Part shown: in pieces, positions 1-64,000 of the stretch
Position numbering within the stretch: position 1 is the stretch's first letter
Layout: every line of letters begins with the position of its first letter
Source: an uncultured Methanosarcinales archaeon
Lineage (GTDB): Archaea > Nanobdellota > Nanobdellia > Woesearchaeales > UBA9642
Direction of reading: 5' to 3'
Length of the DNA: 64,000 nucleotides
Assembly: GCA_964545585.1 (NCBI GenBank)
Contig: CAZJFT010000001.1
Coordinates: 6,056 to 70,055, forward strand
Notes under the pieces: model-generated
Databases searched by the model: none
What the model saw: only the letters and a program-made list of their open reading frames with translations
Told to the model about the DNA's origin: nothing
Position numbers and translations under genes: made by a program

Positions 1-1199
1 GCATATTCTTTATTATTCCATGCTTCTTTTGTTATATAGATTTTGTCTTCAGTCTGCGATTTCAATGTTGCCATGAACACTCTTCCTGAAGGTATCTCTC
101 CTTTTACGAAATCGACGACCTCTAAGTCTATGACTGCAGAATTCTGCTCATAGAATTTCTTGCAATGCATCAATGCAGTATCTATATTGACGCCATAATT
201 CACGTTTTTCAGGTAAAGGAATGGGAATATCCTATAGTTCGGCTGCATCTTAAGTTTAAAATTCGGATTGAAAGTTGAATGTATGGGGAAAAAATCCCTC
301 AACTGCTGCGAAGCCCTATTCAGGAGCAAAGGATCGTACAATAATTTTGTGGCATCCACCTCTTGAGTTTTTCCTCGAGCATCTTTTTCGATCTTAGGAT
401 ATAACGAAAGTGATTTAAGTTGTGCATCCACTTGATCATCTAGTGTCGAAGTCACTTTCATGTAGAACTGTTTCCTGCCTTTCTTGTCGGCGAACTCTAT
501 CTTTGTTTTTATGTCTATATTGTTCTTGAGCAGGGCGTCACGGCTTATTTTGCCTCTAGTCATATAATAGAATTTGTCGAACTCTTTTTCAGAAGAGAAA
601 ACCTTAGAAGTGTATACATTTATACGGAATTTTTTCCTGTCGAGCTTCTTCAACACGTCATTAGTGCACAATAATTCTAAATTCGTGAAGTTGAAAGTCA
701 CATCTTCATAGTCTATTTCAGGAATATTCGACAAGTCATCTTGTATCTTGCATAGTTCTTCTAATTGAAAGGACTCATAAGTTCTTGCTTTGTATTTTTT
801 TTCAGGATTCCTGAAGAATATCTGTTTGTTTTTGACGAAGAATTCTAGGTTTTTTGCATCTTCTCTGTTGCCCCTATGCCACACTATGAATGAACTGTTG
901 GAATCTTCAGGAAGATCAAATGATTCATTCGCAGAATTATTTTTTAGTTTGCCGTACGGCAATGCCTGGAATGAATTATCAGGATATTTTTTTCTGAGTT
1001 TAGAAACTAATTCTTGAGGAGCGATATTATGTTTTGATGGGATCAATTCCCTGGTTACGGTTATCCTCCAGAAATCATCAATCTTAGTCTTCAGTTCATA
1101 TGTGTCTGTATCAAAATACTCAACTAAGACCTTTTGGCCTTCATGACCGACAGGTTTTATGTCTAATATATATGAATCCATTAAACCCCCCATATGCAT
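1..1199 (-). CDS. Hypothetical protein, N-terminal ~399 aa (gene continues beyond window start; not in ORF track because it runs off the edge)
   Basis: Manual translation of minus strand from ATG at 1199 (alternative starts 1193/1181: MHMGGLMDSYILDIKPVGHEGQKVLVEYFDTD...) stays open to position 1; no recognisable family motif. Confidence 0.4.
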   Translation of the reverse strand, partial: MHMGGLMDSYILDIKPVGHEGQKVLVEYFDTDTYELKTKIDDFWRITVTRELIPSKHNIAPQELVSKLRKKYPDNSFQALPYGKLKNNSANESFDLPEDSNSSFIVWHRGNREDAKNLEFFVKNKQIFFRNPEKKYKARTYESFQLEELCKIQDDLSNIPEIDYEDVTFNFTNLELLCTNDVLKKLDRKKFRINVYTSKVFSSEKEFDKFYYMTRGKISRDALLKNNIDIKTKIEFADKKGRKQFYMKVTSTLDDQVDAQLKSLSLYPKIEKDARGKTQEVDATKLLYDPLLLNRASQQLRDFFPIHSTFNPNFKLKMQPNYRIFPFLYLKNVNYGVNIDTALMHCKKFYEQNSAVIDLEVVDFVKGEIPSGRVFMATLKSQTEDKIYITKEAWNNKEY

Positions 1200-1260
1200 G
1201 AATATGAATACTATTTAAAAAATTAACTAAAGTATCTACTATAAAGTAAATAATATTTAA

Positions 1261-3087
1261 TTGCAGGAGAAGAGACTGGCTTTAACAAATTTTTTAAACA
1301 AAAACATAAAACAAAAATATATGAAAGACATCTGGAACCTCAAGGACATAATAGGGAAAGAAAACATCAACAATATAATAACTACCATAAAATCTGACGT
1401 AGAAAAGTTCAAGAGATACAAGGGGCAACTAGACTCATTAGACGAAAACAAGTTGCTTGAAATTATTCTTCTTAAGGAAAAAATCACAGAGGACATGATG
1501 CGTGTGGAATCATATTACTCGTTGAGGTTCTATGAGAACACCAAAGACAATGAGGCGACAGCAAAACTGTCAATGCTCAAGCAGCTCGGAACAGAATTAG
1601 GCAATGAGACGATGTTTTTTTCTTTATGGTTCATGAAATTGGATGATAAAAGAGCGAACACATTCATCAACTCAAAAAAACTCGTGACATTCAAGCATTA
1701 CCTTGAGAGGATAAGGGTATTGAAAGACCATACATTATCAGAAGACACTGAGAGGATAATAAACCTGAAGAACATCGCATCCTCAGGATTCTTCGACATA
1801 TACGAGCATATAACGAGCAGTTTTGAATATGAGTTCGACGGCAAGAAGATAGGTGAAGAAGAGCTACGTGCAAAGTGTAGGGATCCTGATGCGAAGACGA
1901 GAGAAAAAGCATATAGGATGCTTCTTGAAAGGTATGCGGACCACAAGTCAGAATTGTCAGAGATATACAGGAATATCGTTCTGGATTGGTATAATGAGGA
2001 CGTAAACATAAGGAAGTATTCATCATCAATAAGCTCAAGGAACCTTAGCAATGACTTAGATGATAAAACCATAGAAGCACTGCTCAATGTCATAAGGAAA
2101 AACAATAAGGTGTTCCAGGAATATTTCAAGCTCAAGCATTCAATGATAAACAAGAATCTGAAGAAGGGTGAACAATTCAAGCTCTCAAGATACCACCTCT
2201 ATGCACCTTACACCATGAAACTCAAGAAGTATGATTATGAGTATAGCAAAAAATATGTCCTGGAAACATTAAAACAATTTGATAAGCGATTCTATGATGC
2301 AGCAAAATCCATATTTGACACTAAACACGTCCATAGCCATCCGCAGAAGAACAAGCGTGGAGGGGCATTCTGCAGCATGATAACAAACAAGCATCTGCCA
2401 TACATACTGTTGAACCATACCGATGACATGCGCGACATGTTCACGCTAGCACACGAGTTCGGCCACGGGATACATGACGTGTTGAGCATGAAACAACCAA
2501 ATCTTATACAACATGCACCTCTTCCATTATGCGAGACCGCATCAATATTTTCAGAGATGATACTTGCAGACAGGATACTGAAAGAATCAAAAAACAATGA
2601 AGAGAAGAAATACATACTCATGAATCTCCTAGACAACCAATATGCATCCATAAACAGGCAGGCATACTTCGTGATATTTGAGATGTTCGCACATGATAAC
2701 ATAATAAAAGGCATACAATTAGAGAATCTTGATAAAGAATATCTAGAACTGCTGAAGGAGCAATTCGGCACCATGAAAATACCGGAACCATTCAAGAACG
2801 AATGGAACTATATACCACACATACACGAGTATCCATTCTATTGCTATTCATATGCATTCGGCAACCTACTTGTCCTAGCATTATATGATATATACAAGAG
2901 AGCGCAGAAGACAGGCAATGGGAAAGAATTCATAGACAAATACGTGAGAATTCTTGAAAGCGGTGGATCAAGAAGTCCTAAGGAAATGCTTGCAGAGATA
3001 GGTATAGACATAACTTCTGAACAATTCTGGCAGAGAGGATTCAGGATAATAGAAGAAGAAGTCAAAGAATTGAAGAGATTGAAATGA
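1261..3087 (+). CDS. pepF: Oligoendopeptidase F (M3B metallopeptidase)
   Basis: 608 aa; zinc-binding HEFGH motif (TLAHEFGHGIHD); length and layout typical of PepF. Confidence 0.75.
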   Translation: MQEKRLALTNFLNKNIKQKYMKDIWNLKDIIGKENINNIITTIKSDVEKFKRYKGQLDSLDENKLLEIILLKEKITEDMMRVESYYSLRFYENTKDNEATAKLSMLKQLGTELGNETMFFSLWFMKLDDKRANTFINSKKLVTFKHYLERIRVLKDHTLSEDTERIINLKNIASSGFFDIYEHITSSFEYEFDGKKIGEEELRAKCRDPDAKTREKAYRMLLERYADHKSELSEIYRNIVLDWYNEDVNIRKYSSSISSRNLSNDLDDKTIEALLNVIRKNNKVFQEYFKLKHSMINKNLKKGEQFKLSRYHLYAPYTMKLKKYDYEYSKKYVLETLKQFDKRFYDAAKSIFDTKHVHSHPQKNKRGGAFCSMITNKHLPYILLNHTDDMRDMFTLAHEFGHGIHDVLSMKQPNLIQHAPLPLCETASIFSEMILADRILKESKNNEEKKYILMNLLDNQYASINRQAYFVIFEMFAHDNIIKGIQLENLDKEYLELLKEQFGTMKIPEPFKNEWNYIPHIHEYPFYCYSYAFGNLLVLALYDIYKRAQKTGNGKEFIDKYVRILESGGSRSPKEMLAEIGIDITSEQFWQRGFRIIEEEVKELKRLK

Positions 3088-3095
3088 TTGCTAAA

Positions 3096-3653
3096 TCAAG
3101 CATATCGTTTTGACAAGGCAAAATATTTATTGTAATCCATCAACCATTGCATGAAATTCCGTTCTTTGGTCATCCTATAATCGACATCTGACTTAACTTT
3201 TGATAATGATCTGGTGCAAAGTTCGACATTGTTCTGCAACGCATTTTTTATGTCCAATATAGGCGTATCACCTCTGAACGAATCGCCTCTGATTATGTAC
3301 TTATCTGCATCTTCTCCAAAGAAATTATTAAGCATATACCCGTGCCATTGCTCCTTAATAATCCGTTTTGCAGCAGGATCTAATAACTCGCCATCATTAT
3401 ATAGCTTAAGATTTGTCCGTATTGCACATTTCAGCATCTCCCTAAAATCTTGCTTATCCATCTTTTCAGACATGGCCTTCATCACTTTCGGAAAATCATT
3501 CACAAAGACAAAATCAGTCTTATAACTATCTAAGTATTGTATGTACGGAACATCAGGGTACTGTATTATTTTATCATAAAGAAGTATTTTTTCTAACGTT
3601 CTAGGCTTCTTTTCCGTTGTAATGTCTGACATCACGAATGTATCGGTCACCAT
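3096..3653 (-). CDS. Hypothetical protein
   Basis: 185 aa ORF, no recognisable motif. Confidence 0.4.
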   Translation of the reverse strand: MVTDTFVMSDITTEKKPRTLEKILLYDKIIQYPDVPYIQYLDSYKTDFVFVNDFPKVMKAMSEKMDKQDFREMLKCAIRTNLKLYNDGELLDPAAKRIIKEQWHGYMLNNFFGEDADKYIIRGDSFRGDTPILDIKNALQNNVELCTRSLSKVKSDVDYRMTKERNFMQWLMDYNKYFALSKRYA

Positions 3654-3734
3654 GTCATTTCCAGTTATGGAAGTATATTGTAATTCCTAGTATCAACTAA
3701 CGGCAGAAATCATTTATAAAATTTATGCAAAAAA

Positions 3735-3766
3735 ATGTAAAAATATGTAAAAAAAATATGTAAAAA
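3735..3766. repeat. Tandem repeat (atgtaaaaa)x3 in promoter region
   Basis: aaatgtaaaaatatgtaaaaaaaatatgtaaaaaca, with TATA-like atttataaaa nearby at ~3710. Confidence 0.5.
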
Positions 3767-3768
3767 CA

Positions 3769-5088
3769 TCATTTCAACTGTATCCTATGGCCATTCTTCA
3801 ATAGGAATACGTTCTTGTTCTCCCTATAGCCTAATTCTTCTGCAAGCTCCAGGAATTGCTCTGCAGTCGCTATCTCAGAATGTGTGGGGATTAGATTTTT
3901 CGGATTGATGATATTTATCAGATCCCTTGCATCCTCTCTAGCGCCATGTCCTGACACATGGATGTCACGGAATATCCTAACTTTTTTCTTCTTCAACTCT
4001 GCTTCCATCTTTTCCCTGTTCTTTATGTTTTCCTCTCCAGGGATTATCGTGCATGAGAATATGACTATGTCTTCCTTCCTGAACTTGAAATAATTGTTGA
4101 ATATCATCCTTGCAAGCACGGATTTAGGCTCTCCTTGATGTCCTGTGACTATGAAAACATAATCTTCTGGCTTCTTGCACTTCTTAAGGAAATCTTGCAC
4201 TTGCTGCCTATATTTTATTATCTTCCCAGTTTTTGAAAACTCTATCACTTTTATGTTCTCTCCTGCGCGCACATACTTCTCAAGACTTCTCCCTAAGAAG
4301 ACGACTTTCCTGTTCAATTGTTTCGCAAATTCCATTATACTTTTCAACCTTGCAAGATGGCTTGAAAATGTACTTACAATCATGGCTTTTCCCTTACTGT
4401 TGGTGGATATCATCACTTCCCTGAGAAGCTCCTTCGCCACAGATTCAGAAGGAGTCTTTATTGGCTTCCCGGCATACAATGAATCCATTATCATGACTTT
4501 CACATCCTTCAACTGTGACATCCTTCCAAGATTCGACTTGCTACCTAAAGTTGGTTGGTTGTCAAGCTTGAAATCATTCGCATACACGACTTTCCCATAC
4601 TTTGTATGTATCACGACCATCGCCGTATGTATCACTGAATGCGTGATGCTTATGAATTCTATCTTGATATTTTCAGATACCTTGAATATGCTATTCACAT
4701 CATGTGCGATAAGCTTGTTAGGGACTCGTATCTCCTTGTCCTCAAGCAAGACCTTCAACACCTCTATTGTGTAAGGTGTCCCATGTATCGGACAATCGAA
4801 TTCTGGCGCAAGGAACGGCGCTGCTCCAACGTGATCAAGATGTGCATGACTTATGCATATCGCTTTCACCTTAGGAACCCAATCCTTCATGACACGTATG
4901 TCTGGCACCGCCTCCAATTCCGTCAATGTCTTCAAAGAAAGATCGACATCATCGTCGTCTTGCGTATAATTTATGTAATTCTGCAGGTGCAATCCCATAT
5001 CGAGAATTATCACTTCATCATCAACCTTGACTGCTGTGCAGTTCTTTCCTACTTCTCTATAGCCCCCTACGGGCATTATTTCTATCAT
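3769..5088 (-). CDS. rnj: RNase J-like metallo-beta-lactamase/beta-CASP ribonuclease
   Basis: 439 aa; N-terminus MIEIMPVGGYREVGKNCTAV; HxHxDH motif ISHAHLDHVGAAP; size fits archaeal RNase J (no KH domains, so not aCPSF1). Confidence 0.7.
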   Translation of the reverse strand: MIEIMPVGGYREVGKNCTAVKVDDEVIILDMGLHLQNYINYTQDDDDVDLSLKTLTELEAVPDIRVMKDWVPKVKAICISHAHLDHVGAAPFLAPEFDCPIHGTPYTIEVLKVLLEDKEIRVPNKLIAHDVNSIFKVSENIKIEFISITHSVIHTAMVVIHTKYGKVVYANDFKLDNQPTLGSKSNLGRMSQLKDVKVMIMDSLYAGKPIKTPSESVAKELLREVMISTNSKGKAMIVSTFSSHLARLKSIMEFAKQLNRKVVFLGRSLEKYVRAGENIKVIEFSKTGKIIKYRQQVQDFLKKCKKPEDYVFIVTGHQGEPKSVLARMIFNNYFKFRKEDIVIFSCTIIPGEENIKNREKMEAELKKKKVRIFRDIHVSGHGAREDARDLINIINPKNLIPTHSEIATAEQFLELAEELGYRENKNVFLLKNGHRIQLK

Positions 5089-5227
5089 TTTTTCCTCTCA
5101 ATTACTATATCGTAATTACTTTGTATTTTATATTTTTTTTATTTATTTATTATGTTGCTTTTACCTAATCCTATTTAACAACTTTCCTAATTCATAAAAG
5201 AATAAGAAAAAGGTTTAAAAATTTATC

Positions 5228-5788
5228 CTAGTTTTTGTTGAAAGGCGACATAACAAGATCATAACTATCTTTGTTCGGTTTTGCATAATTATGCTCGTTG
5301 ACCTTGAATTTCACCTGTTCTCTTGGACCGAATATGTCATTGTCTGAAATATTGGTATTATTCAATAGATCTGCACTTGAAACAACATTGCTCAATGCAT
5401 ACGGGACTGAATCATGATTTTTTGGCACAAGCTTTATCCCATAACCTATATCGTTGTCTTTGAAGATTTTGTCTAATTTTGTTAATCTCCTTTTAGGTAA
5501 ACCTACACCCATACTCAAATCTACAAATAATTCTGACCCAGCATAGTTTAACATTAAATAATCCTTTCCACGTATATCTGCTAATCCGGCAATATATCCC
5601 GGATTTCCTACTGTGATTCTGTTAAATGATTCATCCATAATCATAGTCAGATTTTCTTTCAAAAAAGGAAACTTATTTAGTGAAATTCTCGTTTTATCAG
5701 CTAATATCACTCCAGCTATAGAATTTACTATTTCTGTCGATTCTCTTGCAAATCCATTGTTATTCATTATAATCCCTCCAATAAGCAC
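5228..5788 (-). CDS. Hypothetical protein (weak resemblance to PAC2/PbaA-type proteasome assembly chaperone)
   Basis: 186 aa ORF; resemblance is impressionistic only. Confidence 0.3.
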   Translation of the reverse strand: MLIGGIIMNNNGFARESTEIVNSIAGVILADKTRISLNKFPFLKENLTMIMDESFNRITVGNPGYIAGLADIRGKDYLMLNYAGSELFVDLSMGVGLPKRRLTKLDKIFKDNDIGYGIKLVPKNHDSVPYALSNVVSSADLLNNTNISDNDIFGPREQVKFKVNEHNYAKPNKDSYDLVMSPFNKN

Positions 5789-5880
5789 AAGTGTGCTATA
5801 AGTATCGTTTAGGATACCCGTCTCTTTAAAAAGTTTGTGATTATTGAAGAGTAGTTACAAATAAGCCGTATTAAGAAAAA

Positions 5881-6033
5881 TGCGGGGGGTAGGACATTCG
5901 CCGTCTATTACGGATTCGAACCCACGAAGGCACTAAGCCAACAGATATCTCAACTATCCATATGCGAATAGCGGATAGGCATTTGCCTCAGAGTGCTTGA
6001 GTCTGTCCCATTTGGCCACTCTGGAACCCCCGC
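5881..6033 (-). tRNA. tRNA-Leu (anticodon CAA), intron-containing (two predicted introns)
   Basis: Minus-strand sequence: acceptor 5' GCGGGGG and 3' CCCCCGC + discriminator A. Class-II D arm CCA-GAGTGGCCAAA-TGG. Anticodon stem ACAGA / TCTGT, perfectly paired only if a ~49-nt intron after position 37 (CTCAAG|...) is removed. T arm GTGGG-TTCGAAT...CCTAC pairs only if ~20 nt (CCGTAATAGACGGCGAATGT) inside the T-loop region is removed. Variable arm GGC-TTAGT-GCC. TATA-like tttataaa ~25 nt upstream (6056-6063). Confidence 0.6.
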
Positions 6034-6094
6034 ATGAACAGAAGAATTAAACAAGGATTTATAAAACTTATCCTGACGCAATTATACTACGCGC

Positions 6095-6526
6095 TCAACC
6101 TAGAGCGATCAATATCGCGCCAGCAGTAATCAATGCTGCGCCGATACCTACTTTTAGAGAGATATGCTCGCCTAGAAATATAAGCGCGAGTATGAGCGCA
6201 AAAACAACACTGAGCCTATCAATAGGAACAACCTTTGACACTTCACCCATCTTTATAGCGACGAAATAAAACAACCAAGACAACGCGCCTGCAATACCGC
6301 TCAAAACAATGAACAACAATGCTTTGCTGTTCTGCAATATCGGAGAGATATCCTTGAATTTACCCTGGACCAAAATCACACCAATCAAGAAAAGTGCCAT
6401 TATTACTGCGCGGATAGCAGTGGCCGTATTAGTATCTATCCCTTGCAATCCTATTTTACCAAACAATGCAACTAATGCTGCGAAAACTGCTGACAATAAT
6501 GCAAACAATAACCACATGTAATCCAT
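6095..6526 (-). CDS. EamA-domain (DMT superfamily) small membrane transporter
   Basis: 143 aa, 4-5 hydrophobic helices; profile typical of a single EamA/DUF6 domain (GxIGL, LALIFLGE). Confidence 0.55.
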   Translation of the reverse strand: MDYMWLLFALLSAVFAALVALFGKIGLQGIDTNTATAIRAVIMALFLIGVILVQGKFKDISPILQNSKALLFIVLSGIAGALSWLFYFVAIKMGEVSKVVPIDRLSVVFALILALIFLGEHISLKVGIGAALITAGAILIALG

Positions 6527-6581
6527 AAAACAAAAAAGAACGACTTACTTAAAATATTTTTCGGAAACAGTCTTTAAGAGA

Positions 6582-7043
6582 TTATTCCAGTCCACGCAGC
6601 TTTGACTCTATTGCTGCAAGCGATGCTTCAAGCTTATGAAGTTCTGAATGCTGCTCGTGTTTGCCTTCATGGTCTGGCGCGTGTTTCTCTGCCTGTTTAA
6701 CGGCCTTCTTAGGAACCTTCTTCTCGACCTGCTTGTTTCTCTTGAAAGAGCTCATTATTTCTGTATTATAGTCAGGCAATTTTTGGGATAGCCTATTGTT
6801 CAAATAAGAAAGCTCTTTTATTGATTGCTTAAGACCTTCTAGATGCTTCAGCTTCTCCTGCCTTATCAGCAACAACTTATGATAGTTCTGAAGACTGACC
6901 AAGCTCTTCTTAGTGGATTCTAGAAGATGTCTTCTTGTATCTAAAGGACTCTTTACAGAGACATAATAAGACTCTTCATCCCTTGAAACTTTCTTTTTTG
7001 CCGCCATCTTCAAACAACACCTAGTCATTATCGAAGAATGCAC
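6582..7043 (-). CDS. Coiled-coil protein, paralog 3 of tandem triad (likely true start at MAAKKK)
   Basis: 153 aa; module YYVSVKSPLDTRRHLLES followed by heptad-rich coiled coil; basic/His-rich C-terminus. Confidence 0.45.
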   Translation of the reverse strand: MHSSIMTRCCLKMAAKKKVSRDEESYYVSVKSPLDTRRHLLESTKKSLVSLQNYHKLLLIRQEKLKHLEGLKQSIKELSYLNNRLSQKLPDYNTEIMSSFKRNKQVEKKVPKKAVKQAEKHAPDHEGKHEQHSELHKLEASLAAIESKLRGLE

Positions 7044-7242
7044 TGTCTATGAATGCAAGCCTCTTCGATATCTCATTGACGTTCTTCTCCCATTCCTGCA
7101 ATTCCTGGTCCTCTTGTGTCTTCAACTCTTTTATCCTTGCCAATTCCTGCTTCGTCTCCTTCAATTTCTTCTTCATGACATCTATTATATCAAGGACTTC
7201 CTTATAATTGTCAATCTTCACGAATACGGGTACGTTTTGCAT
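7021..7242 (-). CDS. Small coiled-coil protein, paralog 2 of tandem triad
   Basis: 73 aa; PVFVKIDNYKEVLDIIDVMKKKL followed by coiled coil. Confidence 0.45.
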   Translation of the reverse strand: MQNVPVFVKIDNYKEVLDIIDVMKKKLKETKQELARIKELKTQEDQELQEWEKNVNEISKRLAFIDSAFFDND

Positions 7243-7252
7243 AATATCACCT

Positions 7253-8002
7253 TTAAGCGAACACCTTTTTGTCTATCATAAGCATCTTCTTGTAAAGAAA
7301 TTCCATATTATCTTTACATGAATTGATAGTTAAATCCTCTTGCTTGAACGTCTCAAGAACCTGGAGCATCTTCTCATCCTGCATGACAAGTATCTTCTTC
7401 ACATCCTCCATTTCCGAGAATACCTTGCTATAATCCGTGCCCTTGACGAAAACATCATAAGGGACATCGTCAGGAACATGATGCTCAGGCAATTCTACAT
7501 CATCAAATTCGGGCACATCAAATGATTTTCCAGAATAATTTCCCGATGGGGCTTCTGGCAAAGTTATCGGCCCGGCCATAACTGCTGGCCGCGGGGGAGT
7601 TATACCGAAATCTTCCATTGTCGGAGGCTCAATCTCCTCCTCATAGTATGGCTCGTAATGCTCCCAGTCCGGCTCCTTCCATTCAGGGTCGGATAAGAAT
7701 AATTGGTTTATATCTGTTGAAAGGTCTTCTGGCATAGAATGTAATGCATGATCATGATATCCTCCTGCTTGAGGTGCATTGTCAGAAGGCAACGAATAAT
7801 CTTCAACAGGTGAAGGGACAGCGACAGGCTCTCGTGAAGAAGAATCTTGTGGATAATCATCCAACGAAGGAAGCGTCAACTCATTTAAATTCGAACCATC
7901 TACGTTCGGCAGATCAGTGTTCAAACTACTCAGATCCGGAGACTGCACAGTAGGGACAGATGAATCTTTCTTCTTCAAGAAACTAAATAATCCCATAAAC
8001 AC
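7253..8002 (-). CDS. Acidic/proline-rich disordered protein with C-terminal module, paralog 1 of triad
   Basis: 249 aa; N-terminus MGLFSFLKKK, long D/E/P-rich region, C-terminus DVFVKGTDYSKVFSEMEDVKKIL + coiled coil matching the modules of the next two ORFs. Confidence 0.45.
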   Translation of the reverse strand: MFMGLFSFLKKKDSSVPTVQSPDLSSLNTDLPNVDGSNLNELTLPSLDDYPQDSSSREPVAVPSPVEDYSLPSDNAPQAGGYHDHALHSMPEDLSTDINQLFLSDPEWKEPDWEHYEPYYEEEIEPPTMEDFGITPPRPAVMAGPITLPEAPSGNYSGKSFDVPEFDDVELPEHHVPDDVPYDVFVKGTDYSKVFSEMEDVKKILVMQDEKMLQVLETFKQEDLTINSCKDNMEFLYKKMLMIDKKVFA

Positions 8003-8148
8003 CCCTTTTTTACGACTTTAATATGAACTACCTCAGAGAATAATACTTTTAAAGACTATTAAAAGTTTTCTTATTATTGTATAATAGTGAAGATTTCTGT
8101 CCGAATGTTTTCTGACGGAAAATTTTTATTCAAGAAAAACATACATCA

Positions 8149-9147
8149 ATGATGCACGAAGTTAAAGAATTCTTCAGAAAAACTGGAAAAAACAATATCG
8201 TTCAATGCAAATTATGCCCGCATAACTGCAATATAGGAATAGATAAAAAAGGTCTATGCGGGACTAGAACAAATAATGGCGGGAAACTCTACAGCACGGT
8301 ATATGGAAGGCCATGCGCGATACACATAGATCCTGTGGAAAAGAAGCCATTATACCATTTCTATCCGGGATCCGACATACTGTCCGTTGGAACATTAGGA
8401 TGCAACCTATTTTGTAAAGGATGTCAAAACTATGACATCAGCAAAGGACCTATGAGAGACTTCCCATATGTCGAACCTGAAAAGATTGTTGAAGAAGCAG
8501 AAAATAATGATACAAATATGATAGCATATACATACAATGAGCCTACAATATTCTACGAATACATGATAGACATTGCAAAGCTTGCAAAGAAAAGAAAGAT
8601 GAAGAATGTCATCGTGAGCAACGGATTCATAAATGACGCGCCTCTGAAAAAACTCTCGAGATACGTCGATGCTGCAAACATAGACTTGAAAGGGTTTAAT
8701 GAAAAATTCTACAAAGAGTATGCGAATGCAAAACTTGAGCCCATACTGAAGAACCTCAAGACTATAAAGAGAAGCGGGACATGGCTGGAAGTTACGAATC
8801 TAATAATACCTGGATTGAACGATGAAGAATCAGACATACAAGAGATGTGTCTTTGGATTAATAAAAACTTAAAGGACACCCCATTACACCTCTCAAGATT
8901 TTTCCCATATTATAAAGCCTCAGAAAAAGAGATCACGCCTGAAAAAACACTATATAACGCAAAAAAGGTCGCGATGAAGAGCGGGATAGGCCATGTCTAT
9001 ATAGGTAATATCGGCAACTATGACAACACATATTGTAATAATTGCGACAATCTTCTCATAATCAGGGATCGTCAAGTGAGAGTTATAGGCATAATTGACG
9101 GCAAGTGTATTTCCTGTCGGAAAAAAATACCTGGCGTTTTTAATTGA
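8149..9147 (+). CDS. AmmeMemoRadiSam-system radical SAM enzyme (AmrS-like; PflA-activase related)
   Basis: 332 aa; CxxxCxxC radical SAM motif (CNLFCKGC); N-terminal CKLCPHNC...KKPLYHFYPGS signature typical of AmrS/PflX-like. Confidence 0.65.
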   Translation: MMHEVKEFFRKTGKNNIVQCKLCPHNCNIGIDKKGLCGTRTNNGGKLYSTVYGRPCAIHIDPVEKKPLYHFYPGSDILSVGTLGCNLFCKGCQNYDISKGPMRDFPYVEPEKIVEEAENNDTNMIAYTYNEPTIFYEYMIDIAKLAKKRKMKNVIVSNGFINDAPLKKLSRYVDAANIDLKGFNEKFYKEYANAKLEPILKNLKTIKRSGTWLEVTNLIIPGLNDEESDIQEMCLWINKNLKDTPLHLSRFFPYYKASEKEITPEKTLYNAKKVAMKSGIGHVYIGNIGNYDNTYCNNCDNLLIIRDRQVRVIGIIDGKCISCRKKIPGVFN

Positions 9148-9228
9148 AGGACACGAATTTCGACTTCTCCGCAGGATTTCCGAAATCTGCATAGATATCA
9201 ATTTTAATTCCTTCTGAATAATCCATCC

Positions 9229-10869
9229 ATGAAAAAGACATTTAGCATAAAATCAAGAAATAAAATCAAAAAGACATTAAAGAAAATACTCTGGGGCATA
9301 ATCTTCTTGACAACGATATATGCGGCCAATTCATTGCAATTCACAGAAATAATGTACAATCCCCAAGGCAGTGATACAGGCAGGGAGTGGATCGAGCTTT
9401 CAAATCCTGGATGCGAGAACTTAGAAGAGTATAAGCTTCTGGAGAATAACATAAATCACAATATAATACGTTATTCTGAAGGCATATGCAATAATACGAT
9501 AATATGTGACGATTGCGGCCTGTTCTTGGATGATTATAATGTTAGCTCCTTAATTTATGAAAGCTCGTTCACTCTCAGCAACACAGGTGAATTCATTGCA
9601 ATCACATATAATAACACAATCGTAGATTACGTGAATTACACAAATATGGAAAACATAGAAGGCATGTCCATAACAATGCAGGACGAATGGGTGCATATGG
9701 TGCCGACTCCAGGATACCATATAATTTTGAACATGAGCATCAATCAGACAAACAATCAAACAGATAACCAGACAATAAACATCACAATTAACCAGACAGT
9801 CGATCAGACGATGAACGACACCATAAACCTGACAATTAACATTACGACAAATGAAACCATAAACAGTAGCACAAATAACGATACAGGCAACATGATAATA
9901 ACTAATTCTACAGGTAAAGAAGAGAAATGCAATGTAACAATAGGGTTGAAGATAAAGGAGGAAAAAGGAATATATTATAATAAGGACACTATAAAGTTCT
10001 ATAACACTCTGAACGTGACACCTGCACAAAAAAAGGAATTCTATATAGAATACTGGATTGAAGACGTATACGGGAACATATTGAAGAACAAAGTCCAGAC
10101 GAACAACTTAAATGAGAAGACATACACTCCGAACACGAATGAGAGGACGATTGCGGCAGTATTCAAGAATCGAATAATAAACATCACTTGTGATTATGGG
10201 GAGGCAAACATCCTGAATGAAACTGCAGAGGATATGATAGTTATAAAGAATCTGGAATATAAAGAAAAAGAGTGCGAAAAATGCGAAAAATACTATTCTG
10301 ATAAAGATGCAGAAAAGGAATCGCAATTGAAGACAAATATAGATGAAGATATCCTGAAAATTGAAGCATATCGCGGAAACGACAGGAAATATATCATAAA
10401 TACAGCAATAAAAAATGGGAAAGACAGGAACGCAATAACGCCGATTAAGATAAGTTTAGAAAAATATTCCGGAATGACCATCGACATCCCTATATTAATA
10501 GGAGATTGCGGACAATATAGGATAATCACTGAAGGATTAGGCTTCATAGAGGAGAAAGGATATGTGATTGAATGCAAAGATACGGATTATGACGGATTAC
10601 AAAATGAAAAGACAGAAAAGATAGTTGCAATTGAACCTATAGAAAAAGGACAAACAGGACAAATAGAACAACAAGAAGCAGGAAACGCGACAACAAATAT
10701 TTCGCAGTTCTTCCACAACAGCATCACAGGAAAAGTCATGTATGAATCAAGGAATGAAGAAACAAAAAAGTATAGTCTTATAGGCACAATATTTCTGATT
10801 TCTGGTTCTGCGATATATGCAGCATATAAGCTATTTATAGCGAAGAAAACCACACCAAAAGATTTATAA
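9229..10869 (+). CDS. Surface/secreted protein with lamin-tail domain (LTD), NxT-rich glycosylation repeat region, C-terminal TM anchor
   Basis: 546 aa; N-terminal signal/TM; LTD signature FTEIMYNPQGSDTGREWIELSNPG; ~55-aa run of NQT/NIT/NET sequons; C-terminal hydrophobic helix + KK. Confidence 0.6.
   Translation: MKKTFSIKSRNKIKKTLKKILWGIIFLTTIYAANSLQFTEIMYNPQGSDTGREWIELSNPGCENLEEYKLLENNINHNIIRYSEGICNNTIICDDCGLFLDDYNVSSLIYESSFTLSNTGEFIAITYNNTIVDYVNYTNMENIEGMSITMQDEWVHMVPTPGYHIILNMSINQTNNQTDNQTINITINQTVDQTMNDTINLTINITTNETINSSTNNDTGNMIITNSTGKEEKCNVTIGLKIKEEKGIYYNKDTIKFYNTLNVTPAQKKEFYIEYWIEDVYGNILKNKVQTNNLNEKTYTPNTNERTIAAVFKNRIINITCDYGEANILNETAEDMIVIKNLEYKEKECEKCEKYYSDKDAEKESQLKTNIDEDILKIEAYRGNDRKYIINTAIKNGKDRNAITPIKISLEKYSGMTIDIPILIGDCGQYRIITEGLGFIEEKGYVIECKDTDYDGLQNEKTEKIVAIEPIEKGQTGQIEQQEAGNATTNISQFFHNSITGKVMYESRNEETKKYSLIGTIFLISGSAIYAAYKLFIAKKTTPKDL
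9740..9900 (+). repeat. Low-complexity coding repeat (N-x-T sequon array) inside LTD protein gene
   Basis: caatcagacaaacaatcaaacagataaccagacaataaacatcacaattaaccagaca... repetitive aac/cag/aca triplets. Confidence 0.6.
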
Positions 10870-10892
10870 AAAACATCACTCTCTTTCAGAGT

Positions 10893-11480
10893 ATGAAAGA
10901 CAAGGAAATAAAGGAATTTATAGCAAAAGGACATATATTATGCAAAGTAATATTTGAGATGGCCGGGAACCCTAAAGAGCACGTTGAATCTTCATTGAAA
11001 AAATACATTTCTGCAATAAAAGAAGATCCTAATTATATATTCATGAACGAATATTTCGCTCCTGCAGAAGAGAATGAAGGAATATGGAGCACTTTCTTCG
11101 AATCGGACGTGCTTGTATCAAATTTCGAGAAGTTGAACTTGCTTTGTTTCAACCTGACTCCTGCAAGCATAGAGATAATAGAGCCAGAAAATTTTACATT
11201 GACACAAAAAGAGCTGACATATTGGTATAATGACCTGCTGTCCAAGCTACATGAAGTATCTATCACATTGAAAAACTTCACTTCTGAGAATGAGATGCTG
11301 AAAGTAAACCTAAATAGGGCCATAAGGAACAGCATAGTTCTATCATTAACAGAACCTAAGTCGGTTGAAGAGATATCTGCAAAAGTAGGGATAGACAAGG
11401 AGCATATACAACCATTCATAGATGCGTTAGTTAAAGAGAAGAGCATAATTGTCGACGGTAATAAATATATGAAAAAATGA
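10893..11480 (+). CDS. Hypothetical protein with C-terminal winged-helix; possible divergent ScpA/kleisin partner of ScpB
   Basis: 195 aa; ATGA overlap with downstream ScpB (operon); C-terminus SVEEISAKVGIDKEHIQPFIDALVKEKSII looks wHTH; no canonical ScpA N-terminal motif seen. Confidence 0.3.
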   Translation: MKDKEIKEFIAKGHILCKVIFEMAGNPKEHVESSLKKYISAIKEDPNYIFMNEYFAPAEENEGIWSTFFESDVLVSNFEKLNLLCFNLTPASIEIIEPENFTLTQKELTYWYNDLLSKLHEVSITLKNFTSENEMLKVNLNRAIRNSIVLSLTEPKSVEEISAKVGIDKEHIQPFIDALVKEKSIIVDGNKYMKK

Positions 11481-12670
11481 AGAGTTCTAAGAAAAATAAA
11501 AGTAAGAATCTATCGATAAAGAAAAAAAATTCTAAGAAGATAGTTGAAAATCCGAAAATTAAACAAAAAAGGGAAATTAAGAAACCTGAGATAGAAGAAA
11601 TAAAGCAAGAAACACTCCCTATAAAAGAAAAGATAATTGAAACCCTTATAGAGGATAAAATAGAAGAAGAACCTCTTGTTGAAGATGTTGAAAAAATATC
11701 GCCTGAGCCAGTAAAAGCAAAATCAGGAAAAAAAACAATTATAAAAACTGAAGAGGATATAAATGATGAAAAAAATAAGGTCGAAGCGCTCCTTTTTGCA
11801 CACGGAAAATATATTGATGAATCGATGATATCTGAACTCTGCGGCGTAGACAAAAGACGACTGAAGAGAGTGTTGGAGAACTTAAGAGAAGATTATGAAA
11901 AAAAAGATTCTGCGCTTGCAATATTCCAAGAAGGAAACAGCTGGAAGATAAATGTGAGGGAGAAATATCTTTCAATAGTAAGAAAAATAGTCGCTGACAC
12001 TGAATTGCCTAAATCAGTCATGGAAACATTGGCAGTCATAGCATGGAAGTCGCCTATATATCAATCCGAGATCGTCAGGATAAGAGGAAACAAATGCTAT
12101 GACCATATAGATGTATTGGAAGAAGCGGGATTTGTCACCAAAGACAAGAAAGGGAGAAGCTATGTACTGAAAACGACAGACAAGTTCTACAATTACTTCG
12201 AGATAGATCATGGGAATCTCAAGAGCATATTCGAAGAGGTCAAGGTGCCCATAAAAGAGGAGCAGAAGACGCTTGAAGAAGACATCAAAGTCCCTGAGAA
12301 TATTGATATTGAGAAGAAGATAGAGCATATAGAAGTTAAGAAATGGACAGAGACAGATGAAGAAAAAGAGCAGCAAAGACAATTTCTTGATATGATGGAA
12401 GGAAAAATACAGGAAGTCAAGCAGAAGACTGCGATTTTTGAGGAAGAGATGCCAAGTCCTAAGAGGGAAGTCACGATAATAGAGGAGACAATAATAGCGG
12501 TTCCTAAAAATGAAGAGGTACCAGAATCTTCGGAAAAGGAGAATCCCAAAAATTACGCGGAAGCAACCCAAGAAGACAATAAAAGACCTAAATCATTGAC
12601 AAAGAAGCAGCTTGAAAAGAAATTCCGTGATGAACTTCTCAGAGTAAGAGAAAAGATGGAGAAGAAATGA
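11477..12670 (+). CDS. scpB: Segregation and condensation protein B (ScpB) with K/E-rich N- and C-terminal extensions
   Basis: Core EALLFAHGKYIDESMISELCGV...SVMETLAVIAWKSPIYQSEIVRIRGNKCYDHIDVLEEAGFV...DKFYNYFEI aligns with the tandem wH domains of ScpB. Confidence 0.65.
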   Translation: MKSSKKNKSKNLSIKKKNSKKIVENPKIKQKREIKKPEIEEIKQETLPIKEKIIETLIEDKIEEEPLVEDVEKISPEPVKAKSGKKTIIKTEEDINDEKNKVEALLFAHGKYIDESMISELCGVDKRRLKRVLENLREDYEKKDSALAIFQEGNSWKINVREKYLSIVRKIVADTELPKSVMETLAVIAWKSPIYQSEIVRIRGNKCYDHIDVLEEAGFVTKDKKGRSYVLKTTDKFYNYFEIDHGNLKSIFEEVKVPIKEEQKTLEEDIKVPENIDIEKKIEHIEVKKWTETDEEKEQQRQFLDMMEGKIQEVKQKTAIFEEEMPSPKREVTIIEETIIAVPKNEEVPESSEKENPKNYAEATQEDNKRPKSLTKKQLEKKFRDELLRVREKMEKK

Positions 12671-13269
12671 TATCTGTAGATATCGAATCCAGTGGAGGAG
12701 ATTTTCTCAAGCACGGCATATTCCAGATAGGTGCGATAGACACTGATAACCCTAATAATTATTTCTTGGAGACATGCAGGATTGACGACGATGATGAGAT
12801 AGATCCACAAGCGATAATTATAACGGGCGCGAACGAAGAATCATTGAGGGATGAATCATTGCAGAGCCAGAAAGAGATGATCGAGAAATTCATCAAATGG
12901 ATGGAAACAGTACAGATAAAGAATTTCTTGTGCCATAATCCGCAATTTGACCATGCATTCATAAGATGTAAATTAAGCAAATATAATCTTCCAGATATCC
13001 TTGCATGGAGGGCCTTCGACATACACAGCATCGCGAGCTTGAAGTTTCTCGAGACAACAGGAAGCCTTTTTATAAAAGACAATGAAAGCGCCATAACCCT
13101 ATCTGCAATCATAAAATTCTGCGGCATCGATTATGAACGTGGAGAGCATAATGCTCTTGAGGATGCTGAACTGACAGCAGAATGCTACGCGCGGATAATG
13201 TATGGACGAAATCTCTTGAAGAAATATTCTGGACACCCTATACCGGAGCATTTGAGAAACAATCATTAA
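12667..13269 (+). CDS. DEDDh 3'-5' exonuclease (DnaQ/epsilon-like)
   Basis: 200 aa; Exo I DIESSG, Exo II HNPQFDHAF, Exo III HNALEDAE; ATGA overlap with scpB stop. Confidence 0.65.
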   Translation: MISVDIESSGGDFLKHGIFQIGAIDTDNPNNYFLETCRIDDDDEIDPQAIIITGANEESLRDESLQSQKEMIEKFIKWMETVQIKNFLCHNPQFDHAFIRCKLSKYNLPDILAWRAFDIHSIASLKFLETTGSLFIKDNESAITLSAIIKFCGIDYERGEHNALEDAELTAECYARIMYGRNLLKKYSGHPIPEHLRNNH

Positions 13270-13299
13270 ATTAATAAAACATTCATCATTTCTCAAACA

Positions 13300-13611
13300 A
13301 TGAAATTCTGCCCGAAATGCAAATCATTATTGAAGCCGAAAAATGGAACTTTATCATGCAGTTGCGGATATTCTCAAAGCGGAACAACAACATTAAAGAT
13401 AGAGCATGAACAGGAGCATACAATTATTGATGTCAAAGAGACAGATGGCCTTGAAAGTCTTCCAAGAACAGAAGAAGAATGCCCAAAATGCGGCAACAGC
13501 GAAGCATATTTTGGGACACAGCAAACAGGACCGTCCGACGAACCTGAAATAATAATATACAAATGCACAAAATGCAAACATACTTGGAGAAGCACAAACC
13601 ATCCATACTAA
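13300..13611 (+). CDS. tfs: Transcription factor S (TFS/RpoM; TFIIS-type zinc ribbon)
   Basis: 103 aa; N-terminal CPKC...CSCG ribbon; C-terminal CPKCG...GPSDEPEIIIYKCTKCKHTW TFIIS zinc ribbon with acidic tip. Confidence 0.85.
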   Translation: MKFCPKCKSLLKPKNGTLSCSCGYSQSGTTTLKIEHEQEHTIIDVKETDGLESLPRTEEECPKCGNSEAYFGTQQTGPSDEPEIIIYKCTKCKHTWRSTNHPY

Positions 13612-13642
13612 TCATTTATTAACTTAAAATAACTTAAAAAAA

Positions 13643-13801
13643 ATGATAATCGTAAAATGTCCCAAATGTAAACACGACATGAAATACGATCCCAAAAGCG
13701 GAGCCATAACTTCTAAATCCAAACGCTGCGTCTATTGCGGATATACTTTCAAGATACATTCTAACATAGAAAAGAGCAGGATTGTTAAAATAGAAAAATA
13801 A
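13643..13801 (+). CDS. Small zinc-ribbon protein (52 aa; possible RpoP/Rpc10-like), below ORF-track size cutoff
   Basis: MIIVKCPKCKHDMKYDPKSGAITSKSKRCVYCGYTFKIHSNIEKSRIVKIEK; two CxxC pairs; sits between tfs and gyrA. Confidence 0.4.
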   Translation: MIIVKCPKCKHDMKYDPKSGAITSKSKRCVYCGYTFKIHSNIEKSRIVKIEK

Positions 13802-13927
13802 ACTAGAAAAATCATGAATAACTATTTTCTCGTCTATAAATCCCTGAAAATCCAACCGTAACACTTATAAATATGCGTTATTTCTGCGGATGAGAGGGAA
13901 GAGGTAAAAATAGCATAATAAAATAAA

Positions 13928-16411
13928 ATGTCCGACGATAACATAGTGCAGGATCCTAACGTAAACAATGGAAATAATGGCAATTCTAAGATAATAGCTC
14001 AGCCTATTGAAGATGAGATGAAGAAATCATATTTAGATTATGCCATGTCTGTAATAGTCGGAAGAGCACTCCCTGACGTAAAAGACGGCCTTAAGCCGGT
14101 GCATAGAAGAATACTTTATGCGATGAATGAGTTGAGCAACACGTACAATAAACCATTCAAGAAGTGTGCAAGAATCGTTGGAGAGGTCCTCGGTAAGTAT
14201 CATCCTCATGGAGACAGTGCAGTATATGACTCTCTTGTAAGGATGGCACAGGATTTCTCATTAAGATATCCTCTTGTCCAGGGACAAGGTAACTTTGGCT
14301 CCATAGATGGAGATAATGCTGCAGCGATGAGATATACTGAAGCGAGGCTTTCACGAATAAGCGATGAGATGCTTCAGGACATAGATAAAGATACCGTAGA
14401 ATTCACGCCGAATTTCGATGGCACACTGAAAGAGCCTATAGTTTTACCGAGCAAATTTCCTAATCTATTGGTGAATGGTAGTTCGGGCATTGCGGTAGGC
14501 ATGGCGACAAATATCCCGCCGCACAATCTGAGGGAATCATGTGAGGCAGTAATTGCATTGATAGACAATCCTGAGATAACGATTGAAGAGATATCGCAGA
14601 TTGTAAAGGGACCGGATTTCCCCACAGGCGCAGAGATTGTGGGAAGAAAAGGGATAATCGATGCATACAAGAACGGCAAAGGCATAATACGAATAAGGTC
14701 TATAATAGATATAGAGAAAAAGAAAGAGAAGAATAGGCTCGTTGTAAAGGAAATACCTTACCAAGTCAATAAAGCAACGCTCGTAGAGGACATAGCGAAT
14801 CTTGTCAGGGACAAGAAGATAACAGAGATATCTGACTTGAGGGATGAATCGGACAGGGACGGGGTAAGGATAGTCATTGAGTTGAAGAAGGATGCAAATC
14901 CAGAGATAGTCAAGAACTTATTGTATAATCATTCAAGATTGCAGGACACATTTGGGATAAACTTCGTCGCGCTAGTGAACAATGAACCGCGGCTTTTGAG
15001 CATAAAATCTTATTTGAGCAATTATCTCGATCATAGGATAACAATAGTACGCAAGAGGACAGCATATGACCTCAAGAAGGCAGAGGAGAGAGCACACATA
15101 CTTGAGGGGTTAAGGATAGCTCTCAAGAATATCGATCCCATAGTCGCACTCATAAAGAAGAGCAAGTCTGCAGATGACGCAAAGAAAGGACTCATAGAAG
15201 GATATGCGCTCACTGAAGTGCAGGCGGCAGCAATACTTGACATGAAGCTCCAGAGGATTGCTGTACTTGAGCAGGAAAAGATAAACAATGAATTCAATGA
15301 TCTGATGGTTAAGATAAAGGAATACAAAGAGATACTTGATTCAGAAGTAAGAATAAGAGACATAATAAAATCAGAGATGAGCGAGATAATAAGTACATAT
15401 TCAAAGAATGATTCAAGAAAGACAAAGATAATCGATGTGGCAGATGAAGAATTAGACTTTGAAGTAGAGGACTTGATACCTGATGAGCCGGTAGTCATAA
15501 CGCTCACGCATTCAGGATATGTAAAGAGGGTCCCTACAGAGTATTATAAGGTACAGAACAGGGGTGGACGAGGGATAATAGCATCAGATTTGAAAGAAGG
15601 AGACTACATTGAAGACGTGTTCGTCGCAAAGACACACTCATATTTATTGATAATAACGAACAAAGGAACATTACATTGGATGAAAGTATACAAGATACCT
15701 GACGCATCAAGACAATCCATGGGCAAGGCAATAGTCAACCTGCTAGAGCTTGATGCCGATGAAAAAGTGAATGCGATAATCCCTGTAAGGGAATTCGATG
15801 ATAAGCATTATCTAGTCATGGCCACGAAGAACGGGACAATAAAGAAGACAAACTTGATAGAATTCAGCAATCCCCGAAAAGGCGGCATAATGGCCATAAA
15901 TATAGATTCAGAGAATAATGACAGACTAATAAATGTAAGGATGACAGATGGAACGAAGAATATCATGATCGCTACAAAGGGTGGTCAGGCAGCATTATTT
16001 GATGAACAGGACGTAAGGCCTACAGGAAGACAATCACAGGGAGTCAGAGGAATAAAGCTTGAGAAAGATGACGAAGTCATAGGAATGATAATAGCCGATC
16101 CTGACAAGCAAGTCCTTACATTGACAGAGAACGGTTATGGAAAGAGGACACCAACAGCGGAGTACAGGCTTATATCAAGAGGCGGAAAAGGCGTCAGGAA
16201 CATATTATGCTCAGAAAGGAATGGAAAAGTGGTTGCAGTTGTTGCTGTGAAAGATGAAGATGAAGTGATGTTGATAAGCAGGAAAGGAATACTCATAAGG
16301 ACAGAATGCTCACAGATATCACAAGTCGGCAGAAGCACGCAAGGCGTAAGGTTGATGAAATTATCGGCCGGTGACAAGGCCACAAGCATGACTAAAATCA
16401 TGAAAGAATAG
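13928..16411 (+). CDS. gyrA: DNA gyrase subunit A
   Basis: 827 aa; [20 protein letters not shown], active-site Tyr context [11 protein letters not shown]-terminal beta-pinwheel repeats; no gyrB adjacent. Confidence 0.9.
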
Positions 16412-17405
16412 GTTAGATAATAAATCGTTTTCTAATTTTCAAGAATTAAAAAAAAATACAATGCAATTACCGATAGACCTTTGAGGTCGAACCATTAATG
16501 TCCTGCTCTTCTGATTGCTCCTTTAAGCCGTTGCCCTCGTAAATACTGTGGAGAGACGATTATTGGAATTGTTGTAGGCTATTGATTATGAGTTAACAAT
16601 TATACGTTTACCGTTCATTCTTAATTTCAATAACACTCTTTTTCCCAAGTCTGCCTAGGCCAATTCCAGGCCCCAATCTCTTTTTTTGTCCATTATCCAA
16701 GCGAGTCACTTGCTTATTTTTCCTGCTTGACACTGTTAGATGTTTCTGCAGGCGGTTTACTCTTCTGAACTAACTTTATCCTTTCCTTTTGCACTTTTGT
16801 GCGGATCGGATTATGGTCCATCTCTAAGTCTTCTCTTTCCTCCTTCGGCAATTGCATTGTCTTTTCAAGAACTTTGAATGCCATCTTTTCATATAATCCT
16901 TATTCAAGATGATAATTCATTTTGGCGTTCTTGTTCTTGATTATGTAATTTCTTTGCCGCTGCTTTTATGTCGCTTTTGTCACTTCTCCCAACATTTTTT
17001 TTGCTCAACAATTGCTTGTATATTGCTACATGGTTTTTTCTGTCGTCGCTTTAAGTCGTCGCTGTCAATTCTTGTGACTATGAGGGTCCCTCCAAACATC
17101 CTCTGCCTGGAGGGGTGGATTGCGTGAATACTTTAGCGCGAAGCGATAAAGTTCTGAACGTATAGTGAACGAACTTTAGCATGATTCACATGATTTTGAA
17201 TATTCTGCCATCTATCTCATGTTTTTTTGGCTAAATCAAAGGTGTTGTTGAATTGTTAGTCTCTTCGCTAAATTCAAAACGACTGTAAATAAGGGTGTAG
17301 CTAAGCTTCTGCATAACTGCTTTTCCTTTTTTTGCATAGGCCTCCTGTTTTTGTCCAAAAGCATTTGGACTTTGAAGGTGCGAAATCAACCGCCAATACA
17401 TTCAA
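16412..17405. other. ~1 kb region without any ORF >60 aa on either strand (T-rich on plus strand); possible ncRNA or decayed gene
   Basis: Only tiny ORFs (e.g. 57-aa minus ORF 16711..16884); GC-richer hairpin gggtCCCTCCAaacatcctctgccTGGAGGGg at ~17081-17112. Confidence 0.4.
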
Positions 17406-18227
17406 TCATTTTTGAATTGATTTCTGCAGTTCTGCTATGGCCTTATTCAAGTCTTCCAACTTCTCTCCAACAATCTTGCTTATCTGCTCGTCAGATTTCA
17501 GTCTCTCAAAGCTCTGCATTAAAATCTCTTTCATCCGAGTAGTTTCTGCTAGTGCTGTTGTTGTTGACTCTTTGTTCCAGCCTATTTTTCTTTTGTTGAA
17601 TTCTTCTAACAATTCAACAAGCCTTGATAGTGAATGGTTGATGCTGTTAGTCATTAATGACATGTGCATCATTGATTTGTGGGGGTCATGGATCATGATT
17701 CTTGATTCATTGAATGTCTGCAATGCATCGATCAGTGTCAGGTTCAGAACGTCAAGCTCCTTTGCAAGCGCCTTGTCTGTTTTTGCTGCTTTCGTTTTCG
17801 AAAGCTTTTCTTGCAGTTCTTTTGACTGATTCCTGAACAAGTACAATTCTGTTATTACTTTGTGCGTCGCTTCCTCAAAGGACAGTTCTTTTATCTCTTC
17901 AAGGATCTGCTCTTGCTTCATCGAAACGAGCTTTCCGATGAACAGCCCTATTAGGCTTACGCTTCCTATCGCTTCAAGCACGGCGAGTGCCTTTGCGATT
18001 CCGATGGGGGCGATGTTTCCATATCCTAATGTCAATGCTGTAGTGAAACTGAAATATATCGAGTTGCCGAGCCCTTCGATGCTTGTGGTCAATGCCTGAC
18101 CATTGTGCATTATTGTTGCGCCTGCAAACGATAGCCCATAATAGAGGGCGCTGAACAATGCGACGTTGGAAATCCAATATGTCGCTATCTGTCTGACTGT
18201 GATTCTTTCAAATACTTCGGTCTTCAT
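17406..18227 (-). CDS. Two-TM potassium channel with C-terminal coiled-coil domain
   Basis: 273 aa; pore helix + selectivity filter TTALTLGYGNI (TxGYG); two flanking TM helices; heptad-rich C-terminus. Confidence 0.7.
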   Translation of the reverse strand: MKTEVFERITVRQIATYWISNVALFSALYYGLSFAGATIMHNGQALTTSIEGLGNSIYFSFTTALTLGYGNIAPIGIAKALAVLEAIGSVSLIGLFIGKLVSMKQEQILEEIKELSFEEATHKVITELYLFRNQSKELQEKLSKTKAAKTDKALAKELDVLNLTLIDALQTFNESRIMIHDPHKSMMHMSLMTNSINHSLSRLVELLEEFNKRKIGWNKESTTTALAETTRMKEILMQSFERLKSDEQISKIVGEKLEDLNKAIAELQKSIQK

Positions 18228-18485
18228 TTTTGTTATGGATGTCTGTTTTTTCTAATGTTCAGGCCCCGTTACTGACCATCATCACATTTGGAGTGTATCT
18301 AGGTATACGCTTTTGTATACCAATATCTATTTTAATGTCATAGCTTATATTTAAATGTTTTGTTTTGTGCGTATTTGTGCGGAAAAAATGGTCAAAAAAT
18401 AGCGATTTTTGCATAGTATAAAAAAATAAATAAAAATAAAGACAATTATTTTCAATATAGAAAATAAATAATTGAGTATTACTTT

Positions 18486-19592
18486 TTGAGCACAAAATTT
18501 AAAATCAAACAACAATTTCATCAAATAATGCTAAACAAATATGCTAAGGAAGAACTTGAAAGACAACAATATAGGATAATAGGAGAACATTCTGCAGTAA
18601 AGGTATGCGGCTGGACAAAGAACATGATCAAAGGACAGGGTGGATGTTACAAGCTAAAATTCTATGGCATAATGAGCAATCAATGCATGCAGATGACGAC
18701 AAGCATGAGCTGCGCAAATAGATGTACATTCTGCTGGAGAGGATACAAAGCCCCCGTAAGTAAGGACTGGAAATGGGGAGTTGATGAACCTGAAATGATA
18801 CTCAAAGAGAGCATAAAAGCACATCATAAACTCCTTGAAGGATATGGAGGGATGCAGCATGCAAAAGCGGCATACCAAAAATCAAAGACAGTCAAACATG
18901 TGGCATTATCACTCACTGGTGAGCCGATAATATATCCAAAAATCAACGAGATAATTGAAGGGTTCAACAAGGAAGGGATAAGCACATTCCTTGTCACGAA
19001 TGCACAATATCCTGAAGCAATAAGGGATTTGAAGCCGGTAACGCAACTATATATAAGTCTAGATGCTCCGAACAAGGAATTATTGAAAGAGGTAGACCTG
19101 CCATTATTTGATGATTATTGGGAAAGACTCAATCAAAGCCTGGTTTATCTATCCCAGAAGAAGCAGCGCACATGCATAAGGATAACTGTGATAAAATCTG
19201 TCAATGACATAGAGCCCGATAAATATGCAGAATTGATAATGAAAGGAAACCCTGATTTTATTGAAGTCAAGGCATACATGCACGTAGGCGCTTCAAGACT
19301 TAGATTGAAAAGAGAGAACATGCCATTGCATGATGAAGTCACGGCATTCACAAAGGAATTGATTAAGCATTTGCCTGATTATGAGATGGTCTCAGAACAT
19401 AGGCCTTCAAGAGTGTGGATGCTTGCAAAAAAGAAGTTCAATATTGATGGAAAATGGTTTACATGGATAGATTTTGAGAAATGGAATGCGCTTGTGAATT
19501 CTGATGTTGAACCTTTAACAATGGATTACCTCAAATTGACAACTGTAGAGTCTGGCGCTGAAGAGAAGATAGAAGAGACGGCGCTAGATTAG
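18486..19592 (+). CDS. taw1: tRNA 4-demethylwyosine synthase Taw1 (TYW1, radical SAM)
   Basis: 368 aa; GCYKLKFYGI...CANRCTFCWRG radical-SAM/TYW1 signature. Confidence 0.8.
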   Translation: MSTKFKIKQQFHQIMLNKYAKEELERQQYRIIGEHSAVKVCGWTKNMIKGQGGCYKLKFYGIMSNQCMQMTTSMSCANRCTFCWRGYKAPVSKDWKWGVDEPEMILKESIKAHHKLLEGYGGMQHAKAAYQKSKTVKHVALSLTGEPIIYPKINEIIEGFNKEGISTFLVTNAQYPEAIRDLKPVTQLYISLDAPNKELLKEVDLPLFDDYWERLNQSLVYLSQKKQRTCIRITVIKSVNDIEPDKYAELIMKGNPDFIEVKAYMHVGASRLRLKRENMPLHDEVTAFTKELIKHLPDYEMVSEHRPSRVWMLAKKKFNIDGKWFTWIDFEKWNALVNSDVEPLTMDYLKLTTVESGAEEKIEETALD

Positions 19593-19645
19593 GTGTTTAA
19601 CTGAAAAGCTTTAAATAGTATTTCTGTGATTAAATCAGTAAAGAG

Positions 19646-20155
19646 GTGTTTATGCAGATAAATAAGCTTGATCTTCTTAGGAAGGGATGGAGCACTAGGG
19701 AGATTGAACATGCTTCTTCAATTATTGAGGAGGCAGAGAACAAGAAACATATCGGTGCGAAATTCCTTGACAAGACCATATATTGGGCATTGTTGTTCCT
19801 CTTGATTGTCGGGAATGCTGTATGCTCAACATTCTTAATACCTTTCCTTTTCGCATTCCAAGGAACATTCATAATATTCATAGTGACGGTGTTCGGTTTC
19901 GCATTCGGAGTATTCTTCAGCATACTCATAGCAGACATAAGACGAACAGAGAAACAACCTTTGGGAGGATTGCTGTTCGCATTAATATTCAGCGGGATAA
20001 TCAATTTTGCATTGATAAGCAATGCATCTATAGAATTCAGCGCTAGAACAATGCTTCCACTAAGACATAATCCTTACTTGATCGCAGGCATATACTTGTT
20101 CGCATTCTTGACACCACACATAGTATTGATGATTGCACAATACCAAAAACAATAA
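19646..20155 (+). CDS. Hypothetical integral membrane protein (4 TM)
   Basis: 169 aa; four hydrophobic helices. Confidence 0.45.
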   Translation: MFMQINKLDLLRKGWSTREIEHASSIIEEAENKKHIGAKFLDKTIYWALLFLLIVGNAVCSTFLIPFLFAFQGTFIIFIVTVFGFAFGVFFSILIADIRRTEKQPLGGLLFALIFSGIINFALISNASIEFSARTMLPLRHNPYLIAGIYLFAFLTPHIVLMIAQYQKQ

Positions 20156-20179
20156 AAACTAGTTGTATGAGGCAAAAGC

Positions 20180-20659
20180 ATGAACGAATTGCTTGAATGG
20201 TCAGAGAATTATCTTAAGAATAGAGATTTGACACTTAGGAAGATAGTTTCATTGAAGGTTGATGAGAAGAATGATCTTATCGATGTGAAGTTCAAGGATA
20301 AGGCAGTCAAGCATCACATATATCCAATACTGGATGAAAAAGTGCTCAATGGAACAGGAAGCAGAGTCATTGTGTGCTTGAATTCTAAGGAAAATTTTGA
20401 TTTCTTGATAAAGAATTGGGGCAAGATATCCAAGATAAAGGATTTCAGCATGCTTTTTGTTAACCTTAAGCATAATGATAAATGGCTCATAAATCCTTAT
20501 GTTCACAGCATGATTGCTGACCCCGAAAGTCTCGAATCAGGCCTTAAGACGATGTTCGATGCTGCAAATGGAGACATAAAAGAGCCGAAAATGGAAAAGA
20601 AGAAGCCGAAGATATTCGATGATGATGTCGCTGATGAGGATGATTCTGAAGATAAGTAG
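20180..20659 (+). CDS. Hypothetical protein with acidic C-terminal tail
   Basis: 159 aa ORF. Confidence 0.4.
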   Translation: MNELLEWSENYLKNRDLTLRKIVSLKVDEKNDLIDVKFKDKAVKHHIYPILDEKVLNGTGSRVIVCLNSKENFDFLIKNWGKISKIKDFSMLFVNLKHNDKWLINPYVHSMIADPESLESGLKTMFDAANGDIKEPKMEKKKPKIFDDDVADEDDSEDK

Positions 20660-20715
20660 CAAAGTAATTACTTTTAGGTAAAAACATTTATAAATTGTTC
20701 TTTATTACCTAGAAT

Positions 20716-21267
20716 ATGACAATGGAATCAACGACGTTTTATATAATGAATGACAAAATAGCAGGATTAGATAACTACATAAAAGACAATTCATTAGAAA
20801 GACATCTAAAACTGATTGACAGACAAGATATAGGAATCAAGTCAAAACAAAAAATCAAATCACTCCACAATCTCATGACTAGAAAAGAATTCACCGGATT
20901 AGTGAATTTCCTCAGAGACAACAAGGCAGAGATGCTTAATACTACGATGTATTTAAACACGGACGGAAACGTCAGAGCAATGCAATTACTAGACGAATTT
21001 TACAGGAAAGAGGGTTCAAAAGACATGGTTATGGATTCGACGCAATTTGATAAGATATTCGTGCATACGGACCTTGATGTAGAGATAACTAGTTTCATAA
21101 AGAATTTTGAGGGAAATATAACGCTGATGGAAAAGCTTCCAGGATTTGATTCTACGACATTCTACAGGGTTAATATAACAGGAATACGGGTCCCGAAAGG
21201 ATATGAGCATGCATGGAACTTCATACAAGATGTAGGTATGGGCGCTTATTTTAAGAAACCAAATTAA
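20716..21267 (+). CDS. Hypothetical protein
   Basis: 183 aa ORF. Confidence 0.4.
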   Translation: MTMESTTFYIMNDKIAGLDNYIKDNSLERHLKLIDRQDIGIKSKQKIKSLHNLMTRKEFTGLVNFLRDNKAEMLNTTMYLNTDGNVRAMQLLDEFYRKEGSKDMVMDSTQFDKIFVHTDLDVEITSFIKNFEGNITLMEKLPGFDSTTFYRVNITGIRVPKGYEHAWNFIQDVGMGAYFKKPN

Positions 21268-21297
21268 TAAAGAAAAGATAAAAAAATCCTATAAACT

Positions 21298-21576
21298 CTA
21301 TTCGTCGCTTCCTTCTGGAGCATTCGGTATTGCTGACCTGTTTATAATCATTATGTCACCGATGCTCTTCACAAGATTATGCGGGATAATGACTCCTTTT
21401 GCTGAGCCTAAGACCTTGTTCAAGAATGAATTCTTTGTGGCTCTTACTCTCCAGCCAGAGATCTTCGTATTCTGTATAATCGCTTCTTCAACGTCTCCAA
21501 AGTAGTCTCCTGTATCAGTAAAAACTCTCATATCATAAGCTTCAGATATTTTTTTCATTTTTAACATATCAATCAC
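21298..21576 (-). CDS. PRC-barrel domain protein (paralog A)
   Basis: 92 aa; DYFGDVEEAIIQ...GVIIPHNLVKSIGDIMIINRS resembles PRC barrel. Confidence 0.5.
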   Translation of the reverse strand: MIDMLKMKKISEAYDMRVFTDTGDYFGDVEEAIIQNTKISGWRVRATKNSFLNKVLGSAKGVIIPHNLVKSIGDIMIINRSAIPNAPEGSDE

Positions 21577-21613
21577 CTTCTATAAATAGTATAATAAACA
21601 ATAGGCCGCTAAT

Positions 21614-22246
21614 TTAAATAAGTTTCGATTTTCGAGTGGTGGAAACCAACTCTGGCTTGAACACGAACGCATCCTTATCATCGAAATAACCGCATCTGAA
21701 ATTCTCTAGAGGAACGCCTGTTCTTTTGCTTAACATCAATGCATAGAAATTAGTCTGTGTAGACGCATATTTCTCTTTCACCGCATTAGGCTTGTAATCC
21801 CAAATCCAGACCTTCCCATCCTCAATACGCAGCGCATCAATATGCCCTGTCAATGGATCGGAAGTCTCAAAGACATGAGTATATGAAGGGAATTCCTTGT
21901 CAAGAAGCCATATGGGGACTTCGATGCTTATAGTCTTATTATCATTCTGGAGCATGAACATCTGTACGTTGCTATGCGCAGTCTTGAACCTGTTGCTTTC
22001 TAAGCCTAATGCTGCAAGCCCAGAAACCTCATGACCTTTGATTTTCTTTATGTCCAAGTCGAGGTTCATGCGCAACCCTGATCCTCTAGGGCCTTTCTGG
22101 AAGTATTCATCAGGACAATTCTCACGTACATCAATCAAGTATCTCCTTAAAGAATCAAACTTATGGTTGCATAACTCTTCAGTCTTAGGAATATGAACCC
22201 TGTAATGATAGAACCATCCATGCTTAAAAGACTTATGAATTATCAT
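21614..22246 (-). CDS. PD-(D/E)xK (RecB/Cas4-like fold) nuclease-family protein
   Basis: 210 aa; GHIDALRIEDGKVWIWDYKPN (D...ExK) followed by QTNFYALML (QxxxY). Confidence 0.45.
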   Translation of the reverse strand: MIIHKSFKHGWFYHYRVHIPKTEELCNHKFDSLRRYLIDVRENCPDEYFQKGPRGSGLRMNLDLDIKKIKGHEVSGLAALGLESNRFKTAHSNVQMFMLQNDNKTISIEVPIWLLDKEFPSYTHVFETSDPLTGHIDALRIEDGKVWIWDYKPNAVKEKYASTQTNFYALMLSKRTGVPLENFRCGYFDDKDAFVFKPELVSTTRKSKLI

Positions 22247-22343
22247 AAAAGGAAAAATCTGGAAATAGAATATAAATTTATTGATTTAACTACCTTTTAT
22301 GAATAATCATAAAAAGAATAAATTAAGAAAGAAAATATAAAGT

Positions 22344-22568
22344 TTATCTTCTCTTCTTCCTTGCCAGGATCTGTCTCTCCTGAGCCTCAATCTTTTTCTC
22401 TTCTGCAAGCACTTGAAGCTCTTGTTTTGCGATGACGCCAGTCATCTTCTCTATATTCTCATCCATCCTTGCGATTCTTCTCTCCAATAGAACAAGAACT
22501 CTCAAGCTGTACACTATTGCAGCCAATGTACCTATAATAACCGCCAGTATTACCGTATCTAAAGCCAT
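22344..22568 (-). CDS. Small membrane-anchored coiled-coil protein
   Basis: 74 aa; N-terminal TM helix then heptad repeats. Confidence 0.4.
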   Translation of the reverse strand: MALDTVILAVIIGTLAAIVYSLRVLVLLERRIARMDENIEKMTGVIAKQELQVLAEEKKIEAQERQILARKKRR

Positions 22569-22665
22569 TTTAGCACCTCTTTTAATAAAACGTCTTAATT
22601 TATTAACTAGCGTACAGGGTATTTAAATATTTTGCTATTTTCCAGCACTGTACATCAACCCAAAA

Positions 22666-23055
22666 CTATTTTCCAATAAGTGTATTGAAATCCAAACCCT
22701 TCCTTTTTGCGATGATTACATCCACGAAATAGCTCTTGTTCTTCAATTCAAGATCCTCTATATTCAAGAAAAACCAATCTATCCTGTCAAAACGAACGGC
22801 GACCCATGCTTCTGCACCAAATTTGTTAGCGAAATACACCAATTCATCAATCTCTTTCTTGGTGAAATACTTTTTTGTGTCATTGACTGCCTTGCACTCG
22901 ATAGCAAGCCTTCGCAGATTGTTCCCTGCAAGGATGTCGGGACTTGGGTTCTGCATGCTCCCGGAGCCCGCACTTCTTATAGCTACCCATCCACTATCGA
23001 AGAATTGATGTATCAAGTCTCTCTCAGCGTTCGAACCTTTTGCTTTCTTGTTCAT
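22666..23055 (-). CDS. hjc: Holliday junction resolvase Hjc
   Basis: 129 aa; KGSNAERDL, PDILAG, ECK catalytic core of archaeal Hjc. Confidence 0.8.
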   Translation of the reverse strand: MNKKAKGSNAERDLIHQFFDSGWVAIRSAGSGSMQNPSPDILAGNNLRRLAIECKAVNDTKKYFTKKEIDELVYFANKFGAEAWVAVRFDRIDWFFLNIEDLELKNKSYFVDVIIAKRKGLDFNTLIGK

Positions 23056-23921
23056 TTTATTAGATAAGATATGTATGCCTTAAATGTTTTATCCTTCTCA
23101 TAATCATAATCTTTAAGCCTTACCCAGACGAGATAATGGTCGGAATATTCTGTTGTTTCTATTCCATAAGCGACATAATCTTTTTTTGCATCTTGATTGA
23201 GTATTATCCTGTCATATGCACAATCACTGTTTCCTACTGTTGTATCATCAGAATTCGTAATCACCCAATACCATCCGTTGAATTTGCCGAACGCAGTCTC
23301 ATAATCCTCATCATAATAATTGCAGTCTGCATTCAAGTCGCCCAAAACCACGATATTGCCAGGGTTTCTTTCATTTTTAATCAAATCTTCCAGGGCATAT
23401 ATCTCTTGAGTCGCATCATCTGGCTTCGTATGGATATTATACGCCACAATAGAATAATTCCTAGACAGTATCGTTACACGTATTGGAGGCCGCTCCCACC
23501 TGTCTAAAGCATCAGGAGAATAGTCATATAATGAAATATTGAACTTTTGCAAATATATCACTCCGTACTGCTCCTTAGATGAACTCCTGCCGGCCCTTGA
23601 TGATATTATACAGCGATATTCTGGGAGACGCGCACATAATTCTGTAAATGCACTCCCGTCCTTATCACGTATCTCCTGCAGGAACACAATATCATAATCG
23701 CTTATCTTTTCTGCATAATAATCAACGATCACTGTATCGTTCGCTTTCTTATCGCCGAATATCTGAAGGTTCCAATTAGCGACTGTAAAAGTCTCATTGA
23801 TCAAATATTCATCTTGAGATTTGATGAATGAATAATATGAATAAACAAAAACTGCGACAAGAACAATTATTATGATACACGCAATAAACATTATTATTGC
23901 ATTTTTCCTCTTCATAATCAT
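23052..23921 (-). CDS. Membrane-anchored DNase I-like (endonuclease/exonuclease/phosphatase family) nuclease
   Basis: 289 aa; N-terminal TM; VANWNLQIFG, FLQEI, GDLNADCNY; 4-nt overlap with hjc start region. Confidence 0.65.
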   Translation of the reverse strand: MIMKRKNAIIMFIACIIIIVLVAVFVYSYYSFIKSQDEYLINETFTVANWNLQIFGDKKANDTVIVDYYAEKISDYDIVFLQEIRDKDGSAFTELCARLPEYRCIISSRAGRSSSKEQYGVIYLQKFNISLYDYSPDALDRWERPPIRVTILSRNYSIVAYNIHTKPDDATQEIYALEDLIKNERNPGNIVVLGDLNADCNYYDEDYETAFGKFNGWYWVITNSDDTTVGNSDCAYDRIILNQDAKKDYVAYGIETTEYSDHYLVWVRLKDYDYEKDKTFKAYISYLIK

Positions 23922-24009
23922 ATGTAGTATTGTGCTATTTAAAATATTTTACAAAAAATAGCCGGAAGAAAAACGAAAATCGAATAATTATATAAAAAAT
24001 AGAAAAATA

Positions 24010-24306
24010 TTATATTATGTCCTCTTCTGCAAGGACGACGAAGTCTCCTACAGCCATCACTGCTGAGAATGGCACAAGTATCGAGCCATCTTTTGTCTTC
24101 TCAAGCTCTAGCTTCTCTATGTATGACGTAGGGTTCACTAACACTACATGTATAAGTTCACCTGACTTTGTCTCAAATATAATATCTCCAACCTCACCGA
24201 ATCTCTTTCCTGATTTCGAGATAACCGTCTTTCCTATCAATTGTCTTGAAAATTTCTTCTCTTCCATACTTTTTGGATCAGCTTTCATTTCTGGCATTAC
24301 AATCAC
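24010..24306 (-). CDS. PRC-barrel domain protein (paralog B)
   Basis: 98 aa; LIGKTVISKSGKRFGEVGDIIFETKSGELIHVVL...ILVPFSAVMAVGDFVVL. Confidence 0.6.
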   Translation of the reverse strand: MIVMPEMKADPKSMEEKKFSRQLIGKTVISKSGKRFGEVGDIIFETKSGELIHVVLVNPTSYIEKLELEKTKDGSILVPFSAVMAVGDFVVLAEEDII

Positions 24307-24419
24307 CCTTAAACGCGATGTACTTTAAAGTACTTGTTTTGATGATAAAAATAAATGGCCGCTATATATAAAGTTTTCTATTCTAGAATAGTGTAATTTA
24401 AGCAGGAGCAAGCATAAAT

Positions 24420-25280
24420 TTATGTTTTTTTACCATCAATCAGGCGCTTCATTTCTGCCTCATCATAGCATATTTCCTTGAAAGAGCATTTTACGCATTT
24501 GTTCTTGTTATCAGTAAAATCTGGGGGCATCTTAGAATCTAGGACGCTCTGCGCCCCAGAAACCACGCCGAGAACTTCCTCTTTGAGCATCGTATTCATC
24601 ATAAGAATCCGTTTCTCATCAGAACCTCTATAACGCAAGACTCCTTCTGAGACGTTCTTTCCCTGGTCTTCAAGCATTAGAAGATACGCGCCAAGCTGTA
24701 TCCTATGGGTATCCCACATGCCTTTCTGCGGAAATTTGCCAGTCTTCAATTCTACAGGAATATACAATTTTTCAGATTCTTCCGCAGGAATATCATGCAC
24801 TTCCAACACATCTATTATTCCTGAAATATTCAATTTTTCAGACTTAAAATACTGCTCAGAGATTATTTTAGGAGTGAGTCTCTCCCATAATTCCTCGCCG
24901 AAAATCTTATGTTCCTTTACAAATTCCGAAACATTCAATGCCCTTACCTTTGCCTCTTCCTCAAAATCAGACCAGTACTCATTGAATAGGTCGAGCATCT
25001 TGATGTCGAATTGCTTCAGTTCAGACTTGTTCATTATTATCGCATTGCGCAAAAATTTAGAGAATCCTCTCCTATAAATATCGAAAATATCCTCATACCT
25101 GTCAGAATTTATTGACTTGACAAGATCCTTCTCATTCTTGTTGATGAATTCATGAGTTATGTGCCAGACTTTTCCCTTAACTAAAGCCTCCTTCGGCGGC
25201 TCCTTCACCTCTAGAACGGAGCTTATGAAAAGCTTCCTAGGACAATAAATATATGCAGAAAGCTGAGTTGCATTGACCAT
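24420..25280 (-). CDS. Cas4-like (DUF83) PD-(D/E)xK exonuclease, standalone
   Basis: 286 aa; N-terminal YIYCPRK; VELKTGKFPQKGMWDTHRIQLGAYLLML; C-terminal CVKCSFKEIC cysteine cluster; no cas genes or CRISPR nearby. Confidence 0.65.
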   Translation of the reverse strand: MVNATQLSAYIYCPRKLFISSVLEVKEPPKEALVKGKVWHITHEFINKNEKDLVKSINSDRYEDIFDIYRRGFSKFLRNAIIMNKSELKQFDIKMLDLFNEYWSDFEEEAKVRALNVSEFVKEHKIFGEELWERLTPKIISEQYFKSEKLNISGIIDVLEVHDIPAEESEKLYIPVELKTGKFPQKGMWDTHRIQLGAYLLMLEDQGKNVSEGVLRYRGSDEKRILMMNTMLKEEVLGVVSGAQSVLDSKMPPDFTDNKNKCVKCSFKEICYDEAEMKRLIDGKKT

Positions 25281-25325
25281 TATAAAGAGATGATCACATT
25301 ATTTAAATAATTTTGGGGAGAATGA

Positions 25326-25853
25326 CTAGTGAAATAATTTTACAGAACCAAACTCTAGAAAATTAGGGGTCTCATTAATATATAGCATATCAAAAGACTT
25401 CTTCATCATCATGAATCCTCTTCCGTTTCCAGTAAATTTAAGAGGATTATTTTCCGTCAGAGCCGCAGATATTGCCTCGTAATTAACTGGGGCAGATTTT
25501 GTGATAAGGTATGTATGCATGAAAGAAGGCGAGATGTTGATGCCGAGCAAAAAAATGTCATTTTTATCAACCTCTTTCTTAAAATTATAAACATGCTTCA
25601 CACCATTCTCCACAAGCTCATTCGTACCCATCACAATTAATTGAGAAACCCTATCATCAATAGAGTGATAAGACAATATCTTTGTCATTATAGAATCGAC
25701 GAACTCCGAATCTGCATTCTGCGGTGTTCTAAAGAACTTGTATGAGGAGAATTTAGGGATTAATACGTGATTCTCCGCATGATATTTGCTGAAATGGTCA
25801 TTATTCCATATTATTTTCGCAGCATATCTGCTTGCATCCGGCACGACATCCAT
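25326..25853 (-). CDS. Hypothetical protein
   Basis: 175 aa; weak GHKL-like impressions (NGVKHV, GNGRGF), not reliable. Confidence 0.35.
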   Translation of the reverse strand: MDVVPDASRYAAKIIWNNDHFSKYHAENHVLIPKFSSYKFFRTPQNADSEFVDSIMTKILSYHSIDDRVSQLIVMGTNELVENGVKHVYNFKKEVDKNDIFLLGINISPSFMHTYLITKSAPVNYEAISAALTENNPLKFTGNGRGFMMMKKSFDMLYINETPNFLEFGSVKLFH

Positions 25854-25936
25854 ACCAATATTATAATTCCCAAGTATTTAAACCTTGCCATGCACGCACG
25901 AATTTATGAAAACATATATAAATCACAGGGTCATAA

Positions 25937-27898
25937 ATGGTGTTGAGGTGGGCAATGAGTACGATGGAAACGAGTCTAGTTGAAAAGTCAACATTTCTCT
26001 GGACTTATCCGAAAAAAGAAGTCATAAAGAAGGTTTCTGGAGATAAGATATCCTTTCGATGCAAATTAGCTGAGGACTTGGAGCATGACCGTTTGATAGT
26101 CGAAGTATGGACTGATCTGACAGGAAGATATCATGGACACGAGATGCATCTTAAAGATGACATATATCACTGCGATATGAATTGCCACAATACAGGATTC
26201 TTCAAAGCCACATTCAGGTGGAGACATAATGAGCATGAATACTGGCATTGGATGCATGGCCCTGATGAGAAAAATTTCTCAGAGATACATGTAGACCCGG
26301 CATATATAGATGAAAGCATAGTATATAATGCATTCATAAGATTCTTCGGACAGAAAGAGATAGGCAAGAGCGGAAAGCCGAAATTCGGACATTCAGGAAC
26401 ATTCGACGACCTGAAATATCGTCTGGACAACCTGAAGAATATGGGTGTAAAGATACTCTACCTAAACCCGATACATCCCATAGGAGAACTATACAGGAAC
26501 TATAATCCTCACGACCAATTCCCTTCATACATGCAACCAGGATGTCCATACAGCATAAGGGATTACAAGGCGATAGATCCAGAATCGGCAATAGATAGAG
26601 ACCACTCACAAGGACCGCACGCATCATTGTCAGACCCTATGAAAGAATTCAGGGAGTTAGTCAAGGAAGCACACAAAAGGGGAATAAAAGTATATATGGA
26701 TTTAGTATTCAATCACACAAGCCATGATTTCGTATTGCAAAGGCTACATCCAGAATGGTTCCTATACAAGGAAGACATAAAAAGCATCGAAGCACCATAT
26801 CTTTATCCTGAAGATGCGAAGAAAGGCAAGCCATGGGGCGATGCTAGATTCACGATGTGCCCATTCGACCATGGATACTGGTGGGAAGATGCTGCACAGT
26901 TGAACTGGAACTATAGAATTCCTGATGGAGAGAATGTCGCGCCTAAGAACCCGACGATAAGAGAGATGTACACATATTTCAAGTCCATCCCTAAATATTG
27001 GATAAAGATGATGGGAATAGATGGATTCAGATGTGACGTAGCATATCGCGTGCCTCCAGATTTCTGGAAGGAATGCATACATGAAGCGAGAGAATTCGCA
27101 AAAAGAGAGCATCCGAAGAATGGCTCAATAACCGGAGACGTCGTCTTCATAGCAGAATCATATGTCGATGACATACCGGAGCTGCTAGAGTCAGGATTCA
27201 CTGCCGTATACGGAGATTTCTCTAACAAGCTATACAATGTAGAGACTCTTAAAGGATATCTCGACTATATCTATAACATCTCAGGCAAATATTTCCCGGA
27301 GAATTCAAGATTCTTCATATTTCCAGAATGCCATGATTTCATAAGGAATACAAAAAAATTATTGGGTCAATTGAGCGAGAACCAGATATTGTCTGAAAGG
27401 GCGAACAAGAGCAGATGGGCAATAACGGCGACAGTCCCTGGAATACCGATGATATTCAATGGTTTTGAGAAACTGGAATGGCAGCCAGTAAACCTTTTCT
27501 CATACAGCAGCATTGACTGGGAATCAGACAAGGACTTGAAAAAATACATAGTCAAGATAAACAGCATAAGGAACCGTCATAAGGCATTGCAGAAAGGCAG
27601 ATATATTTATTTAAAGACGAGCCAGGGAATAAACAGTGCTGCACAACTATTCACTTTCTTAAGAATATATGAAGAGCAAGGAAAAAAGAAAGAGATAATC
27701 CTCGTATGCGTGAACATGGACATCCATAGCAAAGCAGATCTTGTGCAAGTATATCTTGATGATGGTTCAGGTATCGATTTCTCAAAGAAATATGTCCTCA
27801 AAGATTTATTGACCAACAAGAGATATGTCCGTGAAGGGAAAGAGGTCTCTATAATCCTCGAACCTGGAGAAAGCCACATATTCCAGGTGATGCAATGA
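25937..27898 (+). CDS. GH13 alpha-amylase-family glycoside hydrolase
   Basis: 653 aa; GH13 regions I-IV: DLVFNHTSHD, GIDGFRCDVAYRVP, FIAESYVDD, FPECHDF. Confidence 0.75.
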   Translation: MVLRWAMSTMETSLVEKSTFLWTYPKKEVIKKVSGDKISFRCKLAEDLEHDRLIVEVWTDLTGRYHGHEMHLKDDIYHCDMNCHNTGFFKATFRWRHNEHEYWHWMHGPDEKNFSEIHVDPAYIDESIVYNAFIRFFGQKEIGKSGKPKFGHSGTFDDLKYRLDNLKNMGVKILYLNPIHPIGELYRNYNPHDQFPSYMQPGCPYSIRDYKAIDPESAIDRDHSQGPHASLSDPMKEFRELVKEAHKRGIKVYMDLVFNHTSHDFVLQRLHPEWFLYKEDIKSIEAPYLYPEDAKKGKPWGDARFTMCPFDHGYWWEDAAQLNWNYRIPDGENVAPKNPTIREMYTYFKSIPKYWIKMMGIDGFRCDVAYRVPPDFWKECIHEAREFAKREHPKNGSITGDVVFIAESYVDDIPELLESGFTAVYGDFSNKLYNVETLKGYLDYIYNISGKYFPENSRFFIFPECHDFIRNTKKLLGQLSENQILSERANKSRWAITATVPGIPMIFNGFEKLEWQPVNLFSYSSIDWESDKDLKKYIVKINSIRNRHKALQKGRYIYLKTSQGINSAAQLFTFLRIYEEQGKKKEIILVCVNMDIHSKADLVQVYLDDGSGIDFSKKYVLKDLLTNKRYVREGKEVSIILEPGESHIFQVMQ

Positions 27899-29205
27899 GG
27901 GACCGGAAGAAAAAAGACCAAAAAAATAAAGCATGGATAGTCTCTGTCGACATGGGTTATGGCCATCAGAGAGCAGCATATCCGTTGAGGGATATCGCAT
28001 TTGAGAGAGTAATCACCGCAAACAGTGATAAGATGGTCTCTTTAAAGGACCATAGATTATGGGAGCAGTCAAGAGAATTCTATGAATTCGTATCTAGGTT
28101 GAAGAATATTCCTTTTATAGGAAAGATGACATTCGGCATATATGACAGGTTCCAGAAGATAAGCCCGTTCTTTCCCTTTAAGGACTTGAGCAAGCCAAAC
28201 TTCAGCGTCTTGAGATTGAAAGCGTTAATAAAGAGGGGATTATGCAAAAGCATAGTGGAGTATACCTCCAAAGAGGACATGCCGATAATTTGTACATTCT
28301 TCATCCCTGCAATGGCATTCAACTATGCAAAAAAGAAAACATACTGCATAATAACTGATACTGACATAAATAGGATATGGGTGTCAGATAATCCGAAGGA
28401 ATCGACGATAACATATTTCAGTCCGTGCAGACACGTCACACAAAGGCTTCTGCAGTACGGAATAACGCCTGAGAAGATAGTCGAGACAGGATTCCCTTTG
28501 CCAAAAGAGAATATCGGAAAAAACAAAGAGATAGCAAGAAAGGACTTGCTTTCAAGACTTGTTAATCTCGATCCTAACAAGATATTCTTCCAGAAATATG
28601 CGCCGTTGGTGAGAGAACATCTGGATAAGAATTTCGACATTAAAAAGATAAAAAAATACGGAACGCATCCACTGACATTGATGTTCACTATAGGCGGGGC
28701 GGGTGCACAATCAGACATAGCTGACAAGATATTCGATTCATTGAAGAGCAAGATGAAAAATAAGGAGATTAAACTGATAATATCTGTCGGGACAAAGCTT
28801 GACCTGAAGATGCATTTCGAGAAGAGAGCAAAGCATCTAGGTCTAGACGGGATGTTTGAGATAGTTTTTGCCATGGATAAGAGGACATATTTCGAGAACT
28901 TCAATAAAGCGTTGAGAACGACTGATATATTATGGACTAAACCTAGTGAGATGTCATTCTATACTGCATTAGGCCTTCCGATAATCATAGCTCCACCGAT
29001 AGGCGCACACGAGATAAGCAACAAGGAATGGCTAGAGCATATAGGGTCAGGATTCATACAAAAAGAACCAGAATACGTGAATGAATGGTTATTCTATTGG
29101 TTGGAAGACGGAAGGCTTGCCGACGCTGCAATGCAAGGATTCATAGATGCACCTGTAATGGGGACATATAATATCGAAGAGTATATATTCAAGGAAAAGA
29201 TTTAA
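27895..29205 (+). CDS. GT-B glycosyltransferase (MGDG-synthase/MurG-like GT28 fold)
   Basis: 436 aa; N-terminal VDMGYGHQRAAYPL resembles GxGHxxAA of GT28; C-terminal TIGGAGAQSDIADKIF Rossmann-like; ATGA overlap with GH13 gene. Confidence 0.45.
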   Translation: MRDRKKKDQKNKAWIVSVDMGYGHQRAAYPLRDIAFERVITANSDKMVSLKDHRLWEQSREFYEFVSRLKNIPFIGKMTFGIYDRFQKISPFFPFKDLSKPNFSVLRLKALIKRGLCKSIVEYTSKEDMPIICTFFIPAMAFNYAKKKTYCIITDTDINRIWVSDNPKESTITYFSPCRHVTQRLLQYGITPEKIVETGFPLPKENIGKNKEIARKDLLSRLVNLDPNKIFFQKYAPLVREHLDKNFDIKKIKKYGTHPLTLMFTIGGAGAQSDIADKIFDSLKSKMKNKEIKLIISVGTKLDLKMHFEKRAKHLGLDGMFEIVFAMDKRTYFENFNKALRTTDILWTKPSEMSFYTALGLPIIIAPPIGAHEISNKEWLEHIGSGFIQKEPEYVNEWLFYWLEDGRLADAAMQGFIDAPVMGTYNIEEYIFKEKI

Positions 29206-29229
29206 ATATAAAACAATAAGAAGAAGAAT

Positions 29230-29940
29230 ATGGCAAAGAAAAGAAACATCAGGAATAAAAAACCTAAAACAGCAAGAAAGCCATTCATGAAGCAAGATAT
29301 AAATTCTAAGCTAGATCAGATAATTGTTTTGCAGAAAAAATTATTGAAAGAAGATCATAAGATAGAGAAAGAAGAATTGATGTTGGAAGAGGAAGAGAAA
29401 AAGACAGAAAAAGAAGAGATTAAAGAGACCAAAGAGCTCAAGAAGATAGAGAAAGGATTAGAATCGAGAGAAAAGAAAGAAGAAGAGGAGCTGTTGAAAC
29501 TGAAAAGCCTGGAAGAAGAGATAAAGAGAGAGGTCGGCACTCACCCATTAAGAAAAGTAGGTTTCAAGGACATAGTCAAAGGATTCGTGGGAGCATTCAT
29601 AGGATTAGTCGTACATTACACATTCTTCTATGGGATAAAGATAGCTGAAAACCTGGACTTCACGAGGTCGACACTTCTTTTCGTGCTTTCGTTTTTCGTC
29701 GGCATAATGTTCATATACACTACGGGTTTCAGGAAGATAAAAGATCCTAAAGTATTGATGTTCATACCTGTAAGGTTAATCATACTATATGTCATATCAG
29801 TAATCATGTCAGTATTAGTATTGTATCTATTTTACCCGAAATTCGGACACGACTTCATGGAGAGCTACAAGATGGTATCAGTAGTCCTTCTCGCGGCCAT
29901 AGTCGGAGCATGCACTGCAGATCTTATAGGTAAGGAGTGA
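29230..29940 (+). CDS. Membrane protein with K/E-rich coiled-coil N-terminus and 4 TM C-terminus
   Basis: 236 aa; composition and hydropathy only. Confidence 0.4.
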   Translation: MAKKRNIRNKKPKTARKPFMKQDINSKLDQIIVLQKKLLKEDHKIEKEELMLEEEEKKTEKEEIKETKELKKIEKGLESREKKEEEELLKLKSLEEEIKREVGTHPLRKVGFKDIVKGFVGAFIGLVVHYTFFYGIKIAENLDFTRSTLLFVLSFFVGIMFIYTTGFRKIKDPKVLMFIPVRLIILYVISVIMSVLVLYLFYPKFGHDFMESYKMVSVVLLAAIVGACTADLIGKE

Positions 29941-29944
29941 AAAA

Positions 29945-30322
29945 ATGGTTGAAACAACAGACAGCATATTGATGAGGCTTCTTGAAAGCATAATAATAAA
30001 CGGTCATGAGCACATAATCGCCAACTTCAGGGACAAGGAGAAGATATTAGACTACATGAAGACAAAGCAGCAACCTGCACTCGTAGAGATAGATAAGGTC
30101 TGCAGGATGCACATGAGCAAAATTAAAGGGAATCAGCGTATATTGTTCCTTAAAATAGTCGAGCAAGTTGCGGCATATAAAGGCATAGTAGATTTGCTGC
30201 TCAAGGACAATGATAAGCACATGCTGATAAACAGGGTCATAGAGAACTTGAATGATGCATATGAGAAGCTGAAAGATGCTATAAAGGATTATAAATCTGC
30301 GAAATATAGTGCTGCTGCATGA
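29945..30322 (+). CDS. Hypothetical protein
   Basis: 125 aa ORF. Confidence 0.4.
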   Translation: MVETTDSILMRLLESIIINGHEHIIANFRDKEKILDYMKTKQQPALVEIDKVCRMHMSKIKGNQRILFLKIVEQVAAYKGIVDLLLKDNDKHMLINRVIENLNDAYEKLKDAIKDYKSAKYSAAA

Positions 30323-30369
30323 ATCTTTGGCATAAAAATTTATAAATATCCATTTATTCCTTCCTGAAA

Positions 30370-31536
30370 ATGGGCAATAATTCTGGTGTGAAAGATAAGT
30401 CAAAAGAAGACACTAAGGACAATGCTAGCTTCAGCTATACCGAGCAGATAAACAGCGTCCTAGAGGATGAAAACAGGATATTACGGGAAGCGGTCAATTC
30501 TTTGAGAGAAGAAGTTGAACGTTTTAAGGCGCCCAGCCTCATGGTCGCAGAAGTCTCCGAATTAGTCAATGATCATGCGCTGATAAAGATACCTAATGGG
30601 AACAAGTTCTATGTGAGCGTATCAAAGAATGTGAAGATAGAGCCAGGAGATTCTGTGCTTGTAGAACAGAAGAACCTTAATATAGTCGATAAGATATATG
30701 TGTCAAAAAATTTTGATGTTGAACGATTCGTGATAATAGAGAAACCGAAGATAACTTGGGAAGAGATAGGCGGGTTGAGAGAGCAGATAGAAGACATAAA
30801 AGAAGTCATAGAACTGCCATTGACGCATCCTGAACTGTTCAAGAAGATAGGCATACAGCCTCCAAAAGGGATACTTTTGCATGGGCCACCAGGCACTGGA
30901 AAAACTCTGCTGGCAAAAGCCATAGCAAATTCAACTAATGCAACATTCATTGAGATAGTAGGTTCAGAAGTGGTGCAGAAATTCATCGGAGATGGAGCCA
31001 AACTAATCAAGGAGATATTCCTGCTTGCGAAATCCAAAGCCCCATCGATAGTATTCATCGACGAGCTTGATGCATTATGCGCAAAAAGGATAGAGCTAGG
31101 GACTTCAGGAGAGAGAGAAGTGCAGAGGACATTCATGCAGTTGCTTGCTGAGTTAGACGGATTCAAACCATTGGACAATGTTAAGATAATCGGATGTACA
31201 AACAGGAAAGACATATTGGATCCGGCAATATTGCGTCCTGGAAGGCTCGACAGGCTCATAGAAGTCCCTAATCCGGATTTGGAAGGGATGAAACAGATAT
31301 ACAAGATTCACATGAAGAATATGCCTCTTGATAAGAAGATAAATATGTCAAGGGTTTATGAGATGTCAAAGGAAATATCTGGTGCAGAGATAAAGGCAGT
31401 AGTTACAGAAGCAGGATATTTTGCGATAAGAGATAACAGAGAGATCGTCAAGGAAGAGGATTTTGTCAGTGCAATAAACAAAGTGCGAAAAGGCGAGGAT
31501 AAGTACGGTAATGAGTATATTGAGATGTTCGGCTAA
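30370..31536 (+). CDS. pan: Proteasome-activating nucleotidase PAN (AAA+ ATPase)
   Basis: 388 aa; N-terminal coiled coil, OB region, Walker A GPPGTGKT, Walker B FIDELDA, C-terminal HbYX-like tail. Confidence 0.85.
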   Translation: MGNNSGVKDKSKEDTKDNASFSYTEQINSVLEDENRILREAVNSLREEVERFKAPSLMVAEVSELVNDHALIKIPNGNKFYVSVSKNVKIEPGDSVLVEQKNLNIVDKIYVSKNFDVERFVIIEKPKITWEEIGGLREQIEDIKEVIELPLTHPELFKKIGIQPPKGILLHGPPGTGKTLLAKAIANSTNATFIEIVGSEVVQKFIGDGAKLIKEIFLLAKSKAPSIVFIDELDALCAKRIELGTSGEREVQRTFMQLLAELDGFKPLDNVKIIGCTNRKDILDPAILRPGRLDRLIEVPNPDLEGMKQIYKIHMKNMPLDKKINMSRVYEMSKEISGAEIKAVVTEAGYFAIRDNREIVKEEDFVSAINKVRKGEDKYGNEYIEMFG

Positions 31537-31573
31537 AAAAACGTAAAAAAAACAAAAGAAATTCTTTAAAATA

Positions 31574-32614
31574 TTATTTCATTTCTTTCCATGAAAGGCT
31601 CATCATCTTTGCCTTGTCGGGAATGCTTACTTTTGCAGTGAAATAATATGATTCATCATTTCCGCATACTGCGGCAACGAGGTCGCTTGATGTAATCATC
31701 TTGAAATCCTGGATCGTTATCCCGTAAACCTGCCCATAATATGCCATGACCAATTCTTCTTCTGAAGGGGCCTTGATGAACTGTATGTTTCCCGCATCAT
31801 ACCATTTCCTCCAAGGCGTCTTTGCACATTGCAATGGCTGGAACTTTATGGTCGTCTCATAATAGGTTTGTGTAAGCTCATTCCATCTGCCGTCTATTAT
31901 TGCGCCGATTATCTTTCCTTTCTGTATCCCGATTATTATGTCGTGCTTGGACATCACTGCCGGGCCAACTATCTCGCCACGGTCGCCATAACCTCCAGAC
32001 CTGAATGAGTATGTGAGTGCATATGTCACAGGATATGTCTCTAAAACATCAATCTTTACGAATTTAAGGTCCTCTCCATCATAAGAGTATGTCGGCGCTT
32101 TCCTTATCCATTCTTCAGCGATTGTTTTCAATTCCTCTTCGGGAAGATCGTATATCGTGTTGACGTATGACTGCATCGCTTCAAATACCAATCGCACATT
32201 GTCAGGATAATATTCTAGGAAGTATGGCTCTAAAACCACTACTTTCGACGTGTTGCCGAAATTTACTGCCAGCTTTGCATTACCGACATCCGCAACGGTG
32301 ACTTCTGGAGGAGAATATTTATCCTGCATCTCCATGAATTCTTTATCATTGAACATCTTCAATAATGCAGCATACTCCTCTTTTACAATGCTCTTCTGAT
32401 ATGTTTCGGTAATCTTATTATCTCCTGAATACACTAAGTAAGTTATCTTTTCTGGATTGATTATAATTGTTTGTTTCGCACGCTCGGCAGGAACGAATCC
32501 GCCATATGTCTCGAACTGGAATATAGCTCCCTCTGGAATCTCTTGCGTCTGTGTCTTGCATGCAGAAAAGACCATCGCAGTGATTAAAAATGCCAATAAA
32601 AGTGTCCTTTTCAT
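31574..32614 (-). CDS. Secreted/lipoprotein-like hypothetical protein
   Basis: 346 aa; signal peptide MKRTLLLAFLITAMVFSAC with lipobox-like Cys. Confidence 0.45.
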   Translation of the reverse strand: MKRTLLLAFLITAMVFSACKTQTQEIPEGAIFQFETYGGFVPAERAKQTIIINPEKITYLVYSGDNKITETYQKSIVKEEYAALLKMFNDKEFMEMQDKYSPPEVTVADVGNAKLAVNFGNTSKVVVLEPYFLEYYPDNVRLVFEAMQSYVNTIYDLPEEELKTIAEEWIRKAPTYSYDGEDLKFVKIDVLETYPVTYALTYSFRSGGYGDRGEIVGPAVMSKHDIIIGIQKGKIIGAIIDGRWNELTQTYYETTIKFQPLQCAKTPWRKWYDAGNIQFIKAPSEEELVMAYYGQVYGITIQDFKMITSSDLVAAVCGNDESYYFTAKVSIPDKAKMMSLSWKEMK

Positions 32615-32717
32615 TTACTTCACCTTATTCAAGAAAATTTTGGTAATATAAATATCTTATGATGGTTCTCATGCTGATTGAAGTTAATTTTATAAACATC
32701 CATATATTCTATTCACT

Positions 32718-32793
32718 GTGCGCGATGAGGTTGTGAACACCCGATGACCGATTCGAAGTCGGAATGATTGACGGAAGTAACTGCCGAGCGCAC
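32718..32793 (+). ncRNA. Candidate small structured RNA/GC-rich hairpin element (C/D-box-like features weak)
   Basis: 76-nt GC-rich island in an AT-rich spacer; terminal 6-bp inverted repeat GTGCGC...GCGCAC; internal GATGA x2, CCGAttcgaagTCGG hairpin, TGATTGA. Confidence 0.3.
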
Positions 32794-32884
32794 ACTTTTA
32801 TACATAAAGATACTAGAAATATTAACTTCTCAATAGTGGTAATAAAATAGAAACTTTTTTAAAGGGAATATTGTTGATAAAAAA

Positions 32885-33676
32885 ATGCAACCAAAAAACA
32901 CTAATGAATGGGTAGAAGAATACTGGAACACGATAACCCCTAAAGATATAAAGATAACAACCCAAGAAGATAACGACAAATTTCTCATAGAAAGATTTGG
33001 AGAAGATAAGTTTCAAGAATTCATCAGAAAATACAAGCAATACATCAATCCCGAGAATGAAAGGCAGAGAATAGAATTCGTGAGTTTCATCCAACAAACG
33101 GGAATGTATCCTTATGTGAGACCAGAAATGATGATGATGAAAAAAGAGGTCCTCAAATCCATAAAGAACTACTTGAATACAAAAGAAGATATAGAACTCT
33201 TAGATTTGGGATGTGAAGATGGAAGAATAACTCTCGGACTGCATTTAGGTCTAGAAAACATATCAAAAACAACAGGGATAGATTATTCGGGCGCAGCAAT
33301 AAACAATATGAAAAAGAACGTGAAAAAATTAGAAGAAAAATATGGCGGCATACACGACCTTGTAATGAAAAAAGAAAGTTTTACCGACAAAGAATTTGCA
33401 CATGAGAGAGGCGAGAAGCCATTAGGGATGCTCTTCCTATTCCCTTCTTATAGTACAGACACAATCATAAAAGTAATAAGAAAGATATCTCCGAATTTCA
33501 CAATAATATCGAAAAATATGTATCATCTCGACGACACGATTGCCGAAAAAAATATAGAGAACATATTACGACACGTTAACACATCATGTTATGGACACCA
33601 TATAAAATGTACATCCATAGATTACAAAAGAATTACTGATAAAGAAGCAGTTTTTATAGGAGTCATACAGCCATGA
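32885..33676 (+). CDS. Class I SAM-dependent methyltransferase
   Basis: 263 aa; motif I LLDLGCEDGRITLGL. Confidence 0.5.
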   Translation: MQPKNTNEWVEEYWNTITPKDIKITTQEDNDKFLIERFGEDKFQEFIRKYKQYINPENERQRIEFVSFIQQTGMYPYVRPEMMMMKKEVLKSIKNYLNTKEDIELLDLGCEDGRITLGLHLGLENISKTTGIDYSGAAINNMKKNVKKLEEKYGGIHDLVMKKESFTDKEFAHERGEKPLGMLFLFPSYSTDTIIKVIRKISPNFTIISKNMYHLDDTIAEKNIENILRHVNTSCYGHHIKCTSIDYKRITDKEAVFIGVIQP

Positions 33677-34401
33677 CAAAGAAACTTGAGAGGATAATTG
33701 CAGAATACAAGACATTGAGCAACAATCATTATAGGGAATATTCTAATAATAAGTATGTCAAGGAATTCCAAGAATTCTATGAAGGGATAAAATTCCTCAA
33801 AAAATATTTCAGGGATCCTGAGATAAAAAAAGTAAAAGAACGACATACAGAAGCAATACATGAAGATCTCGTCAACCATCATAATTATTCTTATAAGTTT
33901 GCGACAAAGATAGCAAGAGCTGTGCCGATGCCTATAGAGAACAGGATAGGAAGAGCGTTTGTCGCGTTCGGACTTGGAATGAGTTTAGGGAGAATACACG
34001 AAGAGAATGTAGACTTGATAACAAAATATTCGGGATTGACAAAAAAAGAATATAGATGGGGTTGTGTCGTTGCGGAGGCATTGAACAATCCATTTAGTGC
34101 AATTCAACAAGGAATTGGTGGTTTGATAGTAGATTATGTTGTGAATGAAGGATATGGTGCAATCACTGGCGACAACAGTAAACCCATAAATACAAATGAT
34201 TATTACCCTTATGCATATCTTGCAGTCGCATATTTGGACACTATAAAGTCTGCCATAGACAACTTCCGAGGAAAAAGATATAGAGATAATAAACTAATGA
34301 TTACTAGGTTGCCTTCAATAATAACATATAGTTTTAGTCTTGCACACAGAAGATATCTGCGTAAAGCAGCTAAACAATCTGGAAATCTACACATATCCTG
34401 A
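33673..34401 (+). CDS. Hypothetical protein
   Basis: 242 aa; ATGA overlap with upstream MTase. Confidence 0.4.
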   Translation: MTKKLERIIAEYKTLSNNHYREYSNNKYVKEFQEFYEGIKFLKKYFRDPEIKKVKERHTEAIHEDLVNHHNYSYKFATKIARAVPMPIENRIGRAFVAFGLGMSLGRIHEENVDLITKYSGLTKKEYRWGCVVAEALNNPFSAIQQGIGGLIVDYVVNEGYGAITGDNSKPINTNDYYPYAYLAVAYLDTIKSAIDNFRGKRYRDNKLMITRLPSIITYSFSLAHRRYLRKAAKQSGNLHIS

Positions 34402-35395
34402 ATACATGCGGGGCGTGCTGACCGCATCTGACTAAATCAAGAATCTTGCATTTGATCTTGTTCTTTTTGCATGCATCCGCTATCTTCTTCTTTGCCTCGT
34501 CAAAGCTTTTATCATCCAAAAAATCATAGAAGTGGACTATCGTTCCTTTTTTTGAAACTGAAAGCGCGTCGTCAAGGAATTCGTCAGCAGTCTTCGGAAG
34601 CGGCATGATTATCCTGTCGAATTTCATGTTTTTCTTTTTCAATTCTGGAACAACATCATGGACATCGCCGCATATCAATTCTACATTCTTGCACTTGTTC
34701 AATTTTATGTTTTCAAGACCATATTTGTGTCCATCAGGGTTTATCTCTATCCCTAAAATAGATTTTGCCTTCGTGTTTTTCGATAAGACGACAGGATACG
34801 GTGCTGCGCCAGAGAACATGACAAGAATCTCTTCTCCTGCTTTTACTTGTTTCATTATCCTCTTCCGTTCATTACCCAATCTTATTGAAAAGTAGACTTT
34901 CTCTACATCAAGCTTCATGACTGTCCCGTTCTCTTTGTAAAGCGTCTCTTTAGTTTTTATTCCTGCAAGATATTCCATCTTCTGAGTCCTGAAAACTCCT
35001 CCATGTATCGCCGCTTTCTTCAACACAGTCTTCACATTCTTGTTTGTTTTGAGAAGAGTCTCTGCAATCAATCTCTCGTGATGCTCCAAATCTTTAGGTA
35101 TCTCAAGGATTGCAATATTTCCTATTATGTCATGTGCAGTCTTTACGAAATCCATCTCTTCTTTAGATAATTTTCCAGAAAGGTTCTCTTTCAAAGTTCC
35201 AGAGGTCTTTACCTTATCTAAATCCATTTCCACAAAATCAACATTCCCTTTCAACACTTCGAATTTCCTCTTTACAGGAAAGTATATGAAATTCTTGTCC
35301 TTCTTGAACCTGAACCTAGTGTCGAATCCATCTGTATCTAAAAGATAAGTTTTCCACTTCTCAGCATCCTTCAAGGGAACCTTCAATGCTAGCAT
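34370..35395 (-). CDS. trm5: tRNA (m1G37) methyltransferase Trm5/Taw22-like (Met-10+ family)
   Basis: 341 aa; ILVMFSGAAPYPVVL...GIEINPDGHKYGLENIKLNKC...IMPLP SAM-MTase core typical of Trm5/TYW2. Confidence 0.65.
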   Translation of the reverse strand: MLALKVPLKDAEKWKTYLLDTDGFDTRFRFKKDKNFIYFPVKRKFEVLKGNVDFVEMDLDKVKTSGTLKENLSGKLSKEEMDFVKTAHDIIGNIAILEIPKDLEHHERLIAETLLKTNKNVKTVLKKAAIHGGVFRTQKMEYLAGIKTKETLYKENGTVMKLDVEKVYFSIRLGNERKRIMKQVKAGEEILVMFSGAAPYPVVLSKNTKAKSILGIEINPDGHKYGLENIKLNKCKNVELICGDVHDVVPELKKKNMKFDRIIMPLPKTADEFLDDALSVSKKGTIVHFYDFLDDKSFDEAKKKIADACKKNKIKCKILDLVRCGQHAPHVFRICVDFQIV

Positions 35396-35454
35396 GATTT
35401 TAGGACACAGTCAGCCTTTATAAATTTAAAAGAATCAATTAAATAACGTAAGCG

Positions 35455-36501
35455 CTAGAACCATTCTCCTAATCCTTTCTGTGATTTAGGCCTTGCATGG
35501 AGTGGCTCGAGGATTTTCCTCACTCGCTCTTCTGAGAAATCATGCTTCTTGCATAGGACGTCTACAACTTTCTCATCATCGACCTCTTTGAACACAATCT
35601 TATAATCATCTGTCGTCTCTGTGTCCTTTATTATATTGAATACGTCTTTCCAATCATAATCGAAATGTTCATCCCATCCCTTGTCTTTGAACAACCTGTC
35701 GAAGTCTGATTCTTTATGGCCGTATTCCTTCACTAGTTTCAGTGCAGTCTTGTGACCGATGCCTTTTATCCCGCCGATATTGTAATCTGTGCCTGTGAGC
35801 ATCGCGATAATAATCAGTTGATCTAAAGTAACATCAAGATTTTTCAGAGTGTCAGACAAACTAATCAATTCTGGAGTAATTACGTCATAATTCAATTTCC
35901 CTGCCTGTTTCCTCCTCCCAGAAAGTGTCAAGTTCTTAACAACTAGAGGACATCCAAAAATGAGAGAGTCAGCATCCTGGCTCAATGAAGCATAAGCCTG
36001 CCTGTTCTTAACTATCAATGCTGCCTGTGCCTCTCCCTCTGATGGCGCTTGAACTATACACATCCCTAATGCATCAATCAATTCTTTGGCATCAGCAATC
36101 ATGTCTTTTGTCAGCTTAGAAGTCCTTGCAGCATACTTCTTCATCTCATCCAGATCTTCCTTCTCCCTGGCCTCTTCATACTTCTTTTCTGCCTCATTCT
36201 TCAATTCTGCACGTCTTGCACGCTCTTTCAGCTTAAGGTCTGGAGGTTTTCCATCAAAAACGAAAATGAATTTTATATCATGCTGCATAAGTTTTGTGAA
36301 TCGGTAAAAGAGGCCGTTGAGATGACTAGTGACATTCCCTTGACTGTCCTTGAGGAGCGAGCCGTCAGGTTGCCTAATTGACGCCAGGAACATGTACAAC
36401 TGATTGAAAGCATCCACAACAATAGTCTTCCCTTTCAAATCATCGATAGACAGCTCCTTGCTCTCCAATAATTCAGTTATCTTAGTGCCCATGAGAATCA
36501 C
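35455..36501 (-). CDS. fen: Flap endonuclease FEN-1
   Basis: 348 aa; MGTKITELL...IVVDAFNQLYMFL...FVFDGKPPDLK; H3TH region; C-terminal PIP-like GLGEWF. Confidence 0.9.
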   Translation of the reverse strand: MILMGTKITELLESKELSIDDLKGKTIVVDAFNQLYMFLASIRQPDGSLLKDSQGNVTSHLNGLFYRFTKLMQHDIKFIFVFDGKPPDLKLKERARRAELKNEAEKKYEEAREKEDLDEMKKYAARTSKLTKDMIADAKELIDALGMCIVQAPSEGEAQAALIVKNRQAYASLSQDADSLIFGCPLVVKNLTLSGRRKQAGKLNYDVITPELISLSDTLKNLDVTLDQLIIIAMLTGTDYNIGGIKGIGHKTALKLVKEYGHKESDFDRLFKDKGWDEHFDYDWKDVFNIIKDTETTDDYKIVFKEVDDEKVVDVLCKKHDFSEERVRKILEPLHARPKSQKGLGEWF

Positions 36502-36510
36502 TCGAAAAAA

Positions 36511-37620
36511 TTACACATACCTCTCTACATATCTTTCCGCTTTCTCAAGCTCTTTCTGATGATGCTCGAGGAATGCAGACATCTTATCTATTAGAATCTG
36601 TTTCAATTCACCGCTCAACATCTTTCCTGATTTATAATCTTGATAGATTTCAGAAAGTCTCTTGTCATCTGGCTCGAAGAAGTATTTCAAGTATTGAAAA
36701 GATACGTCGATATCTGGATTGCCACCATATTTCCTGTGCGCTTCCAAAGTATCTCTGCCTCCAGAGAATGCGTATTTCTTTATCTTTTTCTCTGCTTCCT
36801 TTGGAGTGTCAGTCAATGCTATGTACGAATTAGGGTCTGAGCTTGACATCTTCCCGCCAGATAATCCTGGCATGAACAGGTGATATGTCGAGCATAATTC
36901 CTTGAATTGAAACTCTTTGCATCTCGATGCTACATCCCTCGCAAGTCTTATGTGAGGGTCCTGATCTATTCCCACCGGAACAACAACAGGTATCGGCCCT
37001 TCGAATTCTTTCAACTGTGGATGCAGCATATCTGCTGCCTGAAGAAGCGCCGAAAGCATCTTCCCTGGCGATATCTCCCCGTAGACTGCACGGAATTCAT
37101 TGAATGTTGCATGTCTTGCAAGGATATTCTGAAGCCTATAATATGAATTTGCCTTTTCCTGATGCTTGCTCCTGTTGCTCTGGAAATATATCTCAAGATT
37201 TTCTGGCTTCAACCCGAGCGCAATGTAATTCTTTATGTACTGCTCTATTGCGATTTTCCTTGATTCTTCAAGTGATTGGTTACGCGCATTATATGCCTCT
37301 ATGTCTGCAACAGCAATATAGAGTTTTGCACCGAGGCCCTGATAGAATATCATCTGCTGCGCCACGAGCATATGTCCTATATGGAATTTTCCTGTAGGCA
37401 TCAAACCAGTCATCATGATGAACGGTTTCTTATTATGTACAGAGCTTATTATCTGTCCAAATCCTCTATGAGCAAATATTGTCTTTCTCCTGAAAAGGAC
37501 ATTTTCCTTGAATGCTTCTGGAAGTGAATCTAGGTCTTTCAATTCCTCTACGCCGAAATCCTTCATCAGTTTCTGGTAATCTATATCTCCTTCAACTTGC
37601 CATGGATTGAATACGTTCAT
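36511..37620 (-). CDS. trpS: Tryptophanyl-tRNA synthetase (class Ic)
   Basis: 369 aa; HIGH-type motif PTGKFHIGH, GIDQDPHIRLARD, KMSKS-type KMSSSDPNS; size favours Trp over Tyr. Confidence 0.6.
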   Translation of the reverse strand: MNVFNPWQVEGDIDYQKLMKDFGVEELKDLDSLPEAFKENVLFRRKTIFAHRGFGQIISSVHNKKPFIMMTGLMPTGKFHIGHMLVAQQMIFYQGLGAKLYIAVADIEAYNARNQSLEESRKIAIEQYIKNYIALGLKPENLEIYFQSNRSKHQEKANSYYRLQNILARHATFNEFRAVYGEISPGKMLSALLQAADMLHPQLKEFEGPIPVVVPVGIDQDPHIRLARDVASRCKEFQFKELCSTYHLFMPGLSGGKMSSSDPNSYIALTDTPKEAEKKIKKYAFSGGRDTLEAHRKYGGNPDIDVSFQYLKYFFEPDDKRLSEIYQDYKSGKMLSGELKQILIDKMSAFLEHHQKELEKAERYVERYV

Positions 37621-37740
37621 GATTACTGAATAGAAAGAGTGTTTATATATTTTCTTGTCGCAAAAATCAAATTCACTATCTTAAAATAAAAACATTAAAA
37701 AAGAGTTTGTTACGTATACTACTCCCCAAAGGGATATAGA

Positions 37741-39339
37741 ATGTCAGAATATCAAAAAACGAGCGACGAAATAGTCATATACGAAATAACAAGATTCCTC
37801 AATGCGCGTGATTACAGCATAGGACATATCGAACCTGCAGGTAAATACGACAACATAATATCGCTCACATCAAACCACGTGCCAAGAGAATTGAACCTTA
37901 AGATAAAAAGGCCCGTATATGATGGAGTCATTGCGACTCTTACAGATAGGGGAGAACCATATTTATGTCCTGAAAATTCTAAATATGAGTTCCGTTTCAA
38001 GAAGAAAACATTAATCGGAGAAAAACCTCTGTTGAGCTATACCCAGAAGATAAATTCTGAGACAGAACTCCATTCATTCTTGTCAGGGATAATATACGGG
38101 ACAAAATCAATCCCTCTAAAGAAGCTATATAACATAATGCCCGAACTTAAAGCGAGGGTTGAATTCAGGATAATAGATGTGCTTTCAGAGACCATACTCA
38201 ACACTACGACTGCCGCAAGAGTGATAAATAATTTCGATGAAGACGCATGGTATATCCTTGCAGGAGGAGGAGCATCATTCATAGAAATCAGTGCAGAGAA
38301 AGGATTCTCAAAAAAAGCCACTAAAATAACATCACGATTGCCTCAGGCAAGATACGCATCATTGCAGGATTCTCCAAGGAACACTATAAACCAGATTATT
38401 GAGAGAAGGGATGTGGTCGCATGGGAAAGGCTTCTCGAATTGACGAAAGACATCGCACCAAAATACGGTTTGACACAGAACAAGTTCTCTGCACCGACAA
38501 GGATATCAAAGCTAGAGAGGCTTTTAATCGAGGACAAGAACAAGTTCAATGAGGAGATAGATTCTTGGAAGATACCTGATGAGAAATTCAAGAATACTTT
38601 GAAAGAGATAGAGCCGATAAATTATTCTGCAATAAGGGACCTTATCAAACAGTACATAACATTTTTGGATACAAAAAAACTTCTAAAACCAAATATTGAT
38701 GTAGAGAAGACTATTGGAAAGATATCCGGGGGATTTGCAGGAAAGACATTGCCTGAATTGAGGAAAGAACTCTCCGACAAGATAAGAAAAGTCATCAAAG
38801 AGCCTTCGAAGGGAGAATACTTAGAGACCATAAGCGATGTAAAGCGTGATCTTGAAAAAAATATACTCATTGATACAGGTATATTCTTAGGAAAATATCC
38901 TCTAGCCTATCTTGCGTCGAGCAATCTGCAGGTGCCGAAAGAATTGCTCCTTTCATGGTACGTCGCTGAAGAAGGATTGAAGATATGGAACGCTGTAGGC
39001 TTCGAGAGGATAAACAACATCTTGAGATTGAATTATATGATGGATGAATTGAACAAGGATCCCACCATATCTGGCGGCGCGGATATAGAGAACATATTCG
39101 ACTCTCACATAAGCAAGATAGAATCAGCGACACAGACCGTAGGCATCGGTGTGGGCCTGGTAGGACAATACTATTCTAAGAAGACGAGCGGAATAACTAA
39201 TTATGTTATGGACGCCCTCTCTTTAGGATTGATGTTTTTAGGGATAAAGAAATGGTATAATTATATGAATTCAACGCTAGAGCGATGCGAGAAAGAGATA
39301 AAAGCTTCGTCTGAGTTGATAAGCCTTGACGGTGCTTGA
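37741..39339 (+). CDS. Large hypothetical protein
   Basis: 532 aa ORF, no motif recognised. Confidence 0.4.
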   Translation: MSEYQKTSDEIVIYEITRFLNARDYSIGHIEPAGKYDNIISLTSNHVPRELNLKIKRPVYDGVIATLTDRGEPYLCPENSKYEFRFKKKTLIGEKPLLSYTQKINSETELHSFLSGIIYGTKSIPLKKLYNIMPELKARVEFRIIDVLSETILNTTTAARVINNFDEDAWYILAGGGASFIEISAEKGFSKKATKITSRLPQARYASLQDSPRNTINQIIERRDVVAWERLLELTKDIAPKYGLTQNKFSAPTRISKLERLLIEDKNKFNEEIDSWKIPDEKFKNTLKEIEPINYSAIRDLIKQYITFLDTKKLLKPNIDVEKTIGKISGGFAGKTLPELRKELSDKIRKVIKEPSKGEYLETISDVKRDLEKNILIDTGIFLGKYPLAYLASSNLQVPKELLLSWYVAEEGLKIWNAVGFERINNILRLNYMMDELNKDPTISGGADIENIFDSHISKIESATQTVGIGVGLVGQYYSKKTSGITNYVMDALSLGLMFLGIKKWYNYMNSTLERCEKEIKASSELISLDGA

Positions 39340-39357
39340 AAAAATAGCGTATACTGA

Positions 39358-40341
39358 TTATAATATTTCTATAGTCATTTCTTTGAACTCTTTCTCCTTC
39401 ATCATTTCAGCTTTCTTAGTCAGATGCCCAGTCATCAAGAATATGCACGGCATCCTTTTCTGATGCGAGAACACGAATGCGGTTGAAAGGTCTCCTTCAT
39501 TGACCGTCTTCTTGTCTTTCGCAACACAATATATGTATTCGTTAGAATCATGGTTCTTCAGCACTAATGAATATTCGGTCTTCTTTATCTTCTCCTTGCT
39601 GATGATGTCAAGGCCTTTGTTGTGAACATATTCTTTTATCTTCTCAAAGAAATCCTTCTTGCTTTCATGGGTGTGCGGAACGTCATGATGCTTGACATGT
39701 CTTGTCTCATGCATAGTCTCGCGTTTATGCTCGTGCGGAGTTTCAACCATTACCTCTGGTTTCGACTGCGGGGATACTATCTTCTCAGGATCTAAAGCAT
39801 TTTTTGCTGGGAGCGGTTCAGGAGTTACTGCCTGATGTATGGCTATGGCCTTGTCTGTCTGTGAAGAGTCTTCATCTAAAATGACGTATTTTGCACTCTT
39901 CTCATCCTGTTTGTTGATTTCAGATGCGAGTCTTTCTGCCTCTTCTTTTTCTACAAGAAAATATCTATAGAATAGCTTATTTCCTGATTCGAACGGCTTC
40001 GCAAAATCCTTTATCGTCTTCATTGAGACTCTTGTCAAAGGATCCAATCTCGATTCTTGCATGACTTTCTCTTCCTTTAATATACGAGCATTCTTCTGGT
40101 CCTTATCATTCAGGTATTGCATGAACTCTTCAAGCCGCGCTTCATGTTCAGGAATGTAATATATCGGGCTTCCCCCGACCTTCAATGAAGAATACCTTAT
40201 CTCTCCGGTGCTTATCATGCCAGAGAGTATGGCTCCTATCAACATCGTGTCCCCGCCGACCACTTTGACTATCTTGCTAGGTATTGTTGGTCCTTGCTTC
40301 ACGACTTCAAGTATCTTTTCTTTAGGAATATTTTGTAGCAT
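39358..40341 (-). CDS. Hypothetical protein with putative N-terminal winged-helix DNA-binding domain
   Basis: 327 aa; N-terminal ~70 aa resembles a TFE/TrmB-type wH (weak); upstream region has paired palindromes. Confidence 0.35.
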   Translation of the reverse strand: MLQNIPKEKILEVVKQGPTIPSKIVKVVGGDTMLIGAILSGMISTGEIRYSSLKVGGSPIYYIPEHEARLEEFMQYLNDKDQKNARILKEEKVMQESRLDPLTRVSMKTIKDFAKPFESGNKLFYRYFLVEKEEAERLASEINKQDEKSAKYVILDEDSSQTDKAIAIHQAVTPEPLPAKNALDPEKIVSPQSKPEVMVETPHEHKRETMHETRHVKHHDVPHTHESKKDFFEKIKEYVHNKGLDIISKEKIKKTEYSLVLKNHDSNEYIYCVAKDKKTVNEGDLSTAFVFSHQKRMPCIFLMTGHLTKKAEMMKEKEFKEMTIEIL

Positions 40342-40372
40342 ACTACTAAAGAATTGTAATGATTTAAATAAT

Positions 40373-40465
40373 TTGTCAAGAATCGTGAGACAAAACCGCC
40401 AGATAAATCAATACTTACAATGTAAGTATCTAATTATATTCTTGACATACTTACTATGTAAGTAT
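40373..40465. promoter_or_regulatory. Two 19-bp palindromic operator-like sites (ATACTTAC-N3-GTAAGTAT), centres 36 bp apart, nested in an outer IR tcaagaat/attcttga
   Basis: atacttacaatgtaagtat at 40411-40429 and atacttactatgtaagtat at 40447-40465, directly upstream of minus-strand gene start at 40341. Confidence 0.55.
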
Positions 40466-40592
40466 GGCATGTGCGTAAATCGAAAGGCAAAAAAATAATC
40501 ATAAGGATTCAAAAAAAATATAATAAGAATAGGTTAAAAACAAATTATCTATTAAAAACAACAATCGAAGAAAAAGAATAAACAGTCTTAAA

Positions 40593-41195
40593 TTAAGGTT
40601 TTAACCATTTTATCTCATAATATGTAACGTCTCCTTCATCATCGACTATTCCCATCATCAATCGCTTCTTTGTAGAATGAGCGACCCTGTTCTTTGCTGC
40701 GAACTCATACCATGTTAATGTGCTGCCTTCATGTACAGGATAGATTATCCATCGTGCGTGATCCTCCCCTGGCTTGACACCCCTGTCATATACCCTGAAG
40801 TCTGCACCGAACTTCAATGCAGTCTTTATTATATAACCCCTATTACGCATATCTTTGAATACACAATATCGTATATAGAAATTCGGCTCTAACTTGGTGG
40901 CTTTCTTCAGCAATGATTCGAAATTCAATGATTTGTTGCGTGAATCCTTCAACTCTAACTTGTTCTTCTCAAGCAGATATAACGCTTCAAGCAATGACAA
41001 TTGAAGCTTCCCTGACTCAAGAAGTGTACCATACCTTGATTGATTATAAAGCTCTCTAGTCTCATCGGAGGAATCTGCAATAACACGCTCATTCGCAAAT
41101 ACTGCCTTGACTTTCTCTTTTCTCGGTTTGCTATCTATTATGATGTCCTTCACTTTAAGCTTTGTCAAGTCCGTTTCTACTATATCCTCTGGCAT
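40593..41195 (-). CDS. endA: tRNA-splicing endonuclease EndA
   Basis: 200 aa; EALYLLEKNKL, YIRYCVFKDMRNRGYIIKTALKFGADFRVY, catalytic His in HARWIIYP. Confidence 0.8.
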   Translation of the reverse strand: MPEDIVETDLTKLKVKDIIIDSKPRKEKVKAVFANERVIADSSDETRELYNQSRYGTLLESGKLQLSLLEALYLLEKNKLELKDSRNKSLNFESLLKKATKLEPNFYIRYCVFKDMRNRGYIIKTALKFGADFRVYDRGVKPGEDHARWIIYPVHEGSTLTWYEFAAKNRVAHSTKKRLMMGIVDDEGDVTYYEIKWLKP

Positions 41196-41288
41196 GATAA
41201 AAGATATGAGATATGGTTTTTAAATGTTTGGTCTTATCCTGATGCCGCATTAAGAAAAATTTATATACTACTGCGAAATACTGACAAC

Positions 41289-41768
41289 ATGAATGAGTTG
41301 TTGTACGTTGGCCTGAACAACAGGGATCTAGAAGAAAAGATATCACGGGTCGTTCTACCACTGACCGAATATGATCTGGACGCAGGATTGAAAACACTAT
41401 CTGAACTTAAAGATAAGAAAGTGATACATTACACAAAAAATGAGCATGGGTGGCAGTACTGGCCGATACAAGAAGTTAAAGATATCAGACACATCAAAAG
41501 ATCCGGCCTGACATCATTAGCTAGAGAGATATTGTTGCCGTTCATTAAATTCGGAGAAGGAGTGGAGATAATGCTGGAAAATAGCAAAATAATGATACCG
41601 TTGAACGAATCACATAATTACAAAATAATAAGCTATCAGATGGGAAATTCGCCAAAGTATTATATGGGAAATGATTTCTTTGCAATAAGCATCCCGACAG
41701 AGTTCCATTCAAAAAAAGATTTTTCTAAGCACGTACTTACGTTCTGGAAACCAAATGGGTTTGATTAA
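41289..41768 (+). CDS. Hypothetical protein (start moved to internal Met to avoid antisense overlap with endA)
   Basis: ORF track gives 41040..41768; first 83 codons lie antisense to endA; MNELLYVGLN... at 41289 is the likely start. Confidence 0.4.
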   Translation: MNELLYVGLNNRDLEEKISRVVLPLTEYDLDAGLKTLSELKDKKVIHYTKNEHGWQYWPIQEVKDIRHIKRSGLTSLAREILLPFIKFGEGVEIMLENSKIMIPLNESHNYKIISYQMGNSPKYYMGNDFFAISIPTEFHSKKDFSKHVLTFWKPNGFD

Positions 41769-41817
41769 GACACTTAAAATTTATAAACCTCCTGCGATTC
41801 TATAATCTTGTGAAAAT

Positions 41818-42735
41818 ATGGAACTGACATTCTTAGGGACATCATGCATGGTGCCTACAAAAGAGAGAAACGTGACGGGAATCTTTCTTAGTTATGACAC
41901 TTACGGATTATTATTCGACTGCGGAGAAGGCACGCAGAGACAGATGAATATAGCAGGCATAAACAGGAATAAAGTTACTCATGTTTTCATATCTCATTGG
42001 CATGGCGATCACGTCTCAGGATTGATTGGATTGATACAGACCCTTGGAAATCAGAATGCACAGAATGAGGATAGGAAAAAATTAATCATATTCGGGCCTA
42101 GAGAGACAGAGAAGAGGATAGAGCATTTATTGCAGACATGCATATTCGACAATAAGCTCGTGATGGAAGTGCATGAGATAAATCCTAAGAAAAATGAGCG
42201 ATTGCTGGTTCTTGACAGGGAAGAATTCTATATAGAGGCAGCAGCGCTTGACCACGGAATACCTTGCCTAGGATACAGGTTTGTAGAGAAGGATGCTCGT
42301 AAGATTGACATGAAGAAAGCTACCGCAATGGGATTGACTGAAGGACCTTTGATAGGGAAGATACAACGAGGAGTCGATGTCGAATTGAATGGCAAGACAA
42401 TTACACCAGACATGGTATCAACAATAAAGAAAGGAAAAAAGATAGGGATAGTCTTGGATACGGGATTATGCCCCGGAGCGACATTGACTGCAGAAGATGT
42501 CGACCTGCTTATTTGTGAGGCATCATATGCATCGGACATTGAGGAGAAAGCAGAGAACAACAAGCATCTGACAGCGAAACAAGCAGCATTGCTCGCGTCT
42601 AACACGAACGTGAAAAAGTTAATTCTTACACATCTTTCTCAAAGATACAAGACACCGGGCGAGGTATTGGAAGATGCTCGCGACGTATTCGAGAACGTAG
42701 AAGTCGCATATGATTTCATGAAAGTGAAATTGTAA
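41818..42735 (+). CDS. rnz: Ribonuclease Z (tRNA 3' endonuclease)
   Basis: 305 aa; MELTFLGTS...LFDCGEGTQRQM...HVFISHWHGDHVSGL metallo-beta-lactamase RNase Z signature. Confidence 0.85.
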   Translation: MELTFLGTSCMVPTKERNVTGIFLSYDTYGLLFDCGEGTQRQMNIAGINRNKVTHVFISHWHGDHVSGLIGLIQTLGNQNAQNEDRKKLIIFGPRETEKRIEHLLQTCIFDNKLVMEVHEINPKKNERLLVLDREEFYIEAAALDHGIPCLGYRFVEKDARKIDMKKATAMGLTEGPLIGKIQRGVDVELNGKTITPDMVSTIKKGKKIGIVLDTGLCPGATLTAEDVDLLICEASYASDIEEKAENNKHLTAKQAALLASNTNVKKLILTHLSQRYKTPGEVLEDARDVFENVEVAYDFMKVKL

Positions 42736-42748
42736 TTAGAAAATAAAA

Positions 42749-43543
42749 TCATTGATCATCCAGCGGGCTTTTAACATTGATGCTTGTTCTTGCTGTATGT
42801 AAATAAACCATTGTCGTCTCAACACTTATATGTCCAAGCAATGATTGCACAGCCGTAATACCATAACCATCCTCAATCAAGTGCGTAGCGAATGAATGCC
42901 TGAATGTATGCGGATGCACATCTTTTTTGACTCCAGAATCTCTACATGCTCTCTTTATTATCTCCTGTACGCTTCGCATACTATAATGTGCCCCCTTATT
43001 CCCCATAAATAGGTAATGGGCCCCAAAATAATTCTTTAATTCTTCAGATACTGATTTTGGCAGTATGAACATCCTATCCTTTCCACCCTTCCCATTCCTC
43101 ACATAACCTATAAAATTTTGTAAATCAATATCTTCAGGCCTTAACCTCACCACTTCTGACACTCTCAATCCTGCACCATACATCAATGAGATAATCAGTT
43201 TCTGTTTAGGATTATTTATGGCATCGATTATTCTTCTGACCTCTTCTTTTGTCAGGCATGTTGGCAGCCTCTTCGGTCTCTTCGCATACCTTAATCCTAG
43301 ATTCATATTCTTATGCAGGACTTCGACCATCATGAACCTTAAGGCGGCATGCACAACATTTATGGTGTTGCCTGGACTATTCTTATATCTCTCCAAAAAC
43401 AATCTGATGTCCTTCTTTGATATCTTCTTAGGATCAGGATGCCTCTTTAAGAAATGCCTGATAAAAAGCAGATATGTGACCCTAGTTTTTGGGCTCAGAC
43501 GTCTAAACTCCATCTCCTCTCGACATGCCTCTAGAACATCCAT
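42749..43543 (-). CDS. xerA: Tyrosine recombinase (XerA/XerC/D-like)
   Basis: 264 aa; catalytic region HPHTFRHSFATHLIEDGYGITAVQSLLGHISVETTMVYLH (R..HxxR...Y); too short for an IntI-type additional domain. Confidence 0.8.
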   Translation of the reverse strand: MDVLEACREEMEFRRLSPKTRVTYLLFIRHFLKRHPDPKKISKKDIRLFLERYKNSPGNTINVVHAALRFMMVEVLHKNMNLGLRYAKRPKRLPTCLTKEEVRRIIDAINNPKQKLIISLMYGAGLRVSEVVRLRPEDIDLQNFIGYVRNGKGGKDRMFILPKSVSEELKNYFGAHYLFMGNKGAHYSMRSVQEIIKRACRDSGVKKDVHPHTFRHSFATHLIEDGYGITAVQSLLGHISVETTMVYLHTARTSINVKSPLDDQ

Positions 43544-43555
43544 GAATCACCTAAA

Positions 43556-43930
43556 TTATCTTTTTCTATATTTGAATTTCTTGTTATAATCTTTATGATT
43601 GAAAATATCTATGACTACTGCGATAATTTTTACTTCTTGTCCTTTTATAATATATATCATGCGCCAATACCCAGAAAGATTTACTTTCCATAGATTATCT
43701 GCATCATATGCAAGAATATATTCTTCAGGAATAAGATTCTTAGGCACTTGTATGCCGTAGGAAGGATCATTTTTCAATAATATTATTTTTTCTTTGATTG
43801 ACCTAAATAACATTTTTTGAAAATGTTTTGTTTTTTCAGAATCCTTTTCAATAGTTGCTTTTAATTTTTCAAAGAAATCTTTTGCTTCTCCTGCAAGAAC
43901 AACTTCAACTTCTTTTCCATGATAACTCAT
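43556..43930 (-). CDS. RelE/YoeB/ParE-superfamily toxin-like protein
   Basis: 124 aa; C-terminal NLSGYWRMIYIIKGQEVKIIAVVIDIFNHKDY resembles RelE/YoeB toxin core; 4-nt overlap with upstream small gene. Confidence 0.45.
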   Translation of the reverse strand: MSYHGKEVEVVLAGEAKDFFEKLKATIEKDSEKTKHFQKMLFRSIKEKIILLKNDPSYGIQVPKNLIPEEYILAYDADNLWKVNLSGYWRMIYIIKGQEVKIIAVVIDIFNHKDYNKKFKYRKR

Positions 43931-44187
43931 ACTTTCAAGCCTTCTCTGATGGCCTTGTCGAGTTTTGGACTTTCATTATGAATCCAAACAATTCCTTTGC
44001 GGCCGTCCAAGATCTTGCCACTATCCTCTAAATATTTAAGGACAACATTCAATGTCTGATGCATGACTTTTTTCCCTAATTTTTTCTTCAACTGCTCTCG
44101 CGTCATTGCGAGATTTGACTTCTTCAATACGTCTTCTATCATCAATACTGTCCTCAAACTTGGATAGTGCAATACCTTCAAAAACAA
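43927..44187 (-). CDS. Putative antitoxin / small DNA-binding protein
   Basis: 86 aa; first gene of operon antitoxin-toxin-recombinase; HTH-like central segment. Confidence 0.35.
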   Translation of the reverse strand: MFLKVLHYPSLRTVLMIEDVLKKSNLAMTREQLKKKLGKKVMHQTLNVVLKYLEDSGKILDGRKGIVWIHNESPKLDKAIREGLKV

Positions 44188-44192
44188 CCACC

Positions 44193-44241
44193 TTTTATAT
44201 AAATTTATACATATAAGTATATACTTTTATATAAATTTTAT
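44193..44241. promoter_or_regulatory. Divergent promoter region with direct repeats ttttatataaattt(a) x2 (TATA-like) flanking a palindrome tatacatataagtatata
   Basis: ccttttatataaatttatacatataagtatatacttttatataaatttta. Confidence 0.4.
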
Positions 44242-44349
44242 GGTTTGTTTCAAAGTAACATGATCAATATAGCATCTTTTATCTGTCTTTCTTAGAAAAA
44301 AACGTAAATCCTCTACCATCAACCGTAAATCCTTCAAATCGACATAAGC

Positions 44350-44390
44350 AATATTGCGTTTTAAACCCCTTAAAACGCAACCAATATTAT
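44350..44390. repeat. Imperfect ~40-bp palindrome: IR arms attgcgttttaa / ttaaaacgcaa around acccc
   Basis: aatattgcgttttaaaccccttaaaacgcaaccaatatt, ending 1 nt before the ATG at 44389. Confidence 0.6.
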
Positions 44391-44730
44391 GCTTCGCATA
44401 AAAAGGATTATGTGCAATTATTACTCGAAATTATTGGGCTCGAAAGTGTTAAATATAGAATCGCTTCTTCTACTCAATGTGAAACCTTATAATGATTATC
44501 GGAATCCTTATATTTACTTGATAAGCCTTATTTCGTTAATTCCATCAATTATAATCTGGTTTCTGACAAAGAACCTTTTTTTCAACACAAATAACATTTA
44601 TCTATATTATTTTCAGATTATTTTACATCCATTAATCTTGATGGCTGTGATCGGAATTGCTTATTATTTCCTTTGGAACAAGTATAAACAATCGAAGGAT
44701 TTCAAGAAGCGATACCCGAAGGCCCAATAA
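44389..44730 (+). CDS. Small membrane protein (2 TM)
   Basis: 113 aa; hydrophobic helices; basic C-terminus. Confidence 0.45.
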   Translation: MLRIKRIMCNYYSKLLGSKVLNIESLLLLNVKPYNDYRNPYIYLISLISLIPSIIIWFLTKNLFFNTNNIYLYYFQIILHPLILMAVIGIAYYFLWNKYKQSKDFKKRYPKAQ

Positions 44731-44893
44731 TTTCTGCGTCATAACTTCTGCGCTCTTCGGACTCACTTCGTTCGCCTCAGTGCTCGACTTTCACAGGAGG
44801 TCGCGCCTCGAGGGTAGATTACCTAACCACTCGAGTCGCTCCGCTCGCAAAAGGCACATAACATCGATTAGGCGAAATTCAGAATTCGGGCCG
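44731..44893. repeat. GC-rich mosaic spacer element 1 (shares blocks with elements at 45780-45882, 46209-46304, 46564-46640)
   Basis: Blocks ctgcgctcttcggactc...gcctcagtgctcg (direct copy in element 4), cgcaaaaggcacataacatcgatta (direct in element 3, inverted-like in element 2), ttcagaattcgggcc (inverted in element 2); internal hairpin GCGCCTCGAG...CTCGAGTCGC. Confidence 0.6.
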
Positions 44894-45794
44894 TAAATAG
44901 TCTTTTAATTGTTTATTTGATAATATTTTCTGATTGATTGTGTTAATAATAAAATTATAAGAATTATGCCTATTATTATCGTTATTATATCTATGCTTCT
45001 ATATAACATTTCAGGTTTTTTGAGTATAATAGAAAACGTATTCCAAGAATAATATGCGCTTGTTATCACTAAGAAACTTATCGAGGATATGGAGATAATC
45101 CACGTGTTCTTTTCTGGATTGTTTATTCTTATTGCCATAACTAATAATGCTATTGTAAGAATTATTCTTATGATTAGACTCCATAAATATTTTGATCCAT
45201 ATTGTAAGCTACTTATTCCTCCAGTAAAAATGTAGAAAATGGTTAAAGCAGTAAAAAAATATATTATCCATCTTATGATGTTTCGATATGTATCGCTTGA
45301 AGCAAGAACTTTTTCATTATCAATAGGGGTATGCCCACCAAAATAGTATAATCTAATATCTGGTCGTAATAATAGGTATAATACGACTACTCCTAATAAT
45401 AGCATGTAAAAATTCATATTTATAATAGAAAATGTTAAATTTCTTAGGGCAGAGTATGCAATTATAATTAAGGTTAAAATCAATAGTATTAGCCATACCC
45501 AAATACTTTTCTTATCCATAAAGAAAATAAGTACAATTAATGACAACGGAATAATATATATTAAACCCAAAATCCACAATGGTCCTCCACCCATCAAAAA
45601 TATTGGAAGCCCAAAAAAAGTAAGATAAACAATTAAGATAACTGCAAGAAAAGCCAATAATCCTTTTAATAACTTTAGTGATTTAGGAATATCAGCAGTA
45701 TCCAAAGTTTTATTCATGTTCTAACAATTCCAGTTATTGTTTAAATATTTTATCATAATATACGACAATGATACACATAGGCCCGAATTCTGAA
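44878..45794. repeat. Segment bracketed by 15-bp perfect inverted repeats ttcagaattcgggcc (44878-44892) / ggcccgaattctgaa (45780-45794), containing exactly one gene in opposite orientation to its neighbours
   Basis: Direct comparison of the two sites; enclosed gene 44905..45717 is on the minus strand while flanking small genes are on the plus strand. Confidence 0.7.
44905..45717 (-). CDS. Polytopic membrane protein (6-8 TM)
   Basis: 270 aa; highly hydrophobic with I/L-rich helices. Confidence 0.5.
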   Translation of the reverse strand: MNKTLDTADIPKSLKLLKGLLAFLAVILIVYLTFFGLPIFLMGGGPLWILGLIYIIPLSLIVLIFFMDKKSIWVWLILLILTLIIIAYSALRNLTFSIINMNFYMLLLGVVVLYLLLRPDIRLYYFGGHTPIDNEKVLASSDTYRNIIRWIIYFFTALTIFYIFTGGISSLQYGSKYLWSLIIRIILTIALLVMAIRINNPEKNTWIISISSISFLVITSAYYSWNTFSIILKKPEMLYRSIDIITIIIGIILIILLLTQSIRKYYQINN

Positions 45795-45882
45795 CTCAAA
45801 ACATCTTCGATGTTTTGCCTCGCTGTCGCTCGGTCGCCTAACAACAATTAGTTTCAATTCAGTTTAAGGCGCTTTGAAGTCA
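45780..45882. repeat. GC-rich mosaic spacer element 2
   Basis: ggcccgaattctgaa...tcgatgtt...gtcgctcggtcgcc...attagtttcaattcagtttaaggcgc. Confidence 0.55.
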
Positions 45883-46228
45883 CCAAAACAATTATAAACC
45901 TCTGTATTTATAATAGATTATGAACAAGAAATATCTTATACTCTTGATATGTGCACTAATAGTTTTGCCAATCATACTTTTCTATCCTAAAGAAAATAAT
46001 GTTTGGAATGATTCTTTTACTGCAGCCATAACAAAACAATATAAGAATATGGATTGTACTTGTATAGGCTTTACAGGAATGAAACCAGATTTGACTCAGT
46101 CAGATATTCAAATACAATTATGTTATGGCATACCTGTTGATTGTAAATATTCCTGTAAAAAAGAAATTGATGGCAAATGGCAAGATATTTCTTGTGAACA
46201 ATTAGATTAAAACGCGCCTTAAACTGAA
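45858..46228. repeat. Segment bracketed by 15-bp perfect inverted repeats ttcagtttaaggcgc (45858-45872) / gcgccttaaactgaa (46214-46228) containing one gene
   Basis: Direct comparison; the right repeat begins 4 nt after the stop codon of 45920..46210. Confidence 0.7.
45920..46210 (+). CDS. Small secreted cysteine-rich protein
   Basis: 96 aa; signal peptide MNKKYLILLICALIVLPIILF; 6 Cys in the mature part. Confidence 0.45.
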   Translation: MNKKYLILLICALIVLPIILFYPKENNVWNDSFTAAITKQYKNMDCTCIGFTGMKPDLTQSDIQIQLCYGIPVDCKYSCKKEIDGKWQDISCEQLD

Positions 46229-46304
46229 CTTTCTCGCCTTATGGCTCGAACTTTTCCTTGCGGAAAAGGAAACTAACATCGATTAATATCAATAGCGCCA
46301 CTAT
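46209..46304. repeat. GC-rich mosaic spacer element 3
   Basis: gcgccttaaactgaa...gcggaaaaggaaactaacatcgatta...atagcgccactat. Confidence 0.55.
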
Positions 46305-46577
46305 ACTATATGCGAAAGTATTAAATATAAGAAATACTAAAAACAACACATGGCTTGTGGCATGTTATATTTACCACTTTTTGGATTTATACATTTTAGT
46401 CTAGCGATATTACTTTGGTTATTACTAGGAATAATAATATCAACTATTCTTCCTAAATTTGTAAACAAGGAAAAAATTAATATTTTTAGGATATCTTTGG
46501 GGATAATTATTGTATTATTAATCATATATAGCTTCTTATTTGGAAGAGCATGTGTTGACTAATCATAGTGGCGCTAC
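46292..46577. repeat. Segment bracketed by ~12-bp inverted repeats atagcgccactat (46292-46304) / atagtggcgctac (46565-46577) containing one gene
   Basis: 11 of 13 positions perfectly complementary; right repeat begins 3 nt after the stop of 46350..46562. Confidence 0.6.
46350..46562 (+). CDS. Small membrane protein (2 TM)
   Basis: 70 aa; two hydrophobic helices. Confidence 0.4.
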   Translation: MACGMLYLPLFGFIHFSLAILLWLLLGIIISTILPKFVNKEKINIFRISLGIIIVLLIIYSFLFGRACVD

Positions 46578-46640
46578 TCTGCGGACTCTTCGAGTCCTTG
46601 CCTCACTAGCGTTCGGGGTGCTTAACACGCGATTAGTTTC
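46564..46640. repeat. GC-rich mosaic spacer element 4
   Basis: atagtggcgctactctgcggactcttcgagtccttgcctcactagcg (direct copy of element-1 block; hairpin GGACTCttcGAGTCC) + attagtttcaattc (direct copy from element 2). Confidence 0.55.
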
Positions 46641-48276
46641 AATTCTCTTTCTTCTTCACAATCTTCTTTTTCCTTCCAGAAGTGTTGTTTGCCATCCATA
46701 TTTTCCGCGATGCGTATTGTGCCGGATTTTTTATCTTTGGGCAAAATCCGTCTGGGTGGCAGAATTGTGTGTCTATCATGTATCCTTTATTGTCGCAATT
46801 AGGGGGAGATAATTTCTCTTTTTGTGACTTATGATATCGTAGTTGTCCTTTGATGTATGTCTCGCGTAATTTGTCCGGAGAATTTCTTTCGTTCCATTTC
46901 AAAACATACTCCGCTATCCTTTCATGTGGCCAATTGCATGATGAAAGGAAGTTTATCAATATCAACAATGCACGCTTCTTGCCATCCTCTAACCCGGCAG
47001 ATATGTGTTGTATGCATGGAGGGAAGTATTCTTCAGGGATTGCCTGCGCATTCTCTTCAATATTAGAGTCTTTTTTATATTCTCTCTTATATGTCTCTTT
47101 CAATGAATCCTTCTTCTGTTTCTCCGTCTGGAAATCGAATGCTTTCTGGAATAATTGCTCTGCCTCTGAAGACTTGCACGATTCTCTTTCTAAGAAAGCG
47201 TAAGGTTTGAACTTCGAAGGCTCTGCTTCTGATTTCTCGAATTTCAATATTCTCTTTATGTCGAACGGCATCGAGACAAGGCCGGTCTTTTCATGAAGTG
47301 AATAAGGCATCCTGTAAAGGTGCCTTGAACTTATCAGTATCGTGTCTACTGCAACTATCTTTGAGAGGTCGAACTCTTTGCGAACAGAGTCGGAGCCGCA
47401 CTTGCATATGCTCTTCTTGATAGGGTGTTTCTCCATAATCTTCTTGCATTTAGGGCATTGCATGAACGGCTTATCTGCGTCCTCAAGAGAATTTTCACAA
47501 TATGGACAGATATATTGTATCCTGTCCTTAGGCATCTCTTTTATTGAAGAATCACATTTATTGCACTTTATGACTATCATATCTTCTTTCTTTGTGCCTG
47601 TCTCTGATTCGAGTCGAGATATCGGAACAGACACTTTTCCAAAGCGTATCTTCTCTTCATCCACAACAATAAGATTCTTATCGACATAATCGACTATATA
47701 TGCCGCAATCCTTCTAGGTCCGTCAGGGAAAAGGTCCTTCACATCAAAATATTTACCGTCAAGATAATATTGTTTTTTAGGGAATGCTTCAAACGGAACA
47801 GCGATATGGAAACCTTTTGAACCGGAGAATTTTACAGTCACTGAATCGATCCCGTGGTCCTTCAATGCTTTTATGAAAACGTAAGCTGCAAGCTTGCTGA
47901 ACGTCCAGTAAGGACAGTCAATATCTAATATCAAATCCCATCCCTTGCGCAGATCATCTATCTCATTCTTTTTCAAATTAGGATTTATCTGCAACGGATT
48001 AGACCATAATTCCTCAGAGCAATGGAATGAAGTGGCCCCTTTCTTAGCAGACTCAAGAATATCATTCTCATACATCAATGTGTCAGGACGCTTTCCGAAT
48101 GATTCATTATAACGAACAGCAATCTCCTTATCCATAGCATACATTAGAAGAAGTTTCTGGACCTCTTTTCTCTTATAATATGATAATGTCTGATGGAGCT
48201 CAAGCATGAAGGATGAGAATAAGACTGCGTTTATATAGGTTTTTGTAGAATGTCTAGTGCTTGCACTCAACAGCAT
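46639..48276 (-). CDS. priS: DNA primase, fused PriS catalytic domain + PriL-CTD-like Fe-S domain (true start possibly at an internal Met downstream of the fur overlap)
   Basis: PriS core DLILDIDCPYWTF...SVTVKFSGSKGFHIAVPF; Zn ribbon CNKCD...CPYC; C-terminal PPCIQHISAGLEDGKKRALLILINFLSSCNW...PPNCDNKGYMIDTQFCHPDGFCPKI resembles the PriL C-terminal domain. Confidence 0.7.
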   Translation of the reverse strand: MLLSASTRHSTKTYINAVLFSSFMLELHQTLSYYKRKEVQKLLLMYAMDKEIAVRYNESFGKRPDTLMYENDILESAKKGATSFHCSEELWSNPLQINPNLKKNEIDDLRKGWDLILDIDCPYWTFSKLAAYVFIKALKDHGIDSVTVKFSGSKGFHIAVPFEAFPKKQYYLDGKYFDVKDLFPDGPRRIAAYIVDYVDKNLIVVDEEKIRFGKVSVPISRLESETGTKKEDMIVIKCNKCDSSIKEMPKDRIQYICPYCENSLEDADKPFMQCPKCKKIMEKHPIKKSICKCGSDSVRKEFDLSKIVAVDTILISSRHLYRMPYSLHEKTGLVSMPFDIKRILKFEKSEAEPSKFKPYAFLERESCKSSEAEQLFQKAFDFQTEKQKKDSLKETYKREYKKDSNIEENAQAIPEEYFPPCIQHISAGLEDGKKRALLILINFLSSCNWPHERIAEYVLKWNERNSPDKLRETYIKGQLRYHKSQKEKLSPPNCDNKGYMIDTQFCHPDGFCPKIKNPAQYASRKIWMANNTSGRKKKIVKKKEN

Positions 48277-48652
48277 TATGCTCCGCAGTGTTTCTCTTCA
48301 TACAATTCTCGCACACTCCAGTGACGTCTATCTGGAAGTGGCATATAGTGCCTTTTATGCTTTTCTTTATTGTGCCTATGTCTTTTATTTCTATATGGGC
48401 ACGTTTCCCGCATATCTGGCATGTATAATGTGAATGGCTGCTTGAACTGTTTGAGTATATATTGCGGCCGTCGCAGATGTATGAATGCAATTGCCTATTT
48501 TTTGCTTTTTCTTTCAGGAAACGGTATATCGTGGCTATGCCTATCCCATTATTCTTCATCCGGGAATATAGCTCCTCTGCTGTGAAGAACCCCTTTATCT
48601 TATTGATCTCTTTTTCTAATATCTCCTTCTGTCTAGTGTTGCGTGACTTCAT
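48254..48652 (-). CDS. zur: Fur-family metalloregulator (Zur/Fur)
   Basis: 132 aa; RQKEILE...FTAEELYSRM...IGIATIYRFL wH; HxH and CxxC...CxxC metal sites (HSHYTCQICGK...GVCENC). Confidence 0.75.
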   Translation of the reverse strand: MKSRNTRQKEILEKEINKIKGFFTAEELYSRMKNNGIGIATIYRFLKEKAKNRQLHSYICDGRNIYSNSSSSHSHYTCQICGKRAHIEIKDIGTIKKSIKGTICHFQIDVTGVCENCMKRNTAEHNAVECKH

Positions 48653-48663
48653 GCAAAAAAACC

Positions 48664-48686
48664 TTATTGATAATCGAAATCAATAA
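48664..48686. promoter_or_regulatory. Fur-box-like palindrome in the divergent zur / ZIP promoter region
   Basis: TTATTGATAATCGAAATCAATAA; inverted repeat with GATAAT half-sites. Confidence 0.55.
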
Positions 48687-48717
48687 CATATTTAAATAAG
48701 TTGCGATTCTTAAGAGA

Positions 48718-49488
48718 ATGGACACTACAACAATAATCTACGGGATATCAAGCGTAATAATAGTCAGCATCCTATCATTGATAGGGGTGATAATATTCTT
48801 CCTGAAAGAATCAAAGATACGCAAAATACTTTTATACATAGTCAGCTTCGCAGTAGGCGTATTTTTAGGAGACATATTCATACATCTCCTGCCGGAAGCA
48901 TTCGAGGAATACGAGGCGACACAGACGGCAATATACATATTATCAGGAATAGTATTCTCATTCATAATAGAAAAGATAATACACTGGAAACACAGGCACG
49001 TACATAAGAAAGACGAAGAACACACGCACCATCCGCATGCGTTTGCGGTAATGAACCTGTTCGGCGATGCATTCCATAATTTCATAGACGGGATAATAAT
49101 AGCGACAAGCTACGTGATAAGCATCCCTGTAGGGATTGCGACAACAATAGCGGTCATATTCCACGAGATACCGCAAGAGATAGGAGACTTCGGAATACTG
49201 CTTGCAGGAGGATTCTCAAAAGCGAAAGCAATAATGCTCAATCTGCTCGTCTCAGTCACAGCAATAATCGGAACAATAGTAGGGTTCATACTTATCAGCG
49301 CAGAAGGAGTGCTTGCATTCTTGATGCCCTTCTCTGCAGGAACATTAATCTATATAGTTGCAGCAAACCTAATACCTCAACTACATAAGAGTGCGCATGA
49401 AGAAAATAGCCTAAAGATAAGCATCCTGCAAGTTGTCATGATACTCCTAGGTATAGCGGCAATGTTCGCATTGACATTGATAGAATGA
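48718..49488 (+). CDS. zupT: ZIP-family zinc transporter (ZupT-like)
   Basis: 256 aa; His-rich loop HRHVHKKDEEHTHHPH; HNFIDGIIIA and FHEIPQEIGDFGIL ZIP signatures. Confidence 0.8.
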   Translation: MDTTTIIYGISSVIIVSILSLIGVIIFFLKESKIRKILLYIVSFAVGVFLGDIFIHLLPEAFEEYEATQTAIYILSGIVFSFIIEKIIHWKHRHVHKKDEEHTHHPHAFAVMNLFGDAFHNFIDGIIIATSYVISIPVGIATTIAVIFHEIPQEIGDFGILLAGGFSKAKAIMLNLLVSVTAIIGTIVGFILISAEGVLAFLMPFSAGTLIYIVAANLIPQLHKSAHEENSLKISILQVVMILLGIAAMFALTLIE

Positions 49489-49517
49489 ATAAGAATAATG
49501 TGTTGAGAAAAATAATC

Positions 49518-50420
49518 TTACATCGTTTCTAGTCTTCTTATCCTTTCATCTATTGGCGGATGTGTCGAGAACATGTTCGAGAATGAGCCTTTCTTGAATG
49601 GGTTGCTGAAGAATAGATGAGCAGTGGCTTTTGTAGCGATTTTTGTATCCTGAACAGAATCCTTCTTTATCTTCTTCAATGCATCCGCAAGCCCCTGAGG
49701 ATGCCTGCTGAGTATTGCACCAGTCGCATCTGCAGCATACTCTCTCCTCCTGGAAATAGCCAGCTTTATCAATTCAGCAATAAGTGGCGCAAGAATCGCC
49801 AACACTATACCTACAACCAATATCACTGCATTCCCTTTCCCGCCATTATCATTGTTTCCGCCGCCAAACCACATGCTCCTTATGAAAAGGTCACTAAGCA
49901 ATGCTATTAGTCCGACAAGTATTACTGTCACAGTCATCAATCGCATATCATAGTTCTTCACATGCGCCATCTCATGCGCAATCACGCCTTCAAGCTCTAC
50001 CCTGTTCAATTTCTTCAATGCGCCTTCTGTGACTGCGATGCTTGCATGTTCAGGATCTCTTCCTGTTGCAAAAGCATTTATTGATTGGTCCGGTATGACA
50101 TAAATATTGGGCGTCGGAACTTGAGCGGCTATGGCAAGACCCTCAACACTATTTATATAATGCGCGTGCTCTTTCCTGTTTGCAGGCCTTGCATTACTTA
50201 TCTGCAACGCGGCCTTATCACCCCAGAAATAACTGGCGAGCGCCATGACTATAGATATAATGAATGCTATGAACATGAAACTAATTATTATCGTAGGACT
50301 CCCCTGCCCATACCATAAACCTATTACATATGCTAATCCTATAAGGACCGCGGCAAACAAGAACATCAATAAGTAGCTCTTGAACTTATTCTTTGCAGCC
50401 TCATCAAATGCATTAGCCAT
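49518..50420 (-). CDS. htpX: HtpX-like M48 zinc metalloprotease
   Basis: 300 aa; N-terminal TM helices; HEMAHVKNYD (HExxH); C-terminal TM. Confidence 0.8.
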   Translation of the reverse strand: MANAFDEAAKNKFKSYLLMFLFAAVLIGLAYVIGLWYGQGSPTIIISFMFIAFIISIVMALASYFWGDKAALQISNARPANRKEHAHYINSVEGLAIAAQVPTPNIYVIPDQSINAFATGRDPEHASIAVTEGALKKLNRVELEGVIAHEMAHVKNYDMRLMTVTVILVGLIALLSDLFIRSMWFGGGNNDNGGKGNAVILVVGIVLAILAPLIAELIKLAISRRREYAADATGAILSRHPQGLADALKKIKKDSVQDTKIATKATAHLFFSNPFKKGSFSNMFSTHPPIDERIRRLETM

Positions 50421-50458
50421 AAGACATCACCATTCAAATACAAAAAAAAACAAAAAAA

Positions 50459-51010
50459 TCACTCAAATCCTACCTTCACATTCTCTCTTTCTGCACCTTC
50501 AGTCTTGAAGAAGTCTCTCTGCTTGAAATTGAACATGCCAGCAACAATGCTTCCAGGGAATTGCTGAGTGCCGTTATTGTATGAAAGCACGGAATCATTA
50601 TATGCCTGCCTAGCATAAGCAATCTTGCTCTCTGTGCCTGAAAGCTCTTCCTGCAACATCCTGAAATTCTCGCTCGCCTCAAGCTTAGGATATGCCTCAG
50701 CAACAGCAAACAGGCTCTTCAGAGTCTCAGACAACATATTGTTAGCCTTGGCCTTTTCAGGAACGGTCTTCGCTTCCATCAATGCAGTCCTTGCCTTTGT
50801 GACTTCAGTGAATACCTTACGCTCATGCTTAGCATAGCCCTTCACTGTCTCAACAAGATTCGGTATCAAATCATACCTTCTCTTCAATTGGACATCTATC
50901 TGTGCCCAAGCGTTATCTATCCTGTTCCTTAGAACAACGAACCGATTATACATGACTATCAGTATAAATACAATTACTACCACTACACCAGTAATTATCC
51001 ATCCTATCAT
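50459..51010 (-). CDS. lemA: LemA family protein
   Basis: 183 aa; N-terminal TM then [38 protein letters not shown], the LemA signature; usual LemA-HtpX pairing. Confidence 0.85.
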
Positions 51011-51132
51011 GGTCTCACCTATGACATGAAAGGGGTGTTTTTTATAAATTTTCTGGAAACAACTTAAAGAAAAATTTATAAATATGTATATTTTATCCTC
51101 TATAAATCAACTAAATTGGAGGGTGATTTAAA

Positions 51133-51495
51133 ATGGCAAAAGGATCTACGGATTTATTAGCAAAAGTAGGAAGTTGGGCATTTATAATCGGTGTTATAAT
51201 TGCTTTGATAGTAGGAATATTTTCGGATGCAAACAACGGCGTGACTACATCAGTATTGATCGTGCTTGGATTGATAGTCGGATTCCTAAACGTTACAGGA
51301 AGGGAAACAACACCATTCTTGCTAGCGACAGTGTCTTTGGTAATAGTTGCAAGCTTCGGAAGCCAGACATTAGGGGACGTTGCGATGGTAGGCTCATTCC
51401 TTCAAGGAACATTGGGCGCATTGATGACATTCGTCATCCCAGCAACAATCATAGTGGCTTTGAAAGCAATCTATGCATTGGCACATGACGAGTGA
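51133..51495 (+). CDS. Small membrane protein (3-4 TM)
   Basis: 120 aa hydrophobic ORF. Confidence 0.45.
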   Translation: MAKGSTDLLAKVGSWAFIIGVIIALIVGIFSDANNGVTTSVLIVLGLIVGFLNVTGRETTPFLLATVSLVIVASFGSQTLGDVAMVGSFLQGTLGALMTFVIPATIIVALKAIYALAHDE

Positions 51496-51576
51496 AATCG
51501 TCAATTTTTATTTTCTTTTTTTAATTCTTCTTCAAAAAAAACAATATTTATAATATAGGAGATATAATTATACTCC

Positions 51577-51819
51577 ATGAAACCAATCATAAAGGCCGTA
51601 AGCTTCGGGATTTTGATTTTTATTGCGTTGACAGGCGTTTTACTAATACTGATAAAGACGAGCATGCCTGTGAATATTTCTTGTGTTGTTGTTGCAGATA
51701 ACTATCTCAGCTGCGATTATTCCAGGTGGGAGTTTTTTAGGGTAATATATAATGCTGCAATAATAACTGTCGCTGTGCTAGCAAGCATATTATATTGGAA
51801 GAAGCTGACACGCAATTAA
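51577..51819 (+). CDS. Small membrane protein (2 TM)
   Basis: 80 aa hydrophobic ORF. Confidence 0.4.
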   Translation: MKPIIKAVSFGILIFIALTGVLLILIKTSMPVNISCVVVADNYLSCDYSRWEFFRVIYNAAIITVAVLASILYWKKLTRN

Positions 51820-51877
51820 AAAAAAAAAATAGAATAAAAAAAGAGGATGAACCTCTTAGAAAAAAATCAAGAAAAGC

Positions 51878-52129
51878 TTATTTTCTCTTCTTCTTCCTGC
51901 CGCCTCGAGCCATCTTTGCTCTTGAGACGTTTCCTTTCTTATCTACGAAATATAAGTAGCCCTTCTCTTTCTTTACGCCAACTTTAGCTACTTTCTTTGA
52001 GCCCTTCTTTGCTTTTCCGCCGCCCCTAGCCATAGTAGCAGCTGATATGTCTCCCTGTTTATCTACGAAATACAGGAATCCTTTCTGTTTCTTTACTCCG
52101 ACTTTTGCAACTGTTTCCATATTAGTCAC
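51878..52129 (-). CDS. Small basic protein composed of two tandem ~37-aa repeats (candidate nucleic-acid/chromatin-binding)
   Basis: AKVGVKKQKGFLYFVDKQGDISAATMARGG / AKVGVKKEKGYLYFVDKKGNVSRAKMARGG; Lys/Arg-rich tail; loose resemblance to SH3-like Sul7d/Cren7 strand patterns. Confidence 0.45.
   Translation of the reverse strand: MTNMETVAKVGVKKQKGFLYFVDKQGDISAATMARGGGKAKKGSKKVAKVGVKKEKGYLYFVDKKGNVSRAKMARGGRKKKRK
51884..52108. repeat. Intragenic tandem duplication (~110 nt unit x2)
   Basis: ttatctacgaaatataagtagcccttctctttctttacgcc vs ttatctacgaaatacaggaatcctttctgtttctttactcc, and downstream matching segments. Confidence 0.6.
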
Positions 52130-52258
52130 CCCAACTCATACGAGTTATAATCTGTCCTGGAGAACCTAGTTTATAAAGTTTATTATTTTTCAGTCGGAGA
52201 AATGATGTTTATAGACGAGAAAATGCATACTATAAATTAAGGTATTTTTTCGTCGGAG

Positions 52259-53038
52259 TCAATTCTTTTGCTCGAGTGAAATACTGTAGAAAAGCGCGAA
52301 AATACATCCTATGATGAACGCTATTATGAAAAGCCACCCCATCCCCACATAATTTGCAGACGACAAGACCAATCCTGCAAAGATTACGATTGTTATGAAA
52401 ACAAGCACATATAATGTCCTGGAAAAATAGAACAGGCCGAGTCCATCAGATCCTGAATCCATCTTAGAGGGCATATCTATCTTCGGTATTGGAAGTATTG
52501 AATATATCGCCAGCAGAAGATTGACTATTATCATCGATAACACCGCCTCATTCCTTCCTGTGGCGAAAAATATGGGACCCAGTATAAGTATCAAAATCAC
52601 ATGCGATATCGGCCCAGCCAACGCAACTCTAGCTATATCTTTGAGATTAAGACCATACCTAAACTTTCCAAGTCTTAGACGCGGCACCTGCTCTATCATC
52701 ACCGCTCCAGGCAATACAAATGCCAGATATCCGAAAGAGAGGAATGCTAAGAACACTGTGAACAGCAACCCGTTGAGCCAAAAGCTGTACGTCGCCTTAT
52801 ACCCTAATTTTATTGCGGCCAGCTTCTGTAAAGATACGTGGACATACATGCATAATAAGACGACGACTGTCGCAAACAACAGATTAACTAATCCTACAGG
52901 CACGTCTACTGTTTCTCCCGTCCCCCACTTCCTGAAAGATAATGCGAACCCGAAAGCTAGCGATGTCCAGAACAATTGAGAAAGCTCCGACCTAGAAAAA
53001 TTGAAGTTCTCCTTTACCGAATGCCAATAGCCATACAT
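52259..53038 (-). CDS. Site-2 protease (M50) family homolog with degenerate active site (predicted inactive)
   Basis: 259 aa polytopic; HExxH position reads VHVSLQKLAAIKLG; conserved LAGPISHVIL (AGPxxN-like) and NLLLAIYSILPIPKID (NLLPxxPxD-like) retained. Confidence 0.45.
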   Translation of the reverse strand: MYGYWHSVKENFNFSRSELSQLFWTSLAFGFALSFRKWGTGETVDVPVGLVNLLFATVVVLLCMYVHVSLQKLAAIKLGYKATYSFWLNGLLFTVFLAFLSFGYLAFVLPGAVMIEQVPRLRLGKFRYGLNLKDIARVALAGPISHVILILILGPIFFATGRNEAVLSMIIVNLLLAIYSILPIPKIDMPSKMDSGSDGLGLFYFSRTLYVLVFITIVIFAGLVLSSANYVGMGWLFIIAFIIGCIFALFYSISLEQKN

Positions 53039-53073
53039 ACAGCAATCTTTAGGACATGATTATTTAAATTTTC

Positions 53074-53607
53074 TCATAATCTTAAGACATTCAACAATGA
53101 ATTGAGCACGGATCTCGATTTCATCCTCAAAGGATCTTTCGCGAGGCTGAATGAGTCTGTCTTCAGGCGATACTTTCTTGCGATGACGGCATTCTGGAAC
53201 ATCCTCCCTAAAGTCCGTATCCTGTTCTTCTCAAGGAGATTATTGAATGAGAAAACTACACGAATGCCTCTTTCCCTACATAATTTTGCATGCACCTGGT
53301 TGAGTGCAGTCCTCTTATAATGGAAAGAGTCTTTCCTATCGAAAAGCTCAGCATTGATTATATAGTCGACCTTAGACTCGAAGAACTGCCTCTCTGCCGG
53401 CGCAAACACATAATCAAAATTCTTTCTTGCAACACTGATATGGTTTGTTGTCGAGACAAGGAATGCAGTCTTTATCCGTATCTTGTCAGAAGAATATTTG
53501 TATTTGATGTTTTTAGAAAGGAACACCACCTCTTCATATCCTAAACATGCTGCCATCTCAATGAATTCTTCCTCATTCTCCTCCGGCATCACCACATCAA
53601 ACATCAT
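53074..53607 (-). CDS. rnp3: RNase P protein subunit Rpp30 (Rnp3)
   Basis: 177 aa; segments FDVVMPEENEEEFIEMAACLGYEEVVFLS, VDYIINAE, ALNQVHAKLCRERGIRVVFSFNNLL align with Rpp30 TIM-barrel blocks. Confidence 0.6.
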   Translation of the reverse strand: MMFDVVMPEENEEEFIEMAACLGYEEVVFLSKNIKYKYSSDKIRIKTAFLVSTTNHISVARKNFDYVFAPAERQFFESKVDYIINAELFDRKDSFHYKRTALNQVHAKLCRERGIRVVFSFNNLLEKNRIRTLGRMFQNAVIARKYRLKTDSFSLAKDPLRMKSRSVLNSLLNVLRL

Positions 53608-53664
53608 TCTAGAATATGATTCAATTTTAAAAATGTTTATATAGGGGGCAGCATACCTTGAATT

Positions 53665-54342
53665 ATGGAAGAAAGAGTTCAGAAGATAATGGCTAATTCA
53701 GGATACTGCTCCAGAAGGCATGCTGAGGAGCTCATATCAAAAGGAAAAGTATTCGTCAACGGAAAGAAGATCAAGCTCGGCGATAAGGCAGATGCAGAAA
53801 AGGACGAGATAATGGCGAACGATGAAGTCATACGTAAAGAAAAACCTATATATATAATGCTCAACAAGCCGAAACATTACGAGGTGAGCATGGCTCCGGA
53901 CACAAAGAATGTGTTTGCACTCGTGGGCCTGCCTCAGAGAATCATAGCGGTAGGAAGGCTTGACAAGAACACGACAGGACTGCTTCTTTTGACTAATGAT
54001 GGCGACTTCGCTAACAAGATAACACATCCGCGATACGAGAAAGAGAAGACATATTATGTAAAACTCGATAAGAGAATTGAAGAGAAGGATATTAAAAAAC
54101 TTGAGCAAGGAGTGAACCTACAGGATGGATGGATAAAGGCAAAAGTGAAAGTCTATCAGAAAGACCAGATAGAGATAACTATACATGAAGGCAAGAAGCA
54201 CATAATAAAAAGGCTGTTGTTCAAGCTAGGATACTTCGTCAAGGAGCTTGCACGCGTGAAGATAGGAAATTTAAGGATGGATGTCAAGATAGGCAAATGG
54301 AGATACTTGACGAAGAAAGAAGTAGATGATTTGATGAGATGA
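53665..54342 (+). CDS. Pseudouridine synthase, RsuA/RluB family with N-terminal S4 domain
   Basis: 225 aa; S4 motif GYCSRRHAEELISKGKVFVNGKKI; catalytic block AVGRLDKNTTGLLLLTNDG (RLD...GLLL). Confidence 0.8.
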   Translation: MEERVQKIMANSGYCSRRHAEELISKGKVFVNGKKIKLGDKADAEKDEIMANDEVIRKEKPIYIMLNKPKHYEVSMAPDTKNVFALVGLPQRIIAVGRLDKNTTGLLLLTNDGDFANKITHPRYEKEKTYYVKLDKRIEEKDIKKLEQGVNLQDGWIKAKVKVYQKDQIEITIHEGKKHIIKRLLFKLGYFVKELARVKIGNLRMDVKIGKWRYLTKKEVDDLMR

Positions 54343-54352
54343 TGCACAAATC

Positions 54353-55174
54353 TTAATGCTTCAATTTTGCAATATTTGAGACTTGTTGCTTATGCAATTC
54401 TAGGAACGTGTTATATCTATCTTTAAAAGTCATCATTACTCCTGCCCCGGCACCCAATACTGCTATTACAATTAAAAGATTATTAAAATCTGACTTAAAT
54501 GGATGTATCTGATCTACAAGTACATGCATCAGACTTGCCAGACCCGTGACGCCGACAACATTTATTGTCCCTTTTTTCAAAATAGATAATGCTTGTTTTA
54601 AGAATTGATCGGCGGCACTCTCATATATTATTTCTACAGATTTCTCCAATATTTTTGTCTCTTCCTTGAGTTCAGACTCCCACAATGACATGTACCTGTC
54701 GAACATCCTTTTGCGCTCATCTAATATTTGTTGTATCTTTCCAGACTCATGTTTTTTCAAGATGGCCAAAAAGTTTTCCTCTGTAGACATTCTGTCCTCT
54801 ATAAGCGGGATATGGCCATTATACTCGGCGGTTATCTCAAAAATAGCGCTTATTCTTCTCCGAGTATCTTTGCTCTTAATGGATGATTCGGCCCAGGAAA
54901 CGACTTCTTCCTCTATCTCAAGCAAATCCTTTATGCCTTTCTTTATCACAATCATCAAACGTTTATCATCGTTTATACATCGTTCAATAATTTTTTCAGC
55001 TTCAAGATTGCTTGTTTTGTTGAAAATAGTCCCGTCCAAAAAAGTCAATAGACGTATGGCTTTTTGTCTTTGGAGAGCTATCTCTGTTCTTAAAGCATAC
55101 ACTTTAGCCATATTTATGCGAATCTTTTCAATCTCGCTTATAGAATGATTGTTAATCGTCATAAAAAATAACAA
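54353..55174 (-). CDS. Hypothetical coiled-coil protein with C-terminal TM helix
   Basis: 273 aa ORF. Confidence 0.4.
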   Translation of the reverse strand: MLFFMTINNHSISEIEKIRINMAKVYALRTEIALQRQKAIRLLTFLDGTIFNKTSNLEAEKIIERCINDDKRLMIVIKKGIKDLLEIEEEVVSWAESSIKSKDTRRRISAIFEITAEYNGHIPLIEDRMSTEENFLAILKKHESGKIQQILDERKRMFDRYMSLWESELKEETKILEKSVEIIYESAADQFLKQALSILKKGTINVVGVTGLASLMHVLVDQIHPFKSDFNNLLIVIAVLGAGAGVMMTFKDRYNTFLELHKQQVSNIAKLKH

Positions 55175-55201
55175 TATAAGAAGAAGTATAAAAATCTTTC
55201 T

Positions 55202-55639
55202 TTACAATTCTTCTATCTTCTTCACTTCTTCCACGGCCTCTTTCAACGCTATCTTCTCAGGCTCCCATGTGAGCTTGTTCTGCACTGAATCGAGCATTGC
55301 CCACAGATAATTATCGTGCTTCTTTCCTGCGGCATAATTCTTCACAGGAATATTCATTGATGCATTCACTAGATAGAATTGGAACACGTGGGTGTCCTGC
55401 CCATCCTGGAATGCGCATGTGGAATTAAGCTCTTTTATTATCTTGAATTTTGATATTCCTACTTGTTCCTTGACCAATCGTTCCACTGCGGCTTCCTCTC
55501 CTTCTCCATCTTCAAGAAGCGTTTTAGGGAATTCCCATCCGTGCCATCCTTCAACCCTTCTCAATATCAGGAAGAACAATTCTCCATTATTATCATATGT
55601 TATTATCTGAACACCATGCTGCTCCATTACAATCACCAA
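55202..55639 (-). CDS. NUDIX hydrolase
   Basis: 145 aa; Nudix box GWEFPKTLLEDGEGEEAAVERLVKEQVGI (Gx5Ex7REUxEExGU). Confidence 0.7.
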   Translation of the reverse strand: MVIVMEQHGVQIITYDNNGELFFLILRRVEGWHGWEFPKTLLEDGEGEEAAVERLVKEQVGISKFKIIKELNSTCAFQDGQDTHVFQFYLVNASMNIPVKNYAAGKKHDNYLWAMLDSVQNKLTWEPEKIALKEAVEEVKKIEEL

Positions 55640-55718
55640 TAATCGAAGAATATGGATATTTTAAATAGTTTATTATTTCATAGTAAACTATTTTAACTCG
55701 ACACGCTTTTGCTCTTCC

Positions 55719-56357
55719 ATGGTCAAGCCTGCAATAATCATTGATTTGAATGGTGCATTGATCAAGCAGAGGCCTTTTGATATTGCACATAAGGAATGGT
55801 TCAGGGTGATGGCTGAACTTATAAGGGATCATTCTATAAATGAGTTCGCATTCAAGGAAGACTACTTCAAGGATGTGCAAGAGATAATGAAGAAATACCT
55901 TGGAGACATAGATATAAAGACCAGAAATGCTTTCGCAAGGAATATCTATTCCATGATGGTCGTCGAATCAATAAAGAAGTGGGACTTAGTGGAGGATTTT
56001 GCAGAATACTTGCATAATATAAAGAAAAGATTTTCTATTGTGCTTATCACTTCTGCGCCTACAGCAGCAATAAACGGCATCCTTGAGAAGATAAACTGTA
56101 CTGACTTGTTCGATATAGTATCTGCAAGTCCCATGGAAGAAGTCCCGAGCAAGAAGGAATTGATAGAATTATTCATCAAGAAACACGGAAAACCACTCTT
56201 CTACATCGGCCAAGGGGACAAGGACATTCTCACGTGCAAGGAATTCGGCATAAAAACTATAGTCGTCGATTGGGCAAAACCAGCCGAACATAAAGGAAAC
56301 TTCGAAGCGCATAATGTTGATGAATTAGGGAAGATAGTTGAAAGATTTGTGATGTGA
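55719..56357 (+). CDS. HAD-superfamily hydrolase
   Basis: 212 aa; motif I IIDLNGAL; C-terminal GQGDKD motif IV-like. Confidence 0.55.
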   Translation: MVKPAIIIDLNGALIKQRPFDIAHKEWFRVMAELIRDHSINEFAFKEDYFKDVQEIMKKYLGDIDIKTRNAFARNIYSMMVVESIKKWDLVEDFAEYLHNIKKRFSIVLITSAPTAAINGILEKINCTDLFDIVSASPMEEVPSKKELIELFIKKHGKPLFYIGQGDKDILTCKEFGIKTIVVDWAKPAEHKGNFEAHNVDELGKIVERFVM

Positions 56358-56361
56358 ACAA

Positions 56362-56937
56362 TTATTTTAGGAACAATCGGTCAAATTTATCGAGAATACC
56401 GTTGTCTATGGAATTCTTAAACCTATCCACTAGTCTTTGCTCATCCTTGACTGCGAAGTCAGGATCGTATTTTTCTTTTCCGACCGGAGAAGATTCTCTT
56501 ATGAGACTCCCTTTCTCATAGACTTGAAATTTAGGCAACGCCCATCTTTTCCCTTCGTACATGGCAATCAAAGGCATGTGGGTTATTTGACTGAGTCCTT
56601 TGCTTATATTTATAATATTCTCAATTTCAGGGTAATGCATCGTCAGATATTCGTTAAAACCTGGCCCATAGAGGTAAGCTGCCTTAAAATCACTTACATC
56701 TAGCCTATAAAAAAGCGAGAAATGAGGCTGTTTCGGCAATTCTATCTCCGAGGTCTCTAGCAATTTCTTTAGTGTTTGTGGGGTGTGCGTCTCTTCAACA
56801 TCATAGATATAGCAAAAAATATCAGAGGTTGGAGTGAACATGTGTCCGTCAACACCATTCTCCAAGAGGAGTTTCTCCACATCGTGCAGATTGAACGAAG
56901 GATTTTCTGGCAGTCCACTGAATTTTATTATATCCAT
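56362..56937 (-). CDS. Hypothetical protein
   Basis: 191 aa ORF. Confidence 0.4.
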   Translation of the reverse strand: MDIIKFSGLPENPSFNLHDVEKLLLENGVDGHMFTPTSDIFCYIYDVEETHTPQTLKKLLETSEIELPKQPHFSLFYRLDVSDFKAAYLYGPGFNEYLTMHYPEIENIINISKGLSQITHMPLIAMYEGKRWALPKFQVYEKGSLIRESSPVGKEKYDPDFAVKDEQRLVDRFKNSIDNGILDKFDRLFLK

Positions 56938-57262
56938 AATTTGAGATATTGGGGGAAAATATATATTTTCCTAATTATCACTCCTTTCAAGTTTCCACAT
57001 GAAATGCAGGGGTTGTTTTTGTATACTGATGCATGAAATATGGCATATTCTGTGCTCAAAATCGAAAATTTAAGCACTCCATAGGAAGTAAAGGTTTGTC
57101 TCATTAAAATGACAGCAAGCCCTCATTTCGCATGGAAGTTTTTAAGTATAAAACGTGCTTACACAGGACAACCAATCATAGCATTTATAAATAAACAGAC
57201 ATTCCTATTTATAAAGACATTAATAAACCAAATAACCTGTATCGGTTAGGGGGAAGTAAAAA

Positions 57263-57841
57263 ATGGCAAAAAAACCAGCAAAGAAAACATCAGAAAAGAA
57301 CCAGGAAACAACAAAAGAGCTTCAGATAGTGAACATTGTTGTAAGTTCTTCACTTGAGCATAATATTCCATTAGAAAAAATGGCAGCAACATTAAGCAAC
57401 ACAGAATATAATCCGGAACAATTCCCCGGATTAGTGATAAGGATAAAGGATCCGAAGACATCAGCATTGATATTCAGCTCAGGAAAAATAGTATGCACGG
57501 GAGCAAGAAGCATACAAAAAGTTGAAGAGTCAATACAGAAGATAATCGAAAGCCTACAAAAGATCGGAATAAAGATAACAATCAAACCGAAAATAACAAT
57601 ACAGAACATGGTCGCAGCAGGAAGCATCGGAATGGACCTAAACTTGAACAATCTAGCAATGAAGCTTCCAAATACAGAATATGAACCAGAGCAATTCCCG
57701 GGATTAGTATACAAGCTTATTGAGGCTAAGGCAACATTCTTGCTTTTCAGCAACGGAAAAGTCGTATGTACAGGAACAAAATCCGAAGAAGAAGCAAGAC
57801 AGGCATTAGACAAGCTAGTCACGATATTGAAGAAAATATAG
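57263..57841 (+). CDS. tbp: TATA-box binding protein
   Basis: 192 aa; two direct repeats with IVNIVVSSSLEHNI...EQFPGLVIRIK...ALIFSSGKIVCTGARS and MVAAGSIGMDLNL...EQFPGLVYKL...FLLFSNGKVVCTGTKS. Confidence 0.9.
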   Translation: MAKKPAKKTSEKNQETTKELQIVNIVVSSSLEHNIPLEKMAATLSNTEYNPEQFPGLVIRIKDPKTSALIFSSGKIVCTGARSIQKVEESIQKIIESLQKIGIKITIKPKITIQNMVAAGSIGMDLNLNNLAMKLPNTEYEPEQFPGLVYKLIEAKATFLLFSNGKVVCTGTKSEEEARQALDKLVTILKKI

Positions 57842-57961
57842 TTCCGAAAAATATTCGAAAAAAAGATAACAACTTTTTTATTTTATAATTTTTAAACAAT
57901 CTAAAAATGATTTAGGGGGAGGATGGAAGTTTAGCCATCGGCTGGACTCTCCTAAAACTTT

Positions 57962-59974
57962 ATGGACGTTACAGAACAGATAGATAAGTTTCATGAATTC
58001 TTCGACCTGATATACAAGAAACAATTACATCAGGCAATGTCAAAAGGAGATAAATCCATATCGATAAACTTCAGTGAATTGAGCAAGTTCAACCTAGATC
58101 TTGCGCAAGACGTGATAGAGAATCCTGAAGACACCATAAGAGCCGCAGAGATAAGCATCGAGCAATTCGGTTTCAACATCAAGGATTTCAAAGTGAGGAT
58201 AAGGAATCTTCCAAAGACACAACAGGAGATGATACGTAACATAAGAAGTGTCCATCTAGAAAAGTTCATACAAGTGATGGGCATAATACGACAGAAATCA
58301 GATGTCAGACCACAAGTCACTTCGGCACGTTTTGAATGCCCAAGCTGCGGGAATACATTGACGGTGCTTCAGTTCGATACAAAATTTAGGGAGCCGACAA
58401 AATGCGGATGCGGAAGGAAGGGAAAATTCAAACTAATAAGCAAGGAGATGATTGATGCACAAAAAATAGTTCTTGAAGAGGCTCCTGAAGAGCTTGAAGG
58501 TTCAGAACAGCCTAAAAGGCTTGATGTATTCTTGAAATCCGATTTAGTCAGTCCGATGTCTGAAAAGAAGACGAATCCGGGGTCTAAGAACATAATAACA
58601 GGGGTGTTGAAGGAAGTCCCCATAATAGCAAGAGACGGCGGGAAGCTTACACGATTCGACCTTATGCTAGAGGCAAACCATGTGGAATCTGTTGCTGAAG
58701 ATTTTACAGAATTAGAGATAACTCCTGAAGAGATAAAAGACATAAAAGAGTTGTCAGAAGACCCTAAACTTACAAAAAGACTTATCAATTCCGTAGCTCC
58801 ATCAATATATGGACATGATAAAGTCAAGGAAGCATTGATATTGCAATTATTCGGCGGCGTCCGAAAAAAGAAAGACGATGGATCTGTCACCAGAGGAGAC
58901 ATACATGTCCTTTTGATAGGAGACCCTGGTTCCGGAAAAAGCCAGATGTTAAAAAGGGTCTCGATTGTTGCACCTAAATCAAGATATGTATCAGGAAAAG
59001 GAGCAAGCGCAGCAGGACTCACAGCGACAGTTGTCAAGGATGAATTCTTAAGAGGATACGCATTAGAGGCAGGAGCTTTAGTGTTGACGAACAGAGGAAT
59101 ATGCTGCATAGATGAGCTCGACAAGATGACTAAAGAGGACACTAGCGCAATGCATGAAGCGTTAGAGCAGCAGACCATTTCCATAAACAAGGCCAACATC
59201 TCAGCAACATTGCGTGCAGAGACGACAGTTCTTGCGGCAGCAAATCCTAAATTCGGAAGGTTTGATCCCTATGAATTAATACCTAAACAGATAGAGCTTC
59301 CTTCCACATTGATCAACAGATTCGATCTGATATTCCCTATAAGAGACATCCCTAACAAAGCAAAGGACGAGAGGACTGCAGACTTCATATTGAAATTGCA
59401 TAAGGAAGCGTCTGGTGGAGAGATAGATATCCCTACACAGGTGCTCAAGAAATACATTGCTTATGCAAGACAGAACATAAATCCTCAGATGACAGACGGC
59501 GCATTGGAAGAGATAAAAGAATATTATGTTAAGATGCGATCAACAGGAGAGGGAGAAGAAGGATATAAATCCATCCCGATATCTGCAAGACAATTAGAGG
59601 CGTTGATAAGATTGAGCGAAGCAAGCGCAAGATCAAGATTGTCAGATAAAGTGACTAAACCGGATGCGAAGAGAGCCATAGAGCTCGTGCACTTCTGTCT
59701 ATCTCAGATAGGCGTGGACCCTGAGACTGGAAAATTAGACATCGACAGGATAACGACCGGGATAACTGCAAGCCAGAGAGGAATAATCGCCACGATAAAA
59801 GAGATAATACACGATCTAGAAGGACAGATAGGAAAACAGATACCGATTGACGATATAGTCATGAAGGCAAAAGACAAAGGGATAGACCAGGACAAGACAG
59901 AAGAGATACTCGATAGGCTGAAGAAGGCAGGAGACATATTCGCTCCGAGACCTAACTTCATAAGCAGATTATAA
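57962..59974 (+). CDS. mcm: MCM replicative helicase
   Basis: 670 aa; Zn finger CPSCGN...CGCG; Walker A GDPGSGKSQ, Walker B CIDELDKM, arginine finger SARQLEALIRLSEA; C-terminal wH. Confidence 0.9.
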   Translation: MDVTEQIDKFHEFFDLIYKKQLHQAMSKGDKSISINFSELSKFNLDLAQDVIENPEDTIRAAEISIEQFGFNIKDFKVRIRNLPKTQQEMIRNIRSVHLEKFIQVMGIIRQKSDVRPQVTSARFECPSCGNTLTVLQFDTKFREPTKCGCGRKGKFKLISKEMIDAQKIVLEEAPEELEGSEQPKRLDVFLKSDLVSPMSEKKTNPGSKNIITGVLKEVPIIARDGGKLTRFDLMLEANHVESVAEDFTELEITPEEIKDIKELSEDPKLTKRLINSVAPSIYGHDKVKEALILQLFGGVRKKKDDGSVTRGDIHVLLIGDPGSGKSQMLKRVSIVAPKSRYVSGKGASAAGLTATVVKDEFLRGYALEAGALVLTNRGICCIDELDKMTKEDTSAMHEALEQQTISINKANISATLRAETTVLAAANPKFGRFDPYELIPKQIELPSTLINRFDLIFPIRDIPNKAKDERTADFILKLHKEASGGEIDIPTQVLKKYIAYARQNINPQMTDGALEEIKEYYVKMRSTGEGEEGYKSIPISARQLEALIRLSEASARSRLSDKVTKPDAKRAIELVHFCLSQIGVDPETGKLDIDRITTGITASQRGIIATIKEIIHDLEGQIGKQIPIDDIVMKAKDKGIDQDKTEEILDRLKKAGDIFAPRPNFISRL

Positions 59975-60005
59975 AAAAAATTCAAAAAAATAAAACAATA
60001 TCAAA

Positions 60006-60641
60006 ATGCCAGAAGACCAAAAATCCGAATTCAAGAGACAGACTGCATACAAATGCAGCATCAAAGACTTGAATAATGGAGTTTTTGTAAAGAGGCCCGG
60101 ATGGGAGTCAAGTTATTTGATGACTGATTACGGCGATTTCTCAAGAGTGAACATAATAGCAGTAATAGTAGGAAAAGATGAAGGTACGATAACAATAGAT
60201 GATGGCACAGGACAGATAATTGCAAGAGTATTCGACAGGACAGAATTGATAAATGATGTGATTGTCGGAGATCCGGTGTTGTTGATAGCTAGGCCGCGAG
60301 AGTATAATGCCCAAATATATCTCACAATAGATTTGATAAAAAAAATAAACGACAAGGGATGGATAGCATACAGGAAGAAAGAGCTATCGCTGATAAAAAA
60401 AATCCGCGACACAGCGAAGCCTGAAGTGAAGAGAGAAGCTGAAGAAGTACAGAGCGAGAGCACGATGAATTCTAAAGAGCGCATAATCTCTCTGATAAAA
60501 GAACTTGACAACGGACAAGGAGCGGACATGGATGAGGTCATACGCTTCTCGAAGATAAAGAATGCTGAAGACATAATAAAAGATTTCATCCTAAAAGGAG
60601 AAGCGTTCGAATTGAGGCCGGGAAAGATAAAATTGATGTGA
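60006..60641 (+). CDS. OB-fold + winged-helix protein (RPA32/RPA2-like)
   Basis: 211 aa; OB-fold pattern VNIIAVIVGKDEGTITIDDGTGQIIARVFDRTE...GDPVLLIARP; C-terminal wH ISLIKELDNGQGADMDEVIRFS; directly downstream of mcm. Confidence 0.5.
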   Translation: MPEDQKSEFKRQTAYKCSIKDLNNGVFVKRPGWESSYLMTDYGDFSRVNIIAVIVGKDEGTITIDDGTGQIIARVFDRTELINDVIVGDPVLLIARPREYNAQIYLTIDLIKKINDKGWIAYRKKELSLIKKIRDTAKPEVKREAEEVQSESTMNSKERIISLIKELDNGQGADMDEVIRFSKIKNAEDIIKDFILKGEAFELRPGKIKLM

Positions 60642-61532
60642 TTACGCAAAGAACATCGGCGTCACATACACTTCTAATATTGCTGCAATGAATGTTATAA
60701 CGAGCGCAAGCATCATCAGGTCTGCCGCATCCAATATGACGTGTTCAAATTTTCTGGTAGCCACATCATGATTTATTATTGCGATGCTTATTATTCCTCC
60801 AGCAAGTGCGCCTACAAAATATGCAAGTATCTCTGGAAAACCGTGAATCACATACTTGAACAACCCTATTGATACGACAGAGAAGTATGCCCCTATGCCT
60901 GCGCCACCTGCCTGTGCAGCCAATGCAGCAATATTGCTCCTTATGAAATTACCTATGGCTGTGCCTATGACTGAGGCATTCCATAATAGTATGAATATTG
61001 CTCCGGCGCCATAAAGAAAACTGAACAGGATACAAAAAAGCAAGACCTTGACGTTATTGAAGAATATCTTTGAGAACACATTGAACGATGTGGCGCTTCC
61101 TGTGACTACATTGCCTGTTATTGTGCCCTGTGACATTTCAGTGGTCCGTCCATTTATTGCGATTATTGTAGATGTTTGGCTCTCAAAAAGTACAGATATG
61201 GTGCTTGATGGGAGAACAACATACCAGAATACGAATGCGAGGGTCGCTCCTAAAAAAAGGTACATGAATGCGGAAAGTGCCTTCCAATGCTCTTTGAGCA
61301 ATATCACTTCAGATGTGTCAGTCAGGTCCTTCTCCTCCTCCATCTTAATCAATTTATACATCAAAGGGATGGACGCTATTGTCGCGAGGAATACCATGAA
61401 CAGGCTAGAATACTGCTTGAATATCATGTAAGCAAGAAACATTGCAAGACTTGTGTATATGAATCCTAGAAATGTCAACAAACCTGGCTTGTTCTCGGCC
61501 TTTTCTGGACTTATCAAAGATTCTAAAACCAT
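60642..61532 (-). CDS. Polytopic membrane protein (possibly SpoIIM/DUF95-like)
   Basis: 296 aa; 6+ TM helices. Confidence 0.35.
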   Translation of the reverse strand: MVLESLISPEKAENKPGLLTFLGFIYTSLAMFLAYMIFKQYSSLFMVFLATIASIPLMYKLIKMEEEKDLTDTSEVILLKEHWKALSAFMYLFLGATLAFVFWYVVLPSSTISVLFESQTSTIIAINGRTTEMSQGTITGNVVTGSATSFNVFSKIFFNNVKVLLFCILFSFLYGAGAIFILLWNASVIGTAIGNFIRSNIAALAAQAGGAGIGAYFSVVSIGLFKYVIHGFPEILAYFVGALAGGIISIAIINHDVATRKFEHVILDAADLMMLALVITFIAAILEVYVTPMFFA

Positions 61533-61581
61533 TATTTAACAGCAGAAAGTATATTTATAAAGTTATTTATGAGTAAATAGT

Positions 61582-61998
61582 TTATGCATAATAGTCTTTG
61601 AAATTAGTCCTTTCAGAAGTTACCCTTCTTACTTCATATTCTGATTGCGGTATGCCTGCATCATGGAATTCTGAATGGACAAGTTCATGAGTTAGTGTAA
61701 TATATTTTTCCGGCCCCGGAAGATTCCTTAAGACATAAGGTTTTGAATTTCCGGGGATAAACATCCCTTTGACCACAAAATCTGTTCCTGCGGCTATGAA
61801 ATCGACTTCGTGAGCGGAATACTCGGGGATTTGCGTCTTGTACTTCATATAAGGTGTAGACGTGGAATAGAACTGTGGCAGAATATCGGCCGAGACATTC
61901 ATGTTGCCATCTTTCTGAGGGATCTTTGCAGAATCTACAATGCCATCTAATGAAACGCTCGAGACATCCCTTCTTCCAGAATAATTTATTATTACCAC
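61582..61998 (-). CDS. Small protein with HExxH motif (putative Zn metallopeptidase-like)
   Basis: 138 aa; TLTHELVHSEFHDAG. Confidence 0.35.
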   Translation of the reverse strand: MVIINYSGRRDVSSVSLDGIVDSAKIPQKDGNMNVSADILPQFYSTSTPYMKYKTQIPEYSAHEVDFIAAGTDFVVKGMFIPGNSKPYVLRNLPGPEKYITLTHELVHSEFHDAGIPQSEYEVRRVTSERTNFKDYYA

Positions 61999-62056
61999 AA
62001 TATAGGATGATTTGATGTATATAAAAGATTTGTGAAATATAAAATATTTTTAAAAC

Positions 62057-62503
62057 ATGAAAAGATTTATAAGTGAAATAAAATTCGCAAGGGATATGGA
62101 TTATGAACTGATGCTTGAGCGTGGAAAGAAGAATCTGCCAGAAATAACTCTTGCTTCAGAAAGGTTTGTCGTGCCTAAAGTGACCGGCCACCTGGAAGGT
62201 AACAAGACTGTGATAAGTAATTTCTTCCAGATAGCATCTACACTAGGAAGAACACCTGAGCATTTGCTTAAGTTCATATCGAGAGAGACTGCGGCAAAAG
62301 GAGAAATAAAAAGGCAGTTGCTAGTTTTTAATACAAAAATACCTAGTTCTAAGATAAATGAAAAGATAGAGCAATACGTCGATCAATTCGTCATGTGCAA
62401 AGAATGTGGCAAACCCGACACAAAACTCTCAAAAGAAGGGATAGTCACATTCATGCGCTGCCAAGCATGCGGCGCGAAGACAGTGATCAAGTCTAAGATA
62501 TGA
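62057..62503 (+). CDS. eif2b: Translation initiation factor 2 beta subunit (aIF2-beta)
   Basis: 148 aa; C-terminal zinc ribbon CKECGKPDTKLSKEGIVTFMRCQACGA, typical of aIF2-beta. Confidence 0.8.
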   Translation: MKRFISEIKFARDMDYELMLERGKKNLPEITLASERFVVPKVTGHLEGNKTVISNFFQIASTLGRTPEHLLKFISRETAAKGEIKRQLLVFNTKIPSSKINEKIEQYVDQFVMCKECGKPDTKLSKEGIVTFMRCQACGAKTVIKSKI

Positions 62504-62543
62504 AAGTCCTGATGTATATAATATAAATTTCTTTTCTAAAATA

Positions 62544-64000
62544 TTACCCGAACCATCTTCCCAGTCCTGCCTGGCTTTCTGCTTCCTTACCAAAATAATT
62601 CTCTATCCTTTGTTTTGTCAATTCTATAGTCTGTGTCAAATATGCAGGAATCTTGAACTTCTCGCCGAGACTGATCGTAGGTTCAAGATATTTTATTATC
62701 GAGCCTTCTGAAATAGTGAATATTATTTTCCCGTTGCATTTTATGCATCGTCCAATGAGCGGCGGACGCCTGTATTTCTCGTTGCAATTGCTGCACCTGA
62801 ACTGCTGCGTAGAGAATTTCCTCAAGTTTCCTTTGATATCCCTTATGAAGTGTTTTTCTATGACAAGTCTCGCCACATCCCCGCTATCTACTGCACGTAT
62901 CTTCATTGCCAAATCCATCTGGCCAAAAAGCTTCTCCTCCATAGAGGGCAATAGCTTATATTCGGAGCAGAGAATACCTGCATTGAAATCTTCAGTATCA
63001 TGTGTGAAACCCATCCCTTCATACTGCAGAGGCGTACCTATATGCCTGCCCATCTGGTTTATCTTTATGGTGTGTGCAGGCTTGAATTCTTTTGCGGCCT
63101 CATATAATTCTAAAGGATATCTCCATCCTATATCCAGATCGAACACCATATCATCTACTTCTGCAGGATTCAATATGTATGTCAAGACTAAGGGCGCGTC
63201 CATCGTCGCGCCTCTCTTGTTGGAAAGGTATTCCTTAGAGAAATTAAGCAATCCATCCAGGAGGAGCAATATGCACGATTCATCTCCGTCTGCATCTCTT
63301 CTCATGGCTGCATGGAACATCGGATGTGCAAGATATGCCTGCGTCTTAGAAAAACCTATTATCCTGCCGAGTATGCCTGCAGATGTGTGTGGCGCCAATC
63401 CTATGACTGCCTGACCTACCAAGTCCTCTTTTGATTTCAATCTATAATAGGGCTTTTGACCATATAATTTCTCTAGCAGCTCATCTATGAAATTTGCTGT
63501 CCTGAACAATACTTCGTCTGCGGGCTCATCAGGGCTATCGGGACTGCAGGGCAGCACTATATCTTGCGGTTTCAACTCTAAGACCTGGTCTTCACGCTCT
63601 AAGGGCCGACCTTTAGTGTCATGTGTATATCCTAATCTCTTCAACCTATCTATGCCTACAGCTATCTCCTTCGGCTTGAAATGAGTCAAAGGGACCTCAG
63701 ATATATCATACCTTATCGTCCCGTCTTTGAAGACTGAAACGCTATGTTTGGCGCGCAATATCCCTTTAACCAAATGCTCTGGAACGTGATTTATGTTCGC
63801 AGTACCTTTTATGCCTTTTATCATGTCAGGATATATCTTGGTGTTGAGTTTCTTCAACATGAAAGGGAATATCTCGTTTATATTTATAGGATAATTTGCG
63901 TAAGGGAATTTCTGGTGGGATTCATTCTTGCAATCGACATCTTTACATTCTCTGCAATACATCTTTTTCTCTGCAGGCTTATCACAGATTTCACATATAG
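62544..64000 (-). CDS. polD2: DNA polymerase D large subunit DP2 (PolD2), C-terminal ~485 aa; gene continues beyond window end
   Basis: Frame stays open upstream of the annotated Met through position 64000 (…ICEICDKPAEKKMYCRECKDVDC…); RNAP-like two-barrel catalytic motif AAMRRDADGDE (DxDGD); several CxxC zinc modules. Confidence 0.6.
   Translation of the reverse strand, partial: ICEICDKPAEKKMYCRECKDVDCKNESHQKFPYANYPININEIFPFMLKKLNTKIYPDMIKGIKGTANINHVPEHLVKGILRAKHSVSVFKDGTIRYDISEVPLTHFKPKEIAVGIDRLKRLGYTHDTKGRPLEREDQVLELKPQDIVLPCSPDSPDEPADEVLFRTANFIDELLEKLYGQKPYYRLKSKEDLVGQAVIGLAPHTSAGILGRIIGFSKTQAYLAHPMFHAAMRRDADGDESCILLLLDGLLNFSKEYLSNKRGATMDAPLVLTYILNPAEVDDMVFDLDIGWRYPLELYEAAKEFKPAHTIKINQMGRHIGTPLQYEGMGFTHDTEDFNAGILCSEYKLLPSMEEKLFGQMDLAMKIRAVDSGDVARLVIEKHFIRDIKGNLRKFSTQQFRCSNCNEKYRRPPLIGRCIKCNGKIIFTISEGSIIKYLEPTISLGEKFKIPAYLTQTIELTKQRIENYFGKEAESQAGLGRWFG

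Follow-up and report, generated by a model that had tools for sequence, protein, structure and literature searches.

A 3.9-kb island lies at 42.74-46.64 kb of the window, the whole 64-kb stretch of DNA analysed. It is laid out as a XerA-like recombinase, with which a toxin-antitoxin-like pair is co-transcribed, divergent from an attI-like dif-type core that is followed by four cassettes. The features are as follows.

42736-42763, plus strand: left border, directly after the RNase Z stop, with a possible decayed core, TTAGAAAATAA-AATCAT-TGATCATCCAG
42749-43543, minus strand: XerA-like tyrosine recombinase, 264 aa, presumed catalyst, matching Pfam Phage_integrase and the SAM-like N domain
43556-43930, minus strand: RelE/ParE-superfamily-like toxin candidate, 124 aa
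43927-44187, minus strand: small winged-helix-like protein, 86 aa, antitoxin or regulator candidate
44354-44380, no strand: palindrome TTGCGTTTTAA-N5-TTAAAACGCAA in the conserved attI-side flank
44391-44418, plus strand: attI-like first core GCTTCGCATAA-AAAGGA-TTATGTGCAAT, crossover placed between 44407 and 44408 by the break in homology between the window and locus L002
44408-44867, plus strand: cassette 1, 460 nt, small two-TM protein; outer pair TTATGTGC/GCACATAA; arms 44418-44439 and 44722-44744
44851-44878, plus strand: core J1 AAGGCACATAA-CATCGA-TTAGGCGAAAT, crossover 44867/44868
44868-45847, plus strand: cassette 2, 980 nt, reversed gene 44905-45717; outer pair TTAGGCGA/TCGCCTAA; arms 44878-44892 and 45780-45794
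45831-45858, plus strand: core J2 CGGTCGCCTAA-CAACAA-TTAGTTTCAAT, crossover 45847/45848
45848-46282, plus strand: cassette 3, 435 nt, gene 45920-46210; outer pair TTAGTTTC/GAAACTAA; arms 45858-45872 and 46214-46228
46266-46293, plus strand: core J3 AAGGAAACTAA-CATCGA-TTAATATCAAT, crossover 46282/46283
46283-46632, plus strand: cassette 4, 350 nt, gene 46350-46562, 70-aa two-TM protein; arms 46293-46304 and 46565-46576
46615-46643, plus strand: terminal core J4 GGGGTGCTTAA-CACGCGA-TTAGTTTCAAT, with a 7-nt centre

The recombinase scored 211.9 bits against the NCBIfam model XerA_Arch, just under the equivalog cut-off of 220, and its closest solved relative is Pyrococcus abyssi XerA (4A8E). The integron-integrase model TIGR02249 matched only in two pieces (200 bits, cut-off 265), and residues 182-240 of VchIntIA, the integron-integrase insertion, have no counterpart in it. 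Sequence alone does not distinguish it from an ordinary housekeeping XerA. Matches of the toxin candidate to YoeB/ParE were all sub-threshold, as they were for its orthologs; it is kept together with the recombinase in L001, L002, L004 and L166, and in L007 the pair sits within the array as a cassette. The 86-aa protein had no Pfam match itself, and an ortholog gave a weak winged-helix match; the 3' end of its gene overlaps the toxin-candidate start by 4 nt. The order HTH protein, toxin-like protein, recombinase given by the initial annotation holds, but the operon is on the minus strand and therefore divergent from the plus-strand small genes rather than co-directional with them.

The joining core is a 28-bp dif-like sequence, nGG-N5-TAA / CAnnGA / TTA-N5-AAT, in which the invariance of TAA, TTA, AAT and the first C is partly by construction, since the search patterns fixed these positions. 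Five 11-6-11 cores, all in direct orientation, were found in the island and none in array context elsewhere in the 64-kb window. The arms of the first core agree with those of E. coli dif at 18 of 22 positions. The 11-6-11 spacing is the geometry of dif (PMC8371274). At the far end, the right arm of J4 overlaps the stop codon of the primase gene (46639-46641), while the J3 junction sequence, followed by TAGCGCC arms, was found again in L002. The GCCTAAC and ATTAGGC motifs once likened to attC ends do exist, but as two halves of a single 28-bp core, separated by 4 nt, and not as R''/R' ends. The hairpin before the first gene, earlier taken for an empty site, is also present but is not such a site. 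It falls outside the core, and the 63-nt flank containing it has a 100% identical counterpart in L002, where the palindrome is equally far from the first core. The spacers themselves, described as mosaics of mixed orientation, are instead homologous structured elements, all direct, whose apparent inverted blocks are hairpin stems.

Each cassette starts with TTA-N5-AA-armL and ends with armR-C-(two hairpins)-N5-TAA-CAnnGA, an anatomy directly visible in the array. Between 44200 and 46750 there are six perfect inverted repeats of at least 12 bp, where 300 dinucleotide shuffles average 0.83, and the cassette arms account for four of the six. The repeats reported around the last three genes were recovered: a perfect 15-bp pair at the arms of cassette 2, whose gene has the orientation of the operon; a pair around gene 45920-46210, perfect over 15 bp and 94% over 18 bp; and a 12-bp pair around gene 46350-46562. 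The first gene, previously left unbracketed, has arms too, with a perfect 13-bp core (44427-44439 / 44722-44734) and an imperfect extension to 44418 and 44744. Its ORF is listed as 44389-44730, though a start at GTG 44479, downstream of a BRE/TATA-like motif at 44441-44457, is likelier. All four cassettes encode membrane or secreted proteins: besides the two-TM proteins, cassette 2 encodes 270 aa with eight TM segments, for which no homolog but itself was found among 5.8 billion proteins, and cassette 3 a Cys-rich protein of 96 aa with a signal-peptide-like N-terminus. Cassette 4 departs from the outer-pair rule, with a 7-nt centre and a decayed pair, TTAATATC vs GTGCTTAA, matching at 5/8 positions; mini-cassettes in L002 that have its start retain the pair TTAATATC/GATATTAA.

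Cassette ends carry two nested repeat pairs, each specific to its cassette. For the outer pair, the test covered 60 distinct intervals between cores, drawn from the window and from related loci. Half-sites of the same cassette were complementary at all five variable positions in 34 intervals (19 sequence types), compared to 3.0 in shuffles; the two half-sites of one junction matched in only four. The arms begin exactly after AA and stop exactly before C, and an inverted-repeat score of at least 9 was reached with their own partner in 29 of 34 cassettes but in only 7 of 1120 comparisons with non-own partners. Once a cassette is circularised, the repeat pairs and two internal hairpins are predicted to fold into a cloverleaf, whose third hairpin would hold the crossover point (A/TTA). 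Among 32 reconstructed circular sites, the stem2 hairpin formed in all, the arms in 31 and three hairpins in 27, with a median folding z-score of -8.2. Covariation of the cassette ends was observed directly; 17 pairs followed over 10 sites were 99.4% paired and 13 of them had changes on both sides. We found no description of cloverleaf-folding, dif-like joining sites in the literature.

The same architecture was found again in six Woesearchaeota genome loci and about 25 metagenome contigs. All six of the recombinase-seeded loci for which 1 kb or more of upstream sequence is available have divergent-strand cores (L002, L003, L005, L006, L007 and L010, 43-91% protein identity), so that the arrays recur beside orthologous recombinases; the other four are interrupted by contig ends. 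In L141 and L166 a core lies ~200 bp upstream of the HTH gene, as in the window. Among the array contigs that came from pattern scanning of metagenomes, most of them short, none had the recombinase gene within the stretch retrieved. Cargo in the related arrays includes ParE toxins, a Dam methylase, a GNAT acetyltransferase and a SET-domain protein, with genes in both orientations (21 vs 13 of 34 cassette ORFs) and a predicted membrane segment in 10 of the 34.

Exchange of cassettes between arrays at the predicted boundary was likewise observed. The window and L002, whose recombinases are 91% identical, share a flank through AAAAAGGA, ending in TCGCATAA-AAAGGA; from TTA onwards each continues into cassettes of its own, with entirely different cargo. 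L102 and L103 carry the same 720-nt cassette at 100% identity but with different downstream neighbours, the identity ending 3 nt past the predicted crossover, and L103 and L147 have in common a two-cassette block in which it ends 5 nt past. Some cassettes agree in their arms and in roughly 50-110 nt of terminal sequence, yet carry unrelated cargo and different cores, which simple whole-cassette mobility does not explain. In the relatives L174-L177 synteny is intact on both flanks while 42.74-46.63 kb is missing, resuming at 46633; L174 has a deletion junction of the same geometry at a pseudo-core within the recombinase gene. The left border has no recognisable junction, though its sequence aligns with a near-palindromic core, GAGAAACTGA-TATCGA-TTAGTTTCAAG, at the equivalent place in L175, and may faintly preserve a decayed core.

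We conclude that the island is probably a gene-cassette platform, integron-like in its working and made of Xer/dif parts. Excision between neighbouring cores would release a circle and bring both cassette ends together, whereupon the arms would pair and the N5-TAA and TTA-N5 halves form an 8-bp hairpin around a 6-nt loop. Together with both internal hairpins, this would give a cloverleaf equivalent to a four-way junction. The XerA-like recombinase, presumably the catalyst at these sites, would cut at the boundary of arm and centre (A/TTA on the top strand, after TAA on the bottom strand), followed by strand exchange with the attI-like core or another junction, so that cassettes could be inserted, excised and reordered. 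We infer that the folded form is the substrate, probably as a single bottom strand, and that only one strand is exchanged; the bottom-strand preference comes from two conserved C·A oppositions, which become G·T on that strand, and not from many independent events. Cassettes appear to bear their own archaeal promoters, which would leave gene orientation free.

The initial annotation had proposed a shufflon or inverton in which the recombinase flips each bracketed segment to vary surface proteins. Single genes within perfect 12-15-bp repeats, one gene reversed relative to its neighbours and four membrane or secreted products fit such a switch, but we consider it extremely unlikely. The repeats differ between cassettes and offer a recombinase no shared target; it is the cores that are conserved, and these are direct repeats. 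Comparison of related contigs turned up no cassette in inverted form, and identical cassettes there vary in neighbours and not in orientation; since both orientations are usual in related arrays, the lone reversed gene is not a trace of inversion. Cargo there is mostly other than surface proteins, and each gene's promoter-like motif lies inside its arms, so flipping would leave expression unswitched. Even less credence, close to none, is due to the spacers being immobile terminators, REP-like repeats or small RNA genes whose repeats have no role in recombination. They are GC-rich, strongly structured and just downstream of genes, but no copies were found in the rest of the 64-kb window, and they matched no Rfam family (E <= 1) and showed no tRNA-like fold. 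Their full fold requires both cassette ends, which the gene keeps apart in the array; the left arm precedes the promoter-like motifs, so one of the pairing partners is missing from a cassette's own transcript, and cassettes are exchanged between arrays. It is also very improbable that the array is the remnant of a canonical integron (CALIN), with ordinary attC sites for an IntI encoded elsewhere and the XerA-like gene a bystander, although attC clusters without IntI were reported for several Woesearchaeales MAGs (Ghaly et al. 2022, PMC9668308), the cores contain RYYYAAC- and GTTRRRY-like heptamers and the range of cargo is integron-like. No R''...R' pair 35-160 nt apart was found on either strand of the array; the heptamers are 4 nt apart, come from different cassettes and have the crossover between them, and complementarity spans the gene rather than the spacer (34 vs 4). 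The adjacent recombinase lacks the IntI-type insertion, and its adjacency to an array is repeated across loci down to 43% protein identity.

A less distant alternative, still unlikely, is that the cassettes are IMEX-like hitchhikers on chromosome dimer resolution, with a single housekeeping XerA, the chromosomal dif as attI-like core and no dedicated gene-capture platform. CTX-phi and its relatives integrate at Vibrio dif, and the cassettes would be comparable parasites. Sequence and size make the recombinase a typical XerA, the cores have dif geometry and dif-like arms, no recombinase is encoded within the cassettes, and the RNase Z-primase spacer of L175 holds a dif-like core with no recombinase nearby. 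Against this, recombinase and array are missing together at the syntenic position in relatives and deleted in L174, a surprising loss for an essential system barring a second copy, and a row of many direct-repeat functional dif sites would be unstable. The array also adjoins the recombinase gene, divergently, in every informative locus, whereas in Thermococcales dif is reported not to be adjacent to xerA (PMC2958812). The integron-like cassette array that the initial annotation named as its second option is supported in its discrete cassettes of varying content and divergent tyrosine recombinase, but not in its enzyme, XerA-like without the IntI domain, or its sites, which are not attC. The island is best read as a Xer-based analogue of the integron: this tiny archaeon appears to keep small mobile gene cassettes in an integron-like store, operated by a plain Xer-type recombinase at dif-like joining sites that fold into cloverleaves, rather than to possess a gene-flipping switch.

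The features of the locus adjoin one another in the layout of an integron, with the operon, the first core and the cassettes in that order:

42749-44187, minus strand: operon encoding a winged-helix-like (HTH) protein, a RelE/ParE-like toxin candidate and an XerA-like tyrosine recombinase
44391-44418, plus strand: first 28-bp core, attI-like
44408-44867: cassette 1, gene listed at 44389-44730 (plus strand)
44868-45847: cassette 2, gene at 44905-45717 (reversed)
45848-46282: cassette 3, gene at 45920-46210 (plus strand)
46283-46632: cassette 4, gene at 46350-46562 (plus strand)
46639-48276: primase

The initial annotation had placed the operon co-directionally with the small genes; since the operon lies on the minus strand and the small genes on the plus strand, the two are in fact divergent. 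Its observation of individually bracketed genes was largely right. The reversed gene is flanked by a perfect 15-bp inverted repeat (44878-44892 / 45780-45794), the gene at 45920-46210 by another perfect 15-bp repeat (45858-45872 / 46214-46228) that can be followed over 18 bp at 94%, and the gene at 46350-46562 by a 12-bp pair (46293-46304 / 46565-46576). The first small gene also has such arms, with a 13-bp perfect core (44427-44439 / 44722-44734) and an imperfect extension to 44418 / 44744. The region holds six perfect inverted repeats of at least 12 bp, compared to a mean of 0.83 in 300 dinucleotide-preserving shuffles, and the cassette arms account for four of the six. Within the arms of cassette 3 there is an extra 21-nt inverted repeat (86%; 45917-45937 / 46182-46202) that covers the start codon and the final codons of the 96-aa ORF. 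The spacers, described earlier as mosaics of blocks in mixed orientation, are homologous structured elements that run in one direction throughout. No copies of these GC-rich spacers were found outside the locus in the 64-kb window, which ruled out generic REP-type repeats; tRNA genes or fragments were ruled out by negative ARAGORN results on the window and the reconstructed sites, and a known RNA family by an Rfam search that gave no match at the gathering score or at E ≤ 1.

Each spacer terminates in a 28-bp core, nGG-N5-TAA / CAnnGA / TTA-N5-AAT, in which two 11-nt arms flank a 6-nt centre, the geometry of Xer/dif sites (PMC8371274). The five window cores lie on the plus strand only, starting at 44391, 44851, 45831, 46266 and 46615, and the last one reaches with its right arm into the primase stop codon. 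A cassette's left arm starts exactly past the 'AA' of the core, while its right arm stops exactly ahead of a 'C' that opens an internal segment of 19-109 nt running into the next core. Overall, 54 distinct junctions fit nGG-N5-TAA / 6 nt / TTA-N5-AAT, part of this conservation being set by the search pattern. Because the search patterns imposed TAA, TTA, AAT and the first C, the invariance of those positions proves little; the covarying positions were not imposed. Ten nucleotides upstream of the first core lies a palindrome (44354-44380; 11 bp with a 5-nt spacer) that is identical in L002, a related locus, and since the toxin/HTH pair is located elsewhere in L002, the palindrome goes with attI or the recombinase and not with a toxin-antitoxin promoter.

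The crossover was located by comparing the window with L002, whose recombinase is 91% identical to that of the window. The two share a 63-nt flank, 100% identical and ending ...TCGCATAA-AAAGGA, and diverge at |TTA into differing cassettes. In this A|TTA register a cassette begins with TTA-N5 and finishes with N5-TAA-centre, and both ends are complementary, as in the window pairs TTATGTGC/GCACATAA, TTAGGCGA/TCGCCTAA and TTAGTTTC/GAAACTAA; in the terminal cassette 4 this outer pair has decayed, with 5 of 8 positions paired. Because the crossover splits the halves of the site, each integrated cassette is bracketed by its own inverted repeat. We first set the crossover at CAA|T, immediately ahead of the left arm, taking G|TT at the attC base as the analogue. 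This model was rejected, as the homology between the window and L002 breaks 10 nt leftward, at A|TTA; it was also contradicted by half-sites being unpaired within one spacer and paired across the cassette. The first cassette after attI opens with identical TTATTACTCG in the window (44418-44427) and in the array L005 (reverse strand, ~4132) despite only 49% recombinase identity, a hint that the first cassette is conserved or that attI extends further.

As in integrons, the cassettes are discrete units exchanged at this fixed crossover. A 720-nt cassette is 100% identical in contigs L102 and L103, yet different cassettes come after it, and the identity stops 3 nt beyond the predicted crossover, those 3 nt being the invariant TTA; similarly, L103 and L147 have a common two-cassette block that ends 5 nt beyond the crossover. 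The window and L002 have attI in common and no cassette, except for the cassette start TTAATATC-AA-TAGCGCC. Since the orientation of cassette ORFs relative to the array was 21 versus 13 (34 ORFs), the reversed gene in the window is unremarkable. The cargo of other arrays includes ParE toxins, a Dam-type methylase, a GNAT acetyltransferase, a SET-domain protein and DUF2283, and a membrane segment was predicted in only 10 of the 34 cassette ORFs. A search meant to trace cassette 2 elsewhere found no homolog of its 270-aa membrane protein among 5.8 billion proteins, making it an ORFan. Three further cassettes, all on the reverse strand (L002:711-1959, L005:181-3824 and L006:2257-3997), share the arms TAATTTTTAGTGGCT, a second inner repeat GGGGGACATTTC/GAAATGTCCCCC, ~50 nt at the left end and ~110 nt at the right end. 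They carry unrelated cargo and have different cores, and simple whole-cassette transfer does not account for them.

Cassettes seem to carry their own promoters. A near-identical motif, CGAAAGTrTTAAATATA, occurs inside cassettes 1 and 4 (44441-44457 and 46313-46329), ~20-25 nt upstream of likely start codons, and resembles the BRE/TATA promoters of archaeal leaderless mRNAs; the motif also makes GTG 44479 a likelier true start of gene 1 than ATG 44389.

Arrays of this kind are widespread across Woesearchaeota. Seeding a scan of one genome per species with the recombinase gave ten woesearchaeotal loci, and cores were on the divergent strand in all six that had at least 1 kb of upstream sequence, the other four ending at contig ends. 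Scanning metagenome contigs by pattern yielded 85 loci, and about 25 of these are arrays. The divergent operon-core-array layout of the window recurs in L002, L005-L007, L141 and L166. Arrays were frequently found at contig ends (L001, L002, L005, L008, L009 and L011). One such end, L005:1-88 after the last core, is identical to L005:4072-4160 after the first core (reverse strand), which means that either cassette 1 is duplicated in tandem or the assembly wraps around. Gene-less mini-cassettes of ~108-125 nt, hardly more than a recombination site, were present at L002:3860-3968, L002:3458-3571 and L005:72-180 and in L146 and L147; a type with arms TAGCGCC occurs twice in L002 and has its start in common with window cassette 4.

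Pairing across the cassette was maintained while its sequence changed. The halves belonging to one cassette paired at all five variable positions in 34 of 60 distinct inter-core intervals, with 19 different sequences, whereas the two halves of one junction were fully paired in only 4, compared to 3.0 in shuffles. Arms scored at least 9 in 29 of the 34 cassettes with a perfect outer pair, versus 7 of 1120 comparisons between mismatched partners.

To reconstruct the site of an excised circle, the end of a cassette was joined to its own start, and the resulting site of ~75-160 nt was folded with DNA parameters. The predicted fold runs, in order, through the arms stem, two unpaired bases, hairpins 1, 2 and 3, 'AA' and the arms stem again; in hairpin 3, the outer pair forms the 8-bp stem and the centre the 6-nt loop. 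Across 32 sites, hairpin 3 was predicted in 32, the arms in 31 and exactly three hairpins in 27, with a median fold z-score of -8.2 relative to shuffles. RNAalifold recovered both helices from ten sites, with 99.4% of cells paired and two-sided changes in 13 of 17 pairs, but since those ten were picked for pairing, the unbiased figures are the covariation over 60 intervals and the 32-site fold. The internal hairpins also carry compensatory changes between lineages, such as CTGCG/CGCAG versus TTGCG/CGCAA and TTTCCAG/CTGGAAA versus TTTTGAG/CTCAAAA. The complete fold is impossible within the array because the gene separates the pairing partners, and the cassette's own transcript would be without one of them because the BRE/TATA-like motifs lie downstream of the left arm. 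The absence of this partner from the transcript points to a function at the DNA level, in the excised form.

The bottom strand gave the more stable fold in 29 of the 32 sites, a preference that is only suggestive because its source is two conserved C·A oppositions that turn into G·T on the bottom strand. The asymmetry in G·T wobbles (69 versus 5 pairs) was rejected as proof of bottom-strand use since it reduces to these two positions, and the internal hairpins had no such asymmetry. The preference is nonetheless consistent with the crossover, as A|TTA on the top strand corresponds to bottom-strand cleavage after TAA, at the boundary of arm and centre. We infer that the window recombinase catalyses cassette recombination and that a single strand is the substrate.

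The recombinase (264 aa) has Pyrococcus abyssi XerA as its best solved relative, aligned in one stretch over 13-251, and consists of core-binding and catalytic domains only, as in the Xer family. Against VchIntIA (2A3V) the alignment falls into two pieces, query 6-173 and 186-261, and VchIntIA residues 182-240, the region of the IntI-specific domain around patch III, face just 12 query residues, so that they have no counterpart in the recombinase. This domain has been described as defining and necessary for integron recombination (Ghaly et al., PMC9668308; Smyshlyaev et al., PMC8138268). The archaeal XerA model NF040815 scored 211.9 bits (cut-off 220), and the integron-integrase model TIGR02249 matched in two pieces at 200 bits (cut-off 265). 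An exact-protein look-up of the window recombinase gave no match, and a viral or plasmid origin was rejected, as scans of viral contigs gave only unrelated chance matches.

Matches of the accompanying proteins were sub-threshold only, the toxin candidate and its orthologs resembling YoeB at E = 0.003 and ParE-like proteins at E = 0.003-0.01 and the small upstream HTH protein a winged helix. The HTH and toxin-like pair is kept with the recombinase in several loci, located between attI and the recombinase in the window and downstream of the recombinase in L002. A homolog of the pair lies inside an array as a cassette at L007:3792-4411 (reverse strand).

Close relatives lacked the entire unit. 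Synteny is kept on both sides in L174 (87-89% nucleotide identity), L175 (from the same MAG as L002) and L176/L177, while window 42.74-46.63 kb is missing; in these island-less relatives, no more than 58-341 nt of spacer separates Fur -> primase from RNase Z. The absent segment, window 42736-46643, takes in the recombinase, the toxin/HTH pair and the cassettes. L174 retains ~60 nt of the recombinase 3' end (L174:11830-11932, reverse strand, versus window 42749-42814), fused to a cassette start as AAATAA-ACTACT|TTATACACAAT|TAAATTTTAGTGGCT in the geometry [..TAA][6 nt]|[TTA-N5-AAT]; this junction has the appearance of a site-specific deletion that used a pseudo-core within the recombinase gene. 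The spacer between RNase Z and primase in L175 contains a near-palindromic core and one 66-aa cassette, with no recombinase. The left border of the window island is a decayed core at most. In the flanking primase, one 545-aa protein combines small- and large-subunit primase domains and Zn-ribbon-like Cys motifs; it is a fused PriS-PriL conserved across Woesearchaeota. GC skew was dropped as a locator of the replication terminus, being uninformative; it follows gene orientation over the 64 kb.

Shufflons and invertons (Rci/sfx, Fim- and Hin-type) use one shared inverted repeat sequence, and the segments flip. The locus had been read as one of these, and it does have a tyrosine recombinase gene beside short gene segments bracketed by inverted repeats. 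That reading was not supported, because the shared sites are direct repeats on one strand and the inverted repeats are unique to each cassette; no inverted copy of any cassette was found between contigs. The integron-like alternative offered in the initial annotation held in part: the divergent recombinase, the attI-like site, the exchangeable cassettes, the shape-conserved sites and the cargo agree with it, whereas the IntI domain and the attC architecture are missing. Most likely, the locus is a Xer-based analogue of an integron, made up of Xer/dif components, with a new type of recombination site. In such a system, an ordinary-looking XerA would recombine cassettes via cloverleaf-folded, probably single-stranded sites that mimic dif. 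The closest mechanistic precedents are two folded substrates, the attC of integrons and the single-stranded dif mimic of CTX-phi.

Extended to the lineage, we give about an even chance to the reading that Woesearchaeota have an unrecognised Xer-based counterpart of the integron, perhaps convergent, perhaps a surviving relative of IntI's Xer-like ancestor, with cloverleaf sites and a platform of recombinase, addiction module, attI and cassettes that is gained and lost between close relatives. In an unlikely reading, the cassettes hitchhike at dif and the recombinase is no more than the housekeeping XerA. Family, domain content and core geometry would fit; the multiple direct-repeat cores and the lack of the unit in relatives both speak against a plain dif. 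Some Woesearchaeales attC clusters of Ghaly et al. (PMC9668308) may be these arrays mis-parsed. Standard integron finders are built around IntI and attC models and would probably overlook or mis-parse the arrays, at which contigs also tend to break. Our literature search, whose coverage was incomplete, turned up no description of such arrays; as evidence of novelty this is weak.

In integrons, the classic example, the recombinase recognises the shape of DNA over its sequence, an ability generally credited to the special IntI domain. The locus points to a system that shares the integron logic of swappable single-gene cassettes and fold-conserved sites on an unadorned Xer-type enzyme, with a different fold. 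If this is confirmed, cassette capture would have originated, or survived, outside the IntI lineage, and the locus would provide a concrete model for integron recombination evolving from chromosome-dimer resolution as well as an explanation for the fast-changing accessory-gene pool in genome-reduced, host-dependent DPANN archaea.

Like integrons, including those of archaea (Ghaly et al. 2022, PMC9668308), the locus has a tyrosine recombinase gene divergent from an attI-like site followed by tandem small, mostly single-gene cassettes; a recombination site set by structure over sequence, its halves split by the crossover; a crossover before TT(A), comparable to G|TT; cargo rich in ORFans, toxin-antitoxin genes, methylases and acetyltransferases; and sites more similar within a lineage than between lineages. 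Unlike in integrons, the recombinase is XerA-like without the IntI-specific insertion, and cassettes seem to have their own promoters and carry genes in both orientations, whereas integron cassettes are promoterless with a common Pc. The site also differs. In an attC, the crossover sits at the base of an R''-L''...L'-R' bulged hairpin, and R'' (RYYYAAC) and R' (GTTRRRY) end one imperfect hairpin of ~57-141 nt within one spacer; no R''/R' pair 35-160 nt apart was found on either strand of 44.3-46.7 kb. The heptamer-like halves here are 4 nt apart, and each pairs across the gene and not with its neighbour (34 versus 4), within a ~75-160 nt cloverleaf that has its crossover at the loop of one inner hairpin, this hairpin doubling as the 28-bp dif-like palindrome.

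Xer/dif systems (archaeal XerA; PMC2958812, PMC8371274) share with the locus the recombinase family and the site geometry: a 6-nt spacer, cleaved at its ends, between two inverted 11-nt arms whose inner bases are TAA/TTA. Such systems have one dif on each chromosome, placed in the terminus region, and it serves to resolve dimers. The locus differs in having many direct-repeat cores, separated by accessory genes and adjoining the recombinase gene, in the middle five bases of the arms, which vary freely and co-vary with a partner hundreds of bases off, and in being entirely present or absent between close relatives.

Among mobile elements that exploit Xer (IMEX), CTX-phi has a single-stranded genome that folds into a forked hairpin mimicking dif. 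It resembles the cassettes in being mobile DNA without its own recombinase at a dif-type site, in forming tandem arrays, and in a folded single strand as substrate and one-strand exchange, both only proposed; it differs in its units, which are phage genomes there and single-gene cassettes here, in the fold, here a four-way cloverleaf, and in that the recombinase gene here travels with the array. The pdif modules of Acinetobacter plasmids are small gene modules, including toxin-antitoxin genes, bounded by 28-bp Xer-type sites in varying contexts, as are the cassettes. Their sites are in inverted orientation around the module (C/D ... D/C) with conserved XerC/XerD arms, whereas every core here, both in the window and in the related arrays, is in direct orientation and has arms specific to its cassette, to which nested repeats and hairpins are added.
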